IMG/VR virus record: IMGVR_UViG_3300028586_000413
Coordinates: 1-62,515 of that record
DNA length: 62,515 nucleotides
Strand: one strand, 5' to 3'
Origin: a virus
Taxonomy: Duplodnaviria > Caudoviricetes
A program made the position numbers and the translations under genes. The notes under the pieces were generated by a model that was given only the letters and a program-made list of their open reading frames with translations, ran no database searches and had not been told where the DNA came from. This document shows positions 1-62,515 of this stretch, in pieces (within the stretch, counting starts at the first letter, position 1; every line of letters begins with the position of its first letter).

Positions 1-866
1 TGCGTAAAGTGCCAATCGGCACCGACGTGAAAGCCGACATCCTGGCGCGCGGCACCCCGGGCTTCTCGGGCGCCGACCTGGCCAACCTGGTCAACGAAGC
101 CGCTTTGTTCGCCGCGCGCCGCAGCAAGCGCCTGGTCGAGATGATCGATTTCGAAGACGCCAAGGACAAGATCTACATGGGTCCTGAGCGCAAGTCGATG
201 GTCATCCGCGAAGAGGAACGCCGTAATACGGCCTACCACGAGTCGGGCCACGCGGTGGTCGCCAAGCTGTTGCCGAAAGCTGATCCGGTGCACAAGGTCA
301 CGATCATGCCGCGTGGTTACGCGCTGGGCCTGACCTGGCAGCTGCCTGAGCACGATGCTCTGTCCGGCTACAAAGACAAGATGCTGGAAGAAATTTCCAT
401 CCTGTTCGGTGGTCGTATCGCCGAAGAGATCTTTGTCGGCCAGATGTCGACCGGCGCCTCGAACGATTTCTCGCGCGCCACCAAGCTGGCACGCTCGATG
501 GTGACCCGCTTCGGCATGTCCGACAGCATGGGCGTGATGGTCTACGAAGACAGCGAGAACGAAGGCTTCTTCGGCGGCGCCACCAAGACCATTTCGGAAG
601 CGACGCAGCAAAAGGTCGACGCCGAGATCCGCGCCATCCTCGACACGCAGTACGCGCTGGCACGCCGTCTGCTGGAAGAGAACCGCGAGAAGGTCGAGAT
701 GATGACCAAGGCGCTGCTCGACTGGGAAACCATCGACAACGAGCAGATTAACGACATCATGGCCGGCCGCGAGCCGCGCCAGCCGAAGACCGTGCTGACC
801 AAGCGTCCGCCGCCGGGCGACAGCGGCTCGGGCGGCGTGGCGCCGAACGCCACCGCACCGGCCTGA
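1..866 (+). CDS. ftsH: ATP-dependent zinc metalloprotease FtsH (3' part)
   Basis: TPGFSGADLANLVNEAA AAA motif, HESGH zinc motif, GGRIAEE; ftsH-folP-glmM synteny. Confidence 0.98.
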   Translation, partial: RKVPIGTDVKADILARGTPGFSGADLANLVNEAALFAARRSKRLVEMIDFEDAKDKIYMGPERKSMVIREEERRNTAYHESGHAVVAKLLPKADPVHKVTIMPRGYALGLTWQLPEHDALSGYKDKMLEEISILFGGRIAEEIFVGQMSTGASNDFSRATKLARSMVTRFGMSDSMGVMVYEDSENEGFFGGATKTISEATQQKVDAEIRAILDTQYALARRLLEENREKVEMMTKALLDWETIDNEQINDIMAGREPRQPKTVLTKRPPPGDSGSGGVAPNATAPA

Positions 867-882
867 CGCTGTCCCTCCCATC

Positions 883-910
883 AAAGGCACCCGTCAGGGT
901 GCCTTTTTTG
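883..910 (+). terminator. Intrinsic terminator after ftsH
   Basis: ggcaccc-gtca-gggtgcc hairpin followed by a T run. Confidence 0.85.
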
Positions 911-923
911 TTTTCCAAAAGCT

Positions 924-1008
924 GGGGTCAGGTCTGACATTTGGACACGACCTCAAGCTTTGAATGCATTTATTGTCGAGGCCGTGTCTGATTGTCAGAT
1001 CTGACCCC
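924..1008. repeat. REP/REPIN-like inverted-repeat element
   Basis: ggggtcaggtctgacatttggacacgacctc and gaggccgtgtctgattgtcagatctgacccc form an imperfect ~30-bp inverted repeat in an intergenic region. Confidence 0.7.
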
Positions 1009-1027
1009 CGATTTTCTGTTTTTCGCC

Positions 1028-1888
1028 ATGACCAAAAAACTGCAATGCGGCCAATTCAGCTTCGCGCTGGAAGGAACCGAATCTGCCTATCCAGTGGTGA
1101 TGGGCATCCTGAACATTACCCCCGACTCGTTCTCCGACGGCGGCCGCTACCAGGGCCTCGAGTTCGCGCTGACCCATGCCGAGACGATGATCAAGGACGG
1201 CGCCGCCATGATCGACATCGGCGGCGAATCGACCCGGCCTGGCTCGCCAAGCGTGCCGCTCGACGAAGAGTTGCGGCGCGTGATGCCGACCCTGTATGCG
1301 CTGCGCACGCTCGACGTCGCGCTGTCGGTCGATACCTGCAAGCCCGAGGTCATGCGCGAAGCGCTGATCGCCGGCGCCGACATGATCAACGACATCAACG
1401 CGTTCCGCGCGCCGGGCGCGATCGAGGCGGTGCAGGACAGCGATTGCGGCCTGTGCATCATGCACATGCAGGCCACGCCCGACACCATGCAGCAGGCGCC
1501 GCGCTACGACGACGTGGTGGGGGAGGTGATGGCGTACTTGGCAGAACGGGTCGCTGCGATGACCGCCGCCGGCATCGAGCGCGAGCGCATCTGCGTCGAT
1601 CCCGGCTTCGGCTTCGGGAAAACGGTCGACCACAATTACGCCCTGCTGCGCGGCTTGCCGCGCATGCGTGAAGAACTGGGCCTGCCGGTGCTGGCCGGCA
1701 TGTCGCGTAAATCCATGATCGGCGCCGTCACCGGTCGTCCAGTCGAGCAAAGGGTGGCCGGCAGCATCGGCGCGGCATTGGCTGCGGTAGCGCATGGCGC
1801 TAGAATCGTGCGTGTGCATGATGTGGCGGAGACTGTCGATGCCATGAAGGTGTGGCATGCGGCAATGCATCCCTCCTCGGTCCTGTAA
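1028..1888 (+). CDS. folP: Dihydropteroate synthase
   Basis: MGILNITPDSFSDGG, DIGGESTRPG, DPGFGFGK, SRKS, RVHDV motifs. Confidence 0.97.
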   Translation: MTKKLQCGQFSFALEGTESAYPVVMGILNITPDSFSDGGRYQGLEFALTHAETMIKDGAAMIDIGGESTRPGSPSVPLDEELRRVMPTLYALRTLDVALSVDTCKPEVMREALIAGADMINDINAFRAPGAIEAVQDSDCGLCIMHMQATPDTMQQAPRYDDVVGEVMAYLAERVAAMTAAGIERERICVDPGFGFGKTVDHNYALLRGLPRMREELGLPVLAGMSRKSMIGAVTGRPVEQRVAGSIGAALAAVAHGARIVRVHDVAETVDAMKVWHAAMHPSSVL

Positions 1889-1919
1889 AAATCGTTTCAA
1901 TAAGAGAAAAGAGAACTAG

Positions 1920-3260
1920 ATGGCACGGAAATATTTCGGCACCGACGGCATTCGCGGCACGGTGGGCGTTGCGCCAATTACTCCTGAATTCGTGATGCGT
2001 CTCGGCTACGCCGCCGGCACCGTCCTGGCCAAGGGCCGCAAGTCGAGCAGCGGCCGTCCGGTCGTCCTGATCGGCAAGGACACCCGCATCTCGGGCTATA
2101 TGCTCGAGGCGGCGCTGGAAGCCGGCCTGTCCGCCGCCGGCGTCGACTCGATGCTGGCCGGCCCGATGCCGACCCCGGCCATCGCCTACCTGACGCGCGC
2201 GCTGCGCCTGCAGGCCGGCGTCGTGATCTCGGCCTCGCACAACCCTTTCCAGGACAACGGCATCAAGTTCTTCTCCGAACACGGCACCAAGCTGCCGGAC
2301 GCCGTCGAACTCGAGATCGAAGAAGCGATCGACCAGCCGATGGGTTGCGTCGCCTCAGATAAGCTCGGCCGCGCGACCCGCCTGCGCGACGCCCAGGGCC
2401 GCTACATCGAATTCTGCAAGAGCACCTTCCCGAACGAACTCGACCTGCGCGGCCTGAAGATCGTCGTCGACAGCGCCCACGGCGCGGCCTACAACATCGC
2501 GCCGCATGTGTTCCACGAACTCGGCGCCGAAGTCATCTCGATCGGCGCCCAGCCGGACGGCTTCAACATCAACGCCGGCTTCGGCGCCACCGCGCCGAAG
2601 GCGCTGTCCGAAGCCGTGGTGGCCAACAAGGCCGACCTCGGCATCGCGCTGGACGGCGACGCCGACCGCCTGATCATGGTCGACGCCAACGGCCGCGTCT
2701 ACAACGGCGACGAGCTGCTGTACGTGATGGTGCGCGACCGCATGAGCACCGGCCCGGTGGCGGGCGCCGTCGGCACCCTGATGACGAATATGGCGCTCGA
2801 AGTCGCCTTCAAGCAGATGGGCATCGGCTTCGCGCGCGCCAAGGTCGGCGACCGCTACGTGCTCGAGGTGATGCAAGAGCGCGGCTGGCTGTTCGGCGGC
2901 GAAGGCTCGGGCCACCTGCTGGCGCTCGACAAGCACAGCACCGGCGACGGCATCGTCTCGAGCCTGCAAGTGCTGTCGGCCCTGGTGCGCAGCAATAAAT
3001 CGCTGGCCGAATGCTGCAGCGAGCTGCAACTGTTCCCGCAGACCCTGATCAACAAGAAGGTCACGCCGGGCTTCGACTGGACGCTTGATTCGGCGCTGGT
3101 GGCCGAGAAGGAAGCCGTCGAGCGCGAGCTGGGCGACAACGGCCGCGTGCTGATCCGCGCGTCCGGCACCGAACCATTGATTCGTGTGATGGTCGAGGCG
3201 AAAGAGGCGGCGATGGCCGAAAGCATGGCGCGCCGCATCGCGGACAAGCTGGCCGCGTAA
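1920..3260 (+). CDS. glmM: Phosphoglucosamine mutase
   Basis: [32 protein letters not shown] motifs. Confidence 0.98.
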
Positions 3261-3329
3261 AAGATTGCCAGCCAGCCGCAAGCCGGGGCTGGCTTTTGTC
3301 GTCTGGATCGCCTATAATGTTTCTCACGG

Positions 3330-3406
3330 CGGAGTGTAGCGCAGCCCGGTAGCGCACCTGGTTTGGGACCAGGGGGTCCAAGGTTCGAATCCTTGTACTC
3401 CGACCA
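3330..3406 (+). tRNA. tRNA-Pro (TGG)
   Basis: 77-nt cloverleaf, anticodon loop tttggga, GTTCGAATCC T-arm, CCA end. Confidence 0.97.
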
Positions 3407-3420
3407 TAAGATTCATCAAG

Positions 3421-3451
3421 GCAGGCCGTCATCGACGGCCTGTTTTGTTTT
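3421..3451 (+). terminator. Intrinsic terminator after tRNA-Pro
   Basis: caggccgtc-atc-gacggcctg followed by a T run. Confidence 0.8.
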
Positions 3452-3547
3452 GATCGGCAGATTTTCTGCATTGCTACGCTTGCGGGGCTTGCCCTGCCAT
3501 ATTGCAAGCATCGATGCTTGCGGTTTATAGTAGCGCCACTTTCACGA

Positions 3548-3624
3548 CCGCCCTTAGCTCAGTCGGATAGAGCAACAGCCTTCTAAGCTGTGGGTCGGGG
3601 GTTCGATTCCCTCAGGGCGGGCCA
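3548..3624 (+). tRNA. tRNA-Arg (TCT), prophage integration target
   Basis: 77-nt cloverleaf, acagc-cttctaa-gctgt anticodon arm, CCA end. Confidence 0.97.
3580..3624 (+). repeat. attL core (3' half of tRNA-Arg)
   Basis: cttctaagctgtgggtcgggggttcgattccctcagggcgggcca, identical to 60981-61025. Confidence 0.97.
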
Positions 3625-3682
3625 AAATATCCAATCGTTTCAATCGCTTGCCGAAGCTGCTTGCTGCTCATATTTTGAGCAT

Positions 3683-3713
3683 TGCGCTACTCAATCGGCC
3701 TTGCGCTATTCAA
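3683..3713. promoter_or_regulatory. Putative integrase arm-type binding sites, left end
   Basis: tgcgctactcaa (3683-3694) and tgcgctattcaa (3702-3713); the same motif recurs near attR. Confidence 0.7.
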
Positions 3714-4773
3714 ATGCCAATTTCCCCGGCTTCACCCGCTCTGGTCGACGCCGGTAAACGCGCTGCGTGAGCTGGCTGTCGGCGTGCGCGAGCAGGGCGC
3801 GGGCGTGTTCCAGGGACTCGGCATCGCTGGCGCACTTAGCGCGCAGGTCGTGCTCCGTGAACCGCTCCTTGACGTTCGTCTCGAGCAGGATCCTCTCCAT
3901 GAAGCGCTGCCACATCGAGTCCCAGCCGCTGGCGGTTCCCTTCGCCTCGTTGAAGTAGCCTTCGCCCTTGCGGGTGCAGAACAGCCATGGCGCGATGTCG
4001 ACTGGGCGCACGGCCTTCGCCTCGGCGATAGCATCCCGCAACTCCGGCGACCATTCGATGATAAGCCGCTTGCCGGTGCTGCCTTGTGTCTTGCTCGGCG
4101 TGACGTGGATGCCGTCCTCCTGCAGGTCGGAGCTGGTCAAGCGCAACAAGTCGCCGCGGCGCAGGCCGGTCAGCAGCTTCAGCCGGATATACGCCTGGAG
4201 CACCAGCACGCTGCCCTTGGTATGCTTGCTCGGCAGCGACAGGCACTCGATCAGCTCCCAATCTTCCACATACCGGTCGCGCGGCTTTTCGCCGGCCAGC
4301 CGCACCTCGCCTTTGAACGGGTGCCGGTCCATGAGGCCCCACATGACCGCCATGGTGAAGGCATGCGACAGGACGTCGATCGCGCGGTTCGCCGCGACCG
4401 GCGTTGCCTTGCGCTTGTCCGCATACTGGTAGACATGTTGCGGCCGGAGCCAGGTCAGCAGCGCCTCGCCGAACACGGCTCGTAGGGAGCGTATTGCCCG
4501 CTGGTTCTCCACCTGGGTGCGCGTCGCTTTCGTCGGCACCACTTCGAGCGCGTATCGGTCGAGCAGTGCGCCGATGGACCGCGCCTGGTCGACGGACTCC
4601 AGACGCTTGGCCCATTCCTTGTAGGCGTCGGGCAGGGTGGCGCCGAGCCGGAATTTCTTCTTTCCGTCCCAGCGATCCTCCAGTCCGACCGGCACCTGGT
4701 AGTAGACCGCGCCGTGCTCGATCTTCCACCGTGCCGGCAGCCCGACATTCTCCTTGTTGCGCTTTCTAGGCAT
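3706..4773 (-). CDS. int: Tyrosine recombinase / phage integrase
   Basis: TGLRRGDL, HDLR and T..VY catalytic motifs; adjacent to attL. Confidence 0.95.
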   Translation of the reverse strand: MPRKRNKENVGLPARWKIEHGAVYYQVPVGLEDRWDGKKKFRLGATLPDAYKEWAKRLESVDQARSIGALLDRYALEVVPTKATRTQVENQRAIRSLRAVFGEALLTWLRPQHVYQYADKRKATPVAANRAIDVLSHAFTMAVMWGLMDRHPFKGEVRLAGEKPRDRYVEDWELIECLSLPSKHTKGSVLVLQAYIRLKLLTGLRRGDLLRLTSSDLQEDGIHVTPSKTQGSTGKRLIIEWSPELRDAIAEAKAVRPVDIAPWLFCTRKGEGYFNEAKGTASGWDSMWQRFMERILLETNVKERFTEHDLRAKCASDAESLEHARALLAHADSQLTQRVYRRRPERVKPGKLAFE

Positions 4774-4996
4774 TCAGCCCACTCCAGTTCGGTACAAATT
4801 CCTTGGTCTTCGACTGCCGATCCTTGCCGGCGCCGAATTCTTTTTCGACGTGCGCGCGCAGGACCGCCAGGGTGCCGTCGGCACGTTCCTTGAAGGCGAT
4901 CCCCATCGAGCGTAGCATTTTCGCCTGGGCCGACCTCTGTTTGCGCTTCGTCATGCTCTGCAGCTCGCTGTCGTCGAGAAACATCTGCTCCATCAT
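4766..4996 (-). CDS. DUF4224-like protein, probable excisionase
   Basis: FLDDSEL..MT..KQRSAQ..ML..MGIAF..RADG and PNW motifs; directly upstream of int. Confidence 0.75.
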   Translation of the reverse strand: MMEQMFLDDSELQSMTKRKQRSAQAKMLRSMGIAFKERADGTLAVLRAHVEKEFGAGKDRQSKTKEFVPNWSGLNA

Positions 4997-5199
4997 TGCT
5001 CCCTCGCTCCTACGCTCTTGACTTTGTTCGCGCTGGCCAACAGCCCCGCGTAGCACTTGCCGTGCATCGGCTTCTTCGCCACCAGCCCGCCGCCCGGCAC
5101 CTGGTCGCGCACATACCGCTCGCCGGCGCGGATCGTCATGCCGCAGCTGGCACACAGGTGGTCGCGGCGGGCGTTATGCTGGATGCTGTTCAGGATCAC
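4993..5199 (-). CDS. Small zinc-finger phage protein
   Basis: CxxC...HxxC; overlaps its neighbours by 4 nt. Confidence 0.6.
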   Translation of the reverse strand: MILNSIQHNARRDHLCASCGMTIRAGERYVRDQVPGGGLVAKKPMHGKCYAGLLASANKVKSVGAREQ

Positions 5200-5426
5200 T
5201 GGCCGCCTCCGAGGATCTCGTCGACAATCACCGCGTGTACGTGTCGCCCGCGCAGGCTCGCCGGCTGCGGCGGCGTGTGGTTGGCGCCGGCCGCAGCATC
5301 CCACTGCTTGCGCAGGTCATCCATCACCGCCGCCACCTGGGGCGTCAGCGCATCGCCCGGGCGCTGGGCCAGTTGGTACATCACGTTCGCCATCTGCGCG
5401 CCTATGCGGCGGAGTTCGTCAGGCAT
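5196..5426 (-). CDS. Hypothetical phage protein
   Basis: Translationally coupled ORF in the early-left operon. Confidence 0.55.
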   Translation of the reverse strand: MPDELRRIGAQMANVMYQLAQRPGDALTPQVAAVMDDLRKQWDAAAGANHTPPQPASLRGRHVHAVIVDEILGGGQ

Positions 5427-5949
5427 GATCCGGCCCTCCCGCCCCGATCTGGGCGCGCGCCATCGCCACCAGCCCCGCGTCGGCATTTGTCAGGACATCC
5501 AACAGCAGGCGCTTCTCTTCCAGGTAGACGACAGCGAATTTCGGGTCGTGCTGGACGATCGAGCTTGTGTTGCTGATCAGGTCGGCGACCTTGATCGTCT
5601 GGACCCAGCCAGGGGCCGCGGCGAGGCGCGCCCGACTTGCCGCCTTGCGCTCGACGCGATTGCCGACCTCCAGGTCGGACAGCGCCCATACCCCGCACAG
5701 CACGGTGGTGCCAAACCGATCCAGCAGCTCGTCGCGGTTCACGTCCTGATCCTCGATGCAGTCGTGCAGCCAAGCCGTCGCGATCATCGCTTGCCCCAGC
5801 AGAGGGGCGGCGTGCCAATGGAACTCGCTTGCGGCCACGATCCCGGCCACTTCCGCAAGGTGATCTGCGTAAGGCTGTCCCGTGTACTTGCGCACCTGGT
5901 CGCGGTGCGTGTGGCGCGCGAATTTCATCGCTTCGAATGCGAGGCTCAT
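5419..5949 (-). CDS. Stand-alone HD-domain protein, SpoT/Mesh1-like (p)ppGpp hydrolase family
   Basis: H..QVRKYTGQPY..H..EV, AWLHDCIED, IKVAD..SN motifs. Confidence 0.85.
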   Translation of the reverse strand: MSLAFEAMKFARHTHRDQVRKYTGQPYADHLAEVAGIVAASEFHWHAAPLLGQAMIATAWLHDCIEDQDVNRDELLDRFGTTVLCGVWALSDLEVGNRVERKAASRARLAAAPGWVQTIKVADLISNTSSIVQHDPKFAVVYLEEKRLLLDVLTNADAGLVAMARAQIGAGGPDHA

Positions 5950-6194
5950 GCCTTCTCTCCTTGAGCAGCAGCCTGGATAGCTGCGCTGCCAGTGGCGACC
6001 CAGCAAATCTGGTTGGATGTGGTCCATCCCTGGTGGCGGGTGACAACGCCGGCAGCCTCCATCTTCAGCAGGCGGCGCCGGAGGGCTGCCGTAGTCAGGC
6101 CCGGAGCCGTTTCCCGCAACACATTCCTGACGTAGTAGGTCGGGCAATGCACCCTGGTCCTCAGGACATGTACGATTTGCTCGTCGGTCAGCAT
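5946..6194 (-). CDS. Small hypothetical protein, possibly winged-helix
   Basis: Coupled ORF; LRRRLLKMEAAGVV resembles a wHTH segment. Confidence 0.55.
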   Translation of the reverse strand: MLTDEQIVHVLRTRVHCPTYYVRNVLRETAPGLTTAALRRRLLKMEAAGVVTRHQGWTTSNQICWVATGSAAIQAAAQGEKA

Positions 6195-7204
6195 GCTGCA
6201 CCTCCTTCCTGAGCGGCACGGATAGCTGCGTCGACCGCTTCGTCCAATGTATTGCGCTTGAAGAGCGGGGTGGCACTGCCCAGGAGATCTTTTCCCCAGC
6301 TAACCCAGCTCTCACGTAGCCAGCGATAACGCGCCGCGTCTTGTTCCTCCGCTCCTGCATGCGCCTGCTGGGCGCCGACCACTGGCAGGCCCGCGCCGGC
6401 GAGGTATTTCTCGTCAGGCAGCATCCCGCCGGTAGCACACTCCACAGCCTGTGGAAGCGCCGAGCCGCGCGGCTTCGTGCGCTGCTTCTCGCGAATCGCC
6501 TCGACTTTCGTCCAGATGCGAGCCAACTCGACCTCGCCAGCGGCGTGCATGTCCTGGCTCTGTGCCAAGCACAGGGCGGCCAGCGTGACCATCACGCCGC
6601 CGATTTCCTGCGGCACCTCGCCGATGTCGCGGTTGTAGACGTAGTCGACCAGCGCGTGCGCTTCATGGCGCGGCATTCCACAGGCCTGCACCAGCTCCGT
6701 CGATTCCTCGAAGAAGCGGTGGTTGCGCTCGGCGCGGTCGGCCGTGATCTCGGCGCCAAAGCAGGCCATCATCCATGGCTGCACACGCTGCTGGAATGGC
6801 GCGCTCTCTTCACTCTGTGCACGCACAACCGGAGAGGCGTACAGCTTGCGGACCCTGTAGCCTTCGTCCAAGTAGCCTGCGACCTCGCCAGCCGTGATCT
6901 CGAACCAGTGATCCGATTCGCGCTCGTTTCCTTCTTCGCATGCTTGGATCAGGGTCGTGGCTTCGTGCTGCGCCGCCTGAGAGGGCGCGGCGCCAGCGTA
7001 CAGCGGAATGGTCTGATCGTCGCGCCATTGCGAGCCGCGCACCGGCACGCCGCCCACACCCGACTGGATGTCGCGTAGCTCGGCCGCGCTGACCCGCGCC
7101 ACCAGCTCGGCCTGGTCCTGCGCAGGCTTTTCATCTCTGCAACCATAGTTAAAGCAGACTGCCTTGCTGGCGCATGCCTTGCAGAATTCCTGATCGTCGT
7201 TCAT
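6188..7204 (-). CDS. Mosaic early protein with MazG-like NTP pyrophosphatase module
   Basis: FQQRV..W...CFG, RFFEESTELVQ, QEIGGVMVTL motifs. Confidence 0.65.
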   Translation of the reverse strand: MNDDQEFCKACASKAVCFNYGCRDEKPAQDQAELVARVSAAELRDIQSGVGGVPVRGSQWRDDQTIPLYAGAAPSQAAQHEATTLIQACEEGNERESDHWFEITAGEVAGYLDEGYRVRKLYASPVVRAQSEESAPFQQRVQPWMMACFGAEITADRAERNHRFFEESTELVQACGMPRHEAHALVDYVYNRDIGEVPQEIGGVMVTLAALCLAQSQDMHAAGEVELARIWTKVEAIREKQRTKPRGSALPQAVECATGGMLPDEKYLAGAGLPVVGAQQAHAGAEEQDAARYRWLRESWVSWGKDLLGSATPLFKRNTLDEAVDAAIRAAQEGGAAC

Positions 7205-8298
7205 TTGGCCTGCTCCTGCACTGGTTGAACTTGAGCCAGCAGGCGATTCGCCTCGGCCTCGACACGATCCAGGCGCGTCCATTGCTCGTTGGTTATTATC
7301 GGCTCCTGCGCTGGTTGATGCGCGGCTCGTTTGAGTTCGCGCACCTTACCGGCATAACGTGTCGCCTCTTCGAGGTCGTGCATTGCAAGCGCTCCTACAA
7401 CCAGCGTCAGAAGCTCCAGCGCATCCCCTGCTGGCACTGTCGGCGCTGGTGCTGCGAAGGCTGCAATATGTCCTTCGTCCATCTCGGCTTCTTTCGACCA
7501 GCTCTGACCGCCGATTACGCGGGGCGGAGGTGCGGCTGGCAAGGATGGCGCGACGGCGACCATGGCGGTGTAAATGTGGCCTGCGATGTTGCTGCCGGTG
7601 CCGATCTTCTCGCGCGCGGCGATGCACATAGCGTCGGTCGGTTCGACCGGCACCCATTTCCAGCCTGCGTGTTCCAGCGGCGCGGCCTCGGATGGCTGCG
7701 ACAGACGCGCTTTCAATTCATCGCGCTCAGCCACTACCGCCCGCAACTGCGCTTCCAGATTCAGCGCAACGCTGTTGACCGGCTCAACCTGCTCCGGTGC
7801 GGCTGTCGGCGCCACCGACCCATTCCCTAGCACGGCCTCGACGTTCGACACGAGGCGGTTGGCCAGCAGCGGCCAGTCGGCCTTGCGCAACGCCTCGGCC
7901 GCGTCGTCGCATGCTTTGCGCAGGTTCGCGGCGTCCCAACGATGGACCGGTGCGGCTGTCGGCGCTGGCTGGTTGGCGAGGGCGGCGCGCACGATCTTCC
8001 ATGCCGCTGCATCTTCCGGCTCGACCTGCGTTTCGTCCATGCAACCGTCGCACGCCTCAATGGCCTGTCGCAGCGCGTCCCCGGCTATAGGCGCTGATAC
8101 TGGCGCAGCGCGGCGGGCAAGCTCGTCATCGGCATGTAATGCATCATCCGCGATACTGGTGACTCCGCAGTCGCCGTCATACCCGAAGCGGGTCTCGCTG
8201 ATCCGACGCAGCGATGTGCGAAGCTCAATGATGCGCGCTTCCAGGTGGTCGAGATTCAGCCCGCTATCGCTGGCGGATGGGGTGGTGGTGTTCGTCAT
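7201..8298 (-). CDS. Mosaic hypothetical early protein
   Basis: Short modules joined by APTAAP/QPA linkers; GWKWVPVEPTDAM motif common in phage early proteins. Confidence 0.65.
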   Translation of the reverse strand: MTNTTTPSASDSGLNLDHLEARIIELRTSLRRISETRFGYDGDCGVTSIADDALHADDELARRAAPVSAPIAGDALRQAIEACDGCMDETQVEPEDAAAWKIVRAALANQPAPTAAPVHRWDAANLRKACDDAAEALRKADWPLLANRLVSNVEAVLGNGSVAPTAAPEQVEPVNSVALNLEAQLRAVVAERDELKARLSQPSEAAPLEHAGWKWVPVEPTDAMCIAAREKIGTGSNIAGHIYTAMVAVAPSLPAAPPPRVIGGQSWSKEAEMDEGHIAAFAAPAPTVPAGDALELLTLVVGALAMHDLEEATRYAGKVRELKRAAHQPAQEPIITNEQWTRLDRVEAEANRLLAQVQPVQEQAK

Positions 8299-8516
8299 GC
8301 TGCACCTGCTTTCGTTATAAGGTTGGTAGCGCGCACGCAGATGGCGCGGACGTAGCGGAAGCCGATCCGATCGCCGATCACGTCGCTGCGGTTCTTCTCG
8401 GCAGCGATCAAGCTGGTGGCGGTGGCGCGGCATGAGGCCATGTCGCCGAACTTAAGATCGGTGTTGATCCCGCCATCTGAGCTGGCCAAGACAAGGACGA
8501 AGAGAACGACGTTCAC
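8295..8516 (-). CDS. Small protein with hydrophobic N-terminus
   Basis: Coupled ORF with two Cys residues. Confidence 0.55.
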   Translation of the reverse strand: MNVVLFVLVLASSDGGINTDLKFGDMASCRATATSLIAAEKNRSDVIGDRIGFRYVRAICVRATNLITKAGAA

Positions 8517-8803
8517 GCTGCACCTCCATCGCCTACCGCTCCTTGGGATTGGAGAGCAGAACCCTTGGGCTCGGTTTTCGCCGCCGCTTCGAGTGCTTCC
8601 TTTACCGCATCAGCGTGGTCTTTCTGGATCGAACGAGCCTGCTGTGCCAACGAGTACGCATTGCGAAGAGCGTTAGCGATGACCTGCTCCGCCTCCATCC
8701 TGAGGCTGCGCACCGCATGGCGCATGGGGTCGGCGTTGTTCGTCTCGATGGCGCGCAAGGCGGCCATGGTGTCGATGAATTGGTCGGGGATGGACTGGCT
8801 CAT
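8513..8803 (-). CDS. Hypothetical phage protein
   Basis: Coupled ORF. Confidence 0.55.
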   Translation of the reverse strand: MSQSIPDQFIDTMAALRAIETNNADPMRHAVRSLRMEAEQVIANALRNAYSLAQQARSIQKDHADAVKEALEAAAKTEPKGSALQSQGAVGDGGAA

Positions 8804-9984
8804 GCTGAGCCGCCTTTCTCAACCTGGACGCGGCTCAGCACCTCATCCTCGACTGCGCGCGCGAACTGGAGGAAGCCGAACGACTTGAGCCAGCCAGCCG
8901 GACCACCAGGCATTGTCTGCCAGATGATGGTGATGTCGTCGTCGGTGAGCGATGGCGCTGCGCCTTCTCCGCTGTGGGAGATAGCCGGGGCAGCAGCGAG
9001 CGCATTGAACAGGTCGAGCAGCAGCCGCGCGCTGACCAGGCTTTCCTCGCCATCGCGGGCCATTTCCGACAGGGCCTGCGCCGGGTCTGTCAGGCAGGCC
9101 GCTTGCTGCTCTGTCAGCAGCGCCTGCGCGGCATGGATCAAGCCTACTGGGATCGCTGGCTTTGTTTCCTGGGCGGCCGGCACGCTGAACGATGCCTCCA
9201 TGCGATCCTTCGACAGTTCCCACTGAGCGTCGTGCATCTTAGCGACGGCCTGCTCGACAAAGCTCCACGCCGCGTCGTCGGCTCGGAAAAGCTCGCGCAG
9301 CTTGTCCCCCTTCCAAACCGCATCCCACTCGCCATCGAAGCCGGTCCGCTCGTTACCAATGCAGCCGTCAAGCGCATCCTCGGCACTCAGGCCCAGGATG
9401 ATCTGGACCGCCTCGGCTCGGCCGATAGCGCGCTGCGCATCCCTTGCTGCCCGCACCTGGCTTGCAACGTGCTGGTCGATGTGGGCTACGATTTCACCCC
9501 ACTTGGACAAGCACGCGCGCTCGTCGTGGTGGTGCTTCTCCGCCATCCCCAGGAACTGATTGACCAGATCGCGCAATGCCTGCGTATCGACGCTTGCCCC
9601 TTCAGACGCAGAAGGGGCGGCGACCAGCTTCAGATTCACCTGGCCGGATGGCGCGCCGGCGGCGGCCGGGACCTCGACGACCAGCACGCGCTCGTGCTTC
9701 TCGCCGGCGTGCGGGAAGGTGCTGCCGACCGGGCCGACGGTGCCGTGGTTGGCACTGGTCAGCAGGATCGACCAGGTGCGCGGCTCGGCGCCGGCGGCGC
9801 GGGTTGGGGCGAGGAACAGCTTGTCGCCCGCCTGCGGCATGTTCTTGCGGTCGAACCAGCGCACGGCCGGCTCGCCATCGATGTAGCCCTTGAACTCGCC
9901 CACGACGCGCGGCGTGGCGCAGTTCATACCGCGCTGGCTGGCCAGGGCCTCGTAGTAGGCCGCGTTGTTGTTCTGCTGGTTCAT
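8800..9984 (-). CDS. Mosaic hypothetical early protein
   Basis: ggag RBS before MNQQNNN; modules joined by Ala/Pro linkers. Confidence 0.65.
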   Translation of the reverse strand: MNQQNNNAAYYEALASQRGMNCATPRVVGEFKGYIDGEPAVRWFDRKNMPQAGDKLFLAPTRAAGAEPRTWSILLTSANHGTVGPVGSTFPHAGEKHERVLVVEVPAAAGAPSGQVNLKLVAAPSASEGASVDTQALRDLVNQFLGMAEKHHHDERACLSKWGEIVAHIDQHVASQVRAARDAQRAIGRAEAVQIILGLSAEDALDGCIGNERTGFDGEWDAVWKGDKLRELFRADDAAWSFVEQAVAKMHDAQWELSKDRMEASFSVPAAQETKPAIPVGLIHAAQALLTEQQAACLTDPAQALSEMARDGEESLVSARLLLDLFNALAAAPAISHSGEGAAPSLTDDDITIIWQTMPGGPAGWLKSFGFLQFARAVEDEVLSRVQVEKGGSA

Positions 9985-10202
9985 CAGTTCTCTCCTCGAT
10001 ATATGCGGCGCGGAGCTGGGTGCGCCGGTTTGTTTTTGAGTTTGTCGCGCTGGGCCTCGGCCAGAGCGCGCAGCGCCTCGGACACGCTCAGGTTGCTTCG
10101 GGTTGTCGACAGCTCGATCTCCAGCAGCCAAACCCGATCGAACATGGCTCGGGCCATCTGCTCGTCGCTCTGGTAGGTGATGCGCAGTTCGTCGTAGGTC
10201 AC
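9984..10202 (-). CDS. Hypothetical coiled-coil protein
   Basis: GTG-start coupled ORF. Confidence 0.5.
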   Translation of the reverse strand: MTYDELRITYQSDEQMARAMFDRVWLLEIELSTTRSNLSVSEALRALAEAQRDKLKNKPAHPAPRRIYRGEN

Positions 10203-10421
10203 TTCCGGTCCCCGTAGAGCGCGCGGGCGGCCCGCTCGTCGGCGGCGGCCTCGCTGCGCTGCACCTCGCCGACGATGATCAGGAAGACCAGCACGAAGAC
10301 CAGGCCCTGGCCAAACCGGCGCATCACAGCGGCCACCCATGTGCGATCGCGGCGGTACAGGCCGCGCACAGGACCACCACGGCGGCGCATTTCCACTTGA
10401 TGGCGCGGAGCTGGTGTTCGC

Positions 10422-10808
10422 TCATGGCTTTTCTCCGAATACAGCCATCGCGGCGCGCATATTGGCGATCGCGGCGCCGGCCAGCCGTTCGATGCGGTCG
10501 AGCCGCTCCTGGGCCGCTGCAACTCGCGAGATCGGGCCGCGCGCCAGTTCTTCGACCGGCACCTTGAACAGGATGCGCACCTCGAAGCGCGCCGGCTGCG
10601 CCTGGACGTCGAGCAGGTGCTCGCGCGTCTTGATGTCGGCCCAGCGCGGGAAGCGCTCACCGCGCGGGTGGTACTGGTGCACCACGTTGCCCTCGATCGG
10701 CGTGCCGCCGTCGTCCCAATCGAGGGGACGACCAGGCAAGGGGAGGTCATCGACGCGGCGCTGCAGCTCGGCGCCGGCCGGGGCTTGGGTGCTGGTGGTC
10801 GTGGTCAT
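10422..10808 (-). CDS. Hypothetical phage protein
   Basis: ORF starting MTTTTSTQ with typical high-GC codon usage. Confidence 0.6.
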   Translation of the reverse strand: MTTTTSTQAPAGAELQRRVDDLPLPGRPLDWDDGGTPIEGNVVHQYHPRGERFPRWADIKTREHLLDVQAQPARFEVRILFKVPVEELARGPISRVAAAQERLDRIERLAGAAIANMRAAMAVFGEKP

Positions 10809-10977
10809 TTCTTCGTGTCGTCCGGTTGGGTGGCTGGGGCCTTGTTGTCGATCGCCTTCAGGTCGCTGTAGTAGCGCGACGAGCCGCGGTTCGCGCGGTA
10901 GTTGCGGATCGCGTCCAGGTCTGCTTGGGTCATGCCCTGGCTGTCGGCGCTGCGCGCGCGATAGGCGCGGCGCCGCT

Positions 10978-11877
10978 TCATGATTTGGCCTCGCCGCCCA
11001 GGGCATCGACCAGGTCGGCCAGCAGCTTGGCCAGCTCGCCGGACATGAGGACGAAGTCGTTGTCGAAGCGCTCGGCATCGTTCGCCGCCGCGGTTTCGTT
11101 CTCGCGGATGACGTCCAGCGGCTTGACGCCCTTAATCGCCAGCGAATCGGTCAGCACGAAGCTGATGCGGTCGTTCCAGGTCATCGCCAAGCGCGTGCAC
11201 TGCTTGCCGGCGGCGATGTGGCGGCGGACGTCTTCAGGCTCGAGGGTGTGCGACTTGTAACCGATCTGGGCGCGGCTCTCGCCGGTGGCGCGGAGCGTCG
11301 CATCGCGGTCGATCGTGAAGCCGTATGGCGATTCGTCGGCTTCCAGCCAGCCGGTCATCACGGCGACCGGCGAGCGCTGCACGCGCAGCGATTCCAGCGG
11401 CATCTTGTCGACGGCCTTGAGCAGCAGCTTGACGACGTCGTCGGCCTTGCCCGGCGCCGCGGCGTCGACCACCAGCCAGCCGTTCTTCGGGTCGATCCAG
11501 ACCAGCGTCGTGCGGGAAATTGAGAATGCCTTCGGCAGCATCTCGTCCGCGGCGCGCTCTTTCAGCTCGCGCATCGCCTTCTTCCCAGGCGCGAATCCTT
11601 GCTGCGTCTCCAGCTCTGCCGCCATCGCCTTCGCGCGCTCGTTGACTGCGGCGCCCGGCAGGATCTTCTTCTGCGTCTTGAGCGTCAGGAGGAACTGGCC
11701 AGTCACCTCGTGCACCAGCGCGCCGTCGGCACCGCGCGGGCGGGCCCAGCCCTGGCGCATCAGTTCGTTGCTCGACGCGGGCGCGAACATCTGCGGGAGC
11801 AGCGCGCTGGCCAGGTTGTCGGCCGTCATGGCCCACGGGGAGGGCAGGCGGTACACCTGCAGGTTGCGGAAGAACAT
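10978..11877 (-). CDS. rdgC: Recombination-associated protein RdgC (phage-borne)
   Basis: MFFRNLQVYRL start, KILP, AFS...T.VWID..NGWLVVDAA, RFDNDFVLMSGEL motifs. Confidence 0.93.
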   Translation of the reverse strand: MFFRNLQVYRLPSPWAMTADNLASALLPQMFAPASSNELMRQGWARPRGADGALVHEVTGQFLLTLKTQKKILPGAAVNERAKAMAAELETQQGFAPGKKAMRELKERAADEMLPKAFSISRTTLVWIDPKNGWLVVDAAAPGKADDVVKLLLKAVDKMPLESLRVQRSPVAVMTGWLEADESPYGFTIDRDATLRATGESRAQIGYKSHTLEPEDVRRHIAAGKQCTRLAMTWNDRISFVLTDSLAIKGVKPLDVIRENETAAANDAERFDNDFVLMSGELAKLLADLVDALGGEAKS

Positions 11878-12048
11878 TTGCGGATCCTTGTCGTTGTGGT
11901 CGGGGTTACAGCGGTGCGCTCGGGTTGACGGCGCCGCCCAGGCAGATCAGGGCGAGGAGCAGGACGAACATCAGGCCCGGGCGCCGCTCGCACCAGTCGA
12001 GGCGGAAGAAAAGCAGGAAGCGGATCATGTCGGTCTCCGGGAGGGGAA

Positions 12049-12486
12049 TCAGTGCGCGTCGCGCAGTTCGGTCAGGCGCTGGATCGCTGCACGCACGATG
12101 GCGGCCATCGTTGCAGCGTCCGGGTTCGGGTGGTCGACATATGCCTCGGTCACGTTGCGCCGCCCGCCGCCCGCGCCGACGGACACGGTGCCGTCTTCTT
12201 GATCGTGGCGGACGCTCAGGCCCAGCTCGGTGCTGAGCGGGCCTGCGGCGGCCCACGTGCGGCGCCAGTGCGGCGGCACTTGCGGCGTCATCGTCGAGAA
12301 GGTCAGCCGCGGCGAGGTGGCGCTGCTGCCGAAGGTACTCGTGCGCGGGCTCAGCTGCAGCGGCGCGTCGAGCGTCAGGGTGCCTGGCGCCTTGAACGTG
12401 CGCTTCCACTTCGGGTGCAGCTTCGCCAGCGCGATCTCATCCGCGAAGGCTTCTGCTAGGTATTCGTTGCCCCACTGCTTGGTCAT
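12049..12486 (-). CDS. Hypothetical protein, first gene of the PL operon
   Basis: ggag RBS; DAAT.AAIVRAA motif. Confidence 0.55.
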   Translation of the reverse strand: MTKQWGNEYLAEAFADEIALAKLHPKWKRTFKAPGTLTLDAPLQLSPRTSTFGSSATSPRLTFSTMTPQVPPHWRRTWAAAGPLSTELGLSVRHDQEDGTVSVGAGGGRRNVTEAYVDHPNPDAATMAAIVRAAIQRLTELRDAH

Positions 12487-12540
12487 ATTGCTCTCCATTT
12501 CCTCAGCCTGGCGATGCCAGTGTGCTCTATTGATTGAGGT

Positions 12541-12593
12541 ACTTTACCCCTAGGTAAAAACAAACGCAAGAAAAATATATACCCAAAGGTAAA
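12541..12593 (-). promoter_or_regulatory. PL-like promoter with two repressor operators (OL)
   Basis: TTGCGT-N17-TAAAGT on the minus strand; palindromes tttacccctaggtaaa (12543-12558) and tatacccaaaggtaaa (12578-12593) match the OR sites. Confidence 0.8.
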
Positions 12594-12610
12594 GTTCGGG
12601 ATAAAATGCG

Positions 12611-12880
12611 ATCCAGCAGCCGAGTTCGGCTGTTTGCACGCCTGGAGCAGGGAGGGGAAACCGCCGACGCCCAGGCTTAAGAGCCAAGGACGACCGGAAG
12701 GGCAACGCGTGGGTGGATCGTAGAGCGCGCCGGGGGACAGGCAGAGATGCCTGGGAAGTCTGCGAACAAGCGAAAGTGTCCGAAGGCGAAAGCATGGGAT
12801 GCAGTAGCCCTCCACGGAGGTCGGCAAACGTCGACCGCTCTAGGGAGGGTTGCGCTCTGGAACCGAGGCTCTGCTGGGAT
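12611..12880 (+). ncRNA. Candidate structured ncRNA, family unidentified
   Basis: Nested long-range helices, several GNRA-capped hairpins, upstream TAAAAT -10 box, no convincing ORF. Confidence 0.55.
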
Positions 12881-12976
12881 AAAACGAAGCCAGGAACTTA
12901 GAAAGACCTACCTGAACAGCCAAGGACAGAACCTGAACAGTACCTTTACAGGGTGCGTAGGAAAAAAGGCCCGAAA

Positions 12977-13369
12977 ATGTCGCAAAAATTGACGCTGGCG
13001 CGCTACCTGGAGGGTAGGGGATCGGTGAAGTCGCTGACCCGCATCGAGGCGGAGGCGTTCGGTGTACCGTACCCGCTCATCTCGGGCTGGCCGGCGCGCC
13101 ACGGCGACACGGAGATCACACAGGCAATGCTCGAGGACCTGACACAGCGCATCGCCGTCGCACGTCGGTCGACGGCGAGCAAGGCGTTGCGCGGGCTAGA
13201 TGGCGCGTGCTGTCCGAGTACTGCGCTGCGCCAAGACGATTGCGCCGCGGTTCGGGTGCAGCGGTCTTGCGCGGTGCCAGCACGAAGCCTCGAGGTCGCA
13301 CCATCGTTCCCTGGATTCGCAGTGCGGCCCGCGCGGCGCTCACGTGGCCGACCTGCATTGCCAGAGTAG
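12977..13369 (+). CDS. Hypothetical protein downstream of the candidate ncRNA
   Basis: 130 aa with AEAFGVPYPL..GW motif; oriented against the surrounding genes; hairpin follows. Confidence 0.6.
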   Translation: MSQKLTLARYLEGRGSVKSLTRIEAEAFGVPYPLISGWPARHGDTEITQAMLEDLTQRIAVARRSTASKALRGLDGACCPSTALRQDDCAAVRVQRSCAVPARSLEVAPSFPGFAVRPARRSRGRPALPE

Positions 13370-13434
13370 GGGCGTAAAAAAGCCCGCTCGAGGCAGGCTT
13401 GAAATCTCATCCCCGCGAAACCGGGGATCGAATT

Positions 13435-14223
13435 TTAGGCAGGTTTCGGTCCGCCCAAGAGCTTAGGAAGATGCGTAAGCGCCGTCGGATCGCGTTCACC
13501 AAAATATGATGCCGCTTTTTGTGGCAGCCAGACGGTGTTGAAGTGCGCACGGAACTCCGCTAGATATTCGTTTGGGTAGAGTCGTGCCTGGACTACCCGG
13601 CCATCTTGAAACCGATGGGGGTATGTCGGGAAAGCACACGGATCAACGCCTTTATTTTTTCGAATCCAGTCCGAGAACATCCGACCTTCAGAGATATCTG
13701 GCATCAAGCGCTCGGGCAGCGTATATCCTGAAGCCTCAAGGGGCGCGATCAGGCCAAAAATCAATTCGTTCAGCATGGAGAAATGGGTGACAGGTACGGC
13801 TCCTTGATTCATAACGTATCGCTGCAGGTGAACTGGCATCGTGCTGCGTGCACGAACTCCACCGCCCGACATCCATTCATGTACCCATTTGCTGACCTGG
13901 ACTGCAAATCTCGGGGATAGCCATTGCGCGAGGTTGATTGCAACTTGTGGGTGCACCCAAGTCCCTGATGATCTGCCACCCCGGATAACATGAACCAGCG
14001 TTGACGGCGACACTGCTAGGTCAATCGCGAGCTCTGAGATAAAAGCTTGCGTTCGGTCCGTGTCCCAGTAGTGGTTCCACTCCCTGCTGACCGCCCTGCA
14101 TAGAGCCGTCGCGTGGATGTACCCGTCGGAAGCGCGCTGATTGATTACGTTCCCATCCTCAACTTGATGAGGGATGAGCTCAAAGCTCAACTGTTGATGT
14201 TCGGCATGGTTGTGCGAAGACAT
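13435..14223 (-). CDS. KilA-N domain DNA-binding protein
   Basis: QRASDGYIHATALC and GTWVHPQVAINLAQWLSP.F.VQV..W motifs. Confidence 0.9.
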   Translation of the reverse strand: MSSHNHAEHQQLSFELIPHQVEDGNVINQRASDGYIHATALCRAVSREWNHYWDTDRTQAFISELAIDLAVSPSTLVHVIRGGRSSGTWVHPQVAINLAQWLSPRFAVQVSKWVHEWMSGGGVRARSTMPVHLQRYVMNQGAVPVTHFSMLNELIFGLIAPLEASGYTLPERLMPDISEGRMFSDWIRKNKGVDPCAFPTYPHRFQDGRVVQARLYPNEYLAEFRAHFNTVWLPQKAASYFGERDPTALTHLPKLLGGPKPA

Positions 14224-14531
14224 AAGTTCTCCATTATGGAGCCAAAGAGCATAAGAATCAGGTTTAGCTTGCTTAAGAGCTGTAAGAGTCTTATACTTCC
14301 TTGGCTGATCTACCAAACGGTAAATAACGAGTCCCGCCAAGAACAGCGTTAGATACCGGCGAATGAAAACTAGAGCCCTATGCGTGAGCATTAGGGCTTT
14401 TTGTTTTCACTGGGTATATTACCAGTAATTTTTCAGTTATTGGACAAATAACTGCTGGTTTTTTTGAATTTCTGGAAAAATACTGCTGCAACCACCTGCT
14501 AGCAGCCGGAATTCGATACTTGAGCGATCAC

Positions 14532-14800
14532 TCATAAGTTATTTGAACTGCTAGTGGTCTGCTTCTGAATCCAGCCTCGCCTTAACGCCCACCGCACCTC
14601 AGAGCGCCAAGTGATGCGCCGGCCTGTCCTGGTGGTGTTGACCGGATCCGGCGCCACCGCCGCCAGCTGCTCGAACGTGGAGCACTCCCAGATGATTTTC
14701 CACAGCGCCCACTTGGCCGGATCGGTCTCTTCGTTCGCCTGCAGGCGGTCCTTGATGAGGACGGTAAATCGGCTTTCCAGCAGTGCGCATTCAACGCGCG
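14532..14800 (-). pseudogene. Possible gene fragment or small hypothetical protein
   Basis: High-GC coding-like tract with no clear start. Confidence 0.35.
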
Positions 14801-14824
14801 ACGTCAGGACTCTATGAAGTCCGC

Positions 14825-15367
14825 TCATCGCTCGACAATGGGCCAGGCGCCGCTCTTGCTGTCGCCATTGAACAGGTCTTCGAAGTCGATTCGGCCCCAA
14901 CGTGGTGTGAGATACCAGTCGTCGTGGAAAGACGTATAGCCCGCGTTAAGATCCGGGAATATCCTCTTGCCCGCCAAGTCGTAATGTGCCAGTGAGCCAC
15001 TACCATTAGAGCCAATACTTTGATAGTAGATGTGCTCACCAATGCTGGTAGGGACAGCTATCTTGCGATATCGCATTCGAGATTGCTTAATGCCAGACCT
15101 TCGGTCAACAATGGGAAAGAAGGCCTTCTTCAAGGGGCAAAGGACATAGCGCCATAGAGTTGCTCTCGATGGCAAGAGTGTTCCCGCAACCATTATTGCA
15201 GAAAATAAGAGACCAATTTGCAGCTCAAGCAGGTGATTCTTTCGAAGTTCCGAAAAGTTCATTCCGAGCATGTGCTCCTGCGGGACGTACAAGATGCATG
15301 CGGTGAATAGCATTGTCGGCCAAGCGAACTTGACGACTATCTCTATTGCTTTAATCACATCGTTCAT
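14825..15367 (-). CDS. Membrane protein, SieB-like superinfection-exclusion candidate
   Basis: Two N-terminal hydrophobic helices with SieB-like spacing, low GC, immunity-region position. Confidence 0.5.
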   Translation of the reverse strand: MNDVIKAIEIVVKFAWPTMLFTACILYVPQEHMLGMNFSELRKNHLLELQIGLLFSAIMVAGTLLPSRATLWRYVLCPLKKAFFPIVDRRSGIKQSRMRYRKIAVPTSIGEHIYYQSIGSNGSGSLAHYDLAGKRIFPDLNAGYTSFHDDWYLTPRWGRIDFEDLFNGDSKSGAWPIVER

Positions 15368-15414
15368 AGTGAGACTCTCTGAATATCCCTATGGGACAAT
15401 AGGCTTTAAGAGGA

Positions 15415-15760
15415 TTAATCGACAGTAGCTGGCACTACGTTGATATCCCTGCCGTTGACCGTGAGGTGCCGTATCTCGCTAGTAGTAACGAATCCGACGC
15501 AGCTTGCCGACATTGGTACCGAGGCTCCAAGCCCATTCTCGAAGTGGAACGAGCCAGTTGGCCAAGCGAAATAGAACTCGTCACCCTTACCCCAGTTCTT
15601 CGTGTGGGGCGGCATCTCGGCGGCGCCGAACTCAGCCAGGCCGGCGATGCGTTGCTGGCACGCGAGGAGGCCGGTGTTGACCTTGCGATCATGCACCTGG
15701 CTCTCGCTCGGTACTGCCACGCGGTAGACGATCAGGCCACCCGATGCGATGAGTTGCTAG
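15415..15760 (-). pseudogene. 5'-truncated paralog of 16916-17440
   Basis: C..RI..L...PP..KN.G...EFYF.WP.G.F...SA.C.G motif shared; an in-frame stop lies 13 codons upstream of the GTG. Confidence 0.65.
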
Positions 15761-15788
15761 TGCACGGCCGGCCGTATGCCATCCTCAA

Positions 15789-16841
15789 TCAAGTCACTGT
15801 GAACTCGTATCCTGCCTGCAACGACCCAACCACTTGTGCTTGGTTTTCGGCGCTCTCGCTGAACTCGACTAGCATGTCGCTAACAGTGATGCTCTTGTTG
15901 TTCAGCAAATTCAGCCAGTAGTCAAAGCCGCCCTTGTCAGGAACCCGGTCCAGAACATTCTTGTAGACGCCGGTAAGGATAGTGTCGTTATCCGCGCCTT
16001 CTCCGTACAATTTTTTAAACTCCATCGAATTGCTGAACGCTTCCGCTACGCTGTTGAGCGACGCTCCTTGACCCATTTGGCCGATCCAATATCCAAGACC
16101 GCCCTTATCAGGGGTTCGACCAAACGCCGCCTGATATAGCCGGTACGCCTCTGCCGGGATTCCAGTGGTCTCCCATGAGATGTAGTTGCCACCGAAGAAC
16201 TGCACCCTTTCAACATTGGTTAGCGTGTCCGTGCCGCTCAATCCCTCAACGTCGAAGACAGTGATAACGCCATCTTTCTTGTTGACTGAATACATCTCAC
16301 GTTGTCTGCTCACTGCGAACGTATCCACTCCGGCCCCACCGTCTACAATGTCGTCAACATGTGTACCAGCTATCCAATCGCGGTCGCTGGTACCGACGAC
16401 GATATTCTGTTCTTTGACTGGCACAGTACCCAATTCTTCAAAGACGGCCACGGAAACAAATTTATTCGCATCTGCGTAGCCTTGATCCCAGGAAGCACTG
16501 ATGTAATAGGTGCCTGTGTAAGGGGCAATGAAAGACGCGTGATCATAGCCATAATCAAGCGCCCCATCGTCTACCGCAATTACATTCCCTAGGGAGTCAT
16601 ATGCAAGCAGGATAAATGGGTCGAAGAAACTCGAACTGATGACATCGTAGGAGGCACCTTCCACACCCTCGAAAACAAAGGTGTCATATAAGAGAGCGTA
16701 ATCCCTACGGGTTGAATAGAAAGCCTCATTTTCCCAAGAATACGACGGGTTGGTATTCTTTGTGAAAGTTAGGCGCGTTGCGATGTTTTTGTCGCTGGGG
16801 AGCAAATCCGGCAGATTGTCGTAGGTGTAATAGCTGGGCAT
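15789..16841 (-). CDS. DUF4214-domain surface/secreted protein with RTX-like motif (phage cargo)
   Basis: DIVDGGAGVDT, DTLTNVER, AYRLYQAAFGRTPDKGGLGYW, FSESAEN motifs; lower GC than the phage backbone. Confidence 0.88.
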   Translation of the reverse strand: MPSYYTYDNLPDLLPSDKNIATRLTFTKNTNPSYSWENEAFYSTRRDYALLYDTFVFEGVEGASYDVISSSFFDPFILLAYDSLGNVIAVDDGALDYGYDHASFIAPYTGTYYISASWDQGYADANKFVSVAVFEELGTVPVKEQNIVVGTSDRDWIAGTHVDDIVDGGAGVDTFAVSRQREMYSVNKKDGVITVFDVEGLSGTDTLTNVERVQFFGGNYISWETTGIPAEAYRLYQAAFGRTPDKGGLGYWIGQMGQGASLNSVAEAFSNSMEFKKLYGEGADNDTILTGVYKNVLDRVPDKGGFDYWLNLLNNKSITVSDMLVEFSESAENQAQVVGSLQAGYEFTVT

Positions 16842-16915
16842 GATTTTTCTCAACAGGGCATCTAAGCGTGCCGTTTCGCTCGCGCGAGTATAGCTGCTGC
16901 TGAGTTGTAAGAAGC

Positions 16916-17440
16916 TCACCAATCTTCACGGCGTGGCGAGGCGGTAACGTCCTGGCCGTTCAGGGAGAGTTCGGTGATCAGTCCGGTGTTGACGTTGCCT
17001 CTGCAGGTAGCAGATGCTGCGTTGAGCACCCCCTCCGCGTCGGCATAGAAGAACACGCCTTTTGGCCAGACGAAGTAGAACTCGGGCAGGGTGCCGTAGT
17101 TCTTCGCTGGCGGTGGCGCGGGCACTTTGCCGCCGACGGATAGGGCCGTGATGCGAGAGCGGCAGACCTCAAGTGCCTGTGCGACCAGTTCATCCGTAGG
17201 CGAATCGACGAATGGGCGCATCTGGCTGTCGCCGAGGATCACCAGGCTGACGGCTGGCACAGCGAGCGCGACGGCGCCGGCCCATCCCTTCCAGGTCGGC
17301 CATGCACGATAGGCCTCGCCTGCTTCAAATTGCTGCGCCTGGTAGACGGCGGCCAGCGCCTGGCCGCACCATGGGCAATTCACATACCGTTTCCGGCGCT
17401 GAAGGGATGATCCGCAGGCTGGGCATCTGATATTTGACAT
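16916..17440 (-). CDS. Zinc-ribbon, single-TM protein with probable periplasmic domain
   Basis: CPAC and CPWC, TM segment, C-terminal Cys pair. Confidence 0.7.
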   Translation of the reverse strand: MSNIRCPACGSSLQRRKRYVNCPWCGQALAAVYQAQQFEAGEAYRAWPTWKGWAGAVALAVPAVSLVILGDSQMRPFVDSPTDELVAQALEVCRSRITALSVGGKVPAPPPAKNYGTLPEFYFVWPKGVFFYADAEGVLNAASATCRGNVNTGLITELSLNGQDVTASPRREDW

Positions 17441-17534
17441 TGGCAGGCACCTCGGTCGCCGGCACGATCGCGCGGCCTTGACACGAATGCTACGCCTGTT
17501 CAGTAGCGGAAACTCTCACCAATTGTCGCGCACG

Positions 17535-17999
17535 CTACAGACGGCCAGTAAGTAGCCGGCCAGGTTGGTACACCACGCGGCCGACCACGTTCATCTGCCC
17601 GCTCCGTGCGTTGATCAGCTTGAAGTCTGGATGCAGGAAATTCAGATACCACTGGCCGCCGCGCTGGACGAGCTGCGCGACCACCGCCTCGCCGTCCCAG
17701 TTCACTGCGTAGACCTCGCGATTTCGCTTCGTCGTGTCGGCGGTGTCCACCACCACCCAGTCATCCTCGAACACCAGCGGCTCCAGCCCGCGGTCAGCCA
17801 CCTGGAGCGCCAGCAGGCGCGAAGCGTCAGCGCCCAGCGCCCGAATGGCAGATGTCGGCATTTGAATATGCTTCGCACCGAACATGTCCGGCTCGAGCTC
17901 GAACCCGGAAATTCCGGCACGCAGCCTGAGTTTCACTGCCCGCACCGCGATTGAATCTATCAGGTCAAAGACGTCCGGCCGGGGCTGCGCCCCGATCAC
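17535..17999 (-). CDS. Stand-alone S24-like domain lacking catalytic residues
   Basis: DRGLEP...DDWVVVD...VYAV..DGE.VVAQL...VVGRVV; GTGA overlap with the cI stop. Confidence 0.75.
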   Translation of the reverse strand: MIGAQPRPDVFDLIDSIAVRAVKLRLRAGISGFELEPDMFGAKHIQMPTSAIRALGADASRLLALQVADRGLEPLVFEDDWVVVDTADTTKRNREVYAVNWDGEAVVAQLVQRGGQWYLNFLHPDFKLINARSGQMNVVGRVVYQPGRLLTGRL

Positions 18000-18808
18000 G
18001 AGCGCGAGCGGCGATACCGCTTGCGGTGCTCGACCATCACGCCGATCACAATCAGGTGATCGATATCGCTGCGGAGGGTTGCGTAGTCGTTGTTCAGCGG
18101 AACAAGTTCGAACACCATGTTGCCGTTCAAATCCATACCACGCGGTCGATACTTCTTAAAGGTGGCCTGCTCGCCGCCGTTCTTTGCGACCACAAAATCA
18201 CCAGGGTTCGGCGCCAGATCGGGGTCGATGATCACTCGGTCTCCTGGGCGGAAGTCCGGCATCATCGACTCTCCCTCCAGCTCTAAGCTGAATGCCCAAC
18301 GCGACAGGTTCTCGTCATCGACGTATTCGATGGCGAAGCCAGCGCCAGGGGCGTATGGAGTCTCCATGTCCTTCAAAGCCCCAGCTTGCACAGCCGAGAT
18401 CACGGGAATCGGACGGCCGCCAAGGCGCGCCGGGGAGACATTCTCATCAAACTTCTTCTCTTCTTGCAGTGTTTCGTGATCGGCGCCGCGCGGACGTACA
18501 GGCGTACTGGCACCTTCTGTTGCGCCGTCAGAGGGCGTGTTCTGAGCCGCGGTGGTTGTGCCGTGCATTTCGGCGATTGCCGTTGCCTCGGTATCGAGCC
18601 AGCCTTTCGGCAGCATCAGCGCGCTTTCGATGAAGTCGCGCATATCCTCGCCAATACGCTTTTTCCCTTTTTTTCCATCGGGAGCCAGCATCCGCGAGAC
18701 GTAGGATGCCTCGCGGCCGATCTTGTTCGCAAGCGTGACTGCTTTCCCATCGCAGTGCGAGCGAATAACCGCGCGCAGATTTAGCCTGCGGATTTCAAAT
18801 TTGTCCAT
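17996..18808 (-). CDS. cI: CI-like repressor (HTH plus S24 autopeptidase)
   Basis: RRLNL..HTH, VQAG cleavage region, GESMMP, ATFKKY; divergent from cro. Confidence 0.93.
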   Translation of the reverse strand: MDKFEIRRLNLRAVIRSHCDGKAVTLANKIGREASYVSRMLAPDGKKGKKRIGEDMRDFIESALMLPKGWLDTEATAIAEMHGTTTAAQNTPSDGATEGASTPVRPRGADHETLQEEKKFDENVSPARLGGRPIPVISAVQAGALKDMETPYAPGAGFAIEYVDDENLSRWAFSLELEGESMMPDFRPGDRVIIDPDLAPNPGDFVVAKNGGEQATFKKYRPRGMDLNGNMVFELVPLNNDYATLRSDIDHLIVIGVMVEHRKRYRRSRS

Positions 18809-18826
18809 GTGGCATTCAATCAGCAA

Positions 18827-18884
18827 TTTACTTGCAGGTAAATGACCTGCAGGTATTGACTTGGGCTTTACCCAAGGGTAAATT
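18827..18884. promoter_or_regulatory. OR operators and PR promoter
   Basis: TTTACC-N4-GGTAAA-like sites at 18827-18842, 18842-18857 and 18867-18882; TTGACT-N17-TAAATT. Confidence 0.85.
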
Positions 18885-18890
18885 ACGTCC

Positions 18891-19136
18891 ATGGACAAAT
18901 TGCTTAAGTACCTGAACTCCCTTGGCAAGGATGACCGCGCCGCATTCGTCTCGGCCTGCGGTACTAGTGAGGGATACCTGCGTAAGGCGGCAAGCCGCCA
19001 CCAGGCATTCCGCGCTGAGCTTTGCATATTGCTCGAGCGCGAATCTGCTGGCGCCGTGCGCTGCGAGGACCTGCTGCCCGATGCCGATTGGGCATATATC
19101 CGCTCGCAGTCGGTGACTGCTCCCGTCTCCGGCTGA
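18891..19136 (+). CDS. cro: Cro/YdaS-like regulator
   Basis: CGTSEGYL...ER.S.GAV.CEDL.PD.DW motif; divergent from cI. Confidence 0.88.
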   Translation: MDKLLKYLNSLGKDDRAAFVSACGTSEGYLRKAASRHQAFRAELCILLERESAGAVRCEDLLPDADWAYIRSQSVTAPVSG

Positions 19137-19244
19137 GCGGACTGGTCGAGGCGGCGGTAGGTCAGTGCGGTCATGAGCTGTGTTGATCAGAAGTAATTAG
19201 GCAGTGTTGTCAGATTAGCTTGCCAAACAGAAAGAGTCACGAAG

Positions 19245-19832
19245 ATGGGTATTCAAAATCAATCGCTGGTCGAGGTACTCCGGTCTTCTGTAGAGGCGTG
19301 GCGCACCGCCCAGCACATGACCAGCCGCGAGGCGATCGCGATCGCCATCGTTGAGGCGCACCAGGTGCACGCCGCAGGAAGTGCCAAGGAGATCAGTTTT
19401 GACTTCGCGGGCAGTGACGTGTACGACCGCGCGAAGAAGTCGGCCCAGAAGATCTTCCGTTGGCTTGACGAGGGCAACCTGCCGGCCAACATGATCCCGT
19501 CGATCCTTGCCGCGCTGCCCGCCGAGCACCGCATGGCGGCGCTGAACCAGATCCTGTGCCCGCTGGGCGTCGAGGCGCGCTCAGTCGACCAGGCACCGGC
19601 CATCGGCTTCGACACGATGAAGCACCTCCGCTCGATCACGAAGGAGGGTGCCGAAGCAAAGATGGCCCTGCTGACGGTGGCGTCCGAGGCCAGCGATGCT
19701 GAGCTGCTCGCAGCGCACCGCGAGCTGGCTGAAGCCGAGCAGGCATACGGCGGCGCCGCGGCGGACCTGATGGCCAAGATCACGGCACGCCAAGCGCTGG
19801 CCCAGGCCCGCGCGAGTTCCCAGTCGACGTAG
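19245..19832 (+). CDS. CII-position regulatory protein
   Basis: Follows cro; QKIFRWLD motif. Confidence 0.55.
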   Translation: MGIQNQSLVEVLRSSVEAWRTAQHMTSREAIAIAIVEAHQVHAAGSAKEISFDFAGSDVYDRAKKSAQKIFRWLDEGNLPANMIPSILAALPAEHRMAALNQILCPLGVEARSVDQAPAIGFDTMKHLRSITKEGAEAKMALLTVASEASDAELLAAHRELAEAEQAYGGAAADLMAKITARQALAQARASSQST

Positions 19833-19876
19833 GCAGCACCCAGGCGGCGGGATGGCGCCGCCACCAATACCGAGGA

Positions 19877-20086
19877 GTGAACTTGAAAAACGTACCGAAG
19901 CTGATCGACACCCTGCGCACGCGGTTCGAGATCAAGAGCGACGCGGCCCTGGCGCGTGAGCTGGAGATCGCCCCGAGCGTGATCAGCAAGCTGCGCGCCG
20001 GCGCCACGCTGGGGCCGACAGTGATCCTCAGCATCCACGAGCACCTGGGCGTCCCGGTGAAAGAAATCCGCGCGCTGGCGGCGTAA
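19877..20086 (+). CDS. Small HTH protein
   Basis: SDAALARELEIAPSVISKLR; gagga RBS. Confidence 0.8.
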   Translation: MNLKNVPKLIDTLRTRFEIKSDAALARELEIAPSVISKLRAGATLGPTVILSIHEHLGVPVKEIRALAA

Positions 20087-20320
20087 AGCCCGCTCCTCAC
20101 CGATACCACGATACCCCGGCGACTGTCCGCAGGACTGCGCCGGATCACAGAAGGAGAAGGGATGGATCAACAGGAAGAGGGTGACGCAGTGCCGGCGCCG
20201 ATCGAGCCTGGCCACGTGATGAGCCGCGAGAAGTTTAAGCAAATGCTCGCAGAGCAGCAGATGTGAAAAGACCCGGTTGCAGCCGGGTCCCTTGAATCAA
20301 ATCCTTGGAGAGGAAACCAA

Positions 20321-20581
20321 ATGTTAGCACAATCGAATCCACCGGCGGTGCACGCCGGTGAAGACCAGTCTTCGCCATCAGGTTGCCAGCAGGTCATGTC
20401 CTATGCGACAGAGCCGCGCGAGGCGGGCGCCGACGAGGCGGAAACGCTGACCCAGCTGGTGATCGATAACGACTGGCTGCGCGCCGGCGACGTCGTCTAC
20501 ATCACCGAGACCCGCCGTCACACCCTGACCGATGCGGACCTGAATGCGGCCGCGCGCGCCGTGATCGGCGGTGCCGCGTGA
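20321..20581 (+). CDS. Hypothetical phage protein
   Basis: Strong RBS, coupled to the next gene. Confidence 0.55.
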   Translation: MLAQSNPPAVHAGEDQSSPSGCQQVMSYATEPREAGADEAETLTQLVIDNDWLRAGDVVYITETRRHTLTDADLNAAARAVIGGAA

Positions 20582-21300
20582 GCGACCTGACCCCGGACCG
20601 CTTCCTGCGCGACGTCGCCGGCCACAAGCTGACCATTCTGCGTGACGACGACGTTTACCGCCATCTGCGCTTCAGCCGCCCCGATACCGGCTGCATGCAC
20701 TTCGACCTGATCACGTGGCCTGGTCATCTGTGCTACGCCGGCGACATGGGCACTTACGTGTTCACCCGCCTCCGCGACATGTTCGATTTCTTCCGGCGCT
20801 CGAAGTCGAAAGACCCCTTCGCCGTCGACCACTACTACTGGGCCGAGAAGGTCGAAGCCGGCGGCCGCGCGGGCCGCGGCAACGGTGTGACCCAGTTCAG
20901 CAAGGCCAAGTTCGACGCCGCTGTGCGGCAGCGGGTCGAGGACTTCGTGAAGGGCGAGACCGGCGAGGCCGCAGACCTCGGCGAGACCGAGCTGCTCACC
21001 TGCGCGCTGGGCGATCTGCGCGTTGCCGTCGAGCGAGACGTGATCGGCGCCGACGACAACGATATCCGATGCTTCGACGCCGCCAACGAATTCGTCTTCG
21101 GCGCGGAAGACAGTGAGGCCTGGAGTGCATACTTTGGCGCCGAGACGACCTTCGAATTCACGGACTTCTGGGAGGTCAATCACGACGAGTTCACTCACCG
21201 CTTCCAGTGGTGCTGCTACGCGCTTGCCTGGGGCATCAAGCAGTACGACGAATCGAAGGCGGCGGCACGCGCGGCCGAAGGCGAAGAGGTACCAGCATGA
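20578..21300 (+). CDS. Hypothetical phage protein
   Basis: YRHLRF, FDLITWPG.L...GDMG.YVF, YWAEK, WCC.A..WGI..YD motifs. Confidence 0.8.
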   Translation: MSDLTPDRFLRDVAGHKLTILRDDDVYRHLRFSRPDTGCMHFDLITWPGHLCYAGDMGTYVFTRLRDMFDFFRRSKSKDPFAVDHYYWAEKVEAGGRAGRGNGVTQFSKAKFDAAVRQRVEDFVKGETGEAADLGETELLTCALGDLRVAVERDVIGADDNDIRCFDAANEFVFGAEDSEAWSAYFGAETTFEFTDFWEVNHDEFTHRFQWCCYALAWGIKQYDESKAAARAAEGEEVPA

Positions 21301-21746
21301 CGCGCGCCAGCTACGTCACCCCTGGCCAGACCGCCGCGCGCCTGGACAATCTGCGTCGCCTGGTTGGCGCGCTGCTGGTCGGCCCGCTGAGCCGCGCCGC
21401 GATCGGCAACCTGCTGGAGATGGGACCCTCCGGCGTACGCAAGTACCTCGCCGACCTGGGCGAGCGCGTCACCTCGGCGCGCGGCGACGACGGCCTGATG
21501 TGCTACCTGGCCATCACGCCGGAGCAGGCCCAGGCTTACCTGGCGCAGCTCGCGACGGCGCCGGTCTCGCGCCCGACCGGCGTGCCGAAGCGCGCGAAGG
21601 ATCTCGCCACGATCGGCACCGGCCGCCACATCCACGTTATGCGAGACGACAGCCACTTCGCGGTGCGCCTGCACTCGGCGCCGGCCGCGCGCGACCCGTT
21701 GGTCGCCGCCTTCTTCGGTGCTCGCGCTGCGGAGGTCCGCCTATGA
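21297..21746 (+). CDS. Winged-helix-like phage protein
   Basis: Coupled ORF with HTH-like segment and RDPLVAAFFG tail. Confidence 0.65.
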   Translation: MTRASYVTPGQTAARLDNLRRLVGALLVGPLSRAAIGNLLEMGPSGVRKYLADLGERVTSARGDDGLMCYLAITPEQAQAYLAQLATAPVSRPTGVPKRAKDLATIGTGRHIHVMRDDSHFAVRLHSAPAARDPLVAAFFGARAAEVRL

Positions 21747-22657
21747 AGGCCATCGATCTGTTCGCCGGTGCCGGCGGGTTCAGCACCGGCGCCACGATGG
21801 CTGGTGTCGACGTCATGTGGGCGGCCAACCACTGGCCCGCCGCCGTCGCGATCCACGCCCAGAACCATCCGCACGCCGCGCACCTGTGCCAGGACCTGCA
21901 GCAGGCGAACTGGCGCGACGTGCCCGCGCACGACATCCTGCTGGCGTCGCCGTGCTGCCAGGGACACAGCAAGGCGCGCGGCAAGGCCAACGGAAACCCG
22001 CAGCACGACGCCAGCCGCTCAACCGCCTGGGCCGTGGTGACGGCAGCCGAATACCACCGGCCGGCGTTCGCCGTCATCGAGAATGTGCCCGAGTTCACCC
22101 GCTGGGCGTTATATCCCAGCTGGTGCTCGGCGATGTATGCGCTGGGCTACGCGCTGACTCCAATGATCGTCGACGCGGCCGACCACGGCGCGCCGCAGCA
22201 CCGCGAGCGCCTGTTCATCGTCGCCGCCCGCGCCAAGCATCCGATCATGCTCACGCTGGAAAAGGGCCCGCACGTCCCGGCCAGTAGCTTCATCGACTTC
22301 GGCGCCGGTAGCTGGCAGCCGATTGAGAAGCCTGGTCGCGCTGCAAACACCCTGGCGCGCGTCGCCGCCGGCCGGGCCGCGCACGGCGACCGATTCATCA
22401 GCAGCTACTACGGCAATACCAAGGGCGGGCGGTCGATCGAGCGACCGGTCGGTACGATCACCACCAAGGACCGGCACGCGATCATCGATGGCGATCGCAT
22501 GCGCATGTTCTCGAAATTCGAGTGCCGTGCTGCGATGGGGTTCCCGGACACCTATATCTTGCCGGAGAAGCACGAGGACGCGATCCACATGCTGGGCAAC
22601 GCTGTGTGCCCGCCGGCCGCGCGCGACGTCATCGCCGCGATGCGGGAGGCCGCATGA
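21743..22657 (+). CDS. C5 DNA cytosine methyltransferase (orphan)
   Basis: DLFAGAGG, SPCCQG, ENV, Q.RER and LGNAV motifs. Confidence 0.93.
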   Translation: MKAIDLFAGAGGFSTGATMAGVDVMWAANHWPAAVAIHAQNHPHAAHLCQDLQQANWRDVPAHDILLASPCCQGHSKARGKANGNPQHDASRSTAWAVVTAAEYHRPAFAVIENVPEFTRWALYPSWCSAMYALGYALTPMIVDAADHGAPQHRERLFIVAARAKHPIMLTLEKGPHVPASSFIDFGAGSWQPIEKPGRAANTLARVAAGRAAHGDRFISSYYGNTKGGRSIERPVGTITTKDRHAIIDGDRMRMFSKFECRAAMGFPDTYILPEKHEDAIHMLGNAVCPPAARDVIAAMREAA

Positions 22658-23082
22658 CGTCCAACCGTGTCGAAGGTCGATTCCTTCCGGGCCACAGCTA
22701 TTCGCCCGCCACGCAGTTCAGGAAGGGCGTGAGTGCATCGCCCGCTACCCAATTCAGTGCTGGCCAGGATGCTCATAACCACCTGCCGGTCGGGACCGTG
22801 CGCGTGCGCCGCGAGACGCACACTGGCCTCGACCGTGCATGGGTGAAGACGGCCGAGCCAAACGTTTGGCGGAAGCGCGCGGTGGTGGTTTGGGAGGCTG
22901 CGCACGGCCCGGTGCCGCGCGGCTCAGTCGTCCATCACCGCGACCGAGATAGCCTGAATGACGACCTGCCCAATCTCCAGGCCATGACGCGGCGTGAACA
23001 TGCGGACGAGCATCGCAACGAGCTGCTTGCCGCACGAGCAGGCTCCGCGCCCGAGCGTCAGATTGCCGGGGTGGCCGCATGA
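22654..23082 (+). CDS. HNH endonuclease-like protein
   Basis: VWEA.HGPVP.G.VVHHRD.D.LN....NL motif. Confidence 0.8.
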   Translation: MTSNRVEGRFLPGHSYSPATQFRKGVSASPATQFSAGQDAHNHLPVGTVRVRRETHTGLDRAWVKTAEPNVWRKRAVVVWEAAHGPVPRGSVVHHRDRDSLNDDLPNLQAMTRREHADEHRNELLAARAGSAPERQIAGVAA

Positions 23083-23087
23083 ACGCC

Positions 23088-23354
23088 TCAGCAATCCAGG
23101 CGGTCTTGTGTGCGCACGCGCTGCACACCATGGGACACCGCCATCATCTCGGCGAGCCCTTTGGTGGAAAAGCTCTGAGAGCGAACCTCATGCAGGGCAG
23201 CCGCCTGTTTAGGAGCGTCGGGTATTCCGCGAACTCGGTCGATCGAGTACGCGGGCCAAAAACCTCCATCTGCCGCCTTCACGGCGCGCCCGCGGACGCG
23301 GTAGTCACCTTCGTCCCAAGGATTGACGGATTCGCGCGGTTCGAAGTTATCCAT
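23088..23354 (-). CDS. Small antisense hypothetical protein (moron)
   Basis: gagg RBS, AT-richer upstream region, protein-like composition. Confidence 0.55.
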   Translation of the reverse strand: MDNFEPRESVNPWDEGDYRVRGRAVKAADGGFWPAYSIDRVRGIPDAPKQAAALHEVRSQSFSTKGLAEMMAVSHGVQRVRTQDRLDC

Positions 23355-23523
23355 GAGTCTGCCTCAATTTATAACGACAACTCATTTTACGAAGCCAGTG
23401 GGGCAATGTATGTCCGACACATCGACAATCCCGGGTCAAAACTGTTCAGCTTATGCGCATCGCATGAAAAAGCCGACGTCCAAGCGGGCGCCCAGCAAGC
23501 CAACGATTCACGGAGGGCCTCCC

Positions 23524-23949
23524 ATGGCCAGCAATAAAGGAACTCGCACCGCGATGCGCGGCACTGCAGCCTATGCCGCCGGCGCACACCTGCACAAGCA
23601 CGGCCCGATGAACCAGCACGCGCTGTTCGCCGTGGTCGACATGGGCCACAAAACCGGCCACCAGGAAGACACCCTGCAGCGCGCGATCAGTAGCGGCTGG
23701 CTAGTCGAGCAGGACGACGAGAAGATCAACATCAGCAGCTTCGCCCGCGCGCACTACGACCAGCTGGAGGGTGAAAAGGAGCGCCCGGTCGGCCAGATCG
23801 CCGCGTCGCGCGAGCCGGCCGACGTCTTCGCGCGCCCGCCGCTGAGCAAGCGCTTCATCCCAAACCCGCGCGGCACCCGCCAGGACATCCCGGCGTGGTC
23901 GGTGCGTAGCGGCGTCCGATTCAAGAACTTAAGCGGGGGGGATGCGTGA
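23524..23949 (+). CDS. Hypothetical phage protein
   Basis: ggagg RBS before MASNKG. Confidence 0.65.
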   Translation: MASNKGTRTAMRGTAAYAAGAHLHKHGPMNQHALFAVVDMGHKTGHQEDTLQRAISSGWLVEQDDEKINISSFARAHYDQLEGEKERPVGQIAASREPADVFARPPLSKRFIPNPRGTRQDIPAWSVRSGVRFKNLSGGDA

Positions 23950-23954
23950 GAACG

Positions 23955-24593
23955 TTAGGAGCTCCCACGCCGAGCTTGGGCGCTTTCCACTTGAGCGGGA
24001 AGTGTGTAAAGGTAAATGAGAAGAAACTTGCAGAACTCGTGCATCTGGTCGGCGATTTCAGCTGTCGCTTCGTCTTCGCCATGCACCGCTTCATTGCCAT
24101 CAAGTCGGAGTTCGTGGGCCCAAGTCTGAAGTTCACGGGTAATTCGGTTCTCAGCCGCCATACGATCGATGCGTTTTTCAATCTTCCACGCTTCGATATC
24201 TGGGGAAAAGCTCTTCAACGCGAGCTCCATCGTCTTCCTATACATCGCACAGGCAGCATCAAAATGCTTAGCTCGCCGAGATCCAGCGCCCTGCTCGAAG
24301 GCGCGCTCGACGGCCGGGGGCACGTTGTCTGGGGACTCCTTACTGACGACCTTCGGGAAAAAGTCGACAAAAACGTAATGCGATGGATCCTGAAGAATGT
24401 TCCCAGGGTAAGCAAGAGGATTTACGCCCATCTGTTGCCTCACTACGCAGACAACAGGTGCGTGACAGGCATTGCAAGTTGCGCCGACTGCAACCGCCTG
24501 TCTTTTATCGACTATGCATCGAAACTCGGACGAAGCAGTGAAGCCGCTATTCGATACCCCGCAGTGCGGGCAGTTGTAAATAAGGGTTGCCAT
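23955..24593 (-). CDS. DUF4145 (HEPN-like) domain protein with Zn ribbon, antisense moron
   Basis: CPHC and CNAC; AACAMYRK.ME; LR..GNEAVH motif. Confidence 0.85.
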   Translation of the reverse strand: MATLIYNCPHCGVSNSGFTASSEFRCIVDKRQAVAVGATCNACHAPVVCVVRQQMGVNPLAYPGNILQDPSHYVFVDFFPKVVSKESPDNVPPAVERAFEQGAGSRRAKHFDAACAMYRKTMELALKSFSPDIEAWKIEKRIDRMAAENRITRELQTWAHELRLDGNEAVHGEDEATAEIADQMHEFCKFLLIYLYTLPAQVESAQARRGSS

Positions 24594-24628
24594 ATTGTCC
24601 AGTCTGTTTCCAAAAAGGACATCCTAGC

Positions 24629-25162
24629 ATGATGCGCCGCTCACCCCTCAAGCAGGGTAAGCCGCTCGAGCGCAAGACGCCGATGGCGCGCGGCACCGGT
24701 TTCAAGTCGCCCACCGCCGGTGCCGGCCTGCTGCGCGTCGCCGCCGTCCAGGCGCAGGCCCGGGCCCGCGAGCCGAAGGTCCGTAAGCCGATCGCATCGC
24801 GTGGCATGAAAGGCCGCCCGCCGACCGCCGACGAGGCGCGCTTCATGACGGCGATCGCTGCCGTGGGTTGCATCGCATGCCGCAAGGACGGCTGGCACAA
24901 CCCGAACGTCAGCGTGCACCACATCGACGGCCGCACGAAGCCGGGCGCGCATCTGATGGTCCTGCCGCTGTGCGCTGGCCACCACCAGGACGGTACCGGC
25001 CCGAACCCGACCCTCATCGCGGTACACCCGTACAAGGCACGCTTCGAAGAGCGCTACGGCACGCAGTTGCAGCTGCTGGCCGAGTGCGCATCCCTGATCA
25101 GAAATAGCGAGACCGCGGCGGTTGCAGCCGGCGCGGCCTCTGAACAAATCACCTTGGAGTAA
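24629..25162 (+). CDS. Ref-family recombination enhancement (HNH) nuclease
   Basis: GCIACR, VHHIDG, VLPLC..HH, AVH..K..FE..YGT motifs. Confidence 0.8.
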   Translation: MMRRSPLKQGKPLERKTPMARGTGFKSPTAGAGLLRVAAVQAQARAREPKVRKPIASRGMKGRPPTADEARFMTAIAAVGCIACRKDGWHNPNVSVHHIDGRTKPGAHLMVLPLCAGHHQDGTGPNPTLIAVHPYKARFEERYGTQLQLLAECASLIRNSETAAVAAGAASEQITLE

Positions 25163-25164
25163 TT

Positions 25165-27780
25165 ATGTCTGGCAACATTTTAAGCGACTATAACGATTTC
25201 CTCCGCGCCAAGATCAAACTGGCGCCGCGCAAGGGCTTCGACGTCCCGCTCGAGCAGATCAACCCGGGTCTCAAGCCGCACACTCGCGACATCGTGCGCT
25301 GGGCGCTGCAAGGCGGCCAGCGTGCCATCTTCGCCTCGTTTGGCCTGCACAAGACCAGCACCAACCTCGAGGTGATGCGCCAGATCGGGATTCACCGGCC
25401 GTGCCTGCGCCTGATCGTGTTGCCGCTGGGCGTGCGCCAGGAGTTCACCCGCGAGGTGGCGAAGCGCTTCACCGGCGAGTGCGCGCTCGACCTGAAATTC
25501 ATCCGTTCGGACGACGAGATCGGCGGCGCCGACACGGTCTACATGACGAACTATGAGAGCGTGCGGGAGGGGAAGGTCGACCCGCGCAAGTTCGGCGCCG
25601 CGTCGCTGGACGAGGCGAGCATTCTGCGCAGCTTCGGCAGCAAGACCTATCAGGAGTTCCTGCCGCTGTTCGACCAGGTCGAGTTCAAGTTCGTGTTCAC
25701 CGCCACCCCGAGCCCGAACCGCTTCAAAGAGCTGATCCATTACGCGGGCTTCCTGGGCGTGATGGACACCGGCCAAGCGCTGACCCGCTTCTTCCAGCGC
25801 GACAGCGAGAAGGCAGGCAACCTGACCCTGTACCCGCATAAGGAAACCGAGTTCTGGCTGTGGGTGGCCAGCTGGGCGTGCTTCATCCGCCGGCCGAGCG
25901 ACCTGGGCCACTCGGACGAGGGCTACGACCTGCCGGCGCTCGAGGTGCATTACCACGAGGTGCCTAGCGACTACGAGGCGGCCGGCAACGAGCGCAATGG
26001 CCAGGGCCTGCTGATCCCGAACGTCGCCATGGGTCTGTCGGCTGCCGCCGGCGAGAAGCGGCAGAGCATGGGCGCGCGCGTCACCAAGGTCGCCGAGATC
26101 GTCGGGGCGGATCCTGCTGACCATTTCGTGATCTGGCACGACCTCGAGGATGAGCGCCACGCCATCCAGGCGGCATTGCCGGAGGCGGTGAGCGTGTGGG
26201 GCACGCAGGACCTGGACGAGCGCGAGCAGCGCATCGCCGACTTCAGCGACGGCAAGTTCCCGATCCTGTCGACCAAGCCGATCATCGCCGGCTCGGGCTG
26301 CAACTTCCAGGTGCACTGCCACCGCGCGATCTTCGCCGGCATTGGGTTCAAGTTCAACGACTTCATCCAGGCCATTCACCGGATCCAGCGCTTCCAGCAG
26401 AAGCACCCGGTGCGCATCGACATCATCCACACCGAGGTCGAGCGCGCGGTGCTGGCCGAGCTGCAGGAGAAGTGGCGCCGGCACGACGAGATGCAGGAAA
26501 AGATGGGCGAGATCATCCGCACCTATGGCCTGGACCAGCTGTCGATGCAGGACAGCCTGGCGCGCACGATCGGCGTCGAGCGGCACGTGGTCAAGGGCGA
26601 GCGCTTCACCGTAGCGAACAACGACTGCGTGCTGGAGGCGCTCGAGCAGCCGGACAACTCGGTCGGCATGATCCTGACCAGCATCCCATTCGCGAACCAC
26701 TACGAATACACACCCAGCTACAACGACTTCGGCCACACCCAGGACAACGACCACTTCTGGGCACAGATGGACTTCCTGACCCCGCAGCTGCACCGGATCC
26801 TGCAGCCGGGCCGCATCTACGCCTGCCACGTGAAGGACCGTATCAACTTCGGCAACGTGACCGGCGCCGGCGTGCCGACCGTCAGCCCATTCCACGCCGA
26901 GGCGCTGTTCCACGGCATAAAGCACGGCTTCGACTACCTCGGGATGATCACTGTGGTCACCGACGTGGTGCGCGAGAACAACCAGACCTACCGCCTGGGC
27001 TACAGCGAGGTATGCAAGGACGGCACGAAGATGGGCGTCGGCTCGCCTGAATACATCCTGCTGTTCCACAAGCCGCAGACCGACCGCAGCCGCGGCTATG
27101 CCGACGTGCCGGTGACGAAGACGAAGCCGCTGTGCCAGGCCGACGATGGCGCTTCCGTGGACTTCGACCGCAAGCTGCCGGCGCTGCCCGGTACCGGCTA
27201 CAGCGTGGCGCGCTGGCAGGTCGATGCCCATGCGTTCTGGCGCTCGAGCGGCGACCGCCTGCTGGGCGCCGAAGAGATCGCCGCCTACGGCCCAGCCAAG
27301 CTGGCCAAGATGTTCACCGACGTGTCGCTGGCCAACGTCTACAACTACGAGCTGCACGTCGCGGTCGGCGAGAAGATGCTGGCCAGCATGGCGCTGCCGG
27401 CCGACTACCTCAGCCTGGCGCCGGGCAGTCTCGATCCGATGGTCTGGCACGACATCGTCCGGATGCGCACCCTGAACGGCGAGCAGTCGGTGCGCGCTGT
27501 CGAGAAGCACGTTTGCCCGTTCCAGATCGATATCGTTGACCGGCTCATTAACCGCTACAGCAACCCGGGCGACGTGGTGTACGACCCATTCTGCGGCCTG
27601 GGCACGGTACCGGTGCGCGCCATGAAGCTCGGTCGCCGCGGCGCCGGCTCGGAACTGAACCCGGCGTACTTCGCCGACCAGGTGCACTACTGCCGTGCGA
27701 TGGAGCGCGAGGTCAGCATGCCGACCTTATTCGATTTCGAAGCGGCTGACGCGGCGCAGCCGGAGCGGGAGGCCGCATGA
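25165..27780 (+). CDS. SF2 helicase-like / N4-N6 DNA methyltransferase fusion
   Basis: GLHKT, LDEAS, TATP, QAIHR..R helicase motifs; TSIPF and DPFCGLG methyltransferase motifs. Confidence 0.88.
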   Translation: MSGNILSDYNDFLRAKIKLAPRKGFDVPLEQINPGLKPHTRDIVRWALQGGQRAIFASFGLHKTSTNLEVMRQIGIHRPCLRLIVLPLGVRQEFTREVAKRFTGECALDLKFIRSDDEIGGADTVYMTNYESVREGKVDPRKFGAASLDEASILRSFGSKTYQEFLPLFDQVEFKFVFTATPSPNRFKELIHYAGFLGVMDTGQALTRFFQRDSEKAGNLTLYPHKETEFWLWVASWACFIRRPSDLGHSDEGYDLPALEVHYHEVPSDYEAAGNERNGQGLLIPNVAMGLSAAAGEKRQSMGARVTKVAEIVGADPADHFVIWHDLEDERHAIQAALPEAVSVWGTQDLDEREQRIADFSDGKFPILSTKPIIAGSGCNFQVHCHRAIFAGIGFKFNDFIQAIHRIQRFQQKHPVRIDIIHTEVERAVLAELQEKWRRHDEMQEKMGEIIRTYGLDQLSMQDSLARTIGVERHVVKGERFTVANNDCVLEALEQPDNSVGMILTSIPFANHYEYTPSYNDFGHTQDNDHFWAQMDFLTPQLHRILQPGRIYACHVKDRINFGNVTGAGVPTVSPFHAEALFHGIKHGFDYLGMITVVTDVVRENNQTYRLGYSEVCKDGTKMGVGSPEYILLFHKPQTDRSRGYADVPVTKTKPLCQADDGASVDFDRKLPALPGTGYSVARWQVDAHAFWRSSGDRLLGAEEIAAYGPAKLAKMFTDVSLANVYNYELHVAVGEKMLASMALPADYLSLAPGSLDPMVWHDIVRMRTLNGEQSVRAVEKHVCPFQIDIVDRLINRYSNPGDVVYDPFCGLGTVPVRAMKLGRRGAGSELNPAYFADQVHYCRAMEREVSMPTLFDFEAADAAQPEREAA

Positions 27781-28265
27781 AAAAGCCGCGAACGAAGAGG
27801 TACCGCCCCAAGTACGTGGCGCAGAACGTCCTGACCACCGTCTTCGGCGGGATGAGCGGCGACCACATCGAGCACCTGCGCTTAATTCAGATCCGCAGCC
27901 ACAAGGCCCTGGTCGACATGGCCCGAGGCGCCGGCACGCGGGAAGGCTGGGATCTGCTGGTCGGGGCGATCAATATGGCCAACGTCATGTGCGAGCAGGG
28001 TATTGGGGACGAATTCCGCCAAGTGACCATCGCCGCGCGCGACTCGCTGCTGGAGGTGGGCAAGCGGATCGTCAAGATCGACCGCGTGATCATGAAGGGC
28101 GACGAGCTCACTGCCATCCGCGAGGCACTGGAATGCCACGACGCCCAGCTCGAGAACGTCCGCGCCATTGACGTCGAGCGCGCCTGCCGGGAAGTCGACC
28201 GCCGCGTGCGCCACCACATCAATTCGACCAGCGTCGTGCGTGAGCTGGCCAAGGAAGCCGCCTGA
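27777..28265 (+). CDS. Hypothetical phage protein
   Basis: ATGA-coupled ORF. Confidence 0.7.
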   Translation: MKKPRTKRYRPKYVAQNVLTTVFGGMSGDHIEHLRLIQIRSHKALVDMARGAGTREGWDLLVGAINMANVMCEQGIGDEFRQVTIAARDSLLEVGKRIVKIDRVIMKGDELTAIREALECHDAQLENVRAIDVERACREVDRRVRHHINSTSVVRELAKEAA

Positions 28266-28294
28266 CACGGCGCCATTGCAAGAAAGGAAACGAC

Positions 28295-28999
28295 ATGGGA
28301 AGCATGCTGAATTTGCAAACCGCTGGCTCTGCTGATGTGACGATGTCGAGCCGTGAGGTTGCGGAGCTGACCGGCCGGCGCCACGACCAGGTGCTGCGCA
28401 CTGCCCGGGAGCTCGTTGCGCAGGGGGTTACACAATCCGTGGAGACCCGCTATCGACACGAGCAGAACGGCGTCGAGTATCCGGAGCACCGCCTGAACAA
28501 GCGCGACTCGCTCGTTTTGACCGCGCGCCTGTCACCTGAGTTCACTGGCCGTATTGTCGACCGCTGGATGGAACTGGAGGCCGTTCCTCTGACGGCGCTA
28601 GACCTGTCCGACCCACATGCGCTGCGTGGTTTGTTGTTGCAGTATTCCGAGAAGGTAATAGAGCTGGACGCGAAGATCACAGCCGATGCCCCGAAAGTGG
28701 CTTTTGCGGAGGCGGTGCGCGCGATCGACGGCGCCTGCCACATTGGGAAGATCGCCAAAACGTTCGGATTCGGACAAAACAAATTCTTCAAGCGCATGCG
28801 CGCCGATGGCATCCTGCTGGCGAATAATCTGCCTTATCAGAAGTACATCGATCGCGGATACTTCACGGTGAAAGAGCAACAGCCCTACGCCGACAGCAAA
28901 GGCGTGACGCATGCGACCTTCACCACTATGGTGACCGGTGCTGGACAAGTCTTCCTGGCGAAGCGGTACGCGAACATCGGGGAGGGCGGCCATGCGTGA
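28295..28999 (+). CDS. Phage antirepressor (Rha N-terminal plus KilAC/ANT domain)
   Basis: MSSREVAELTG.RH, IVDRW.ELE, APKVAF, PYQ.YID.GYF, VTG.GQ motifs. Confidence 0.9.
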   Translation: MGSMLNLQTAGSADVTMSSREVAELTGRRHDQVLRTARELVAQGVTQSVETRYRHEQNGVEYPEHRLNKRDSLVLTARLSPEFTGRIVDRWMELEAVPLTALDLSDPHALRGLLLQYSEKVIELDAKITADAPKVAFAEAVRAIDGACHIGKIAKTFGFGQNKFFKRMRADGILLANNLPYQKYIDRGYFTVKEQQPYADSKGVTHATFTTMVTGAGQVFLAKRYANIGEGGHA

Positions 29000-29675
29000 C
29001 TACTCCCCGCTCCGCGGTCTGGCCGCTGGCGCGCCGACTGTGCACCTGAAGTCATTGACGGTGGTTGAGCTGCTGGACGAGCTCGACCGCCTGCGCGCCG
29101 CCGGCGCCAAGCCTGCCAAGGCGAAGCGCAATGACTACCCGTCCGACTTCGAAGCCGTGTGGGAGGTCTACCCGGCTCGCCCGGGTGATAGCAAGAAGGC
29201 CGCGCACAAGGCCTGGTCCGCGCGGCTTGTCTCCGGCGCCACGGTCGCGCAGCTGCTGGCCGGCGCGCAGGCATACGCCGCCTACGTGAAGGCGCTGAAG
29301 ATCGAGCCGGTATTCGTCAAGCAGTCGGCCACATTCTTCGGGCCCAGCGAGTTCTATCTAGCCAACTGGACGCCACCTGAAGTGCAGAAGAAGCCGGCCG
29401 GGGGCAACTGGTGGTCGACCGACGCCACGATCCTGGCCAAGGGCGCCGAGCTGGGCCTATCGCCGCGGTCGGGCGAATACATGGGGCAGTTCAAGGCCAG
29501 GATCGAGCTGGCGATGGATCCGGGGCTGACGCCGCCGGCCGCCACTACGCCAATTCGCCCGATCGGTGCGCCGCCAGCCCAACCACAGGCCGAGCAGCGC
29601 ACGCGCAAGCCTGACGGGATTGGCGCCCTGAAGGACTTAGTGCGCCGTGATCCGCCGCCGGCGAGGGCGGCGTGA
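28992..29675 (+). CDS. Short replication-initiator-like protein
   Basis: FEAVWEVYP.R.G..KK.A.KAW...TFFGP C-terminal initiator-like motif; no obvious N-terminal HTH. Confidence 0.6.
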   Translation: MRDYSPLRGLAAGAPTVHLKSLTVVELLDELDRLRAAGAKPAKAKRNDYPSDFEAVWEVYPARPGDSKKAAHKAWSARLVSGATVAQLLAGAQAYAAYVKALKIEPVFVKQSATFFGPSEFYLANWTPPEVQKKPAGGNWWSTDATILAKGAELGLSPRSGEYMGQFKARIELAMDPGLTPPAATTPIRPIGAPPAQPQAEQRTRKPDGIGALKDLVRRDPPPARAA

Positions 29676-29932
29676 TGGGCGAGGGCCCGGAACTGTGCGC
29701 CCGCTGCGAGAGGCTGGACGTCAAGTCCGACCTCGATCAGCTCAAGCAGGGACGCGGGCGCTGCCTGGGGCATGAGGGCGGCAGTCCGTCGCGGCCGGCG
29801 TTCGCCTCTTGGAGCGATCGCGCATGCGTGCTGTTCAATCCGGCCCGGCCAATGGCGCCTCGCGATCGCTGGATCGAGAAATGGCGCTCGAAATCCATAA
29901 AAGGGAGCGGGGCTGCCGATGAAACTAGCTGA
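29672..29932 (+). CDS. Hypothetical Cys-containing protein
   Basis: Coupled ORF, CxxC. Confidence 0.5.
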   Translation: MMGEGPELCARCERLDVKSDLDQLKQGRGRCLGHEGGSPSRPAFASWSDRACVLFNPARPMAPRDRWIEKWRSKSIKGSGAADETS

Positions 29933-30488
29933 ATGTCATCCAAGCAGGAAAGCCCATGCTCGAGGACTGTGTGGCGCTTGTTATCAGAAGTGGCGCCACG
30001 AGAACAAGCCGGACGCTCACGAGAAATATAAGGCTTACCAGCGGGAGCTATCGAAAACCGAAAAGCATAAGGAGCGGCTTCGAGCCCATAGGCGGTCTAA
30101 GGACCCGAAATACGTCCGATCGCGTCGATGTCAAAACTTGAGGAAGAAATATGGAATCACGGCTGATCAGTATGACGAGATGCTAGCCGCGCAGGGTGGC
30201 GGGTGCGCTATATGCACGCGTAAGCCAGGGAAGGGCCCGCTCCATGTGGATCACTGTCATGACACTGGTGCCGTACGCGGGATTCTTTGCCATCAGTGCA
30301 ATTGGTACTTGGGGACGATAGAAGCGAGTGAGCAGGTTCGCGATAATTTTCTGAACTATTTGAAGGAAGCGGATGGAATCAAACAACGAAAAGCTGAGCA
30401 ATCCAAAGGATGCCTGCGGAATTCGCAAGGCCCCGATGTCGGTTGTGCCGATGAGTGTGGTGGCGGAGCTGGGGGTGGCAATGCTTGA
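29919..30488 (+). CDS. Endonuclease VII-family (HNH) nuclease
   Basis: YGIT..QY..M...Q.G.CAIC...VDHCHDTG.VRG.LC..CN motif. Confidence 0.88.
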   Translation: MKLAECHPSRKAHARGLCGACYQKWRHENKPDAHEKYKAYQRELSKTEKHKERLRAHRRSKDPKYVRSRRCQNLRKKYGITADQYDEMLAAQGGGCAICTRKPGKGPLHVDHCHDTGAVRGILCHQCNWYLGTIEASEQVRDNFLNYLKEADGIKQRKAEQSKGCLRNSQGPDVGCADECGGGAGGGNA

Positions 30489-30816
30489 GGGGGCGTGCAA
30501 ATACGGTCGTTCGAATTATCGGGCGATCGGGGTTCGCGGTTCGGTCTATTTTGATGCAGGGATGCGGCATCTGATCAGCTGGTGGGAGGGAGAGGACATC
30601 GACCCAGATTCTGGCTTGTCGCATGTGACGAAGGCAATCGCTTCTCTCGTGGTACTGCGCGACGCCATGATGCAGGGGAAGTTCACCGACGACCGGCCGC
30701 CCCGCGCGCTGCCCTTCTACCCGGCCCTGAACGCCGGCGCCGCCGACATCATCGACCGGTATGCCGACCGCAGCCCGATCCACTACACCATCACGCACGA
30801 AGGGATGCCGAAATGA
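30373..30816 (+). CDS. dATP/dGTP diphosphohydrolase domain protein (DUF5664-like)
   Basis: GA.KYG..N, RHL..W..GEDIDPDSGL.H motifs. Confidence 0.85.
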   Translation: MESNNEKLSNPKDACGIRKAPMSVVPMSVVAELGVAMLEGACKYGRSNYRAIGVRGSVYFDAGMRHLISWWEGEDIDPDSGLSHVTKAIASLVVLRDAMMQGKFTDDRPPRALPFYPALNAGAADIIDRYADRSPIHYTITHEGMPK

Positions 30817-31067
30817 CCCAGACCCGACTCGGCTCGCTCATCGAGGCCATCATCAACGTGCTGATCGGCTTCGGCATCAATTTTTCGGCCAACATGCTGG
30901 TCTTCCCGCTGTTCGGCTTCCACATCACGCCGGGCGCGAACCTGGCGCTTGGTCTAATCTACACCGTGATCAGCGTGGTGCGCTCGTACGCGGTGCGGCG
31001 CTGGTTCAACGCCAGGCTGCAGCGGCTTGCCAGCGCGGTGGCGACGTCAATCGAGGCGCGCCAATGA
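30813..31067 (+). CDS. Small phage membrane protein
   Basis: SLIEA..NV.IG...FP.FG...RSY.VRR.FN; two hydrophobic segments. Confidence 0.75.
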   Translation: MTQTRLGSLIEAIINVLIGFGINFSANMLVFPLFGFHITPGANLALGLIYTVISVVRSYAVRRWFNARLQRLASAVATSIEARQ

Positions 31068-31414
31068 GCAACCAGCGCGCGCTCCAGGCGCTGGGCCGGC
31101 TCAAGACCGGCACCATGAACAAGACCGAGGCCGCCTACGCCGCGACTCTCGACGCCCGGCGTCACGCTGGCGAGGTGGCCTGGTTCAAGTTCGAGGGGAT
31201 CAAGCTGCGGCTTGCGGACAACACCTTCTACACGCCCGACTTCGCCGTTATGCTGGCCGACGGCGCGCTGGAGATGCATGAAGTGAAGGGTTTCTGGACC
31301 GATGATGGAAGGGCGAAGATCAAGATCGCCGCCGACCTGTACCCGCTGAACTTCATTGCGGTAAGGGTGAGGCCCAAGAAAGAGGGCGGCGGTTGGTCGA
31401 TCGAGGAATTCTAG
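31064..31414 (+). CDS. DUF1064-like PD-(D/E)xK nuclease
   Basis: MNKTE..Y, YTPDF, HEVKG motifs. Confidence 0.8.
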   Translation: MSNQRALQALGRLKTGTMNKTEAAYAATLDARRHAGEVAWFKFEGIKLRLADNTFYTPDFAVMLADGALEMHEVKGFWTDDGRAKIKIAADLYPLNFIAVRVRPKKEGGGWSIEEF

Positions 31415-31427
31415 GGGAAACGCTCGT

Positions 31428-32165
31428 TCATGCTCTTGAAAGGAGCCGGGTCTTCTCCTGCTGAAATTCCGTATCCGTTAAGACCCCGGCATCTTTTAGC
31501 TCGACGAGCTTTTTGATTTCGTCGGCCACGGAAGCAAGCGAAGAGGGCATGACCGCCGAATCCTTCTGGAGTGACAAGCTGTTATATGTGTCGGCTCTCT
31601 TAATAAGCACGTCCAGCACGCCATGCCAATGACGAGCCTTCTCTATTGCCTGTTTGTAGAGGATATTTGTCTTTTCAACTTCAAAATTCAGGAAGGCAAC
31701 ATCGTGCAGCGGCTTGTACACGTCGTTCACAGTGATGCGAAGAGTAACTGAGGTTATCTTGTTCGATGTCTGGGTCTTTCCAGATAGCCCGCCAATTATC
31801 GCGCCGACCCCACCGAGAGCGATTCCGCCGATCAGCGCTCCCCCGAGCTGTGATCCGCGTGCTGTTTTCGTGACTGAATTCCCATCCTCGAACAGCTCGA
31901 CCGAGAGAATCTCACTAGCTGGCAGCACACGTTTAGCGACTGCAGCGCCCTCATGTAGAACTAAGCAAATTGCTCCCCGGGCGTCGTCAAAGGCAATCCC
32001 TGATTTCCCGTCACAGCTGAATGCCATCTGCGTCGCCGTAAAGTTTTCGGAGCTTTGTACTTCATCGGTCAAAGCCTTTGTCTTTTCAGAGACCATGGCT
32101 GTACAGATGGCGATAAAAGCCGCTGCCACGGCGAAGAGGATGATAACGATGACCCAGAAATCCAT
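31428..32165 (-). CDS. Membrane-anchored SHOCT-domain protein (moron)
   Basis: N-terminal TM, glycine zipper, ADEIKKL.ELKDAGVLT..EF..EK..LL; low GC. Confidence 0.85.
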   Translation of the reverse strand: MDFWVIVIILFAVAAAFIAICTAMVSEKTKALTDEVQSSENFTATQMAFSCDGKSGIAFDDARGAICLVLHEGAAVAKRVLPASEILSVELFEDGNSVTKTARGSQLGGALIGGIALGGVGAIIGGLSGKTQTSNKITSVTLRITVNDVYKPLHDVAFLNFEVEKTNILYKQAIEKARHWHGVLDVLIKRADTYNSLSLQKDSAVMPSSLASVADEIKKLVELKDAGVLTDTEFQQEKTRLLSRA

Positions 32166-32366
32166 GAAGTGTTCTAATTGTGAGTGAAAACAGTATTGCA
32201 TATTGCCACTACGATATTTTATTTGCAATGACTCAAATGGACCCGGATACCATAGCGGTGCGGCCATACAACATCACGAATTCCTGATTGCAATTTGGAA
32301 AATCTCGGACACAACTCGTCGGATCGTGCCAGCTGGTAATCTCTTGAAAATTCCACGGAGAAACCC

Positions 32367-32909
32367 ATGTTCGCCGAACGCTACCTCAACGCACTGAGCA
32401 CTTCCAACCTGCAGGACGACGACCAGCACCACCAGACGGAGCCGCTGGTCGCCGCGGCGCTGGCCGACCTGTCGGGCGGCTCGGGCGAGCTTTTCGGGTC
32501 GATGCTGTTGCGCGCGCACATCGCCGGCGTGCCGCGACAGCCTGTCGAGAGTACGGCGCGCGAGCTGGCCGTGCTGCTGCGAGTGTGGACCAGCGCGGTG
32601 GCGCACAAGGGGTTCGACAGAAAGTGGATGAACATCAAGGCCGAATGGGACATCAAGGCGGCCTATGCCATGTATGCCAAGATCGCCCGCGTCAGCCTTG
32701 CGCACTGGCTGGGCGGTGAATGCTCGTGCTGCAACGGCACGAAGATCGTCGAGAGCCGGGCGTGCACGCATTGCAACGGCACCGGCCGCGAGCCCATCCT
32801 GGGCGGCGCGCTCGAGCGCGAGAAGGTGCTCGACATGATCAGCGAGTTGGAGGGGTTGTTCCAGGCGCACAGCGCGCGGGCGGCGGCAAAGATGCGGAGG
32901 GCGGCATGA
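32367..32909 (+). CDS. Q-like late antiterminator
   Basis: C..CNGT...C..CNGTG zinc finger; last early gene before a promoter-terminator unit. Confidence 0.7.
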   Translation: MFAERYLNALSTSNLQDDDQHHQTEPLVAAALADLSGGSGELFGSMLLRAHIAGVPRQPVESTARELAVLLRVWTSAVAHKGFDRKWMNIKAEWDIKAAYAMYAKIARVSLAHWLGGECSCCNGTKIVESRACTHCNGTGREPILGGALEREKVLDMISELEGLFQAHSARAAAKMRRAA

Positions 32910-33109
32910 GCGCGGTCGAGGCAATGCTCCAAGCAAAGCGAGAGATGGAACACTCGATCCTGATGGCTACCGCGAAGGCTGTCGTTGAATTCAAGTCTGC
33001 AACGGGCGCAACGCCCGTCAGCATCGATATTCGGATGATCACCTGCCGCAGTCTTAGCGCGCCCGATGAGCATGTGGTGGACACTGTTGTCGCCCGCGTG
33101 GAGTTGTAG
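32906..33109 (+). CDS. Small hypothetical protein
   Basis: ATGA-coupled ORF. Confidence 0.55.
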   Translation: MSAVEAMLQAKREMEHSILMATAKAVVEFKSATGATPVSIDIRMITCRSLSAPDEHVVDTVVARVEL

Positions 33110-33119
33110 CTCAACAGTA

Positions 33120-33148
33120 TTGCAAAGCGCGGAAACCCGGCGTAAACT
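33120..33148 (+). promoter_or_regulatory. Putative late promoter (pR'-like)
   Basis: TTGCAA-N17-TAAACT downstream of the Q-like gene. Confidence 0.6.
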
Positions 33149-33252
33149 ACAGCCTTCACATATCCCTCGATCCACGTAATGCGCGCTTCGGCGCCAACGT
33201 CACCCGAGGCAGTCGAGCAGTCCAGCCAGCAGTAAAGCCGGCGCTCGCCTTG

Positions 33253-33292
33253 AAAAAAGGGGCTCACCTTCTCGGTGGGCCTTTTTCGTTTC
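33253..33292. terminator. Intrinsic terminator (tR'-like, possibly bidirectional)
   Basis: A run, gggctcacc-ttctc-ggtgggcc hairpin, T run. Confidence 0.8.
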
Positions 33293-33374
33293 CGGCCCAC
33301 TTGTCAGATAGACCTGGGGCCGATCGGCCAGCCTCATATGAGGATGGCAACCAGCACCGCAAAAGCCTATTCGA

Positions 33375-34010
33375 TCAACGACGCATCTTCCGACGCCGGG
33401 CTGCACCGAGCAAGCCAAGCGCCCCAATCCCCATCAGAGCCAAGCTAGCTGGCTCAGGGACTTGAGTGGGGTCGTAATAGGGGATATCGTGCTGGGGATA
33501 GTAAGGGTCAGTCTCCAGCCATCCAACGATATTTTCGTTCAGTTCCACTTGCTTTGCAGTCCCAGAGTAAGTGATATCCGAATACGGTCCAAGTTCTGGA
33601 TAGACAGACTGGGGACCAGGACGGGCGATTACACGGAGAGTAAAGGCAAACTCCCCTGGCGCGGCTCCATGGCTGAAAAGTAGCCACATCTGCTTAGTGT
33701 ATTCTTCTGGTTGCATATCCCACATGTACATATTGGTAGGACCAAGACCGATAAAGCTGGTAGTCGTTTCGATCAGCCTGTTCTGGTGATATCCATCGAA
33801 CCTATCTTGACGGCGAAACCAGTCGCGATTTGTGCTGATCGAGTAATAGGCGACCGATTTGTCCTCCTCACGAATGATGATAGTGCTGCTCGCATCTTCA
33901 GGGACCCCAGGGCCAGACTCCAAGCCATACAGTGCATACTGCACATAGCCGGCCGAAGCGCTGAGCGACAGTAGAGAGCCCGCGATGAGGGTAAGGACCT
34001 TTTTGAACAT
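33375..34010 (-). CDS. PEP-CTERM sorting-signal protein (moron)
   Basis: Signal peptide ending ASA; C-terminal VPEPASLAL, TM segment, RRRK. Confidence 0.93.
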   Translation of the reverse strand: MFKKVLTLIAGSLLSLSASAGYVQYALYGLESGPGVPEDASSTIIIREEDKSVAYYSISTNRDWFRRQDRFDGYHQNRLIETTTSFIGLGPTNMYMWDMQPEEYTKQMWLLFSHGAAPGEFAFTLRVIARPGPQSVYPELGPYSDITYSGTAKQVELNENIVGWLETDPYYPQHDIPYYDPTQVPEPASLALMGIGALGLLGAARRRKMRR

Positions 34011-34052
34011 GATTTCCGCCTGTGAGTTTAGTTGTAAGAGCATTGTCCGTTA

Positions 34053-34147
34053 AGCAAAGAACGTGCCAGTTCTGGAATCGGTTGCAAATCAATAAGTTGT
34101 AGTGGTCGGCGCTGGCTGCGGCTCCTTGTCTGTAAAGAATATCGACG
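34053..34147 (-). promoter_or_regulatory. Sigma54 promoter, IHF site and PrsR-type enhancer for the PEP-CTERM gene
   Basis: TGGCACGTTCTTTGCT (minus, 34053-34068); aatcaataagttg (34087-34099); tgtaaagaatatcgacg (34131-34147). Confidence 0.8.
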
Positions 34148-34298
34148 TAACTTTGCCGTTACCGCCTAGAGAAGGTTTAAGACCCGCACTGTTTGGTGCG
34201 TGAACAATCCAGATTCTCCTCGATCAGCTGTGACGCTGGTCGTTCGCCGCCCCTCGCAGCAATGCGCCGGGCGGCTTTTCTTTATCGTAGGTGTCCCC

Positions 34299-34511
34299 AT
34301 GAAGCGCAAGATCGTTATCAAATCGTCGTCGATTCAGACTCGCTCGCCGGTTGGATTCGCCATCGTGTTCTGGCTGCTGTTGGACCGCCTGGATGCGCCG
34401 GGATGGGCCTTTGGCGTGCTCTGGACGTTCGTCGGGTTGCTCGCGCTTGCCTACATCGCGTCGTTCTGGACCGAGTCCGCCCGCGATGTTCCTGGCTTCG
34501 GGGAGAAATAG
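34299..34511 (+). CDS. Small two-TM membrane protein
   Basis: aggt RBS, hydrophobic helices. Confidence 0.55.
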   Translation: MKRKIVIKSSSIQTRSPVGFAIVFWLLLDRLDAPGWAFGVLWTFVGLLALAYIASFWTESARDVPGFGEK

Positions 34512-34598
34512 CGTGAGCGTCGAGGACGAACTGGCGTGGCTGCGCTACACGGTGCAGCGTCAGCGCGAGCAGGTTGCCGACCACGCACGAGGTAATGC

Positions 34599-34904
34599 AT
34601 GAACGATACTGCCCACATCTACCGAGCCGAGATACTCCGCGCCGTCCTGGGCGGCAACCCGCCGCCGGCCAAGGCGCATGACCTGACCCGCCTGAACCAG
34701 ATCGCCGTGCACCTCGCAGAGTGCGAGGAAGCGCAGACGATACTGCGTGCAAAGGGCCACGGCCGCGCCGGCATGTCGTTCGTCGACATGGCGCGCAGCG
34801 TGCCCGAGAACGTCAAGCAGATCCTGCGCGACATCTTCAAGTCGAAGCCGACGCAGGCCGCACCCGACATCTCCGAGGCGCATGAACCATGGAAGGCGAG
34901 CTGA
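34599..34904 (+). CDS. Hypothetical phage protein
   Basis: gaggt RBS, coupled ORF. Confidence 0.6.
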   Translation: MNDTAHIYRAEILRAVLGGNPPPAKAHDLTRLNQIAVHLAECEEAQTILRAKGHGRAGMSFVDMARSVPENVKQILRDIFKSKPTQAAPDISEAHEPWKAS

Positions 34905-35070
34905 TGGCCACGGCGAAATTCAAGCTGCGCACCCGCGTTGCGTGGTGGGTTCGGCCCGCCCTCGCGGCGGCCATCGTGCTGGCCATGCTGGCCGATCGTT
35001 GGATCGACGCCATCGTTGACCATGGCATGAAGATCGAGCTGGAGTGAAGCAGGCCTTTGGCCCGCAAAGA

Positions 35071-35283
35071 TCAGATGGTGAGCTTGAAGATCGCCAGCTC
35101 TTCATCCGACGCTTCGATAGCGACCCAGATAGCTAGGAGCAGGCGCCGCACCTGAATGCGGCTATGCCGCTTTGAGCAGACGCGGCGATACGCGCGCAGC
35201 ACTGCGGCGAGTAGCTTCCTGTGGTCGGGGTTAGAGCGATCAATGCGGACGCGGAGCCCGGCTTTTGTTCTGGTTATTATCAT
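35071..35283 (-). CDS. Small basic hypothetical protein (antisense)
   Basis: 70-aa ORF with AT-rich upstream region. Confidence 0.4.
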   Translation of the reverse strand: MIITRTKAGLRVRIDRSNPDHRKLLAAVLRAYRRVCSKRHSRIQVRRLLLAIWVAIEASDEELAIFKLTI

Positions 35284-35361
35284 TTTTGTAGTCCAGTTGG
35301 TTTAAGCCGTCATTCTTAGCGGTCTTGCTCGGCCACGCAATATTTTTATGGAGCCGCTCGA

Positions 35362-35766
35362 ATGCCAGCCCGTCCCAAAACCATCTGCCGTAAGGTCGGC
35401 TGCGGCAAGCTGGTTGACGCGCCTGGGTACTGCGAGAAGCACGCCAAGCAGTCATCTGGCTGGGTGAGAAGCCACGGCGACAAGACGAGCTCCCAGCGCG
35501 GCTACGGCTACGACTGGCAGCAGCGGCGCGAGCGCATCCTGCAGCGAGACTGTGGGCTCTGTCAGATCAAGGGGCCGTCCTGCCGTTTCATTGCAAACGA
35601 GGTCGACCACAAGACCAGCAAAGCAGCCGCCCGAGCGGCAGGCTGGACCAACGATCAGATCGAAGCCGACGTCAACCTCCAGGCGGCCTGCGCGCCCTGC
35701 CACGCGGCCAAGACGCGGGCGGAGAGGGGTGGGGCGGGTCGTATCTCTGGGGCAATTCGGCCCTAG
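35362..35766 (+). CDS. Terminase-associated HNH endonuclease
   Basis: RGYG.DW...R..IL.RD..LC, EVDH, NLQ..C..CH..KT motifs; precedes terS. Confidence 0.9.
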   Translation: MPARPKTICRKVGCGKLVDAPGYCEKHAKQSSGWVRSHGDKTSSQRGYGYDWQQRRERILQRDCGLCQIKGPSCRFIANEVDHKTSKAAARAAGWTNDQIEADVNLQAACAPCHAAKTRAERGGAGRISGAIRP

Positions 35767-35829
35767 ACCGACTAGCTCGTTCTTTTCTTACTTCCGCAAT
35801 TCAGACTTTGGACTTCCAGGAGCGACAGT

Positions 35830-36231
35830 ATGCCCAAACCACGAACCCCCTCGGCGGTTCTGGAGGCGCGGGGTGCTTTCGCCAAGGATCCTGCGCGCCA
35901 GCGCGAGGATTTCCAAGCTGGTGAATTCGACCCGGCGCCGCCCACCTATTTCAAGGCGCACCAAAAAGCAGTCTGGAATGAAATCGTCGGCGTGTTGCCA
36001 GCGACTGTTCTTCAAGCTACGGACCGAATGGCTGTCGAGTTGGCGGCGCGCCTGATTGCTCAGTTCCGCAAGCAGCCGGATGACGAAGTAATTTCAGCCC
36101 AAGTTGCACAGATCCGCACCGCGCTGGCAGTGCTCGGCATGACACCTGCCGACCGCTCGCGCGTCTCGGCCAAGAAAGAGGTGCAAGTCAATCCATTCGC
36201 CGCCCTCATGGGCGACAAGAAGGCGCACTGA
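35830..36231 (+). CDS. terS: Terminase small subunit
   Basis: LGMTPADRSRV...NPF motif; position. Confidence 0.85.
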   Translation: MPKPRTPSAVLEARGAFAKDPARQREDFQAGEFDPAPPTYFKAHQKAVWNEIVGVLPATVLQATDRMAVELAARLIAQFRKQPDDEVISAQVAQIRTALAVLGMTPADRSRVSAKKEVQVNPFAALMGDKKAH

Positions 36232-36233
36232 CG

Positions 36234-37910
36234 ATGCCGGCCGATTTCGTCGGCACGGCACAGGAATATGCGCAGGCAGTTGTCAAAGGAAAGATCGTTG
36301 CATGCAAGTGGGTAAGGCTGGCATGCAAAAAGCACCTGGACGACTTGAAGGCCAGCCGACGGAAAGCATTCCCGTACTACTTCGACCCGGCGGCAGCCAA
36401 CAAGGTCTGCACGTTCCTGTCGCTGATGCCTCACACCAAGGGCAAGTGGGCCAGGAAGCGCGAGACGATCACGCTCGAGCCTTGGCAGTGTTTCGCGTTC
36501 GTAGCCTTGTTCGGCTGGAAGATCAAAAAGAACGATCGCCGCCGTTATCGGAAGGCCTATTTCGCAGTGCCGCGGAAAAACGGCAAGTCAATCATCGGGT
36601 CCGGCATCGGCTTGTATATGTTTTCGGTCGACGGCGAATTTGGCGCCGAGGTGTATTCCGGTGCGACGACCGAAGCGCAGGCCTGGGAAGTCTTCCGGCC
36701 AGCCAAGCAGATGCTCGAGCGCACCCCAGAGCTGCAGCAGGCGCTGGGTGCCGAAGTCTGGGCTAAGGCGCTCCTCGTGCCGTCTGACGGGTCACGATTC
36801 GAGCCAGTGATTGGAAAGCCTGGCGACGGAGCTTCTCCATCATGCGCGATCGTGGATGAATATCACGAGCACGACACGTCCGAGCTGGTCGACACGATGG
36901 AGACTGGCATGGGCGCGCGCGAGCAGCCCTTGCTGCTCATGATTACGACCGCCGGCTTCAACATCGCCGGACCGTGCTACGACCAGGAGATGGACGCCAA
37001 GAAGATGCTCGACGGCGTGCTGGACGACCCGGAGCTGTTCGCCCTGATCTACACGATCGACGACGGGGACGACTGGACCAGCCCGGCGGTGCTTCGCAAG
37101 GCCAATCCGAATTTCGGCATCTCGGTCGACGAAGACTTCCTGCTTAGTCAGCAACGGCAAGCAGTGCAGAGTGCGTCGAAGCAAACCCGCTTCAAAACCA
37201 AGCATCTGAACATCTGGTGCTCGGCCAAGTCGGCTTGGCTGAATATCCTCGAATGGAATAAGTGCGCTGACCCGCAGTTGCGCATCGATCAGTTTAAGGG
37301 TGAGCGTTGCTACCTGACGCTCGACCTGGCCAGCCGTTCCGACGTGTGCGTGATCATGCTCGTGTTCGTCCGCGAGATCGAAGGAAAGCAGCATTTCTAC
37401 CTGTTCGGCCAATACCACCTGCCCGAGCATGCGATCGAGAACGATCCGAAGAATTCCGGCGCTTATCGGAAGTGGGTGATCGACGGGTTCTTGCAGCAGC
37501 ACGAGGGCGCCGAGATTGATTTCGATCTGATCGAGGAGGAGACGCTCGCGCTGATCGCGGAATACGGTCCGGAAGAGGTCGTGTTCGATCCGTGGCGCGC
37601 CGCGCAGCTTGAGCAGCGCCTCACGAAAAACGGCGTAAATACGGTAGAGCTAGGCCAGACCGTCAAAAACCTGTCGCTCCCGATGAAAGAATTCGAGAGC
37701 GCGGTGAAGGCTGGCCGCGCGCACCACGACGGCAACCCGCTCCTGACTTGGATGGCTTCAAACGTCGTCGCCAAGCTCGATGCGAAAGACAACATCTACC
37801 CGCGCAAAGACAAGCCGGAGCAGAAGATCGACGGCATCGTCGCAACAATCATGGGTGTGGCTCGCGCCATGAGCAGTGAAGGCGAGGGCGCATCGTTCTG
37901 GGAGTCCTGA
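36234..37910 (+). CDS. terL: Terminase large subunit (HK97-like)
   Basis: LEPWQ, VPRKNGKS, IVDEYH, ITTAG, KIDG motifs. Confidence 0.96.
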   Translation: MPADFVGTAQEYAQAVVKGKIVACKWVRLACKKHLDDLKASRRKAFPYYFDPAAANKVCTFLSLMPHTKGKWARKRETITLEPWQCFAFVALFGWKIKKNDRRRYRKAYFAVPRKNGKSIIGSGIGLYMFSVDGEFGAEVYSGATTEAQAWEVFRPAKQMLERTPELQQALGAEVWAKALLVPSDGSRFEPVIGKPGDGASPSCAIVDEYHEHDTSELVDTMETGMGAREQPLLLMITTAGFNIAGPCYDQEMDAKKMLDGVLDDPELFALIYTIDDGDDWTSPAVLRKANPNFGISVDEDFLLSQQRQAVQSASKQTRFKTKHLNIWCSAKSAWLNILEWNKCADPQLRIDQFKGERCYLTLDLASRSDVCVIMLVFVREIEGKQHFYLFGQYHLPEHAIENDPKNSGAYRKWVIDGFLQQHEGAEIDFDLIEEETLALIAEYGPEEVVFDPWRAAQLEQRLTKNGVNTVELGQTVKNLSLPMKEFESAVKAGRAHHDGNPLLTWMASNVVAKLDAKDNIYPRKDKPEQKIDGIVATIMGVARAMSSEGEGASFWES

Positions 37911-38086
37911 TGAAAACACTGAGCAAATTGGCTCCCGATGCCCTCATTGTCGTCGGCGCAGCGGCGTTCGCGTTCGGCGTCGGCCTGCTGCACCCAGCCG
38001 CTGGATGCATCGCAGCTGGCATTCTGATGATGGTCGGCGGCGTCTTGGCCAGCGTGAATTCCACGCGCACCAAGGTGGAGGACTGA
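37910..38086 (+). CDS. Small membrane protein between terL and portal
   Basis: 58-aa hydrophobic ORF coupled at both ends (TGATG). Confidence 0.65.
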   Translation: MKTLSKLAPDALIVVGAAAFAFGVGLLHPAAGCIAAGILMMVGGVLASVNSTRTKVED

Positions 38087-39318
38087 TGTCGATCTTTGTT
38101 CCAGCCACCTCTGGCCGGCGAAATGAGGCGTTCAAGGAGCCATTCTGGCAAGAGATGGCGGGATGGCTCTCGTCCGCGACCGGGCGTGCGGTGAATGTGC
38201 GTACTGCGATCCAGGTGGCCACGGTCTTCTCCTGCTGCCGAGTGATCGGCAACGGCATGGCCCAGGTCCCTTTCAAGCTGATGCAGGAGGTGCGCGGCCG
38301 CCGCGTAGCTGCGAAGTGGCACGTGCTGTACCGGATGCTGTCGCTGAAGCCGAACGACTGGCAGACCAGCTTCGAGTTTCGACAGATGCTGGCTTGGCAC
38401 ATCGAGCTGTGCGGGCAGGCCTTCGTGTTCAAGAACTTAAGCATGACGGGGAAAATCCTCGAGCTGATTCCGTTCGCTCCTGGGCAGGTCCTGGTGCGCC
38501 GCGATGCGCAGACACTGGAAATCTTCTATGACGTCTACGGGACGGATGGGACCTTCAAGACCTTCACCCGGAAGCACATCTGGCATCTGCGCGGCCCTAC
38601 GCTGGATGGCGTCGAAGGGCTGGACGTCATAAAGCTGGCGCGCGAGGCGATCGGGCTGGCGCTGGCCACAGAGGAAACGGCAGCACAGCTGCACAAGAAC
38701 GGGATCCGCAATTCGGGGATCTACTCGGTTGAGGGGACGCTCGATAAAAAGCAGCACGATGATCTAACTGCCTGGGTGGTCAAGCAGTTCGCTGGCGCGC
38801 AGAACGCCGGCCGGCCGATGATCCTCGACCGCAATGCGAAATTCCTCAATACGTCCATGAGCAGCGTCGACGCTCAGGCGAATGAGACACGCAAGCTGCA
38901 GATCGAACAGATCTGCTCGTTCTTCGGGGTCCTGCCGATCAAGGTCGGCTTCTCGGACAAAACCGCAACGTTCGCCAGCGCCGAGGAGATGAACCGCGCG
39001 CACCGCGAAGATTGCCTGGCGCCGCGCTGGGAGGCGTTCGAGCAGTCGGCGGTGATCAACCTTCTATCCGAGGCGGAGATCGATGAAGGGTATTACACCA
39101 ACTTCACCGAAGAAGGGATGCTGCGCGGATCCGCAAAGGATACGAAGGACATCATCCTGGGCTATGTGAATGGTGGCCTCCTGACACCGAACGAAGGGCG
39201 AGGGCTGCTTGACAGGAACCCTGACGACGACCCTGCCAGCAACCATCTGCGCATCCCCGCAAACATCGTCGGCGAGCAGAAGCCCGTCGAGCCTGAAAAA
39301 CCAGCTCCCCAAGAGTGA
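38086..39318 (+). CDS. Portal protein (HK97 family)
   Basis: VFSCCRVI, PNDWQT.FEF, IWHLR, LTPNE.R motifs. Confidence 0.95.
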   Translation: MSIFVPATSGRRNEAFKEPFWQEMAGWLSSATGRAVNVRTAIQVATVFSCCRVIGNGMAQVPFKLMQEVRGRRVAAKWHVLYRMLSLKPNDWQTSFEFRQMLAWHIELCGQAFVFKNLSMTGKILELIPFAPGQVLVRRDAQTLEIFYDVYGTDGTFKTFTRKHIWHLRGPTLDGVEGLDVIKLAREAIGLALATEETAAQLHKNGIRNSGIYSVEGTLDKKQHDDLTAWVVKQFAGAQNAGRPMILDRNAKFLNTSMSSVDAQANETRKLQIEQICSFFGVLPIKVGFSDKTATFASAEEMNRAHREDCLAPRWEAFEQSAVINLLSEAEIDEGYYTNFTEEGMLRGSAKDTKDIILGYVNGGLLTPNEGRGLLDRNPDDDPASNHLRIPANIVGEQKPVEPEKPAPQE

Positions 39319-39324
39319 TCCAGT

Positions 39325-40338
39325 ATGCCCAAAATGAATATGCAGCCGCGCGCTGCAGGACGAGTGCTGTCCGCAGCAAATGAACGCGCGCTGCGCGAGG
39401 CGCGGGACAGCCTCGATACCGTCCTCTCGCAGCTGGCGCAGGAAGACCCGGCAGATGCTGGCTCTTTCCGCTACGTCAACCGGATGGCGCTAAAGCCTGG
39501 ACAGGTCCGAATCAATGCTGCTTCCGACGACAGCCCCGCCGAGGTTCTGATCTACGGCGACATCGGCGGCGGGTGGTATGACGAAGGCATCACCGGCGAG
39601 TCGATCTCGAACCAGATCGCCGCGCTGGACGTCGACGAGATCCACGTGCGCATCAACAGCGGCGGCGGACTGGTGTTCGAAGGCCTGGCCATCTACCAGG
39701 CATTCGCACGGCATGCCGCGAAGATCATCGTCCACATCGACAGCATTGCCGCCTCAATCGCGAGCGTTATCGCAATGGCTGGCGACGAGATCCGCATTAG
39801 CGAGGGCGCCAACCTGATGATCCACAAGCCGTGGTCCGGCATGTGGGGCGATGCGGACGCGATGCGCAAGGAGGCGGACATCCTCGACCAGCTGCAGGCC
39901 GGGCTGATCAACATCTACGAGGCCCGCACCGACGCCAAGCGCGCCGACCTCGAAACCTGGGTCAACGCAGAAACGTGGTTCCTCGGGCAGCAGGCTGTCG
40001 ATGCCGGCTTCGCCGACGTGCTGGTGCCGGCCAAGAAGAAGAAGGCCGCCAACTCGGCGATGCTGAACCTCTTCAAGAACACCCCCCAGAACCTGCTGGC
40101 ATCCGCTGGCGGCCCCGAAATTCGTGAGTTCGAAGCCTATCTGCGCGATGCAGAGGGGATGTCGCACGCACAAGCAAAGCGCATCGCAGCAGCGGTGCCA
40201 AAGGCGAATCGCGACGATTCGCCGAACCCGTCAGTACAGCCCCTCCGTGATGGTGGGGAATCTGCGGATGAGCAGCGCTCGGCGGCCCGCCGCCTGGCGC
40301 AGGGCATCAAACAACTTACCTCCACCATCAAGGAATGA
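39325..40338 (+). CDS. ClpP-type head maturation protease
   Basis: RINSGGG.VFEG, AASIASVI, MIHKP, ETWF..QQAV..GFAD motifs. Confidence 0.93.
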   Translation: MPKMNMQPRAAGRVLSAANERALREARDSLDTVLSQLAQEDPADAGSFRYVNRMALKPGQVRINAASDDSPAEVLIYGDIGGGWYDEGITGESISNQIAALDVDEIHVRINSGGGLVFEGLAIYQAFARHAAKIIVHIDSIAASIASVIAMAGDEIRISEGANLMIHKPWSGMWGDADAMRKEADILDQLQAGLINIYEARTDAKRADLETWVNAETWFLGQQAVDAGFADVLVPAKKKKAANSAMLNLFKNTPQNLLASAGGPEIREFEAYLRDAEGMSHAQAKRIAAAVPKANRDDSPNPSVQPLRDGGESADEQRSAARRLAQGIKQLTSTIKE

Positions 40339-40340
40339 CC

Positions 40341-41570
40341 ATGGCAGATAAAGACGCCGTTCAAGAAGTAATGGAAGCGTTCACCGAGTTCAAGAAAACG
40401 AACGACGCGAACCAGAGCAAACGCAGCGCGGACCTGGACGCGAAGCTCGACAAGATCAACGCTGCTCTCGACAAGCACGAAGGCTCGAATCAGCAGCTGA
40501 TGCTGATCGAGAAGCAGAACAAAGCGATGCAGGACCAGCTGGACGCCATCGAGAAGATTGCAAACCGCGCTGGCCTGGGCGGCGCTGCCGATCCGCAAGC
40601 GAAGGCAGCCAAGGAATACATGGAGGCGTTTGACCGCTCGATGCGCCGCGCCGCTGGCGACCGTGATCCAGCCGACTTGGCGCTTCTGCGTGAGCGCTCG
40701 GCGGCCCTGGTCAAGAGCGATGACGCAAGCGCTGGCTACCTGCTGGCGCCACCGGAAATGCAGAAGGAGATCATCAAAAACGTGATCGAGCTCACTCCGA
40801 TTCGTGCTCTGGCCACCGTCCGCACGATCGGCGTCGGCAGCCTGAAGATGCCGAAGAAGACCGGCAACGGCGCCGCATCGCGCGTCGGCGAGACTGCGAA
40901 GCGCACTAATACCGGGGACCCCGAGTACGGCATGCTGGAGTTCTTCGCTCCAGAGATGTTCGCCCGCATCGAAGTGTCCCAGCAGATGCTGGAAGACGCA
41001 GACTATGATCTGTTCGCCGAGCTGCGCGAGGACGCTTCGGAGCAGTTCGCCGTGCGCGAGGGGCAGGAATCGATCAGCGGTACCGGCGGCTCGGCGCAGA
41101 TGGAAGGCATTCTGACCAATACCGGAATCGGCTTCACCCTGAGCGGTGATGCAGCGAAGCTCACGGCCGATGGCCTGATCTCGCTGTTCCACGATCTGAA
41201 GACGGCACATGCCCGCAATGCGATCTGGGGCCTGAATCGCAACACCCTCGGCCAGGTTCGCAAGCTGAAGGACGCCAGCAACCAGTACCTGTGGGCGCCC
41301 GGCATCGCGAATGGCGCGCCGAACACCATCTTGGGTGGCGCATATGCCGAAATGGCCGACATGCCCAACGTCGCCGCCAACGCCTTCCCGATCGTCTTCG
41401 CTGACTTCAAGAAGCTGTATGTCATCGTCGATCGCGTGAATGTGTCGCTGCAGGCTGACTACACCACCGGCGCCGATGATGGCCTGGTCGTGTTCCGTGC
41501 TCGCCGTCGTGTTGGCGGCGGCGTCCGTCAGGCGGAAGCAGGTCGCAAACTGAAGATCGCTGCAGCGTAA
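40341..41570 (+). CDS. Major capsid protein (HK97 fold)
   Basis: Coiled-coil delta domain, GYL.PPE, SQQMLED, KLKD...QYLW motifs. Confidence 0.95.
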   Translation: MADKDAVQEVMEAFTEFKKTNDANQSKRSADLDAKLDKINAALDKHEGSNQQLMLIEKQNKAMQDQLDAIEKIANRAGLGGAADPQAKAAKEYMEAFDRSMRRAAGDRDPADLALLRERSAALVKSDDASAGYLLAPPEMQKEIIKNVIELTPIRALATVRTIGVGSLKMPKKTGNGAASRVGETAKRTNTGDPEYGMLEFFAPEMFARIEVSQQMLEDADYDLFAELREDASEQFAVREGQESISGTGGSAQMEGILTNTGIGFTLSGDAAKLTADGLISLFHDLKTAHARNAIWGLNRNTLGQVRKLKDASNQYLWAPGIANGAPNTILGGAYAEMADMPNVAANAFPIVFADFKKLYVIVDRVNVSLQADYTTGADDGLVVFRARRRVGGGVRQAEAGRKLKIAAA

Positions 41571-41624
41571 TCCATCCACCCCACGGCAGGCCGCGCGGCG
41601 GCCTGCCGTTCATCTGGAGTTGAG

Positions 41625-41927
41625 ATGAAGCTTAAGACAATTATCCCTTTCAGCTGGGCGCACCGCGGGGTCCGCATCGAACACTTCGTAGCCGGGGCGA
41701 TCATCGAGACGGACGACCAAGACCTGGTTACCGTCTCGATAGCCGAGCGCTGGGCAGAGATCGATTCTGGCGGAGCTGCCCCTGTCGATGCGGAAGTGCC
41801 TACCGAAGAGGTTCCAGCACTTGAGGATCCTGCCGTCGATCCAGCGCCCGAGGCGCTAGGCGAAGATGCCCCAGAAGTCCCAGAGGCTCCAGTGGCGCCG
41901 AAGCGCGGTCGCTCGAAGCAGCAATAA
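41625..41927 (+). CDS. Hypothetical protein
   Basis: ggag RBS; acidic Pro-rich tail. Confidence 0.65.
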   Translation: MKLKTIIPFSWAHRGVRIEHFVAGAIIETDDQDLVTVSIAERWAEIDSGGAAPVDAEVPTEEVPALEDPAVDPAPEALGEDAPEVPEAPVAPKRGRSKQQ

Positions 41928-41943
41928 CCCGGGATAAACCGTC

Positions 41944-42219
41944 ATGACCCACCTGCATATGACCCCCGAAGTCTCGACCATCCGCGTGTACGACGCTCCG
42001 GGCGGCTACGAGGCGCGCAGGCCGTACCTGGGAATCATGACGGTCAGCCACCTGTCCGACACGGTCGTCTACCTGCACGGCGCCGTCGGCAAGATCGACC
42101 GCACCACCCACAGGGCGGCCCTAGCCATGCTTCGCGAGCGCGGCGTCACCACGGTGCAGTACGAGCGCCGCGGGCAAATGAAAACCATCGAGCTGGCAAA
42201 GCTGCTCGGAAACGAATAG
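41944..42219 (+). CDS. Hypothetical protein
   Basis: ORF in the late operon. Confidence 0.6.
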   Translation: MTHLHMTPEVSTIRVYDAPGGYEARRPYLGIMTVSHLSDTVVYLHGAVGKIDRTTHRAALAMLRERGVTTVQYERRGQMKTIELAKLLGNE

Positions 42220-42229
42220 AAGGCCGCAA

Positions 42230-42646
42230 ATGGCAAATCTGCAAAAGTTCTCCGGGTTCGCCCGGGCGGTCCTGAATGGCGTGCACAAGTTCGCCTCGGA
42301 CACGTTCAAGGTCGCGCTGACCAATGCGGCGCCGGCGGCATCCGCTGCCGTGCTGACCGACGTCACCCAGACCACCGGCGGCGCGTACACGGCGGGCGGT
42401 TATGTCCTGGACGGCGTCACCCTGACCGATGCCGCCGGCGTGGCCAAGGTGGCGATCACCGACGAAGTGATCACGGCCGCCGGAGGAACCGTGGGCCCGC
42501 TGCGTTTCGCCGTGGTCTACAACGACACCGCCGCCGGCAAACCGCTGGTCGGCTACATCGACTACGGCTCGAGCATCACCCTGGCCGATGGCGAGACCCT
42601 GACGCTGGACTTCGATGCCGACGCCGGCGTCCTGACCCTAGCCTGA
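42230..42646 (+). CDS. Virion fibre/decoration-like protein
   Basis: FKVALT, GYIDYG.SITL..GETL.LDF motifs. Confidence 0.6.
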   Translation: MANLQKFSGFARAVLNGVHKFASDTFKVALTNAAPAASAAVLTDVTQTTGGAYTAGGYVLDGVTLTDAAGVAKVAITDEVITAAGGTVGPLRFAVVYNDTAAGKPLVGYIDYGSSITLADGETLTLDFDADAGVLTLA

Positions 42647-42648
42647 CC

Positions 42649-43071
42649 ATGACCCCAGCACAACAAGCAGAGCTGCGCCAGGCGGCGCACTCGCGACCGG
42701 ACTGCGCCGCAGCGCTGGCGGCCAAGGACTGCGAGGCCCTGGCCGTCCTGCTGTCCGCCGGCCGCAGCTGCGGCAACGAGCGCGAGGTCGGCTACGGCAC
42801 GATCATCGAGACGATCGGGTTCGAGTCGGGCAACGATCTGATCGACTTCCTCAAGGCCGCGCCGGCGATGCGCCACGTGGTGCCGCTGCTCGATCAGGGC
42901 CGCCTGCGCATCGGCGCGCCGCTGGTGCAGTCGACGCTGCAGTCGTTCGTCAACGGCCCGATCGACCAGGCGGAAGCCGACGCGCTGTGCGCCCTGGGCC
43001 TGCAGCCTGACCCGCTCACCGCGCGCCAGGTGGCCGAAGCGCTGTTTCACGAAGACGGAAGCGAGAAATAA
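42649..43071 (+). CDS. Hypothetical virion-associated protein
   Basis: Coupled ORF. Confidence 0.6.
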   Translation: MTPAQQAELRQAAHSRPDCAAALAAKDCEALAVLLSAGRSCGNEREVGYGTIIETIGFESGNDLIDFLKAAPAMRHVVPLLDQGRLRIGAPLVQSTLQSFVNGPIDQAEADALCALGLQPDPLTARQVAEALFHEDGSEK

Positions 43072-43436
43072 TGGCGATCAACAAACAAGCCGTCGCGATC
43101 CTGGCGCCGACCAATGTCCCAGCCGGTACCAGCTCGGCGGCACCGGTCGCCGGCACCGCCGTCGACGTACGAGCCTTCGCCGGCGGCGAGTGGGGCTACA
43201 AGATCACCAACGGATCGGCCGCACCGACCGTGGGCTGCACCATCGTGCTGCAGGTTTCGCCGGATGGCGCGAACTGGTTTGACTTCTACACCGCGTCCAG
43301 CAACACCGCCGCGAGCGGTGGTGGCAGCGGCACGGTGACCATGACCCGTGGCGTGATGTACGCGCGAATGATCGCCTACGGCAACACCACCAATGCGGTG
43401 ATGGCCGAGTCGAGCATCCAGGCCGTGGTGGGCTGA
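43071..43436 (+). CDS. Hypothetical beta-rich virion protein
   Basis: LQVSPDGANW motif. Confidence 0.6.
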   Translation: MAINKQAVAILAPTNVPAGTSSAAPVAGTAVDVRAFAGGEWGYKITNGSAAPTVGCTIVLQVSPDGANWFDFYTASSNTAASGGGSGTVTMTRGVMYARMIAYGNTTNAVMAESSIQAVVG

Positions 43437-43437
43437 C

Positions 43438-44892
43438 ATGGCGATGCGCTATCAGCCCCAGGGCATCTGGCGGCTGGCGCAGGCCTATCGTCCGCTGATC
43501 GCCGGCGGCTGGCTGGCCCAGGCCGGATCTGGTTATGCCAGCCTGGGCCCGGCCGGCCTGACGCCAACAGCTCGCTTCAGCATTATTTCCGGCGTGGCGG
43601 TGACGCCGTTCGGCTACGCGCTGCGGTCCAATTCTGCGGCTGACTCGCTGGGCAACGGCAGCGTCATTGCCAGCCTGACGATCGGCGCCGTACCGGCGCG
43701 CCGCAACTTCACCTTCGCGGGCATCTTCCTGGTGCGCGGATCGGAAGGGGCGGGCGTGGGCGCCCGGTCGTCGTCGACCGATATTTACTTCCGCCGCGAG
43801 AGCGGCAACTACAGCGTCAGCGTCAACAGCGTGAAGACCGTCGGACCGGCAATGCCACTCGACACCCCGCTGCACTACGTCCTGACGTCGAACTCCGACG
43901 GCATCTTCGTCAGCGTGAACGGCGTCGAGGTCATCGCAGCCGCGCGCGCGACCGCTACCACCACCACCGGCTCGCCGGTCGAAGTCTACGAGGACACGCT
44001 GCGCGGCGGCGCGATGGACCTGGATGCGGGCCTGTGCGTGCTGCTCAATACCGGGGTCAGCCGCGAGACGGCGCGGGCCCTGTCGAACAACCTCTGGCAG
44101 ATGTTTGCGGAGCCGGACGACGAAGACGACTTCGTGCCGGCCGCCGTCAGCCGCGTGCTGCGAGTCGCTCCCGCGCAGTTGGCGCTCGGCTCTGGCCAGG
44201 TCGGCATGAGGGTGTCGCGCCGCGTGCGCGTGCAATCCTCGGCGTCGGCTGTCGCCGGCGGCCAGGTGGCCATGTGCGCGGCGCGGCGCCTGGTCGTGCA
44301 ATCAGCAGTCCTCACTGTCGGCGCCGGGCCCGCTCGGATGCTTGCCGCGCGCCGTCTCGGTGTGCAGCCGGCGGCGCTGGTTCTGGGCGGGCAGGGCCTG
44401 GCGCTTCGCGCTGGCCGGCGTCTGCCGGTTGCGCCGGCGCCGCTGGTGCTGACCGGTGGCCAGGTCGTGATGCAGTACGCACCTGCGCTGAAGCCTGGCG
44501 AATACACGCTGACGGTCGATGCCGCAGCGATGCAACTGGGCGCCGGTCAGGTCGGGATGCGCGTCACGCGCCGCATATCCGTTGCGCCGGCCCAGCTGGA
44601 GATCGCTGCTGGCGCCGCGCGCGCCTTGGTTGGTCGTCGTCTTGCTGTCTCGCCCGCGCCGCTGGTGCTGGCGGCAGGGCAGACCGGCATCCGCGCCGCA
44701 CGCCGGGTGCACGTGCAACCCGCGCGCCTGGTTGCGGCCGGCGGCACTGTGCAGCTGCGCTACAGCTCCCAGATCGAATATGCCCGCGCGCCGGCCGGCG
44801 CCGGTTATGCGCCGCAGCGCGTGGCGGTCACCGCGCGGCCGCAACAAACAGGTGGCCACCGGCCGCCAGCAATACAGGAAACCATCCGATGA
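43438..44892 (+). CDS. Putative fibre protein: beta-rich domain plus ~20-aa tandem repeats
   Basis: Repeated RRL.V.PA.L.L..GQ units. Confidence 0.6.
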   Translation: MAMRYQPQGIWRLAQAYRPLIAGGWLAQAGSGYASLGPAGLTPTARFSIISGVAVTPFGYALRSNSAADSLGNGSVIASLTIGAVPARRNFTFAGIFLVRGSEGAGVGARSSSTDIYFRRESGNYSVSVNSVKTVGPAMPLDTPLHYVLTSNSDGIFVSVNGVEVIAAARATATTTTGSPVEVYEDTLRGGAMDLDAGLCVLLNTGVSRETARALSNNLWQMFAEPDDEDDFVPAAVSRVLRVAPAQLALGSGQVGMRVSRRVRVQSSASAVAGGQVAMCAARRLVVQSAVLTVGAGPARMLAARRLGVQPAALVLGGQGLALRAGRRLPVAPAPLVLTGGQVVMQYAPALKPGEYTLTVDAAAMQLGAGQVGMRVTRRISVAPAQLEIAAGAARALVGRRLAVSPAPLVLAAGQTGIRAARRVHVQPARLVAAGGTVQLRYSSQIEYARAPAGAGYAPQRVAVTARPQQTGGHRPPAIQETIR

Positions 44893-45449
44893 GCTGGAAA
44901 CTGATCACGCCGCCCACCGGGCTGGCCGTGTCGATGACCGAGGCGCGCACCGCCGCGCGGGTGGACGTCGACGAAGACGGCACCTCGCCGCTGGACGGCG
45001 AGATCCAGCGCGCGATCCGCACCTACACCACCGAGGCGGAAGGAGAAACCAACCGCGCCATCATGGAGCAGGCTTGGCGCCTGACGCTGGACCGCTTCAA
45101 CGGCGCGATCGAACTTCGCCGGCCGCCGCTGCTGCAGGTGGTGCACGTGAAGTTCTACGACGCCGCCGGCGTGCAGCGGACGCTCGACCCGGAGGACTAC
45201 CAGATCGACGACCAGAGCGAGCCAGGTTTCATCGTGCCGGCGCCGGGCAAGGCCTGGCCAGCGACTGCGGCGCGCATCAACGCCATCGAGGTGCAAATCC
45301 GCTGCGGCTACGGCCCGGATCACACCTCGGTACCGGATTCGATCTCCGGCTTCATCCTGGCGCGCCTGTCCGAGCACTTCCAGTCCGGCGGCCAGGCGAA
45401 GAACGAGCACGTGAAACGGTTGCTCTGGCCAGAAGTGGTGTACGGATGA
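44889..45449 (+). CDS. Head-tail connector
   Basis: E.ETNRAIM.Q.W, GYG....VP motifs; position. Confidence 0.85.
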   Translation: MSWKLITPPTGLAVSMTEARTAARVDVDEDGTSPLDGEIQRAIRTYTTEAEGETNRAIMEQAWRLTLDRFNGAIELRRPPLLQVVHVKFYDAAGVQRTLDPEDYQIDDQSEPGFIVPAPGKAWPATAARINAIEVQIRCGYGPDHTSVPDSISGFILARLSEHFQSGGQAKNEHVKRLLWPEVVYG

Positions 45450-45748
45450 TGAACGACCGAATCACCCTGGTGCGGCCCGGGCCTGGCGCTGGCAAGCTGC
45501 GCGCGCCCGACGCCTGGGTCAAGATCGCTGAGGTCTGGGCGAAGGTGCTGTTCCCATCTGGGATCGAGGTGGTGCGCGCCGGCGCAGAGGTCTCGATCGT
45601 CAAGTGCTCGATCAAGATCCGCGCACGCCGCGATATCGACACCGGCTGCCGCGTGCTGTTTAAGGGCAAGGCGTACGACATCAAGTCGGCGCTGCCGGAC
45701 ACGAAGGATAGCCAGTTCATGTTCCTGGTGTGCGAGGGGGTGTCGTGA
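45446..45748 (+). CDS. Head closure / head-tail adaptor
   Basis: RITL...VWA.V...IR...RV...G..YDI motif. Confidence 0.85.
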   Translation: MMNDRITLVRPGPGAGKLRAPDAWVKIAEVWAKVLFPSGIEVVRAGAEVSIVKCSIKIRARRDIDTGCRVLFKGKAYDIKSALPDTKDSQFMFLVCEGVS

Positions 45749-46257
45749 TCGAGTTCGATACCTCGGCATTCGAGGCCGCAATGACGGCAACGAAAAACAC
45801 CATAACGGAGGCGCTGGGTGAATCCACGCTCCGCACGGTGGGCTTTGCTGGTGCCGAGATCTTCCGGGATCAGGCGAAGCAAAACTCACTCAAGCACTAC
45901 AAGACCGGCATGTTGTTCGACAACATCATCGTCAAGCGCCTCGAGGAAGACTCCGACGGCGGCCGACGGCAGGCCTACACGATCACCGTCCGGAACGGCA
46001 CGGCGAGCAGTCCGGGCGCGTTCTACTGGCGGTTCGTTGAGTTCGGCCACAAGTTCGTCCCGCGAAATAAAAAGGTGAGCAAGACCGGCCGCACGGTCGG
46101 CTGGAAGGCGCACCGGAAGGTCGCCGAGTTGGAGTACGGCACAGCCACTGCGCCAGCGTACCCGTTCATGCGGCCGGCCTACGAAAGCAAGAAGCAGGAG
46201 GCCGTTGACGTTATGACGCGCACCCTCGCTGAGCAGATTGCAAGGAACGCGAAATGA
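45745..46257 (+). CDS. HK97 gp10-like tail component
   Basis: YWRFVEFG and PFMRPAY motifs. Confidence 0.88.
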   Translation: MIEFDTSAFEAAMTATKNTITEALGESTLRTVGFAGAEIFRDQAKQNSLKHYKTGMLFDNIIVKRLEEDSDGGRRQAYTITVRNGTASSPGAFYWRFVEFGHKFVPRNKKVSKTGRTVGWKAHRKVAELEYGTATAPAYPFMRPAYESKKQEAVDVMTRTLAEQIARNAK

Positions 46258-46604
46258 CCCCCGAAGACCATATCGACGCCGTGCTGCAGCACCTGGCCGG
46301 CGGCCGTGTCTTTCCAGACTTGGCGCCACCAGGCACTGGGCGGCCGTTCATCACCTACCAGCTGGTTGGCGGCACTCCCGATGAATACCTGAGCGGAGAT
46401 CGTGCTGAAAAGCGGTATCGCCGGTTTCAAGTCAACGTCTGGGCCGCTCGCCGTGCAGAAGCATCCGATCTCGGAATGCTCGCCGAAGATGCGCTGCGCT
46501 CCGCGACATACCTGCAGGTTGAGGTGCTGACGGAGCGTGCTGCTACCTACGATGAAGATACCGACCTCCGCGGGTTCATGCAGGACTTCAACTTGTACTG
46601 CTGA
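46254..46604 (+). CDS. Tail terminator (DUF3168-like)
   Basis: RVFPD.AP...PFITYQ...QVNVWA motif. Confidence 0.85.
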   Translation: MTPEDHIDAVLQHLAGGRVFPDLAPPGTGRPFITYQLVGGTPDEYLSGDRAEKRYRRFQVNVWAARRAEASDLGMLAEDALRSATYLQVEVLTERAATYDEDTDLRGFMQDFNLYC

Positions 46605-46720
46605 CCCAGTAACGCCTCCTTCCCAAGCTGCCCCGAGAAATCCGGGCGGCTTTTTTTATGCCCGCGAGGGCGCGCAATGGCCCGGATTCCGGGCTTTTTT
46701 ACTTTTGAAAGGCCCTCACC

Positions 46721-47371
46721 ATGGCTGTATCCGTCCCCAATAACAGCACCTTCTCGGTCGCTAAAACCTATGCCGCGGCGATCGCGGTCTCCGCCGCCAG
46801 TAACGCGACCGAATGCGTGCTGACCACCGCTGCGAATACCCTCGCGGTAGGCGACATCGTCGAATTCACCAGCGGTGGCTGGGTGAAGGCGAATCTGCGC
46901 ATGTTCCGCGTGAAGGCTGCCGCCTCGACCAGCGTCACCCTGGAAGGCTTCGACACCACCTCGACCAAGGCTTTCCCAGCCGGTAACGGTGCAGGCTCGC
47001 TGCGTAAGGTGATGGACTGGACCGTCTTGCCGTTCATGAAGGAATTCACCGTGTCCGGCGGCGACCCCAAGTACAACACCGAAGAATTCCTGGACGTCGA
47101 AGACGAAATCCAGATGTTCAACGGCTTTTCGGCCTCCTCGATCGCGATGAGCATCGCCGACGATCCGGCCCTGCCGCACAACGCCGTGCTCCAGGCCGCG
47201 ACCGACTCGCAGGCAGTTACCGCTATCCGTGTGGTGCTGCCGTCGGGCGCGCCGCTGCTCTACAACGGCGTGCTGGGCTTCAACCCGAGCCCGTCGCTGG
47301 TCAAAGGCCAGGGCATGGTCGTTAAGTGCGGCGTCGCCCTGCGCAGCCGCGTCAACCGCTACGCCGCGTAA
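46721..47371 (+). CDS. Major tail tube protein
   Basis: SNA, GD.VE..SGGW, LEG.DT....FPAG.G.GS motifs; position. Confidence 0.85.
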   Translation: MAVSVPNNSTFSVAKTYAAAIAVSAASNATECVLTTAANTLAVGDIVEFTSGGWVKANLRMFRVKAAASTSVTLEGFDTTSTKAFPAGNGAGSLRKVMDWTVLPFMKEFTVSGGDPKYNTEEFLDVEDEIQMFNGFSASSIAMSIADDPALPHNAVLQAATDSQAVTAIRVVLPSGAPLLYNGVLGFNPSPSLVKGQGMVVKCGVALRSRVNRYAA

Positions 47372-47475
47372 CCGTGTTGCCAGCCAGCGCCGAACGGTCG
47401 GCGCTGGCCTTTCCGCCGCGGGGTCGCCCCTCGCGGTCATTTTTCTGCATTACCCCCACCTGAAAGAAAACAATC

Positions 47476-47793
47476 ATGGCAAAAGCAAAACTCTCCCTGG
47501 CCGACGAGGCAACCTTCAAGGCGAAAGTCGAGATCCCGGTCCCGGGCGGCAAGATCGCCGAAGTGGAATGGGTGTTCGCGTGGATGGAGCGCGACAAGTT
47601 CAAGGAATTCATCAAGAACCTGGAAGGTGCCGAGGACGTCGATGCGCTGATGGACATCAGCCGCGGCTGGGATCTGGACGACCAGTTCGGCAAGGCAGCT
47701 GTTGAGAAGATGGTTCAGAAATACATCGGTGCGGCCCGCGCCGTTCTGGACAAGTTCATTGCCGAGCTGACCGGCGCACGCGCAAAAAACTAA
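47476..47793 (+). CDS. Tail assembly chaperone (G-like)
   Basis: TFKAKV.IP.PG, GWDLDD.F motifs; ends at a slippery site. Confidence 0.88.
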   Translation: MAKAKLSLADEATFKAKVEIPVPGGKIAEVEWVFAWMERDKFKEFIKNLEGAEDVDALMDISRGWDLDDQFGKAAVEKMVQKYIGAARAVLDKFIAELTGARAKN

Positions 47794-48107
47794 AGGCCGT
47801 CGCCTCGGCCCTCTACGAGCCGGAGCCTTCCGAAGCCGATCTGGCGGTGGCGGGCCTGACCCTAGAGGACTTGGCGGCGGAGCCCATCGAAATCTGGCCC
47901 GAGAACTACCGGGCCTACCGCCTGTTCCACAGTCTGCGCAGGCAGTGGCGGATCGCGCCGATGGGCGGCCCGCTCGGGCTCGACTTCGCGATCGCCTTCC
48001 ATCGAATGGATCGGATGCACCTGACCCCGGAGGAATACAACCAGCTGGACGAAGACCTGCAGGTAATGGAAGACGCAGCGCTCGAAGCGATGCGGACGAA
48101 GGAATAG
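47784..48107 (+). CDS. Chaperone -1 frameshift extension (T-like, DUF1799-like)
   Basis: A AAA AAC heptamer at 47784-47790; open -1 frame with WPEN, QWR, GLD, ME.AAL motifs. Confidence 0.85.
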   Translation, partial: KKLKAVASALYEPEPSEADLAVAGLTLEDLAAEPIEIWPENYRAYRLFHSLRRQWRIAPMGGPLGLDFAIAFHRMDRMHLTPEEYNQLDEDLQVMEDAALEAMRTKE

Positions 48108-48147
48108 ACGTTGTGCCGCCGCCGGGCGGCTTTTTTATGGGCGGCGC

Positions 48148-51100
48148 ATGAGCACGATTACCAACGAAGCAGTCATCAAGGTCAACGTCGACGCCACCGG
48201 CGTCGAGGAGGGCAACCGTCGCATCGACGCTTCTACCGCGCGCACTGGCAAGAACCTCGAAAACCTGGGTGCCACCGCGCAAAAGACCGGAAAATCGCTC
48301 GATACCCTCGGTTCAGGCCCCGGCCTGCGCAACGTGGGTGATGGTGCCGGCGCGGCTGCCGGACAGGTCGACCGGGCGACCAAGAGCATGGCCGAGTCGA
48401 TCCAGCGTGCAACTGCAACTATGAATGCAGGCGCGAAAGGCAGTGCCGCATACTACGAGGCGCTGGCCAACTCGCGCGGCCTGAATATCGCCACGTTGCG
48501 GCCATATCTGGACCAGTTGGACGCGGTCACCCGGAAAACGGCACAGGCCGCGGCAGCTCAGCGACAACTCGACGCCGGTAACAACTTCCTTGCGGGCCTG
48601 CGTTCGCAGGCCGATGGAATCGGCAAGACCGCTTCGCAATTGGCCGCCCTGCGGGCAGAAGAGCTGGGCGTGGCAGATGCAGCTCGTCCTCTGATTGAGC
48701 AGCTGCAGGCCGCGGAAGAGGCTGCGGGCAACGCTGGCTCGTCAATGAGCGGCTTTAGCGCTGTCCTGGCAAGCGTTGCATCGGGCGCAACTGTCGCCGC
48801 GATTGCACAGCTCTCCGATGAGTATGGCGCCTACGTGGGCCAGCTTAAGCTTGCGACCTCTGGCCAGAGTGAATTTGCGAACGCCCAAGCGGCCACTCGC
48901 CGGATCGCCGCTACTGCTCAGTCTGACCTATCGGCCACCGGTGCGCTCTATGCCAGCATTACCAAGGGTACGCGAGACCTCGGTATTGCGCAGAGGCAGG
49001 TGGCCGACATCACCGAAGTTGTCAGCCTGGGCCTGAAAGTATCGAACGCGAGTGCTCAAGCGTCAGCCTCGGCAATCTACCAGCTGACGCAGGCGTTCGG
49101 CATGGGGGTGCTACGAGGCGAAGAGTTCAACGCCGTGAACGAGGCATCGCCACGCCTGATGCAGGCGCTGGCCGACGGTATCGGCGTGCCGGTTGGCGCA
49201 CTTCGTGCGATGGCCGAGCAGGGCGCCCTGACCACCGAGGTCCTGGCGAGCGCGCTCCCGCGGGCGCTGGCGACGCTGCGCACCGAGGCAAAGTCGGTCG
49301 AGTCAATCGGCGGCGCCGTCACTGTGCTGAAGAATAACCTGATGGAGATGGTTGGGTCGACCGCGCAATCGAATGGCGCGGTTAGTCTGCTGTCGGCCAG
49401 CATCGGCCTGCTGGCCGATAACCTCGTGCTGGTCGGCGGAGTTGTCGCGACCGCGGCGGTGGCCAAGCTGGGCTCGATGTTTGGCTTGGCAGCGACGAAG
49501 GCCTACGAGAACGTCGCAGCGAGCCGCGCGCTGGCTGCGGCTAATCTAGCGACCGCCAACACGAACGTTGCGGCTGCGGCTGCGGCATCGGCGACGGCGA
49601 CCGCGCGCGTCAACGAGCTACGCGCCGCGGTGCTGGCGGCAGAGGGCAATGCAGCGCTCGCAATCGCGACGAATGGCCTGATCCCGGCCCAGGCCCGCGC
49701 AGCAGCTGCTGCAGCGGCGCATACCACCGCGTTGACTGCGCAGGCGGCGGCCGCTCGTGCCGCCTCCGTTTCGATCACGGCCGCGCGCGGCGCGCTGGCG
49801 CTGGTCGGCGGACCGGTTGGCGCCGTCATCACCGTGCTCGGCCTGGCCGCAACGGCTTGGGCCGTATGGGGCAACGAGGCCGAGAAGGCAAACGACAAAG
49901 CCGCCGAGTCGACCGAGGAAACGACGGCAGACATGATCGCGCGCCTTGACGAGCAGATCGCGAAGCTGCGCGAGCGCAACGCCCTCGCCGCGACCGAGCC
50001 GCGCATCAAGGAGCTGGACGGCATCAGCGAGGTCGACAAGGACGGGTTGGCGCGCGCGAAAGCGGCGCTCGATGCGAACAAATCAGCCCAGGCGGCGGCC
50101 GGCAACGACGCCCGCTCGCGCATGATGCTCCAGCTCGAGGAAGTGGAGCTGTCGGGCAAGTACGAGGCGGCGCTCGGCCGCGTGAAAGCGCTGCAGGGCG
50201 AGGTTGCTGTCGCGGCGGCGCGCACCCGCGGCGAGCGCCTGGACGATTGGTATGCGAAGAACGGGACGTCAGCCCAGCGCCTGGCCGCGGAACTCGACGA
50301 CCTGAAAAAGCAGTTTGGCACCATCCCGCCTGAGATGGAGAAGTTGGTTCGCGCAAAGTTCGCGGATCCGGCAGCCACCAAGGCGCTCGCCGACCAAGCG
50401 AAGGCGGCGAAGGAATACGCTGCCCTGATCGACCGTATCAGCGGCAAGAGCCTGGGCGTCGATGCCGACTACGTGGAGAACCTGCAAAAGCTGGCTGGCG
50501 GCTACGCCGCCGGCGAGCAGTCGATGGCGGATTACGTGGCCACCGTCGAGGCGTACATCAAGCAGCAGCCGTTCGCCAAGCAAGCCGCGGAGGAACGTCT
50601 CCGGGCGCTCAAGGAATTGAGCGACTTCCAGGATGGGTATTCCAAGGGCCTGGAGGCGACCAGCGGCGTGTACGCCAAGCGAGTGCAGGATGCTCAGGAC
50701 GAAGCCACTCGCAACGAGGAGTTGGCTCGCACCTACGGTATGACGAAATCTGCGGTCGAGGCGTTTGAACTGGCCCGGCTGGAGGAGCAACTGGCACAGC
50801 GCTTGACGCTGGGCTTGACGCTGACCGAGATCGAAACGCTGGAGAAGCTTATCGAGGCGAAGAAGCGCAATGCCGGCGCCGTCGCGCAGATGGCGGGCGT
50901 CGATGCGGCGAAGAAGGCGGCCGAAGAACTGACCGACTTCCTCGACCCGGCGCGCGCGCAATCGTTCGGTGATGCACTGCGCGAAGCGTTCGGCGGCGCC
51001 GGAGATTCGATCAGCAAGCTGACCGCCTCGCTTTCGGGCTTCTCGCAGCGACAGGCTGAAATCGACAAGAACCGCGGCAACGCGGCGCTACTTTACCTGG

Positions 51101-54100
51101 AAGGCAAAAAGACCGAAGTCGAGTACCTGGCCGATGTCGAGGCGCTGAGTAAGCGCGGTACCCAGAACCAGCTGGCCGGCTACGGCGCGATGACCGGCGC
51201 CGCTGCGGGCTTCTTCGGCGAGCAGAGTCGCGGCTACAAGGCCCTGCAGACCGCATCACAGGTATTCCACGCTGCCGAGCTGGCTATGACGCTGGCCGAG
51301 CTGGTGCCGAAGGGTATTTCGGCCGTGCTGAGCCAGGGCAGCGGCGACCCGTACACGGCATTTGGCCGCATGGCCGCCATGGCCGCGATCGTGGCCGGCC
51401 TGGGCGTTGCCATCGGCGGCGTATCGGGCGGCGGTGTGCCGCTGTCGCAACAGCGCCAGGAGGCGCAGGGCACCGGCACCGTGCTCGGCTCGGACGCGAA
51501 GTCCGAATCGATCGCGCGCTCGCTTGACGCAATCGAGGGCGCGACCCTGCAGGGCCTGGGCATCAGCAACGGCATGCTGACCTCTTTGCGCAACATCGAG
51601 GCCGGCATCGGGCAATTCGCCTCGCTGCTGGTGCGCACCACTGGCGTGACCGGGGATTTCGGCAAGGACATGGCCACGCGCGGCAGCGCGGATGAATTCG
51701 GGCGGTCGACTCTCGGCATGTTTGCGACGGGCGGCTTCTGGGGGCTTGCCATCGACAAGCTCACCGGAGGCTGGCTGGGGAAAATTACCGGCTCGGTCCT
51801 GGGGAAGATTTTCGGCGGCAAGACTACGGTTGAAGACACTGGGCTGACCATCGACCCGGCCAGCTTCGCCAGCATCATGGGTGGCGGTCTGAACGCGATG
51901 CAGTTTGCCGACATCAAGAAGGATGGCGGCTGGTTCGGGAAGGACAAGTACAGCACGAAGACCGAAGGCCTGGGCGAGGAAGGCAATCGCCAGATCGCCA
52001 GCGTCCTGATGTCGCTGTACGACACCGTGCTCGAAGCGGGCACGATGCTGGGCCTGGGCGCCGACGGCTTCGCTGCGCAGCTGAATAGCTTCGTGGTGGA
52101 TATCGGCATGGTCAGCCTGAAAGGGCTGTCCGACGACGAGATCGAGAAAGAGCTGTCGGCCGTCTTCTCGAAGGTCGGCGACGAGCTGGCCAGCTTCGGC
52201 GTCGATGGCCTTCAGCAGTTCCAGAAGGTGGGCGAGGGCTACCTCGAAACCCTCACCCGGGTGGCCACCAACTACCAGGCGGTGGCGGTGGTCACGGATT
52301 CACTGGGGATGACGTTCGGCTCGCTGGGCCTGGCGTCGGTCGGCGCGCGCGAGCGGCTGATCGACCTGGTCGGCGGCCTGGACGAATTCACCTCGAGCGC
52401 AGACCAGTTCCTGTCGGACTTCTACACCGACCAGGAGCGGGCCAACTCCCTGCGCGCGCGGATCTCGTCCACGCTGGACCAGTTCGGCATCAAAACCGGC
52501 GCCGAAGACTCGCTGCAGCAGTTCCGCAGCGTGGTCACCGGCCTGGACCTGACGACCGAGGCCGGCGCGCGCGCCTACGCAACGCTGATCCAGATCGCTC
52601 CGGCGTTCAAGCAGATCGCCGACGTCGACGCCAGCATGCTGGAGAAGCGGCGCGAGCTGGAAATCGAGGTGATGGAACTGCTGGGCGACAAGTCCGGCGC
52701 GCTGGCGGCCAGTCGCAAGGCTGAACTGGTCGCGCTCGACCCGTCGCTCCGTGCGCTGCAGCTGCGTGCCTATGCCTTGCAGGATGAGGCGGCGGCTCTC
52801 GATACCTCCAATGCATTGCTGGGCATCCAGGCTCAGATTTTCGAGCTGACGGGCGACAAGGCCGGTGCCGCCGCAGTGCTCGCGCAGCAGCATGCCAATG
52901 CACTTGCGGCGCTGGACCCGGCGCTGCGCGGGGCTACCCAGCAATTGTGGGAGCTGCAGGCAGCGGCCCAGGTGAAGGCCGATGCAGCAAGCCTGATGAG
53001 TGGTGTCGACGGCGCGTATGCGCAGCTGCAAAAAATGGTCGAGCGTCAGAAGAAGGCGCTGCAGGAAGAGATCACCGTACGCACGGAATCGATCAAGAAG
53101 ATTGAGGCGTTGTCGCAGTCGCTGCGCAGCACCCTGGACAGCATGACCGTGTCGGAGCCGTCGAAAGCCGACCGGCAGGCCGCGCAGGCCCAAATCCAGG
53201 CTGCACTAGCGATCGCGATAGCGAGCGGCAAGCTGCCGTCCGCGGACGACTTGAAGGGCGCGTTGTCGGTGCTCGGCAAGGATTCCAAGGACCTGTTCGC
53301 CACACAGCAAGATTACCTGCGCGACTTTTACGCAAGCCGTGGCGGCATCGAGGATCTGGCCAAGCTCACCGACAAGAGCTTGTCGGCCGAGGAGCGCAGC
53401 CTGAAGGCGCTCGAAGACCAGGTCAAGCAGTTCGACCTGATGCTCGAGGTGGAGCAGGAGCAGATCGACATCTTGAAGGGCCTCAACACCGTTGGCCTGT
53501 CGATCGAGCAAGCGATCCTGGCCCTGCACGCCGCCATGGGTGCAGCAGCGGCCAACCCGGTCAACTCGGCCGGGATGGCGATCAACGACGCCTACCGCGA
53601 ATCGCTGGGCCGGGTGCCGGATGCTGCGGGCCTCGACTACTGGAAGAACGTCGCGGCCGGCGGCACTTCAACCGGTGCAATCGTCGACTCGATCAAGAAC
53701 TCGCCCGAGGCGCAGCTCCAGAAACTCTACAAGGAAGTGTTCGGCCGATCGGCCGACGCGGCCGGACTGGACTACTGGCTCGGCCAGGTCAACAAGGGCG
53801 TCAGCCTGGGTGCGATCAAGGACACGTTCGAGAACAGCGACGAGAAGAAGCTTCGCGGCTTCGCTGTCGGCACGAACTACATCCCGGTCGACATGCCTGC
53901 AATGGTCCACCAGGGCGAACGCATCATCCCAGCGGCTGACAACCGCGAGCTGATGCGCCGCCTGGCCAGCCCAGAGCGAAACAACGAAGTGCTGACGGCG
54001 GCGGTGGAGCGCCTGACGCGCGAGGTCGAAGGCCTGCGCGCCGAGACGCGCGCCGTGGCGACGCACACCGAGAAATCGGGGCGCCTGCTGGGGCGGGTCA

Positions 54101-54138
54101 TTCGTAACGATGCTTTGGTCACAGCACAGGAGGGTTAA
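48148..54138 (+). CDS. Tape measure protein with C-terminal DUF4214-like repeats
   Basis: 1996 aa, Ala-rich, LRGEEFNAV.E motif, FAVGTNY...VHQGERI C-terminal motif. Confidence 0.95.
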   Translation: MSTITNEAVIKVNVDATGVEEGNRRIDASTARTGKNLENLGATAQKTGKSLDTLGSGPGLRNVGDGAGAAAGQVDRATKSMAESIQRATATMNAGAKGSAAYYEALANSRGLNIATLRPYLDQLDAVTRKTAQAAAAQRQLDAGNNFLAGLRSQADGIGKTASQLAALRAEELGVADAARPLIEQLQAAEEAAGNAGSSMSGFSAVLASVASGATVAAIAQLSDEYGAYVGQLKLATSGQSEFANAQAATRRIAATAQSDLSATGALYASITKGTRDLGIAQRQVADITEVVSLGLKVSNASAQASASAIYQLTQAFGMGVLRGEEFNAVNEASPRLMQALADGIGVPVGALRAMAEQGALTTEVLASALPRALATLRTEAKSVESIGGAVTVLKNNLMEMVGSTAQSNGAVSLLSASIGLLADNLVLVGGVVATAAVAKLGSMFGLAATKAYENVAASRALAAANLATANTNVAAAAAASATATARVNELRAAVLAAEGNAALAIATNGLIPAQARAAAAAAAHTTALTAQAAAARAASVSITAARGALALVGGPVGAVITVLGLAATAWAVWGNEAEKANDKAAESTEETTADMIARLDEQIAKLRERNALAATEPRIKELDGISEVDKDGLARAKAALDANKSAQAAAGNDARSRMMLQLEEVELSGKYEAALGRVKALQGEVAVAAARTRGERLDDWYAKNGTSAQRLAAELDDLKKQFGTIPPEMEKLVRAKFADPAATKALADQAKAAKEYAALIDRISGKSLGVDADYVENLQKLAGGYAAGEQSMADYVATVEAYIKQQPFAKQAAEERLRALKELSDFQDGYSKGLEATSGVYAKRVQDAQDEATRNEELARTYGMTKSAVEAFELARLEEQLAQRLTLGLTLTEIETLEKLIEAKKRNAGAVAQMAGVDAAKKAAEELTDFLDPARAQSFGDALREAFGGAGDSISKLTASLSGFSQRQAEIDKNRGNAALLYLEGKKTEVEYLADVEALSKRGTQNQLAGYGAMTGAAAGFFGEQSRGYKALQTASQVFHAAELAMTLAELVPKGISAVLSQGSGDPYTAFGRMAAMAAIVAGLGVAIGGVSGGGVPLSQQRQEAQGTGTVLGSDAKSESIARSLDAIEGATLQGLGISNGMLTSLRNIEAGIGQFASLLVRTTGVTGDFGKDMATRGSADEFGRSTLGMFATGGFWGLAIDKLTGGWLGKITGSVLGKIFGGKTTVEDTGLTIDPASFASIMGGGLNAMQFADIKKDGGWFGKDKYSTKTEGLGEEGNRQIASVLMSLYDTVLEAGTMLGLGADGFAAQLNSFVVDIGMVSLKGLSDDEIEKELSAVFSKVGDELASFGVDGLQQFQKVGEGYLETLTRVATNYQAVAVVTDSLGMTFGSLGLASVGARERLIDLVGGLDEFTSSADQFLSDFYTDQERANSLRARISSTLDQFGIKTGAEDSLQQFRSVVTGLDLTTEAGARAYATLIQIAPAFKQIADVDASMLEKRRELEIEVMELLGDKSGALAASRKAELVALDPSLRALQLRAYALQDEAAALDTSNALLGIQAQIFELTGDKAGAAAVLAQQHANALAALDPALRGATQQLWELQAAAQVKADAASLMSGVDGAYAQLQKMVERQKKALQEEITVRTESIKKIEALSQSLRSTLDSMTVSEPSKADRQAAQAQIQAALAIAIASGKLPSADDLKGALSVLGKDSKDLFATQQDYLRDFYASRGGIEDLAKLTDKSLSAEERSLKALEDQVKQFDLMLEVEQEQIDILKGLNTVGLSIEQAILALHAAMGAAAANPVNSAGMAINDAYRESLGRVPDAAGLDYWKNVAAGGTSTGAIVDSIKNSPEAQLQKLYKEVFGRSADAAGLDYWLGQVNKGVSLGAIKDTFENSDEKKLRGFAVGTNYIPVDMPAMVHQGERIIPAADNRELMRRLASPERNNEVLTAAVERLTREVEGLRAETRAVATHTEKSGRLLGRVIRNDALVTAQEG

Positions 54139-55046
54139 TGAGCGGTATGAAAATCATCAAGCCGACCGTCATTACCGACGCGATGCTGGTGAGCAGCTCG
54201 GTGCCGGAGCCGGACGTCGGCGAGGAGGCCTGGGTCGCGACAAAAGCCTATGCGGTGAAGGATGTCGTGATTCGGGCCACCACCCATCGCAAGTATGAGC
54301 GAAAGGTGGCCGGAACTACCGCGAAGACCCCGGAAAGCGACCCGGACAACTGGTTCGATATCGGACCCACCAACCGGTGGGCGATGTTCGACCGGAAGGT
54401 CGGGACGGTCACCAGTTCTGCGGGGCCGCTGGTGGTGGTTCTGCGCGCCGGCGGTGTATCCGGCCTTGGCGCGCTGGAGTTGACGGGACGGCAGTTGAAG
54501 GCGTCGCTCACCGACTCTCCAGGTGGACCGGTCGTCTACAGCAAGACAATCGCCCTTGACGGGACAGTAATCGAGAGCGTCTACGACTGGTTTTTCTCGG
54601 ATTACGAGCAGCTTACCGACGCGGTAATGATCGATCTGCCGCAGCACTTCCTCAGTGGCGAGCTGACGATCGAGCTGACCGGGACATCCGGTGTAGAGAT
54701 CGGCGTGCTCCAGGTTGGCCAGGTCGTAGACGTCGGCATGACCAAGAAAGGGGCATCGGTCGGAATCAGCGACTTCAGCAAGAAAGATCGCGACACTTAC
54801 GGCAACTTCGACATCCTTGAGCGGACCTGGAGCAAGAACAGCAGCATGCAGGTGCTCACCGAAGCCCGGGACCTCAACAAGATTTACCGCAAGCTCGCCG
54901 CGCTGCGTGCGACAGCTTGCATCTACATCGGAACCGACCGGATCGGGTTCGAGCCCTTGATTACTTATGGGTTTTACAAAGACTTCGGGATCACCGTCGA
55001 CTACGAACGGTATCACCTGCTCAATATCGAGATTGAAGGACTCTAA
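54138..55046 (+). CDS. Tail tip protein
   Basis: Follows the tape measure gene; W..IGPTNRWAMFD motif. Confidence 0.7.
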   Translation: MSGMKIIKPTVITDAMLVSSSVPEPDVGEEAWVATKAYAVKDVVIRATTHRKYERKVAGTTAKTPESDPDNWFDIGPTNRWAMFDRKVGTVTSSAGPLVVVLRAGGVSGLGALELTGRQLKASLTDSPGGPVVYSKTIALDGTVIESVYDWFFSDYEQLTDAVMIDLPQHFLSGELTIELTGTSGVEIGVLQVGQVVDVGMTKKGASVGISDFSKKDRDTYGNFDILERTWSKNSSMQVLTEARDLNKIYRKLAALRATACIYIGTDRIGFEPLITYGFYKDFGITVDYERYHLLNIEIEGL

Positions 55047-56096
55047 ATGGCGATGACCCCCATCACCCCGCTTGATCGCACGGCACCGACGTTCAAGAGC
55101 GACCTTGACCAGTTCTTCCTCACCGAAATGCCACGCGTGGCCGAGGAATTCAACGCTGGAATTGGCGATTTCAATGCGGCTCTCGCCGGGGGCGCTTACG
55201 CGTTCCCGTTTGTGTTCGACAGCGCAACTGTGGACGCCGACCCCGGCCCCGGAGAGCTTCGTCTGTCGAGTGCCACGCAGAATGCTGCGACCGCGCTCCG
55301 AATCGACGTGCTCACGATGGGTGGAGCGAGCCTGAGTGCTCTGTTCGATACGCTGCAGTCGGTAACCAGTGCCGTCAAGGGCGCGGTACGAATCGTCAAA
55401 TCGGCCGACCCATCCAAATGGCTGCTGTTCGATGTCACCGCAGTGGGCACCGGCGCCGGCTACCGCAATATGACGGTCGTGCATCGAGCGGGCAGTACCG
55501 CGAGCCCGTTCGCAAACGGGGACGCGCTCATGGTCTATATCGAGCGCAACGGCGATAAGGGGGACCTGCCCTTGGGCGGTGCGCTCACTTGCTTGGTTTC
55601 GGAAGCCTTAGTCGGGCCGCTGGCCGTCATCAGCTATCCCAATCTGTTCACCAGCGACTACGACCATTACCTGATCAGGCTGTCGGAGTTCCAAAGCTCA
55701 GGCGCAACCAACGTCCACATGCGGCTGGCGGTTGCCGGGGCCTTCGTGTCGAGTACAGTCTATTCACAGCAACCCGTTCCGCACTCGACCCAAGTTCCTA
55801 TAGCAACGAATGCGATGGGGTTGCTGTCGTCGACCGCTGCAGCAAGCCCGCCTTCGCCTGGCCTATCAATCGATCTTCTCAACGTCAACGCTGTTGACTC
55901 TATAAAAATGGCTATTGTCGACGGTGTACATACCGCTGGCGGAGGCACCTATCAAAGTACCGCAGGACTAGCTGCGGCCAATATCTTAAGCCGTGTTAGT
56001 GGCTTTCAGCTCATCCCTTCCGGCAGCGTGACTTTTACTAAAGGTAAGCTGGAAGTATTCGGCTACCGCAACCAAACCGGCCCAGGAGTATTTTGA
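55047..56096 (+). CDS. Tail fibre / receptor-binding protein
   Basis: DADPGPG.LR motif, lower-GC C-terminal half, upstream of a chaperone. Confidence 0.65.
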   Translation: MAMTPITPLDRTAPTFKSDLDQFFLTEMPRVAEEFNAGIGDFNAALAGGAYAFPFVFDSATVDADPGPGELRLSSATQNAATALRIDVLTMGGASLSALFDTLQSVTSAVKGAVRIVKSADPSKWLLFDVTAVGTGAGYRNMTVVHRAGSTASPFANGDALMVYIERNGDKGDLPLGGALTCLVSEALVGPLAVISYPNLFTSDYDHYLIRLSEFQSSGATNVHMRLAVAGAFVSSTVYSQQPVPHSTQVPIATNAMGLLSSTAAASPPSPGLSIDLLNVNAVDSIKMAIVDGVHTAGGGTYQSTAGLAAANILSRVSGFQLIPSGSVTFTKGKLEVFGYRNQTGPGVF

Positions 56097-56536
56097 TGAT
56101 CCCCTTAATCCTTGAAGACGGCCAATACCGCGAGGCGACATCTGAAGAGCTCGCTGATATTGACCTTCGCCAAGCAGAGATCGGTTCGTCGATGCGTGCT
56201 AAGAAGAACGCAGAGATCGATCAGTGGCGCGCAGCCGCCAATGCCTCGACATTCCCGCACGCCGGAAAGCAGATCGCCTGTGATGCCCTGTCCCGGTCCG
56301 ACCTCGATGGCGTGGCGCACCATATCGCACTGTTCGACGCGTTTCCCGAAGGCTTTCCCGGCGGATGGAAGGCGACCGACAAGACAATGCTGCCGCTTGT
56401 CGACGTCGACGCCTTCCGTGCCATGTACGCCTCGATGACTGCCCAAGGCGCCGAGAACTTCAACCACTCGCAGGACCTGAAGGATGCGCTGGCGGAGGCC
56501 AGCACGCCGGAAGAGATCGCGGCCATTCAATGGTGA
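56093..56536 (+). CDS. DUF4376-like tail fibre assembly protein
   Basis: K..EI..WR, WK..D, A.T.EEI.AI.W motifs. Confidence 0.8.
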   Translation: MMIPLILEDGQYREATSEELADIDLRQAEIGSSMRAKKNAEIDQWRAAANASTFPHAGKQIACDALSRSDLDGVAHHIALFDAFPEGFPGGWKATDKTMLPLVDVDAFRAMYASMTAQGAENFNHSQDLKDALAEASTPEEIAAIQW

Positions 56537-56540
56537 CCAT

Positions 56541-57005
56541 ATGAAAGCAGCGTTCTACAAGGGCACGCGCCCGGGCCTGGCCGGCATCTACAACCGCCTG
56601 GTGCGGTGGTGGACACGCAGTGACTTTTCCCACGTCGAGCTCGTGCTGTCGACCGGTCGCGCCTGGTCGGCCTCGTTCGCCGACGGCGGCGTGCGCAACA
56701 AGCTGATCGACTTCGACACGAAGAACTGGATCTTGGTCGACCTGCCGCCAGAGCTCGAGCAGGCCGCCGAGGCCTGGTTCCGCGCGCACCGCGGCGCCAA
56801 GTACGACCTGCTGGGCAACCTGCAGTTCGTCCTGGCGCCGGTGCCGCAGTTGCAAAGCCGCTGGTTCTGCTCCGAGGCCGTGGCCGCCGCGCTCGGCATC
56901 CCGGACCCCTGGCGATACTCGCCCGGTACGCTGGCTAGCGCGCTCACCCTCCTGACCAAACCCGCTTCGGCGGGTTTTTCTTTTCCTGCAGCACCCACAC
57001 CATGA
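56541..57005 (+). CDS. Permuted papain-like (NlpC/P60, YiiX-like) protein
   Basis: SHVEL...KYD..G...WFCSE (His before Cys). Confidence 0.75.
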   Translation: MKAAFYKGTRPGLAGIYNRLVRWWTRSDFSHVELVLSTGRAWSASFADGGVRNKLIDFDTKNWILVDLPPELEQAAEAWFRAHRGAKYDLLGNLQFVLAPVPQLQSRWFCSEAVAAALGIPDPWRYSPGTLASALTLLTKPASAGFSFPAAPTP

Positions 57006-57016
57006 AGGCATCCCCA

Positions 57017-57397
57017 ATGAGTGAACCAATTTCCGGCGCCGCCGCCGGGGCTTTCGGCTGGAAGCTGCTGGGCGGCTTGGTCGGCATCGCCGCGATCGGC
57101 GCCGGCTTGGCGTCGGTGGTCGTGATGTGCGCCATGACGCCCCGTAGCCCGCGCGAATGGGCCGTGGGCCTCATCTCGACCGTCGTGTTCTCGATCGGCG
57201 GCGGTGCGGCCGTGATCCAGCACTACGGTCTCGACGCTTGGGCGCACACTCCCATCGGCCTGGTCGCAATGCTGGGCCTCGTGTTCGCCTGCGGGCTGCC
57301 AGGCTGGGCCATCGTGCGCTGGCTGTTCAACTACATCGAGGCGAAGCGGACTGCGACGCTCGCCGACGTGGTGCGCGACGTTCGGGGCCAGCCATGA
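57017..57397 (+). CDS. Holin
   Basis: Three hydrophobic helices, upstream of the endolysin. Confidence 0.75.
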   Translation: MSEPISGAAAGAFGWKLLGGLVGIAAIGAGLASVVVMCAMTPRSPREWAVGLISTVVFSIGGGAAVIQHYGLDAWAHTPIGLVAMLGLVFACGLPGWAIVRWLFNYIEAKRTATLADVVRDVRGQP

Positions 57398-58059
57398 TCG
57401 TCACGGCTGAGACCATCCGCCGCGTGGCGCCGCAGTGCGGCACCAATGCGGCCGCCGTCGCCGCGGCGCTGCAGCCGGCGCTCGAGCGCTTCGGGGTCAC
57501 TACCCGCCGCCGCCTGGCGCACTTCCTGGCCCAGGTGGCGCACGAGAGCGGCGGCTTCACGCGCAAGCGCGAGAACTTGAACTACACGCCGTCCGCCATC
57601 CTGTCGACGTTCAACACCGGGACGTTGACGCGCTTCACGCCGGCACAGGCCGAGCGCTACGGCCGGACTACGGCGCATCCCGCTGACCAGGTAGCGATCG
57701 CCACCATCGCCTACGCGAACCGCATGGGGAACCGCGGGCCCGAGAGCGGTGATGGCTGGCGCACGCGTGGCGCCGGCTGGATGCAAATCACCGGCACCAC
57801 GAACCACAACGCGGTCGCAGACTTCTTCGGCCTGTCGCGCGAAACGATCGGCGGCTGGCTGTCGACAGACATGGGCGCCGCCTTGGGCGCCGGTTGGTTC
57901 TGGCACGTCAACAACTTGAATCGCTGGGCCGACCTTGGCGATGTCGACGGCGTATCCGACTGCATCAACATCGGCCGTAAGACGGAGCGGATCGGCGACG
58001 CCATCGGCTACATCGAGCGGCGCGCGCTGACCGACCAGGCCATGAAGGCGATTCCATGA
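57394..58059 (+). CDS. Endolysin, glycoside hydrolase family 19
   Basis: FLAQVAHES, ENLNY, YANRMGN, DGW..RG.G..QITG..N motifs. Confidence 0.93.
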   Translation: MIVTAETIRRVAPQCGTNAAAVAAALQPALERFGVTTRRRLAHFLAQVAHESGGFTRKRENLNYTPSAILSTFNTGTLTRFTPAQAERYGRTTAHPADQVAIATIAYANRMGNRGPESGDGWRTRGAGWMQITGTTNHNAVADFFGLSRETIGGWLSTDMGAALGAGWFWHVNNLNRWADLGDVDGVSDCINIGRKTERIGDAIGYIERRALTDQAMKAIP

Positions 58060-58433
58060 TCCCGGCGCCATACCGAACGCTGGCGGTCGTCATCCTGGTG
58101 CTGGTAGGCCTGCTGCTGGCCGGCGCCGGCGGCTGGTTCGCCAACGGCTGGCGCCACGACGCCGAGATCGCCGACCTGCGACGTGCGCATGCCGAATACC
58201 GCGCCGGCCTGTCCGAGCAGGCGCTGGCCGACGTCCAGGCCGATGCAAAGACGATCCGCACCGCGGCGGCCGAGTTCGCCGCCATCCAATCCACCCTGGC
58301 GCCGCGCATGACGGCGCTCACCAAGGAGCTGCGCAATGCGAAGCCTCTGCCTCCTGATTGCCGTCCTGACCCTGTCCGCGTGCGCAACCTCGACGCCGCA
58401 ATCGATGCCGCCAACAAAAGCATCCCTCGATAG
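58056..58433 (+). CDS. i-spanin (Rz-like)
   Basis: N-terminal TM plus coiled coil, after the endolysin. Confidence 0.8.
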   Translation: MIPAPYRTLAVVILVLVGLLLAGAGGWFANGWRHDAEIADLRRAHAEYRAGLSEQALADVQADAKTIRTAAAEFAAIQSTLAPRMTALTKELRNAKPLPPDCRPDPVRVRNLDAAIDAANKSIPR

Positions 58434-58578
58434 CGAGCTAGCGACCCTGTGCCCACCGATCGAGCGCCCTACCGCGCCGGACTATGACGACTGGCAGGAA
58501 TGGGGCAACGGGCTTATTGCTCAATATGCGGTGTGCGCGATCCGCCACGCGAAGACGGTTCAGGCTTGGCCGAAATGA
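58336..58578 (+). CDS. o-spanin (Rz1-like lipoprotein)
   Basis: LSAC lipobox, Pro-rich, overlaps Rz in another frame. Confidence 0.85.
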   Translation: MRSLCLLIAVLTLSACATSTPQSMPPTKASLDSELATLCPPIERPTAPDYDDWQEWGNGLIAQYAVCAIRHAKTVQAWPK

Positions 58579-58598
58579 TTGGCTAACAGTTATGCAGC

Positions 58599-59081
58599 CT
58601 ACAGGCAACGGTATCCCAGATTCCAGCCGACCTGATAGTTAGGGTTGTCGATTGATTGTGAGGCACCTTTTGTGAGCCCTACGTCTCGCCATATACCGCT
58701 ATATTCCCATCTAGCCACCCTTGTCATATTTGGGAAGTTGATGGGGTGCATTAGGGTTAGCCGGATTCGCACCGCATCGATTCCGGTCAGAGTTACACGT
58801 CGAGCGACCGTGTAATCATTGTTAGGATTTGTGTATTCCTCTCTCGTCGCGCTGACTCGGCCATTACATAAAACCTCGGTTTTTCCTTGGGCGCTGAATT
58901 TTTCCGTGGCTTCAAGCCTAAAGCCTGTCGTTTTTTCGTTCGTCCAACCATCCGGGATTTCAATCGTAGGACTATTAGTCTGTGCGGCGTGCGAAGCCTG
59001 TGTCAGTGGAAGGAAAATTAACCCGATTGCGCAGCAAAACAAAAAAGAGACGAATTGCTCATTCATTATTTTCTTCATCAT
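58599..59081 (-). CDS. Secreted hypothetical protein (moron)
   Basis: Signal peptide ending SHA; low GC; antisense to the lysis genes. Confidence 0.65.
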   Translation of the reverse strand: MMKKIMNEQFVSFLFCCAIGLIFLPLTQASHAAQTNSPTIEIPDGWTNEKTTGFRLEATEKFSAQGKTEVLCNGRVSATREEYTNPNNDYTVARRVTLTGIDAVRIRLTLMHPINFPNMTRVARWEYSGIWRDVGLTKGASQSIDNPNYQVGWNLGYRCL

Positions 59082-59196
59082 AGTCACCTAAAAAGTCAGA
59101 GGTAGATGCTCGCACTATGATCATAGTATGGCTGTTGTCGAGAAGGCAACCGCAAGATCGCTCAGTTAATGGGTCAGTTACTTAACAGTTGTTGGC

Positions 59197-59292
59197 TTCG
59201 ACGCGTGGCAGGCTTGGGCGATCGAGCTTCTGCAGCAATATGCCGAGTGCGCGGCGCGTCACGCCAAGGCGGTTCAGGCCTGGCCGAAGTGA
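59197..59292 (+). pseudogene. Remnant second copy of the Rz1 3' end
   Basis: FDAWQAWAIELLQQYAECAARHAKAVQAWPK* versus YDDWQEWGNGLIAQYAVCAIRHAKTVQAWPK*. Confidence 0.85.
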
Positions 59293-59387
59293 ACCGCTAT
59301 CTTTGATCTCTAGCGGTTCATTGTCGATTTTTCGAACGACCGTGCGCATACAATGGGGCTATCCAAATTGGACCCGAAGGTTGCCGC

Positions 59388-59693
59388 ATGCCAGTCGCTC
59401 TTGTTGTTGACCCTTTGCTTACAAGCCCAGGCTCCATGCGGGAGCTCTCCCACGAATCTTGGACGTTCGTGTTGGTAGAAACGCCAGCCAAAGCTATCGC
59501 AGCCATCCACGCCGTCGTATTTGATGCTGTTGCCGTCTCTAGCGCTGCCGTCGATCAGCGCGAATACGAGCCTCTTTTTTCCGCCATGAGGCTGGTGGCC
59601 CCTACTACCCGCCTGGTGGTTGTTGCTCGTAAGATGGCTCAGCCGACGTTATTCCTCGCCGAGGGCTTCCCTGAATCATCACTCGCTGAATGA
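59388..59693 (+). CDS. Hypothetical protein, weakly receiver-domain-like
   Basis: ALVVD start, alternating beta/alpha pattern, aagg RBS. Confidence 0.4.
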   Translation: MPVALVVDPLLTSPGSMRELSHESWTFVLVETPAKAIAAIHAVVFDAVAVSSAAVDQREYEPLFSAMRLVAPTTRLVVVARKMAQPTLFLAEGFPESSLAE

Positions 59694-59814
59694 CCGGCAG
59701 CGGCACGAGGCAGGTATGCAGTGAGAGGACGCCGGCCGCCATACCGAATACACCCGCGATGTTCACAGCGAGGTCGACCTGTACTGCCGTCAATCGATCA
59801 GTTCGTTTATCCAT
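59605..59814 (-). CDS. Small hypothetical protein
   Basis: 69-aa ORF overlapping the 3' end of the previous ORF. Confidence 0.35.
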   Translation of the reverse strand: MDKRTDRLTAVQVDLAVNIAGVFGMAAGVLSLHTCLVPLPVIQRVMIQGSPRRGITSAEPSYEQQPPGG

Positions 59815-59871
59815 GGAAAAATCTTACCGGCTGGACGCAACGCGAGTTTGAGCCAGATCAAGTTCTGGTCT

Positions 59872-59896
59872 TGCTATACTGTATAAATGAACAGTA
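59872..59896 (+). promoter_or_regulatory. LexA (SOS) box overlapping an extended -10 promoter
   Basis: taCTGTataaatgaACAGta (CTGT-N8-ACAG); TGcTATACT. Confidence 0.85.
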
Positions 59897-60138
59897 TTAA
59901 GCGATCGGGACGCGAGCCTCTCACCCGCGCCGACCTGACGGCAATCCAAGAAAAGCTGCGTGATACGCCAGAGGGGCGTGCGCTGCTGTGGGAGGTGTTC
60001 CGGCTGCGCACGGTGGTGCTCAGGTCGCACGACTACCTGCGGCTTAACCCGCAGTCGTCTACTGCGTCGATCATGCGTGAAGGCCTGATACGCGAACTGG
60101 ATGACGAGCCGGTGGTGCGTGAGCAGCCCAAACTATAG
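59887..60138 (+). CDS. SOS-regulated small hypothetical protein
   Basis: PLT..DL..I...RALLWEV.RLR motif; SOS box at the start, terminator after. Confidence 0.75.
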   Translation: MNSIKRSGREPLTRADLTAIQEKLRDTPEGRALLWEVFRLRTVVLRSHDYLRLNPQSSTASIMREGLIRELDDEPVVREQPKL

Positions 60139-60162
60139 GCGCAAGCGCAGTCCGGCCGAACG

Positions 60163-60192
60163 CAAAAAAAGCCACCGCGAGGGTGGCTTCTT
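60163..60192. terminator. Intrinsic terminator, bidirectional type
   Basis: A run, agccacc-gcgag-ggtggct hairpin. Confidence 0.75.
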
Positions 60193-60286
60193 CGTTTCAG
60201 ACCGTTGGAAAATTCCAAAATTCGTTGGAAATTTCACTATCCGAAAAATTCAAATTCGCATAACCGCTTGAATCTGAAAGAATTTT

Positions 60287-60336
60287 TGGGGTGGCTGATG
60301 GGGCTCGAACCCACGACAACAGGAATCACAATCCTG
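60287..60336 (-). pseudogene. 3' half of tRNA-His(GTG), orphan att-like site
   Basis: Reverse complement caggattgtgattcctgttgtcgtgggttcgagccccatcagccacccca; no D-arm or 5' acceptor strand. Confidence 0.88.
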
Positions 60337-60360
60337 TTGTCGCAGGCCCGTTCAACCCGA

Positions 60361-60678
60361 CTAGCTTTTAATCGGTGCGTCTCCAAACGTCTTCCAGTTG
60401 TCGATCAGCCATTGCCGGACATTCGCTTGACCACGGGTGTTCGATGGCAAGTAGTCTTTGATCAAGCGTTCGGCATGCTTCGCACTCAGTGCATTACTCT
60501 CGCAAAGCTCATTCGCGAACTTGTTCACGAAGTACAGGACTTCGTACCATTCATCGCGGTTGAGGAGATCACTGTCCGGATGGGCGCGAAGTGCGGGGTT
60601 GTCCCCGCCTGCAGCGCCCGCGCTGTATCGGTATTGGAGGTCGCTCTTCTTGAGCGGGGAAAGACGATGGTCAGCCAT
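60361..60678 (-). CDS. Hypothetical protein
   Basis: aggga RBS; KSDLQY.Y, LNR.E.YEVL.F.N, WL..NW motifs. Confidence 0.7.
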   Translation of the reverse strand: MADHRLSPLKKSDLQYRYSAGAAGGDNPALRAHPDSDLLNRDEWYEVLYFVNKFANELCESNALSAKHAERLIKDYLPSNTRGQANVRQWLIDNWKTFGDAPIKS

Positions 60679-60851
60679 GGTTGAGTCCCTACAAGTACTG
60701 GAGCCAGAGGAATTCTTGCTCATCATTACGTGTGGAATATAGTGCTTAGAAAAGCAACTTCAATAGCTAAACGTAAACTATTTTCGGCAATGTGTTAGCT
60801 GGCGCTTTTTCATGCAAAATGCATACTTATCACTCAATCGATAATAAAAGC

Positions 60852-60924
60852 TGCGCTATTCAAAATATCCTCAATCAATCGAATCAAGCACTTAAGCCAG
60901 CACAATCAGTAAATGAATAGCGCA
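60852..60924. promoter_or_regulatory. Putative integrase arm-type sites, right end
   Basis: tgcgctattcaa (60852-60863) and inverted tgaatagcgca (60914-60924). Confidence 0.7.
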
Positions 60925-60980
60925 GGCTGCATGGCGCAAGAGCTTGATTCCATTGCCATAGAAGACAATAGAGCGTCTGA

Positions 60981-61025
60981 CTTCTAAGCTGTGGGTCGGG
61001 GGTTCGATTCCCTCAGGGCGGGCCA
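60981..61025 (+). repeat. attR core (3' half of tRNA-Arg)
   Basis: 45-bp identity to 3580-3624, beginning at the anticodon loop. Confidence 0.97.
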
Positions 61026-61051
61026 CACCGCGCATTCGATGCGCATCCTGC

Positions 61052-62101
61052 TCAGGCCACGATGAATTCGTACCCTGCCTGCAGCGAACCAATCACCTTC
61101 GCCTGGTTTTCGGGGCTTTCACTGAAGCCCACGAGCATGTCGGCCACCGTCGCCGCCTTGCTGTCCAGCGCATCGAGCCAGTAGGCAAACCCTGCAGTAT
61201 CCGGTGCGCGGTCGAGCACGTTCGCATAGAGCAGGGTGACGATGTCGGCATGGCTCGCCGCCGCGCCGGCCAGCTTGCCGAACTCGGGCGAGTGGACAAA
61301 GGCATTCGCCACCGCGTGCAGGCTTGCCCCGTCCCCCATTTTTCCGATCCAGTATCCCAGGCCAACCTTGTCCGGCGTGCGGTCGAAGGCCGCCTGGTAT
61401 AGGCGGTAGGCCTCGGCCGGGTATCCCATGGTTTCATAAGAAATATAGTCGCCGCCCTCGAAAGACAGCCGCTCGACGTTGCGCAAGGAGTCGACGCCGT
61501 CCAGGCCCAGCAGGTCGGTGACCGTGATCGTGCCGTGCTTGAGGCTGACGGCGTATTCATCGCGATAGCCTTCCAGCACGAAGGTGTCGATGCCGGCGCC
61601 GCCGTCGACGATGTCGTCCGAGCGTGTGCCAACCAGCATGTCGTGGCCGGCGCTGCCGACGATGACATTGGTCGGCAGGTAGGCCGGCACCAGGTCTTCG
61701 TAGATGTTCAGGCTGGCGTAGCTGTCGTAGTAGTCCTGGCTCCAGGCGGCGTCGATGTAGTACCAGCCGGTGTAGGGCGCGACGAAGGCGGCGTAGTCAT
61801 AGCCATAGGCGCCGCTGCCGTCGTCGCTGGCGATTTCCTTGCCGTGGTCGTCGAACACGCGCAGGACCACCGGATCGAAGTAGCTACCGCTCTGGACCGT
61901 GTAGGCCATGCCCCGGGTAGCGTGGAAGACGAAGATGTCGTCCTGGCCGGCATACGGGTCGTGGGTGTCGAAACGCGCGCTGCGGCCGTAGTAGTGGCCG
62001 AGTTCGGGATCGTGCACCGGCCGCAGCTCGAGCCGCCAGGCCCAGTCCATTTCGTGCGGCGTCAGCGTGTACCGGTAATCCTGGATGGCGGTGTTCGACA
62101 T
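61052..62101 (-). CDS. Host DUF4214-domain protein with RTX-like motif
   Basis: DIVDGGAGIDT, AYRLYQAAFDRTPD..GLGYW, FSESPEN motifs; gagg RBS; outside attR. Confidence 0.9.
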   Translation of the reverse strand: MSNTAIQDYRYTLTPHEMDWAWRLELRPVHDPELGHYYGRSARFDTHDPYAGQDDIFVFHATRGMAYTVQSGSYFDPVVLRVFDDHGKEIASDDGSGAYGYDYAAFVAPYTGWYYIDAAWSQDYYDSYASLNIYEDLVPAYLPTNVIVGSAGHDMLVGTRSDDIVDGGAGIDTFVLEGYRDEYAVSLKHGTITVTDLLGLDGVDSLRNVERLSFEGGDYISYETMGYPAEAYRLYQAAFDRTPDKVGLGYWIGKMGDGASLHAVANAFVHSPEFGKLAGAAASHADIVTLLYANVLDRAPDTAGFAYWLDALDSKAATVADMLVGFSESPENQAKVIGSLQAGYEFIVA

Positions 62102-62247
62102 GGTGGACCTCGCGCAATGTGAGGTCTCCATTGTATGGCTGGCTTATCCCGGCAATATGTTCAAATGGTGTCGCTTTGTAACGGCGGCGCCTTAGTTGCA
62201 AGCATGTCTTTCAATGTATGCATGAGCGGGCGCCGCCCGGGGCTTCG

Positions 62248-62515
62248 TCAGGCCGCGTAGTCCACCTCGACGCCCGAGCCGGCCCAGGCGTGCATCGCGC
62301 GGCGCAGCAGCCTGCGCTCGCGGTAATCGATCACACTGTCGGCGCGCACGATCTCGAGCATGCCTTTCAGGACGGTGGCGCGCAGCGCTTCGTCCTTTAC
62401 CTCATCCAGCAGGAGGTCGATCGTCGCCGGTTCAATCTCGACCATGCCGGCCTCGCGGTCGGCGCTGGTCGCGAGCAAATCCTGGGTCAGCTCGCCCGCT
62501 GTGTCATCAAACGTG
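62248..62515 (-). CDS. TerB-like protein (3' part)
   Basis: EIVRAD..ID.RE..LL motif; runs off the window edge. Confidence 0.6.
   Translation of the reverse strand, partial: TFDDTAGELTQDLLATSADREAGMVEIEPATIDLLLDEVKDEALRATVLKGMLEIVRADSVIDYRERRLLRRAMHAWAGSGVEVDYAA

Follow-up and report, generated by a model that had tools for sequence, protein, structure and literature searches.

The IMG/VR virus record IMGVR_UViG_3300028586_000413 (62,515 nt, rated 98% complete and referred to throughout as the window) encodes on its + strand a structured RNA core of about 270 bases (12611-12882), and the evidence from covariation, a covariance model and the folding z score makes it almost certain that this structure has been maintained by selection. 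The window form is type A of a family of phage RNAs and is a relative of the orphan motif Betaproteobacteria-1, catalogued in Rfam as RF02932; it is therefore not categorically new. What Rfam does not hold are the type A form and a third form, type C, the full extent of the RNA unit, and its constant position next to the PL operators and to a small gene termed ORF130. In the reading that we favour, with a probability of roughly 45%, the RNA acts in cis, as the leader of an early transcript that runs rightward, and sets the output of ORF130 and perhaps the read-through into the convergent gene block beyond it. Judging by titles and the beginnings of abstracts, the papers listed in searches on prophage structured noncoding RNAs, on RNAs of temperate-phage immunity regions and on Betaproteobacteria-1 do not describe this RNA.

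To the left of the RNA lies a leftward early operon whose first gene, up149 (149 aa; 12049-12498 on the - strand, taken from the ORF list), is divergent from the RNA and has no Pfam or PHROG match; RdgC (10978-11877) is encoded within the same operon, and an integrase gene (3706-4773) adjoins two tRNA genes. Of the 69 distinct RNA loci, 59 have a relative of up149 upstream of the RNA in divergent orientation, and 44 have RdgC further to the left. In this group of soil-bacterium phages the structured RNA stands next to repressor-controlled early promoters. On the right, ORF130 is convergent with bstA, a leftward BstA-like abortive-infection gene (13435-14391), with which a block of leftward genes of lower G+C content begins that extends to the S24-peptidase repressor gene (cI), the start of which is read at 18809; right of cI in the window come cro and then rightward genes. 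BstA itself neighbours the RNA locus in only 4 of the 69 loci, and the genes past ORF130 are mostly convergent with it, lower in G+C and different from one locus to the next. The two G+C-rich hairpins between ORF130 and bstA (13381-13439) are, as judged from the sequence, probable two-way terminators serving both strands: the hairpin at 13409-28 is followed by CGAATTTT on the + strand and that at 13381-99 by TTTTTT on the - strand, while a terminator scan with a stricter rule listed neither of them.

No gene fits the interval from 12602 to 12976. The overlapping open reading frames belong to no Pfam or PHROG family, the 58 relatives examined have a median of 2-4 stop codons in each frame, and most of the gap runs in the alignment are not multiples of three, which agrees with the first-pass annotation of this DNA, made from its letters only, in which no convincing gene had been seen here. 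Relatives were gathered through ORF130, through up149 and by scanning contigs of viruses and metagenomes for a 20-base pattern of the RNA, and amount to 69 distinct variants. Among the 45 full-length type A variants the mean nucleotide identity of the leader is 82% versus 55% for the coding DNA of ORF130, and the leader is the more conserved of the two in 988 of 990 pairs. Conservation is unbroken from the -10 box of the RNA promoter through to the ORF130 start codon, the RNA core contains long invariant unpaired stretches, and 12854-82 is almost invariant within type A. A BLAST search of 12560-12960 against 50,697 GenBank phage records returned no match.

Eleven local helices of the RNA are backed by compensatory changes. 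The molecule opens with P1 (12615-22/12627-34), a covarying 5' hairpin at the predicted transcript start, and continues with a covarying junction helix of three pairs (12635-37/12707-09) and with P2 (12640-46/12670-76), the apex of which (12651-55/12661-65) has an invariant GG.GG/CC.CC pairing and a GGAAA loop. Covariation likewise supports P3 (12683-85/12701-03), PA (12719-24/12759-64), the hairpin P4 (12738-43/12748-53) that PA encloses, and P6 (12776-81/12797-802) with its GC-GAAA-GC tip; P5 (12804-10/12847-53 plus 12812-13/12844-45) encloses a variable inner hairpin that MAFFT misaligned (26% paired) and that nevertheless displays visibly two-sided changes. P7 (12940-45/12951-56), which lies in the 3' tail, is 94% paired with variation on one side only. 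All six pairs of P4 show two-sided changes, and the outer pair of PA occurs as CG 37 times, as GC 11 times and as AU twice. Among 53 type A sequences, 37 have a GNRA tetraloop as the P4 loop (12744-47) and another 10 have GAAG there, and the P6 tip (12788-91) reads GAAA in 50.

These helices were identified by covariation because the consensus that RNAalifold derived from a mixed alignment of 32 sequences was weak (-36.7 kcal/mol). In the MAFFT alignment of 58 distinct relatives, 89.6% of the cells in 66 pairs are paired, versus 84.4% in shuffled controls, and 194 cells carry a double change versus 66 in shuffles, a figure that none of 500 shuffles reached; controls with slid partners gave 22-74 double-change cells, and compensatory changes on both sides occur in 27 of the 66 pairs. 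An alignment fitted to the covariance model R1 (52 distinct rows) leans towards structure because it was fitted to structure, and in it 96.1% of the cells are paired, 216 carry a double change versus 59.6 in shuffles, and 37 of 54 pairs vary on both sides. R1 matches the window at 295.5 bits. Thermodynamic folding of 12602-12885 gave -120.6 kcal/mol on the + strand (z = -3.2; none of 200 shuffles folded as well) versus z = -2.0 on the - strand, where 8 of 200 shuffles did as well, and the G-U wobble changes are compatible with the + strand only.

The first-pass annotation had proposed an RNA-level structured element on this strand, and the covariation among homologues (194 cells against 66), the folding against shuffled controls, the wobble pairs, in which it had already seen a pointer to the + strand, and the conserved GNRA and GAAA loops all bear this out. 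Three of the hairpins that it drew, gcctgg/ccaggc (12640-46/12670-76), caggca-GAGA-tgcctg (12738-53) and gtagccc/gggttgc (12804-10/12847-53) around the variable hairpin, are among those with covariation, and so is the 5' hairpin at 12615-34, which it had regarded as a competing fold. Its global nested architecture with closed ends did not survive. The three long-range closing helices (12612-19/12871-78, 12680-85/12867-72 and 12721-28/12852-59) are paired at the level of shuffles (77.5% versus 77.0%) and show 10 double-change cells versus 6.1; the end-to-end helix of eight pairs is perfect in the window only, two helices of the earlier fold compete for the same bases 12852-53, and 12719-24 pairs with 12759-64 instead. 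A search for extra pairs and pseudoknots among the unpaired columns yielded nothing past lineage-linked pairs, and no partner was found for 12854-82.

Against all 4227 families of Rfam 15 at their gathering cut-offs, cmscan found only two tRNAs in the window, and 12300-13600 searched at E values up to 10 gave chance-level matches only (E 0.17-7.9). The earlier statement that the RNA could not be assigned to a family thus stands for the window itself, which matches no Rfam family, but not for its sister form: type B contains RF02932, and part of the novelty that had been assumed is therefore gone. RF02932 reportedly stems from a 2017 survey of 224 candidate structured RNAs. It is a motif of 120 bases and three hairpins with a gathering cut-off of 49.4 bits, which Rfam classes as 'Gene; sRNA', as opposed to the core of about 270 bases with PA, P4 and P6 in the window; both occur in Betaproteobacteria. 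All 11 of 11 type B loci match it (79.9-93.2 bits), and the motif forms the middle of type B, with the whole unit extending about 110 bases 5' and about 200 bases 3' past it. By the same scan it is found in 0 of 7 type A loci (the window and six others) and in 0 of 6 type C loci; the aligned stretch of type A lacks the three-hairpin form and has its own covarying helices, 12719-24/12759-64 and 12776-81/12797-802. Betaproteobacteria-1 is not named in the main text of that survey (PMC5737381), the supplements of which may give its gene neighbourhood and so bear on how new the place beside the PL operators and ORF130 is.

Type B occupies the identical slot, between up149 and ORF130. Its middle differs from that of type A, with which it agrees in P1-P2, in the 3' tail, in the start region and in the flanking genes. 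Two loci (L103 and L127) join a type A-like P1-P2 to a type B middle, and two more (L159 and L160) do likewise by the appearance of P2. The same flanking genes and the shared 5' and 3' parts point to a common descent or context of types A and B. Five of the 32 genomes searched in a small-genome Burkholderiales genus contain type C, which R1 matches over its full length at 24-60 bits. This form retains the P2 apex, P3, PA, P4 and P5, lacks P1, and has the GCC/GGC of P3 swapped to GGC/GCC. It is found in prophages after a Toprim primase gene and before an open reading frame of 72-92 aa with a similar A-rich/AAGG start region, and is followed downstream by NinB, by a RecA-dependent nuclease, or by isrK/C4 RNAs and a Bro-N gene. 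Scanning viral contigs with a gapped pattern brought up no further type C copies. In the genus of the Massilia hosts R1 matches 11 of 110 genomes (seven type A, three type B and one partial), and it matches 4 of 151 genomes in a family-level sample; BLAST matches were obtained in 2 of 401 genomes at the level of the order. These surveys are samples, and absence refers to the genomes searched. The RNA is present in one copy per genome, as it is in the phage. Among 151 genomes of the order RF02932 occurred once, at L178, in an unrelated neighbourhood and without the flanks described here.

The arrangement of promoters and operators would link the RNA to the lysogeny control of the phage. Sequence reading predicts a leftward promoter on the - strand (-10 TAAAGT at 12541-46, -35 TTGCGT at 12564-69, 17-base spacer) that is probably the equivalent of PL. 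Its -10 is covered by OL1 (12543-12558), a TTTACC-N4-GGTAAA palindrome, and the same palindrome recurs as OL2 (12578-12593), which spans the place of the -35 and spacer in the rightward promoter of the RNA. In a pattern search the TACC-N4-GGTA core occurred four times versus 0.14 expected, and three sites with 0-2 mismatches to the palindrome lie between cI and cro (18827-82); the sites beside the RNA are therefore taken to be OL-type CI operators. The palindrome sequence varies among relatives, as immunity types do, and relatives of other immunity types also carry an operator-like palindrome in the OL2 place. The -10 box of the RNA promoter, TAAAAT at 12602-12607 on the + strand, would place the transcript start near 12613-14. 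At the aligned position 49 of 58 relatives fit TAnnnT, and in the remaining nine the same box is shifted by one base in the alignment. The -35 is not conserved among relatives, so that with its good -10 box the promoter is probably a weak one; a consensus promoter scan requiring at least 4 of 6 matches per hexamer listed neither it nor PL.

By geometry, the centre of OL2 lies about 28 bases upstream of the predicted start. At a repressor-activated promoter of the lambda PRM type the operator, in that case OR2, abuts the -35 region with its centre near -42, from which the placement of OL2 differs; at lambda PR, OR2 covers the -35/spacer, and OL2 is placed likewise on the RNA promoter. Because OL2 lies over the -35/spacer, the RNA promoter would be silent in the lysogen and come on together with PL upon infection or induction; the geometry suggests repression by CI, not activation, and the RNA is probably made when CI is absent. 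The first-pass annotation was right about the -10 box and about an operator beside it, and its further reading of a repressor-activated promoter and a lysogeny-expressed RNA is at odds with this geometry.

Between the RNA core and ORF130 extends a 3' tail of about 95 bases (12883-12976, + strand), composed of a variable spacer, conserved AACAG repeats, P7, an A-rich stretch and an AAGG ribosome-binding site. A scan found no terminator-like site on the + strand of this segment, and a helix predicted over the ribosome-binding site (12710-14/12969-73) lacks covariation and is broken in several relatives. ORF130 (12977-13369, + strand) encodes a small basic protein of 130 aa, and the gene postulated there earlier is a real one, with 69 database relatives, all unnamed or 'hypothetical'. 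In the protein, a helical and conserved domain of about 75 aa at the N-terminus is followed by a linker that varies and, at the C-terminus, by the arginine-rich motif FPGF-x-LR-x-ARR; AlphaFold predicts five helices at a pLDDT of 73 (about 90 for the N-terminal domain). It has no Pfam or PHROG family and no usable Atlas match, and a Foldseek search of the PDB gave a best E of 3.6, with hits scattered among small helix-turn-helix-like proteins at a probability of 0.08 or less. A kinship between ORF130 and the small open reading frames behind type C was considered and dropped (hhalign probability 0.3%). Of the 69 loci, 59 have ORF130 behind the RNA, which makes 59 of the 62 that can be evaluated, seven of the ten loci without it ending at a contig edge, and the co-occurrence that the first-pass annotation had suggested checking is thereby confirmed. 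It is absent at L075/L077, L079 and L093; a small two-gene insert separates it from the RNA at L126 and L127, and at L037 the insert is an HNH protein with an ORF130-like N-domain. The RNA is thus maintained also where it does not adjoin the ORF130 start codon.

A hint of transcription, albeit a weak one, comes from RNA-library contigs of four libraries and four studies, which cover relatives of 12646-12797, 12647-12891, 12621-12765 and 12672-13012. The last of these, 530 bases long, bridges the junction between the RNA and ORF130 in a relative. The libraries were located through the conserved RNA itself and are represented by contigs only, in which DNA carry-over is possible.

If the RNA is a cis-acting leader, CI bound to OL2 would keep its promoter silent in the lysogen, and upon infection or induction the promoter would be switched on along with PL. 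The folded core would then engage some factor, of the host or of the phage, or else the machinery of transcription or translation, and this binding would, by way of translation, RNA stability or termination, set the level of ORF130 and possibly the read-through past the terminator into the variable block of moron and immunity genes such as bstA. A leader is favoured because conservation reaches the start codon, no terminator intervenes on the + strand, ORF130 follows in nearly all evaluable loci and type C, too, precedes a small open reading frame, and also because the bridging contig runs across the junction. Known precedents are the lambda N leader (nutL plus an RNase III hairpin) and the put elements of HK022, which act in cis on translation or termination. 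In both, as here, a structured RNA stands directly behind a repressor-controlled early promoter, and the N leader precedes the gene for a small arginine-rich protein as this RNA precedes ORF130. The put elements consist of two stem-loops and about 70 bases, and the N leader of about 220 bases. Neither resembles this RNA in sequence or structure, and, unlike them, it is transcribed away from the PL operon and is present in only one copy in its phage. For put and EAR antitermination RNAs it is only the location that fits, with an early promoter to the rear and terminators ahead and, for type C, with nin-type genes following. A boxA likeness of 12853-65 was rejected: the consensus has no match in the RNA within three mismatches, and the window as a whole holds 8 versus 5.7 expected. 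The exact core of the consensus was not found in two host genomes.

Several observations speak against a leader. A riboswitch would join a conserved sensor domain to an expression platform; a conserved domain is present, but no such platform was found, neither as a + strand terminator nor as a covarying helix over the ribosome-binding site. The RNA persists at three loci with a displaced ORF130 and at three that lack the gene; the consensus scan did not list the promoter; RF02932 occurs elsewhere without these flanks (L178) and is typed by Rfam as an sRNA gene; and the core, with its roughly 270 bases and its long single strands that never vary, exceeds the need of known leaders of this kind. 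The main alternative is a stable RNA that stands alone and acts in trans, by itself or as a ribonucleoprotein with the arginine-rich ORF130 protein, made early and directed at a host or phage target, for instance in host take-over or counter-defence, akin to the large 'ornate' phage-associated RNAs. Such an RNA would account for the extreme conservation, including that of the unpaired stretches, for a P1 hairpin right at the predicted 5' end, for retention where ORF130 is displaced or missing, for type C in a longer operon before a small open reading frame without detectable likeness to ORF130, for the RF02932 module in another context and under a 'Gene; sRNA' heading, and for the position bordering a variable block with, in the window, a BstA abortive-infection gene. 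GOLLD, ROOL, OLE and raiA are described as large 'ornate' bacterial or phage-associated RNAs in the abstract of PMC12286853, and they are complex, tetraloop-rich, highly conserved and in some cases prophage-carried, as this RNA is. It is, however, much smaller than GOLLD and ROOL, is tied to a promoter-operator region and a small open reading frame, and matches none of them in Rfam. The core also has no terminator or defined 3' end behind it, conservation runs on to the start codon, one RNA-library contig continues from the RNA into ORF130, the few loci without ORF130 (three) may be decaying remnants, and no host RNA or gene suited to mimicry or pairing was found in five host genomes. A stand-alone RNA is nearly as likely as the leader. 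As for host mimicry, the best extra match measures 24 bases (E about 0.04) and, in the one locus read (L151), falls inside a protein-coding gene; no Rfam family covers the 24-base matches in the three loci scanned (L151-L153). The C4/IsrK immunity RNAs of P1/P7-like and Gifsy-type prophages likewise come from the leader region of operons related to immunity, but they are separate elements of 50-90 bases with Rfam models of their own, which the studied RNA does not match; at L172, a type C locus, the RNA is followed after 300-500 bases by matches to isrK, c4-a1b1 and C4, which precede a Bro-N gene.

The remaining explanations are all improbable to different degrees. One variant of action in cis, bold and decidedly unlikely, has a large cis-acting RNA or ribozyme reprogramme RNA polymerase at the CI-controlled early promoter, so that terminator-proof antisense transcription silences bstA-type genes and cI. 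On induction, transcription would then cross the whole variable defence and immunity block in antisense, whatever its cargo, and the type C device would carry transcription past replication genes, which would explain its place before nin-type genes. An RNA made in lysogeny, from a promoter that CI activates while occupying its operators, could draw on the good -10 box without a conserved -35, as in activator-dependent promoters, on the position of OL1 about 63 bases upstream of the predicted start, a workable distance for some activators, and on the kinds of lysogen-expressed genes, such as BstA, in the neighbouring block. It is made quite improbable by OL2, which lies across the -35/spacer, near -28, in every immunity type, a repression geometry, and by the direction of transcription, which runs against and not with the cI-side genes. 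Small self-cleaving ribozymes are often found intergenic inside phage operons, where type C also lies, and the size, the many tetraloops and the invariant junction nucleotides resemble catalytic RNAs; a new ribozyme that cuts or processes the early transcript before the small open reading frame is nonetheless very improbable, given that no Rfam ribozyme family matches even at E up to 10 and that no sequence mark of a scissile site is present. Mosaic lambdoid phages are known to have conserved boundary sequences, and the RNA borders a highly variable block in which BstA occurs in only 4 of 69 loci, as would a DNA-level element with a conservation that mimics that of an RNA, be it a region bound by proteins or a recombination boundary at a hotspot of gene exchange. 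Such an element would hardly generate compensatory two-sided changes in 27 of 66 pairs, G-U pairs valid on one strand only, GNRA/GAAA loops that are kept while their stems vary, and a folding z that differs between strands (-3.2 versus -2.0), and there is little room left for it. Nothing supports the replication-primer RNA that the first-pass annotation had also offered.

The orphan motif Betaproteobacteria-1 is thus the middle of a much larger RNA unit, of which at least two further forms escape Rfam, and this unit has a fixed place in temperate phages, beside the PL operators and ahead of the gene for a small basic protein. An orphan RNA thereby gains a setting, in early phage transcription under CI control and on the margin of a defence-gene hotspot, and cultured lysogens recorded as Massilia strains carry the element. 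RNAs as conserved and elaborate as this one usually bind something important. If this RNA controls read-through or translation in the lysis-lysogeny region, it would be a new RNA player in a classic regulatory circuit.

The immunity region of the window (17535-19240) comprises two S24-peptidase ORFs, three operators and a cro-like ORF. The S24-peptidase repressor is encoded by a long ORF (17996-19174) with its start read at 18809, and the second S24-peptidase ORF (17535-17999) is located directly downstream of it; the three operators lie at 18827-82, and the cro-like ORF runs from 18892. Early in the rightward operon, a 514-aa ORF (21113-22657) carries a C-5 cytosine DNA methylase domain. Towards the left end of the window, two tRNA genes (3330-3403 and 3548-3621; 64 and 68 bits) are found immediately to the left of an integrase gene (3706-4773); the stretch probably represents the attachment-site side of the prophage, with some host DNA included.

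The interval 13400-17500, which lies between ORF130, the small basic protein gene downstream of the structured RNA, and cI, is occupied by leftward genes with a G+C content of 47-59%, compared with ~65% elsewhere. The block has the look of a moron or defence-gene hotspot. Its members include a leftward gene for a DUF4214 protein (15789-16922), and the minus strand of the same interval encodes a BstA-like abortive-infection protein (13435-14391) with a KilA-N domain and a match to PHROG 6287 (E = 1e-56). An extra copy of the CI-operator core, TACC-N4-GGTA, occurs at 14311-14322, within the first codons of the BstA-like gene. CI could act here as well, or the copy could be a chance occurrence.

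In some relatives, inserted genes separate the RNA from ORF130. At one locus (L037, 3399-3916), an ORF130-like N-terminal domain is fused to an HNH nuclease motif, in an ORF that is still open at the end of the extract, and this fusion gene precedes a second, ordinary ORF130 gene. Two other loci (L126 and L127) carry, about 50-500 bases past the RNA, a 68-aa ORF on the strand of the RNA and a small convergent ORF, which might constitute a small two-gene cassette.

In L172, Rfam matches to c4-a1b1, isrK and C4 antisense RNA (2062-2255) lie downstream of a type C RNA, the form found behind a primase gene, and its small ORF, either ahead of a Bro-N gene or overlapping its start. The arrangement is a P1-type immI-like module, carried by a prophage of the small-genome Burkholderiales. 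L170 harbours a degenerate, incomplete copy of the RNA's central portion (1501-1643; model positions 106-245, 30.8 bits), intergenic, after an exonuclease I-like gene and without ORF130 or the 149-aa gene that lies divergently upstream in the window; it may be a prophage remnant. In L178, RF02932, the Rfam Betaproteobacteria-1 motif, is present on the minus strand at about 1501-1623 (64.7 bits), in a neighbourhood quite different from that of the phage unit and containing neither ORF130 nor a domain of the P2 type (P2 being helix 12640-46/12670-76 of the window RNA). Hence the motif catalogued in Rfam is a module whose occurrence extends beyond the phage unit.
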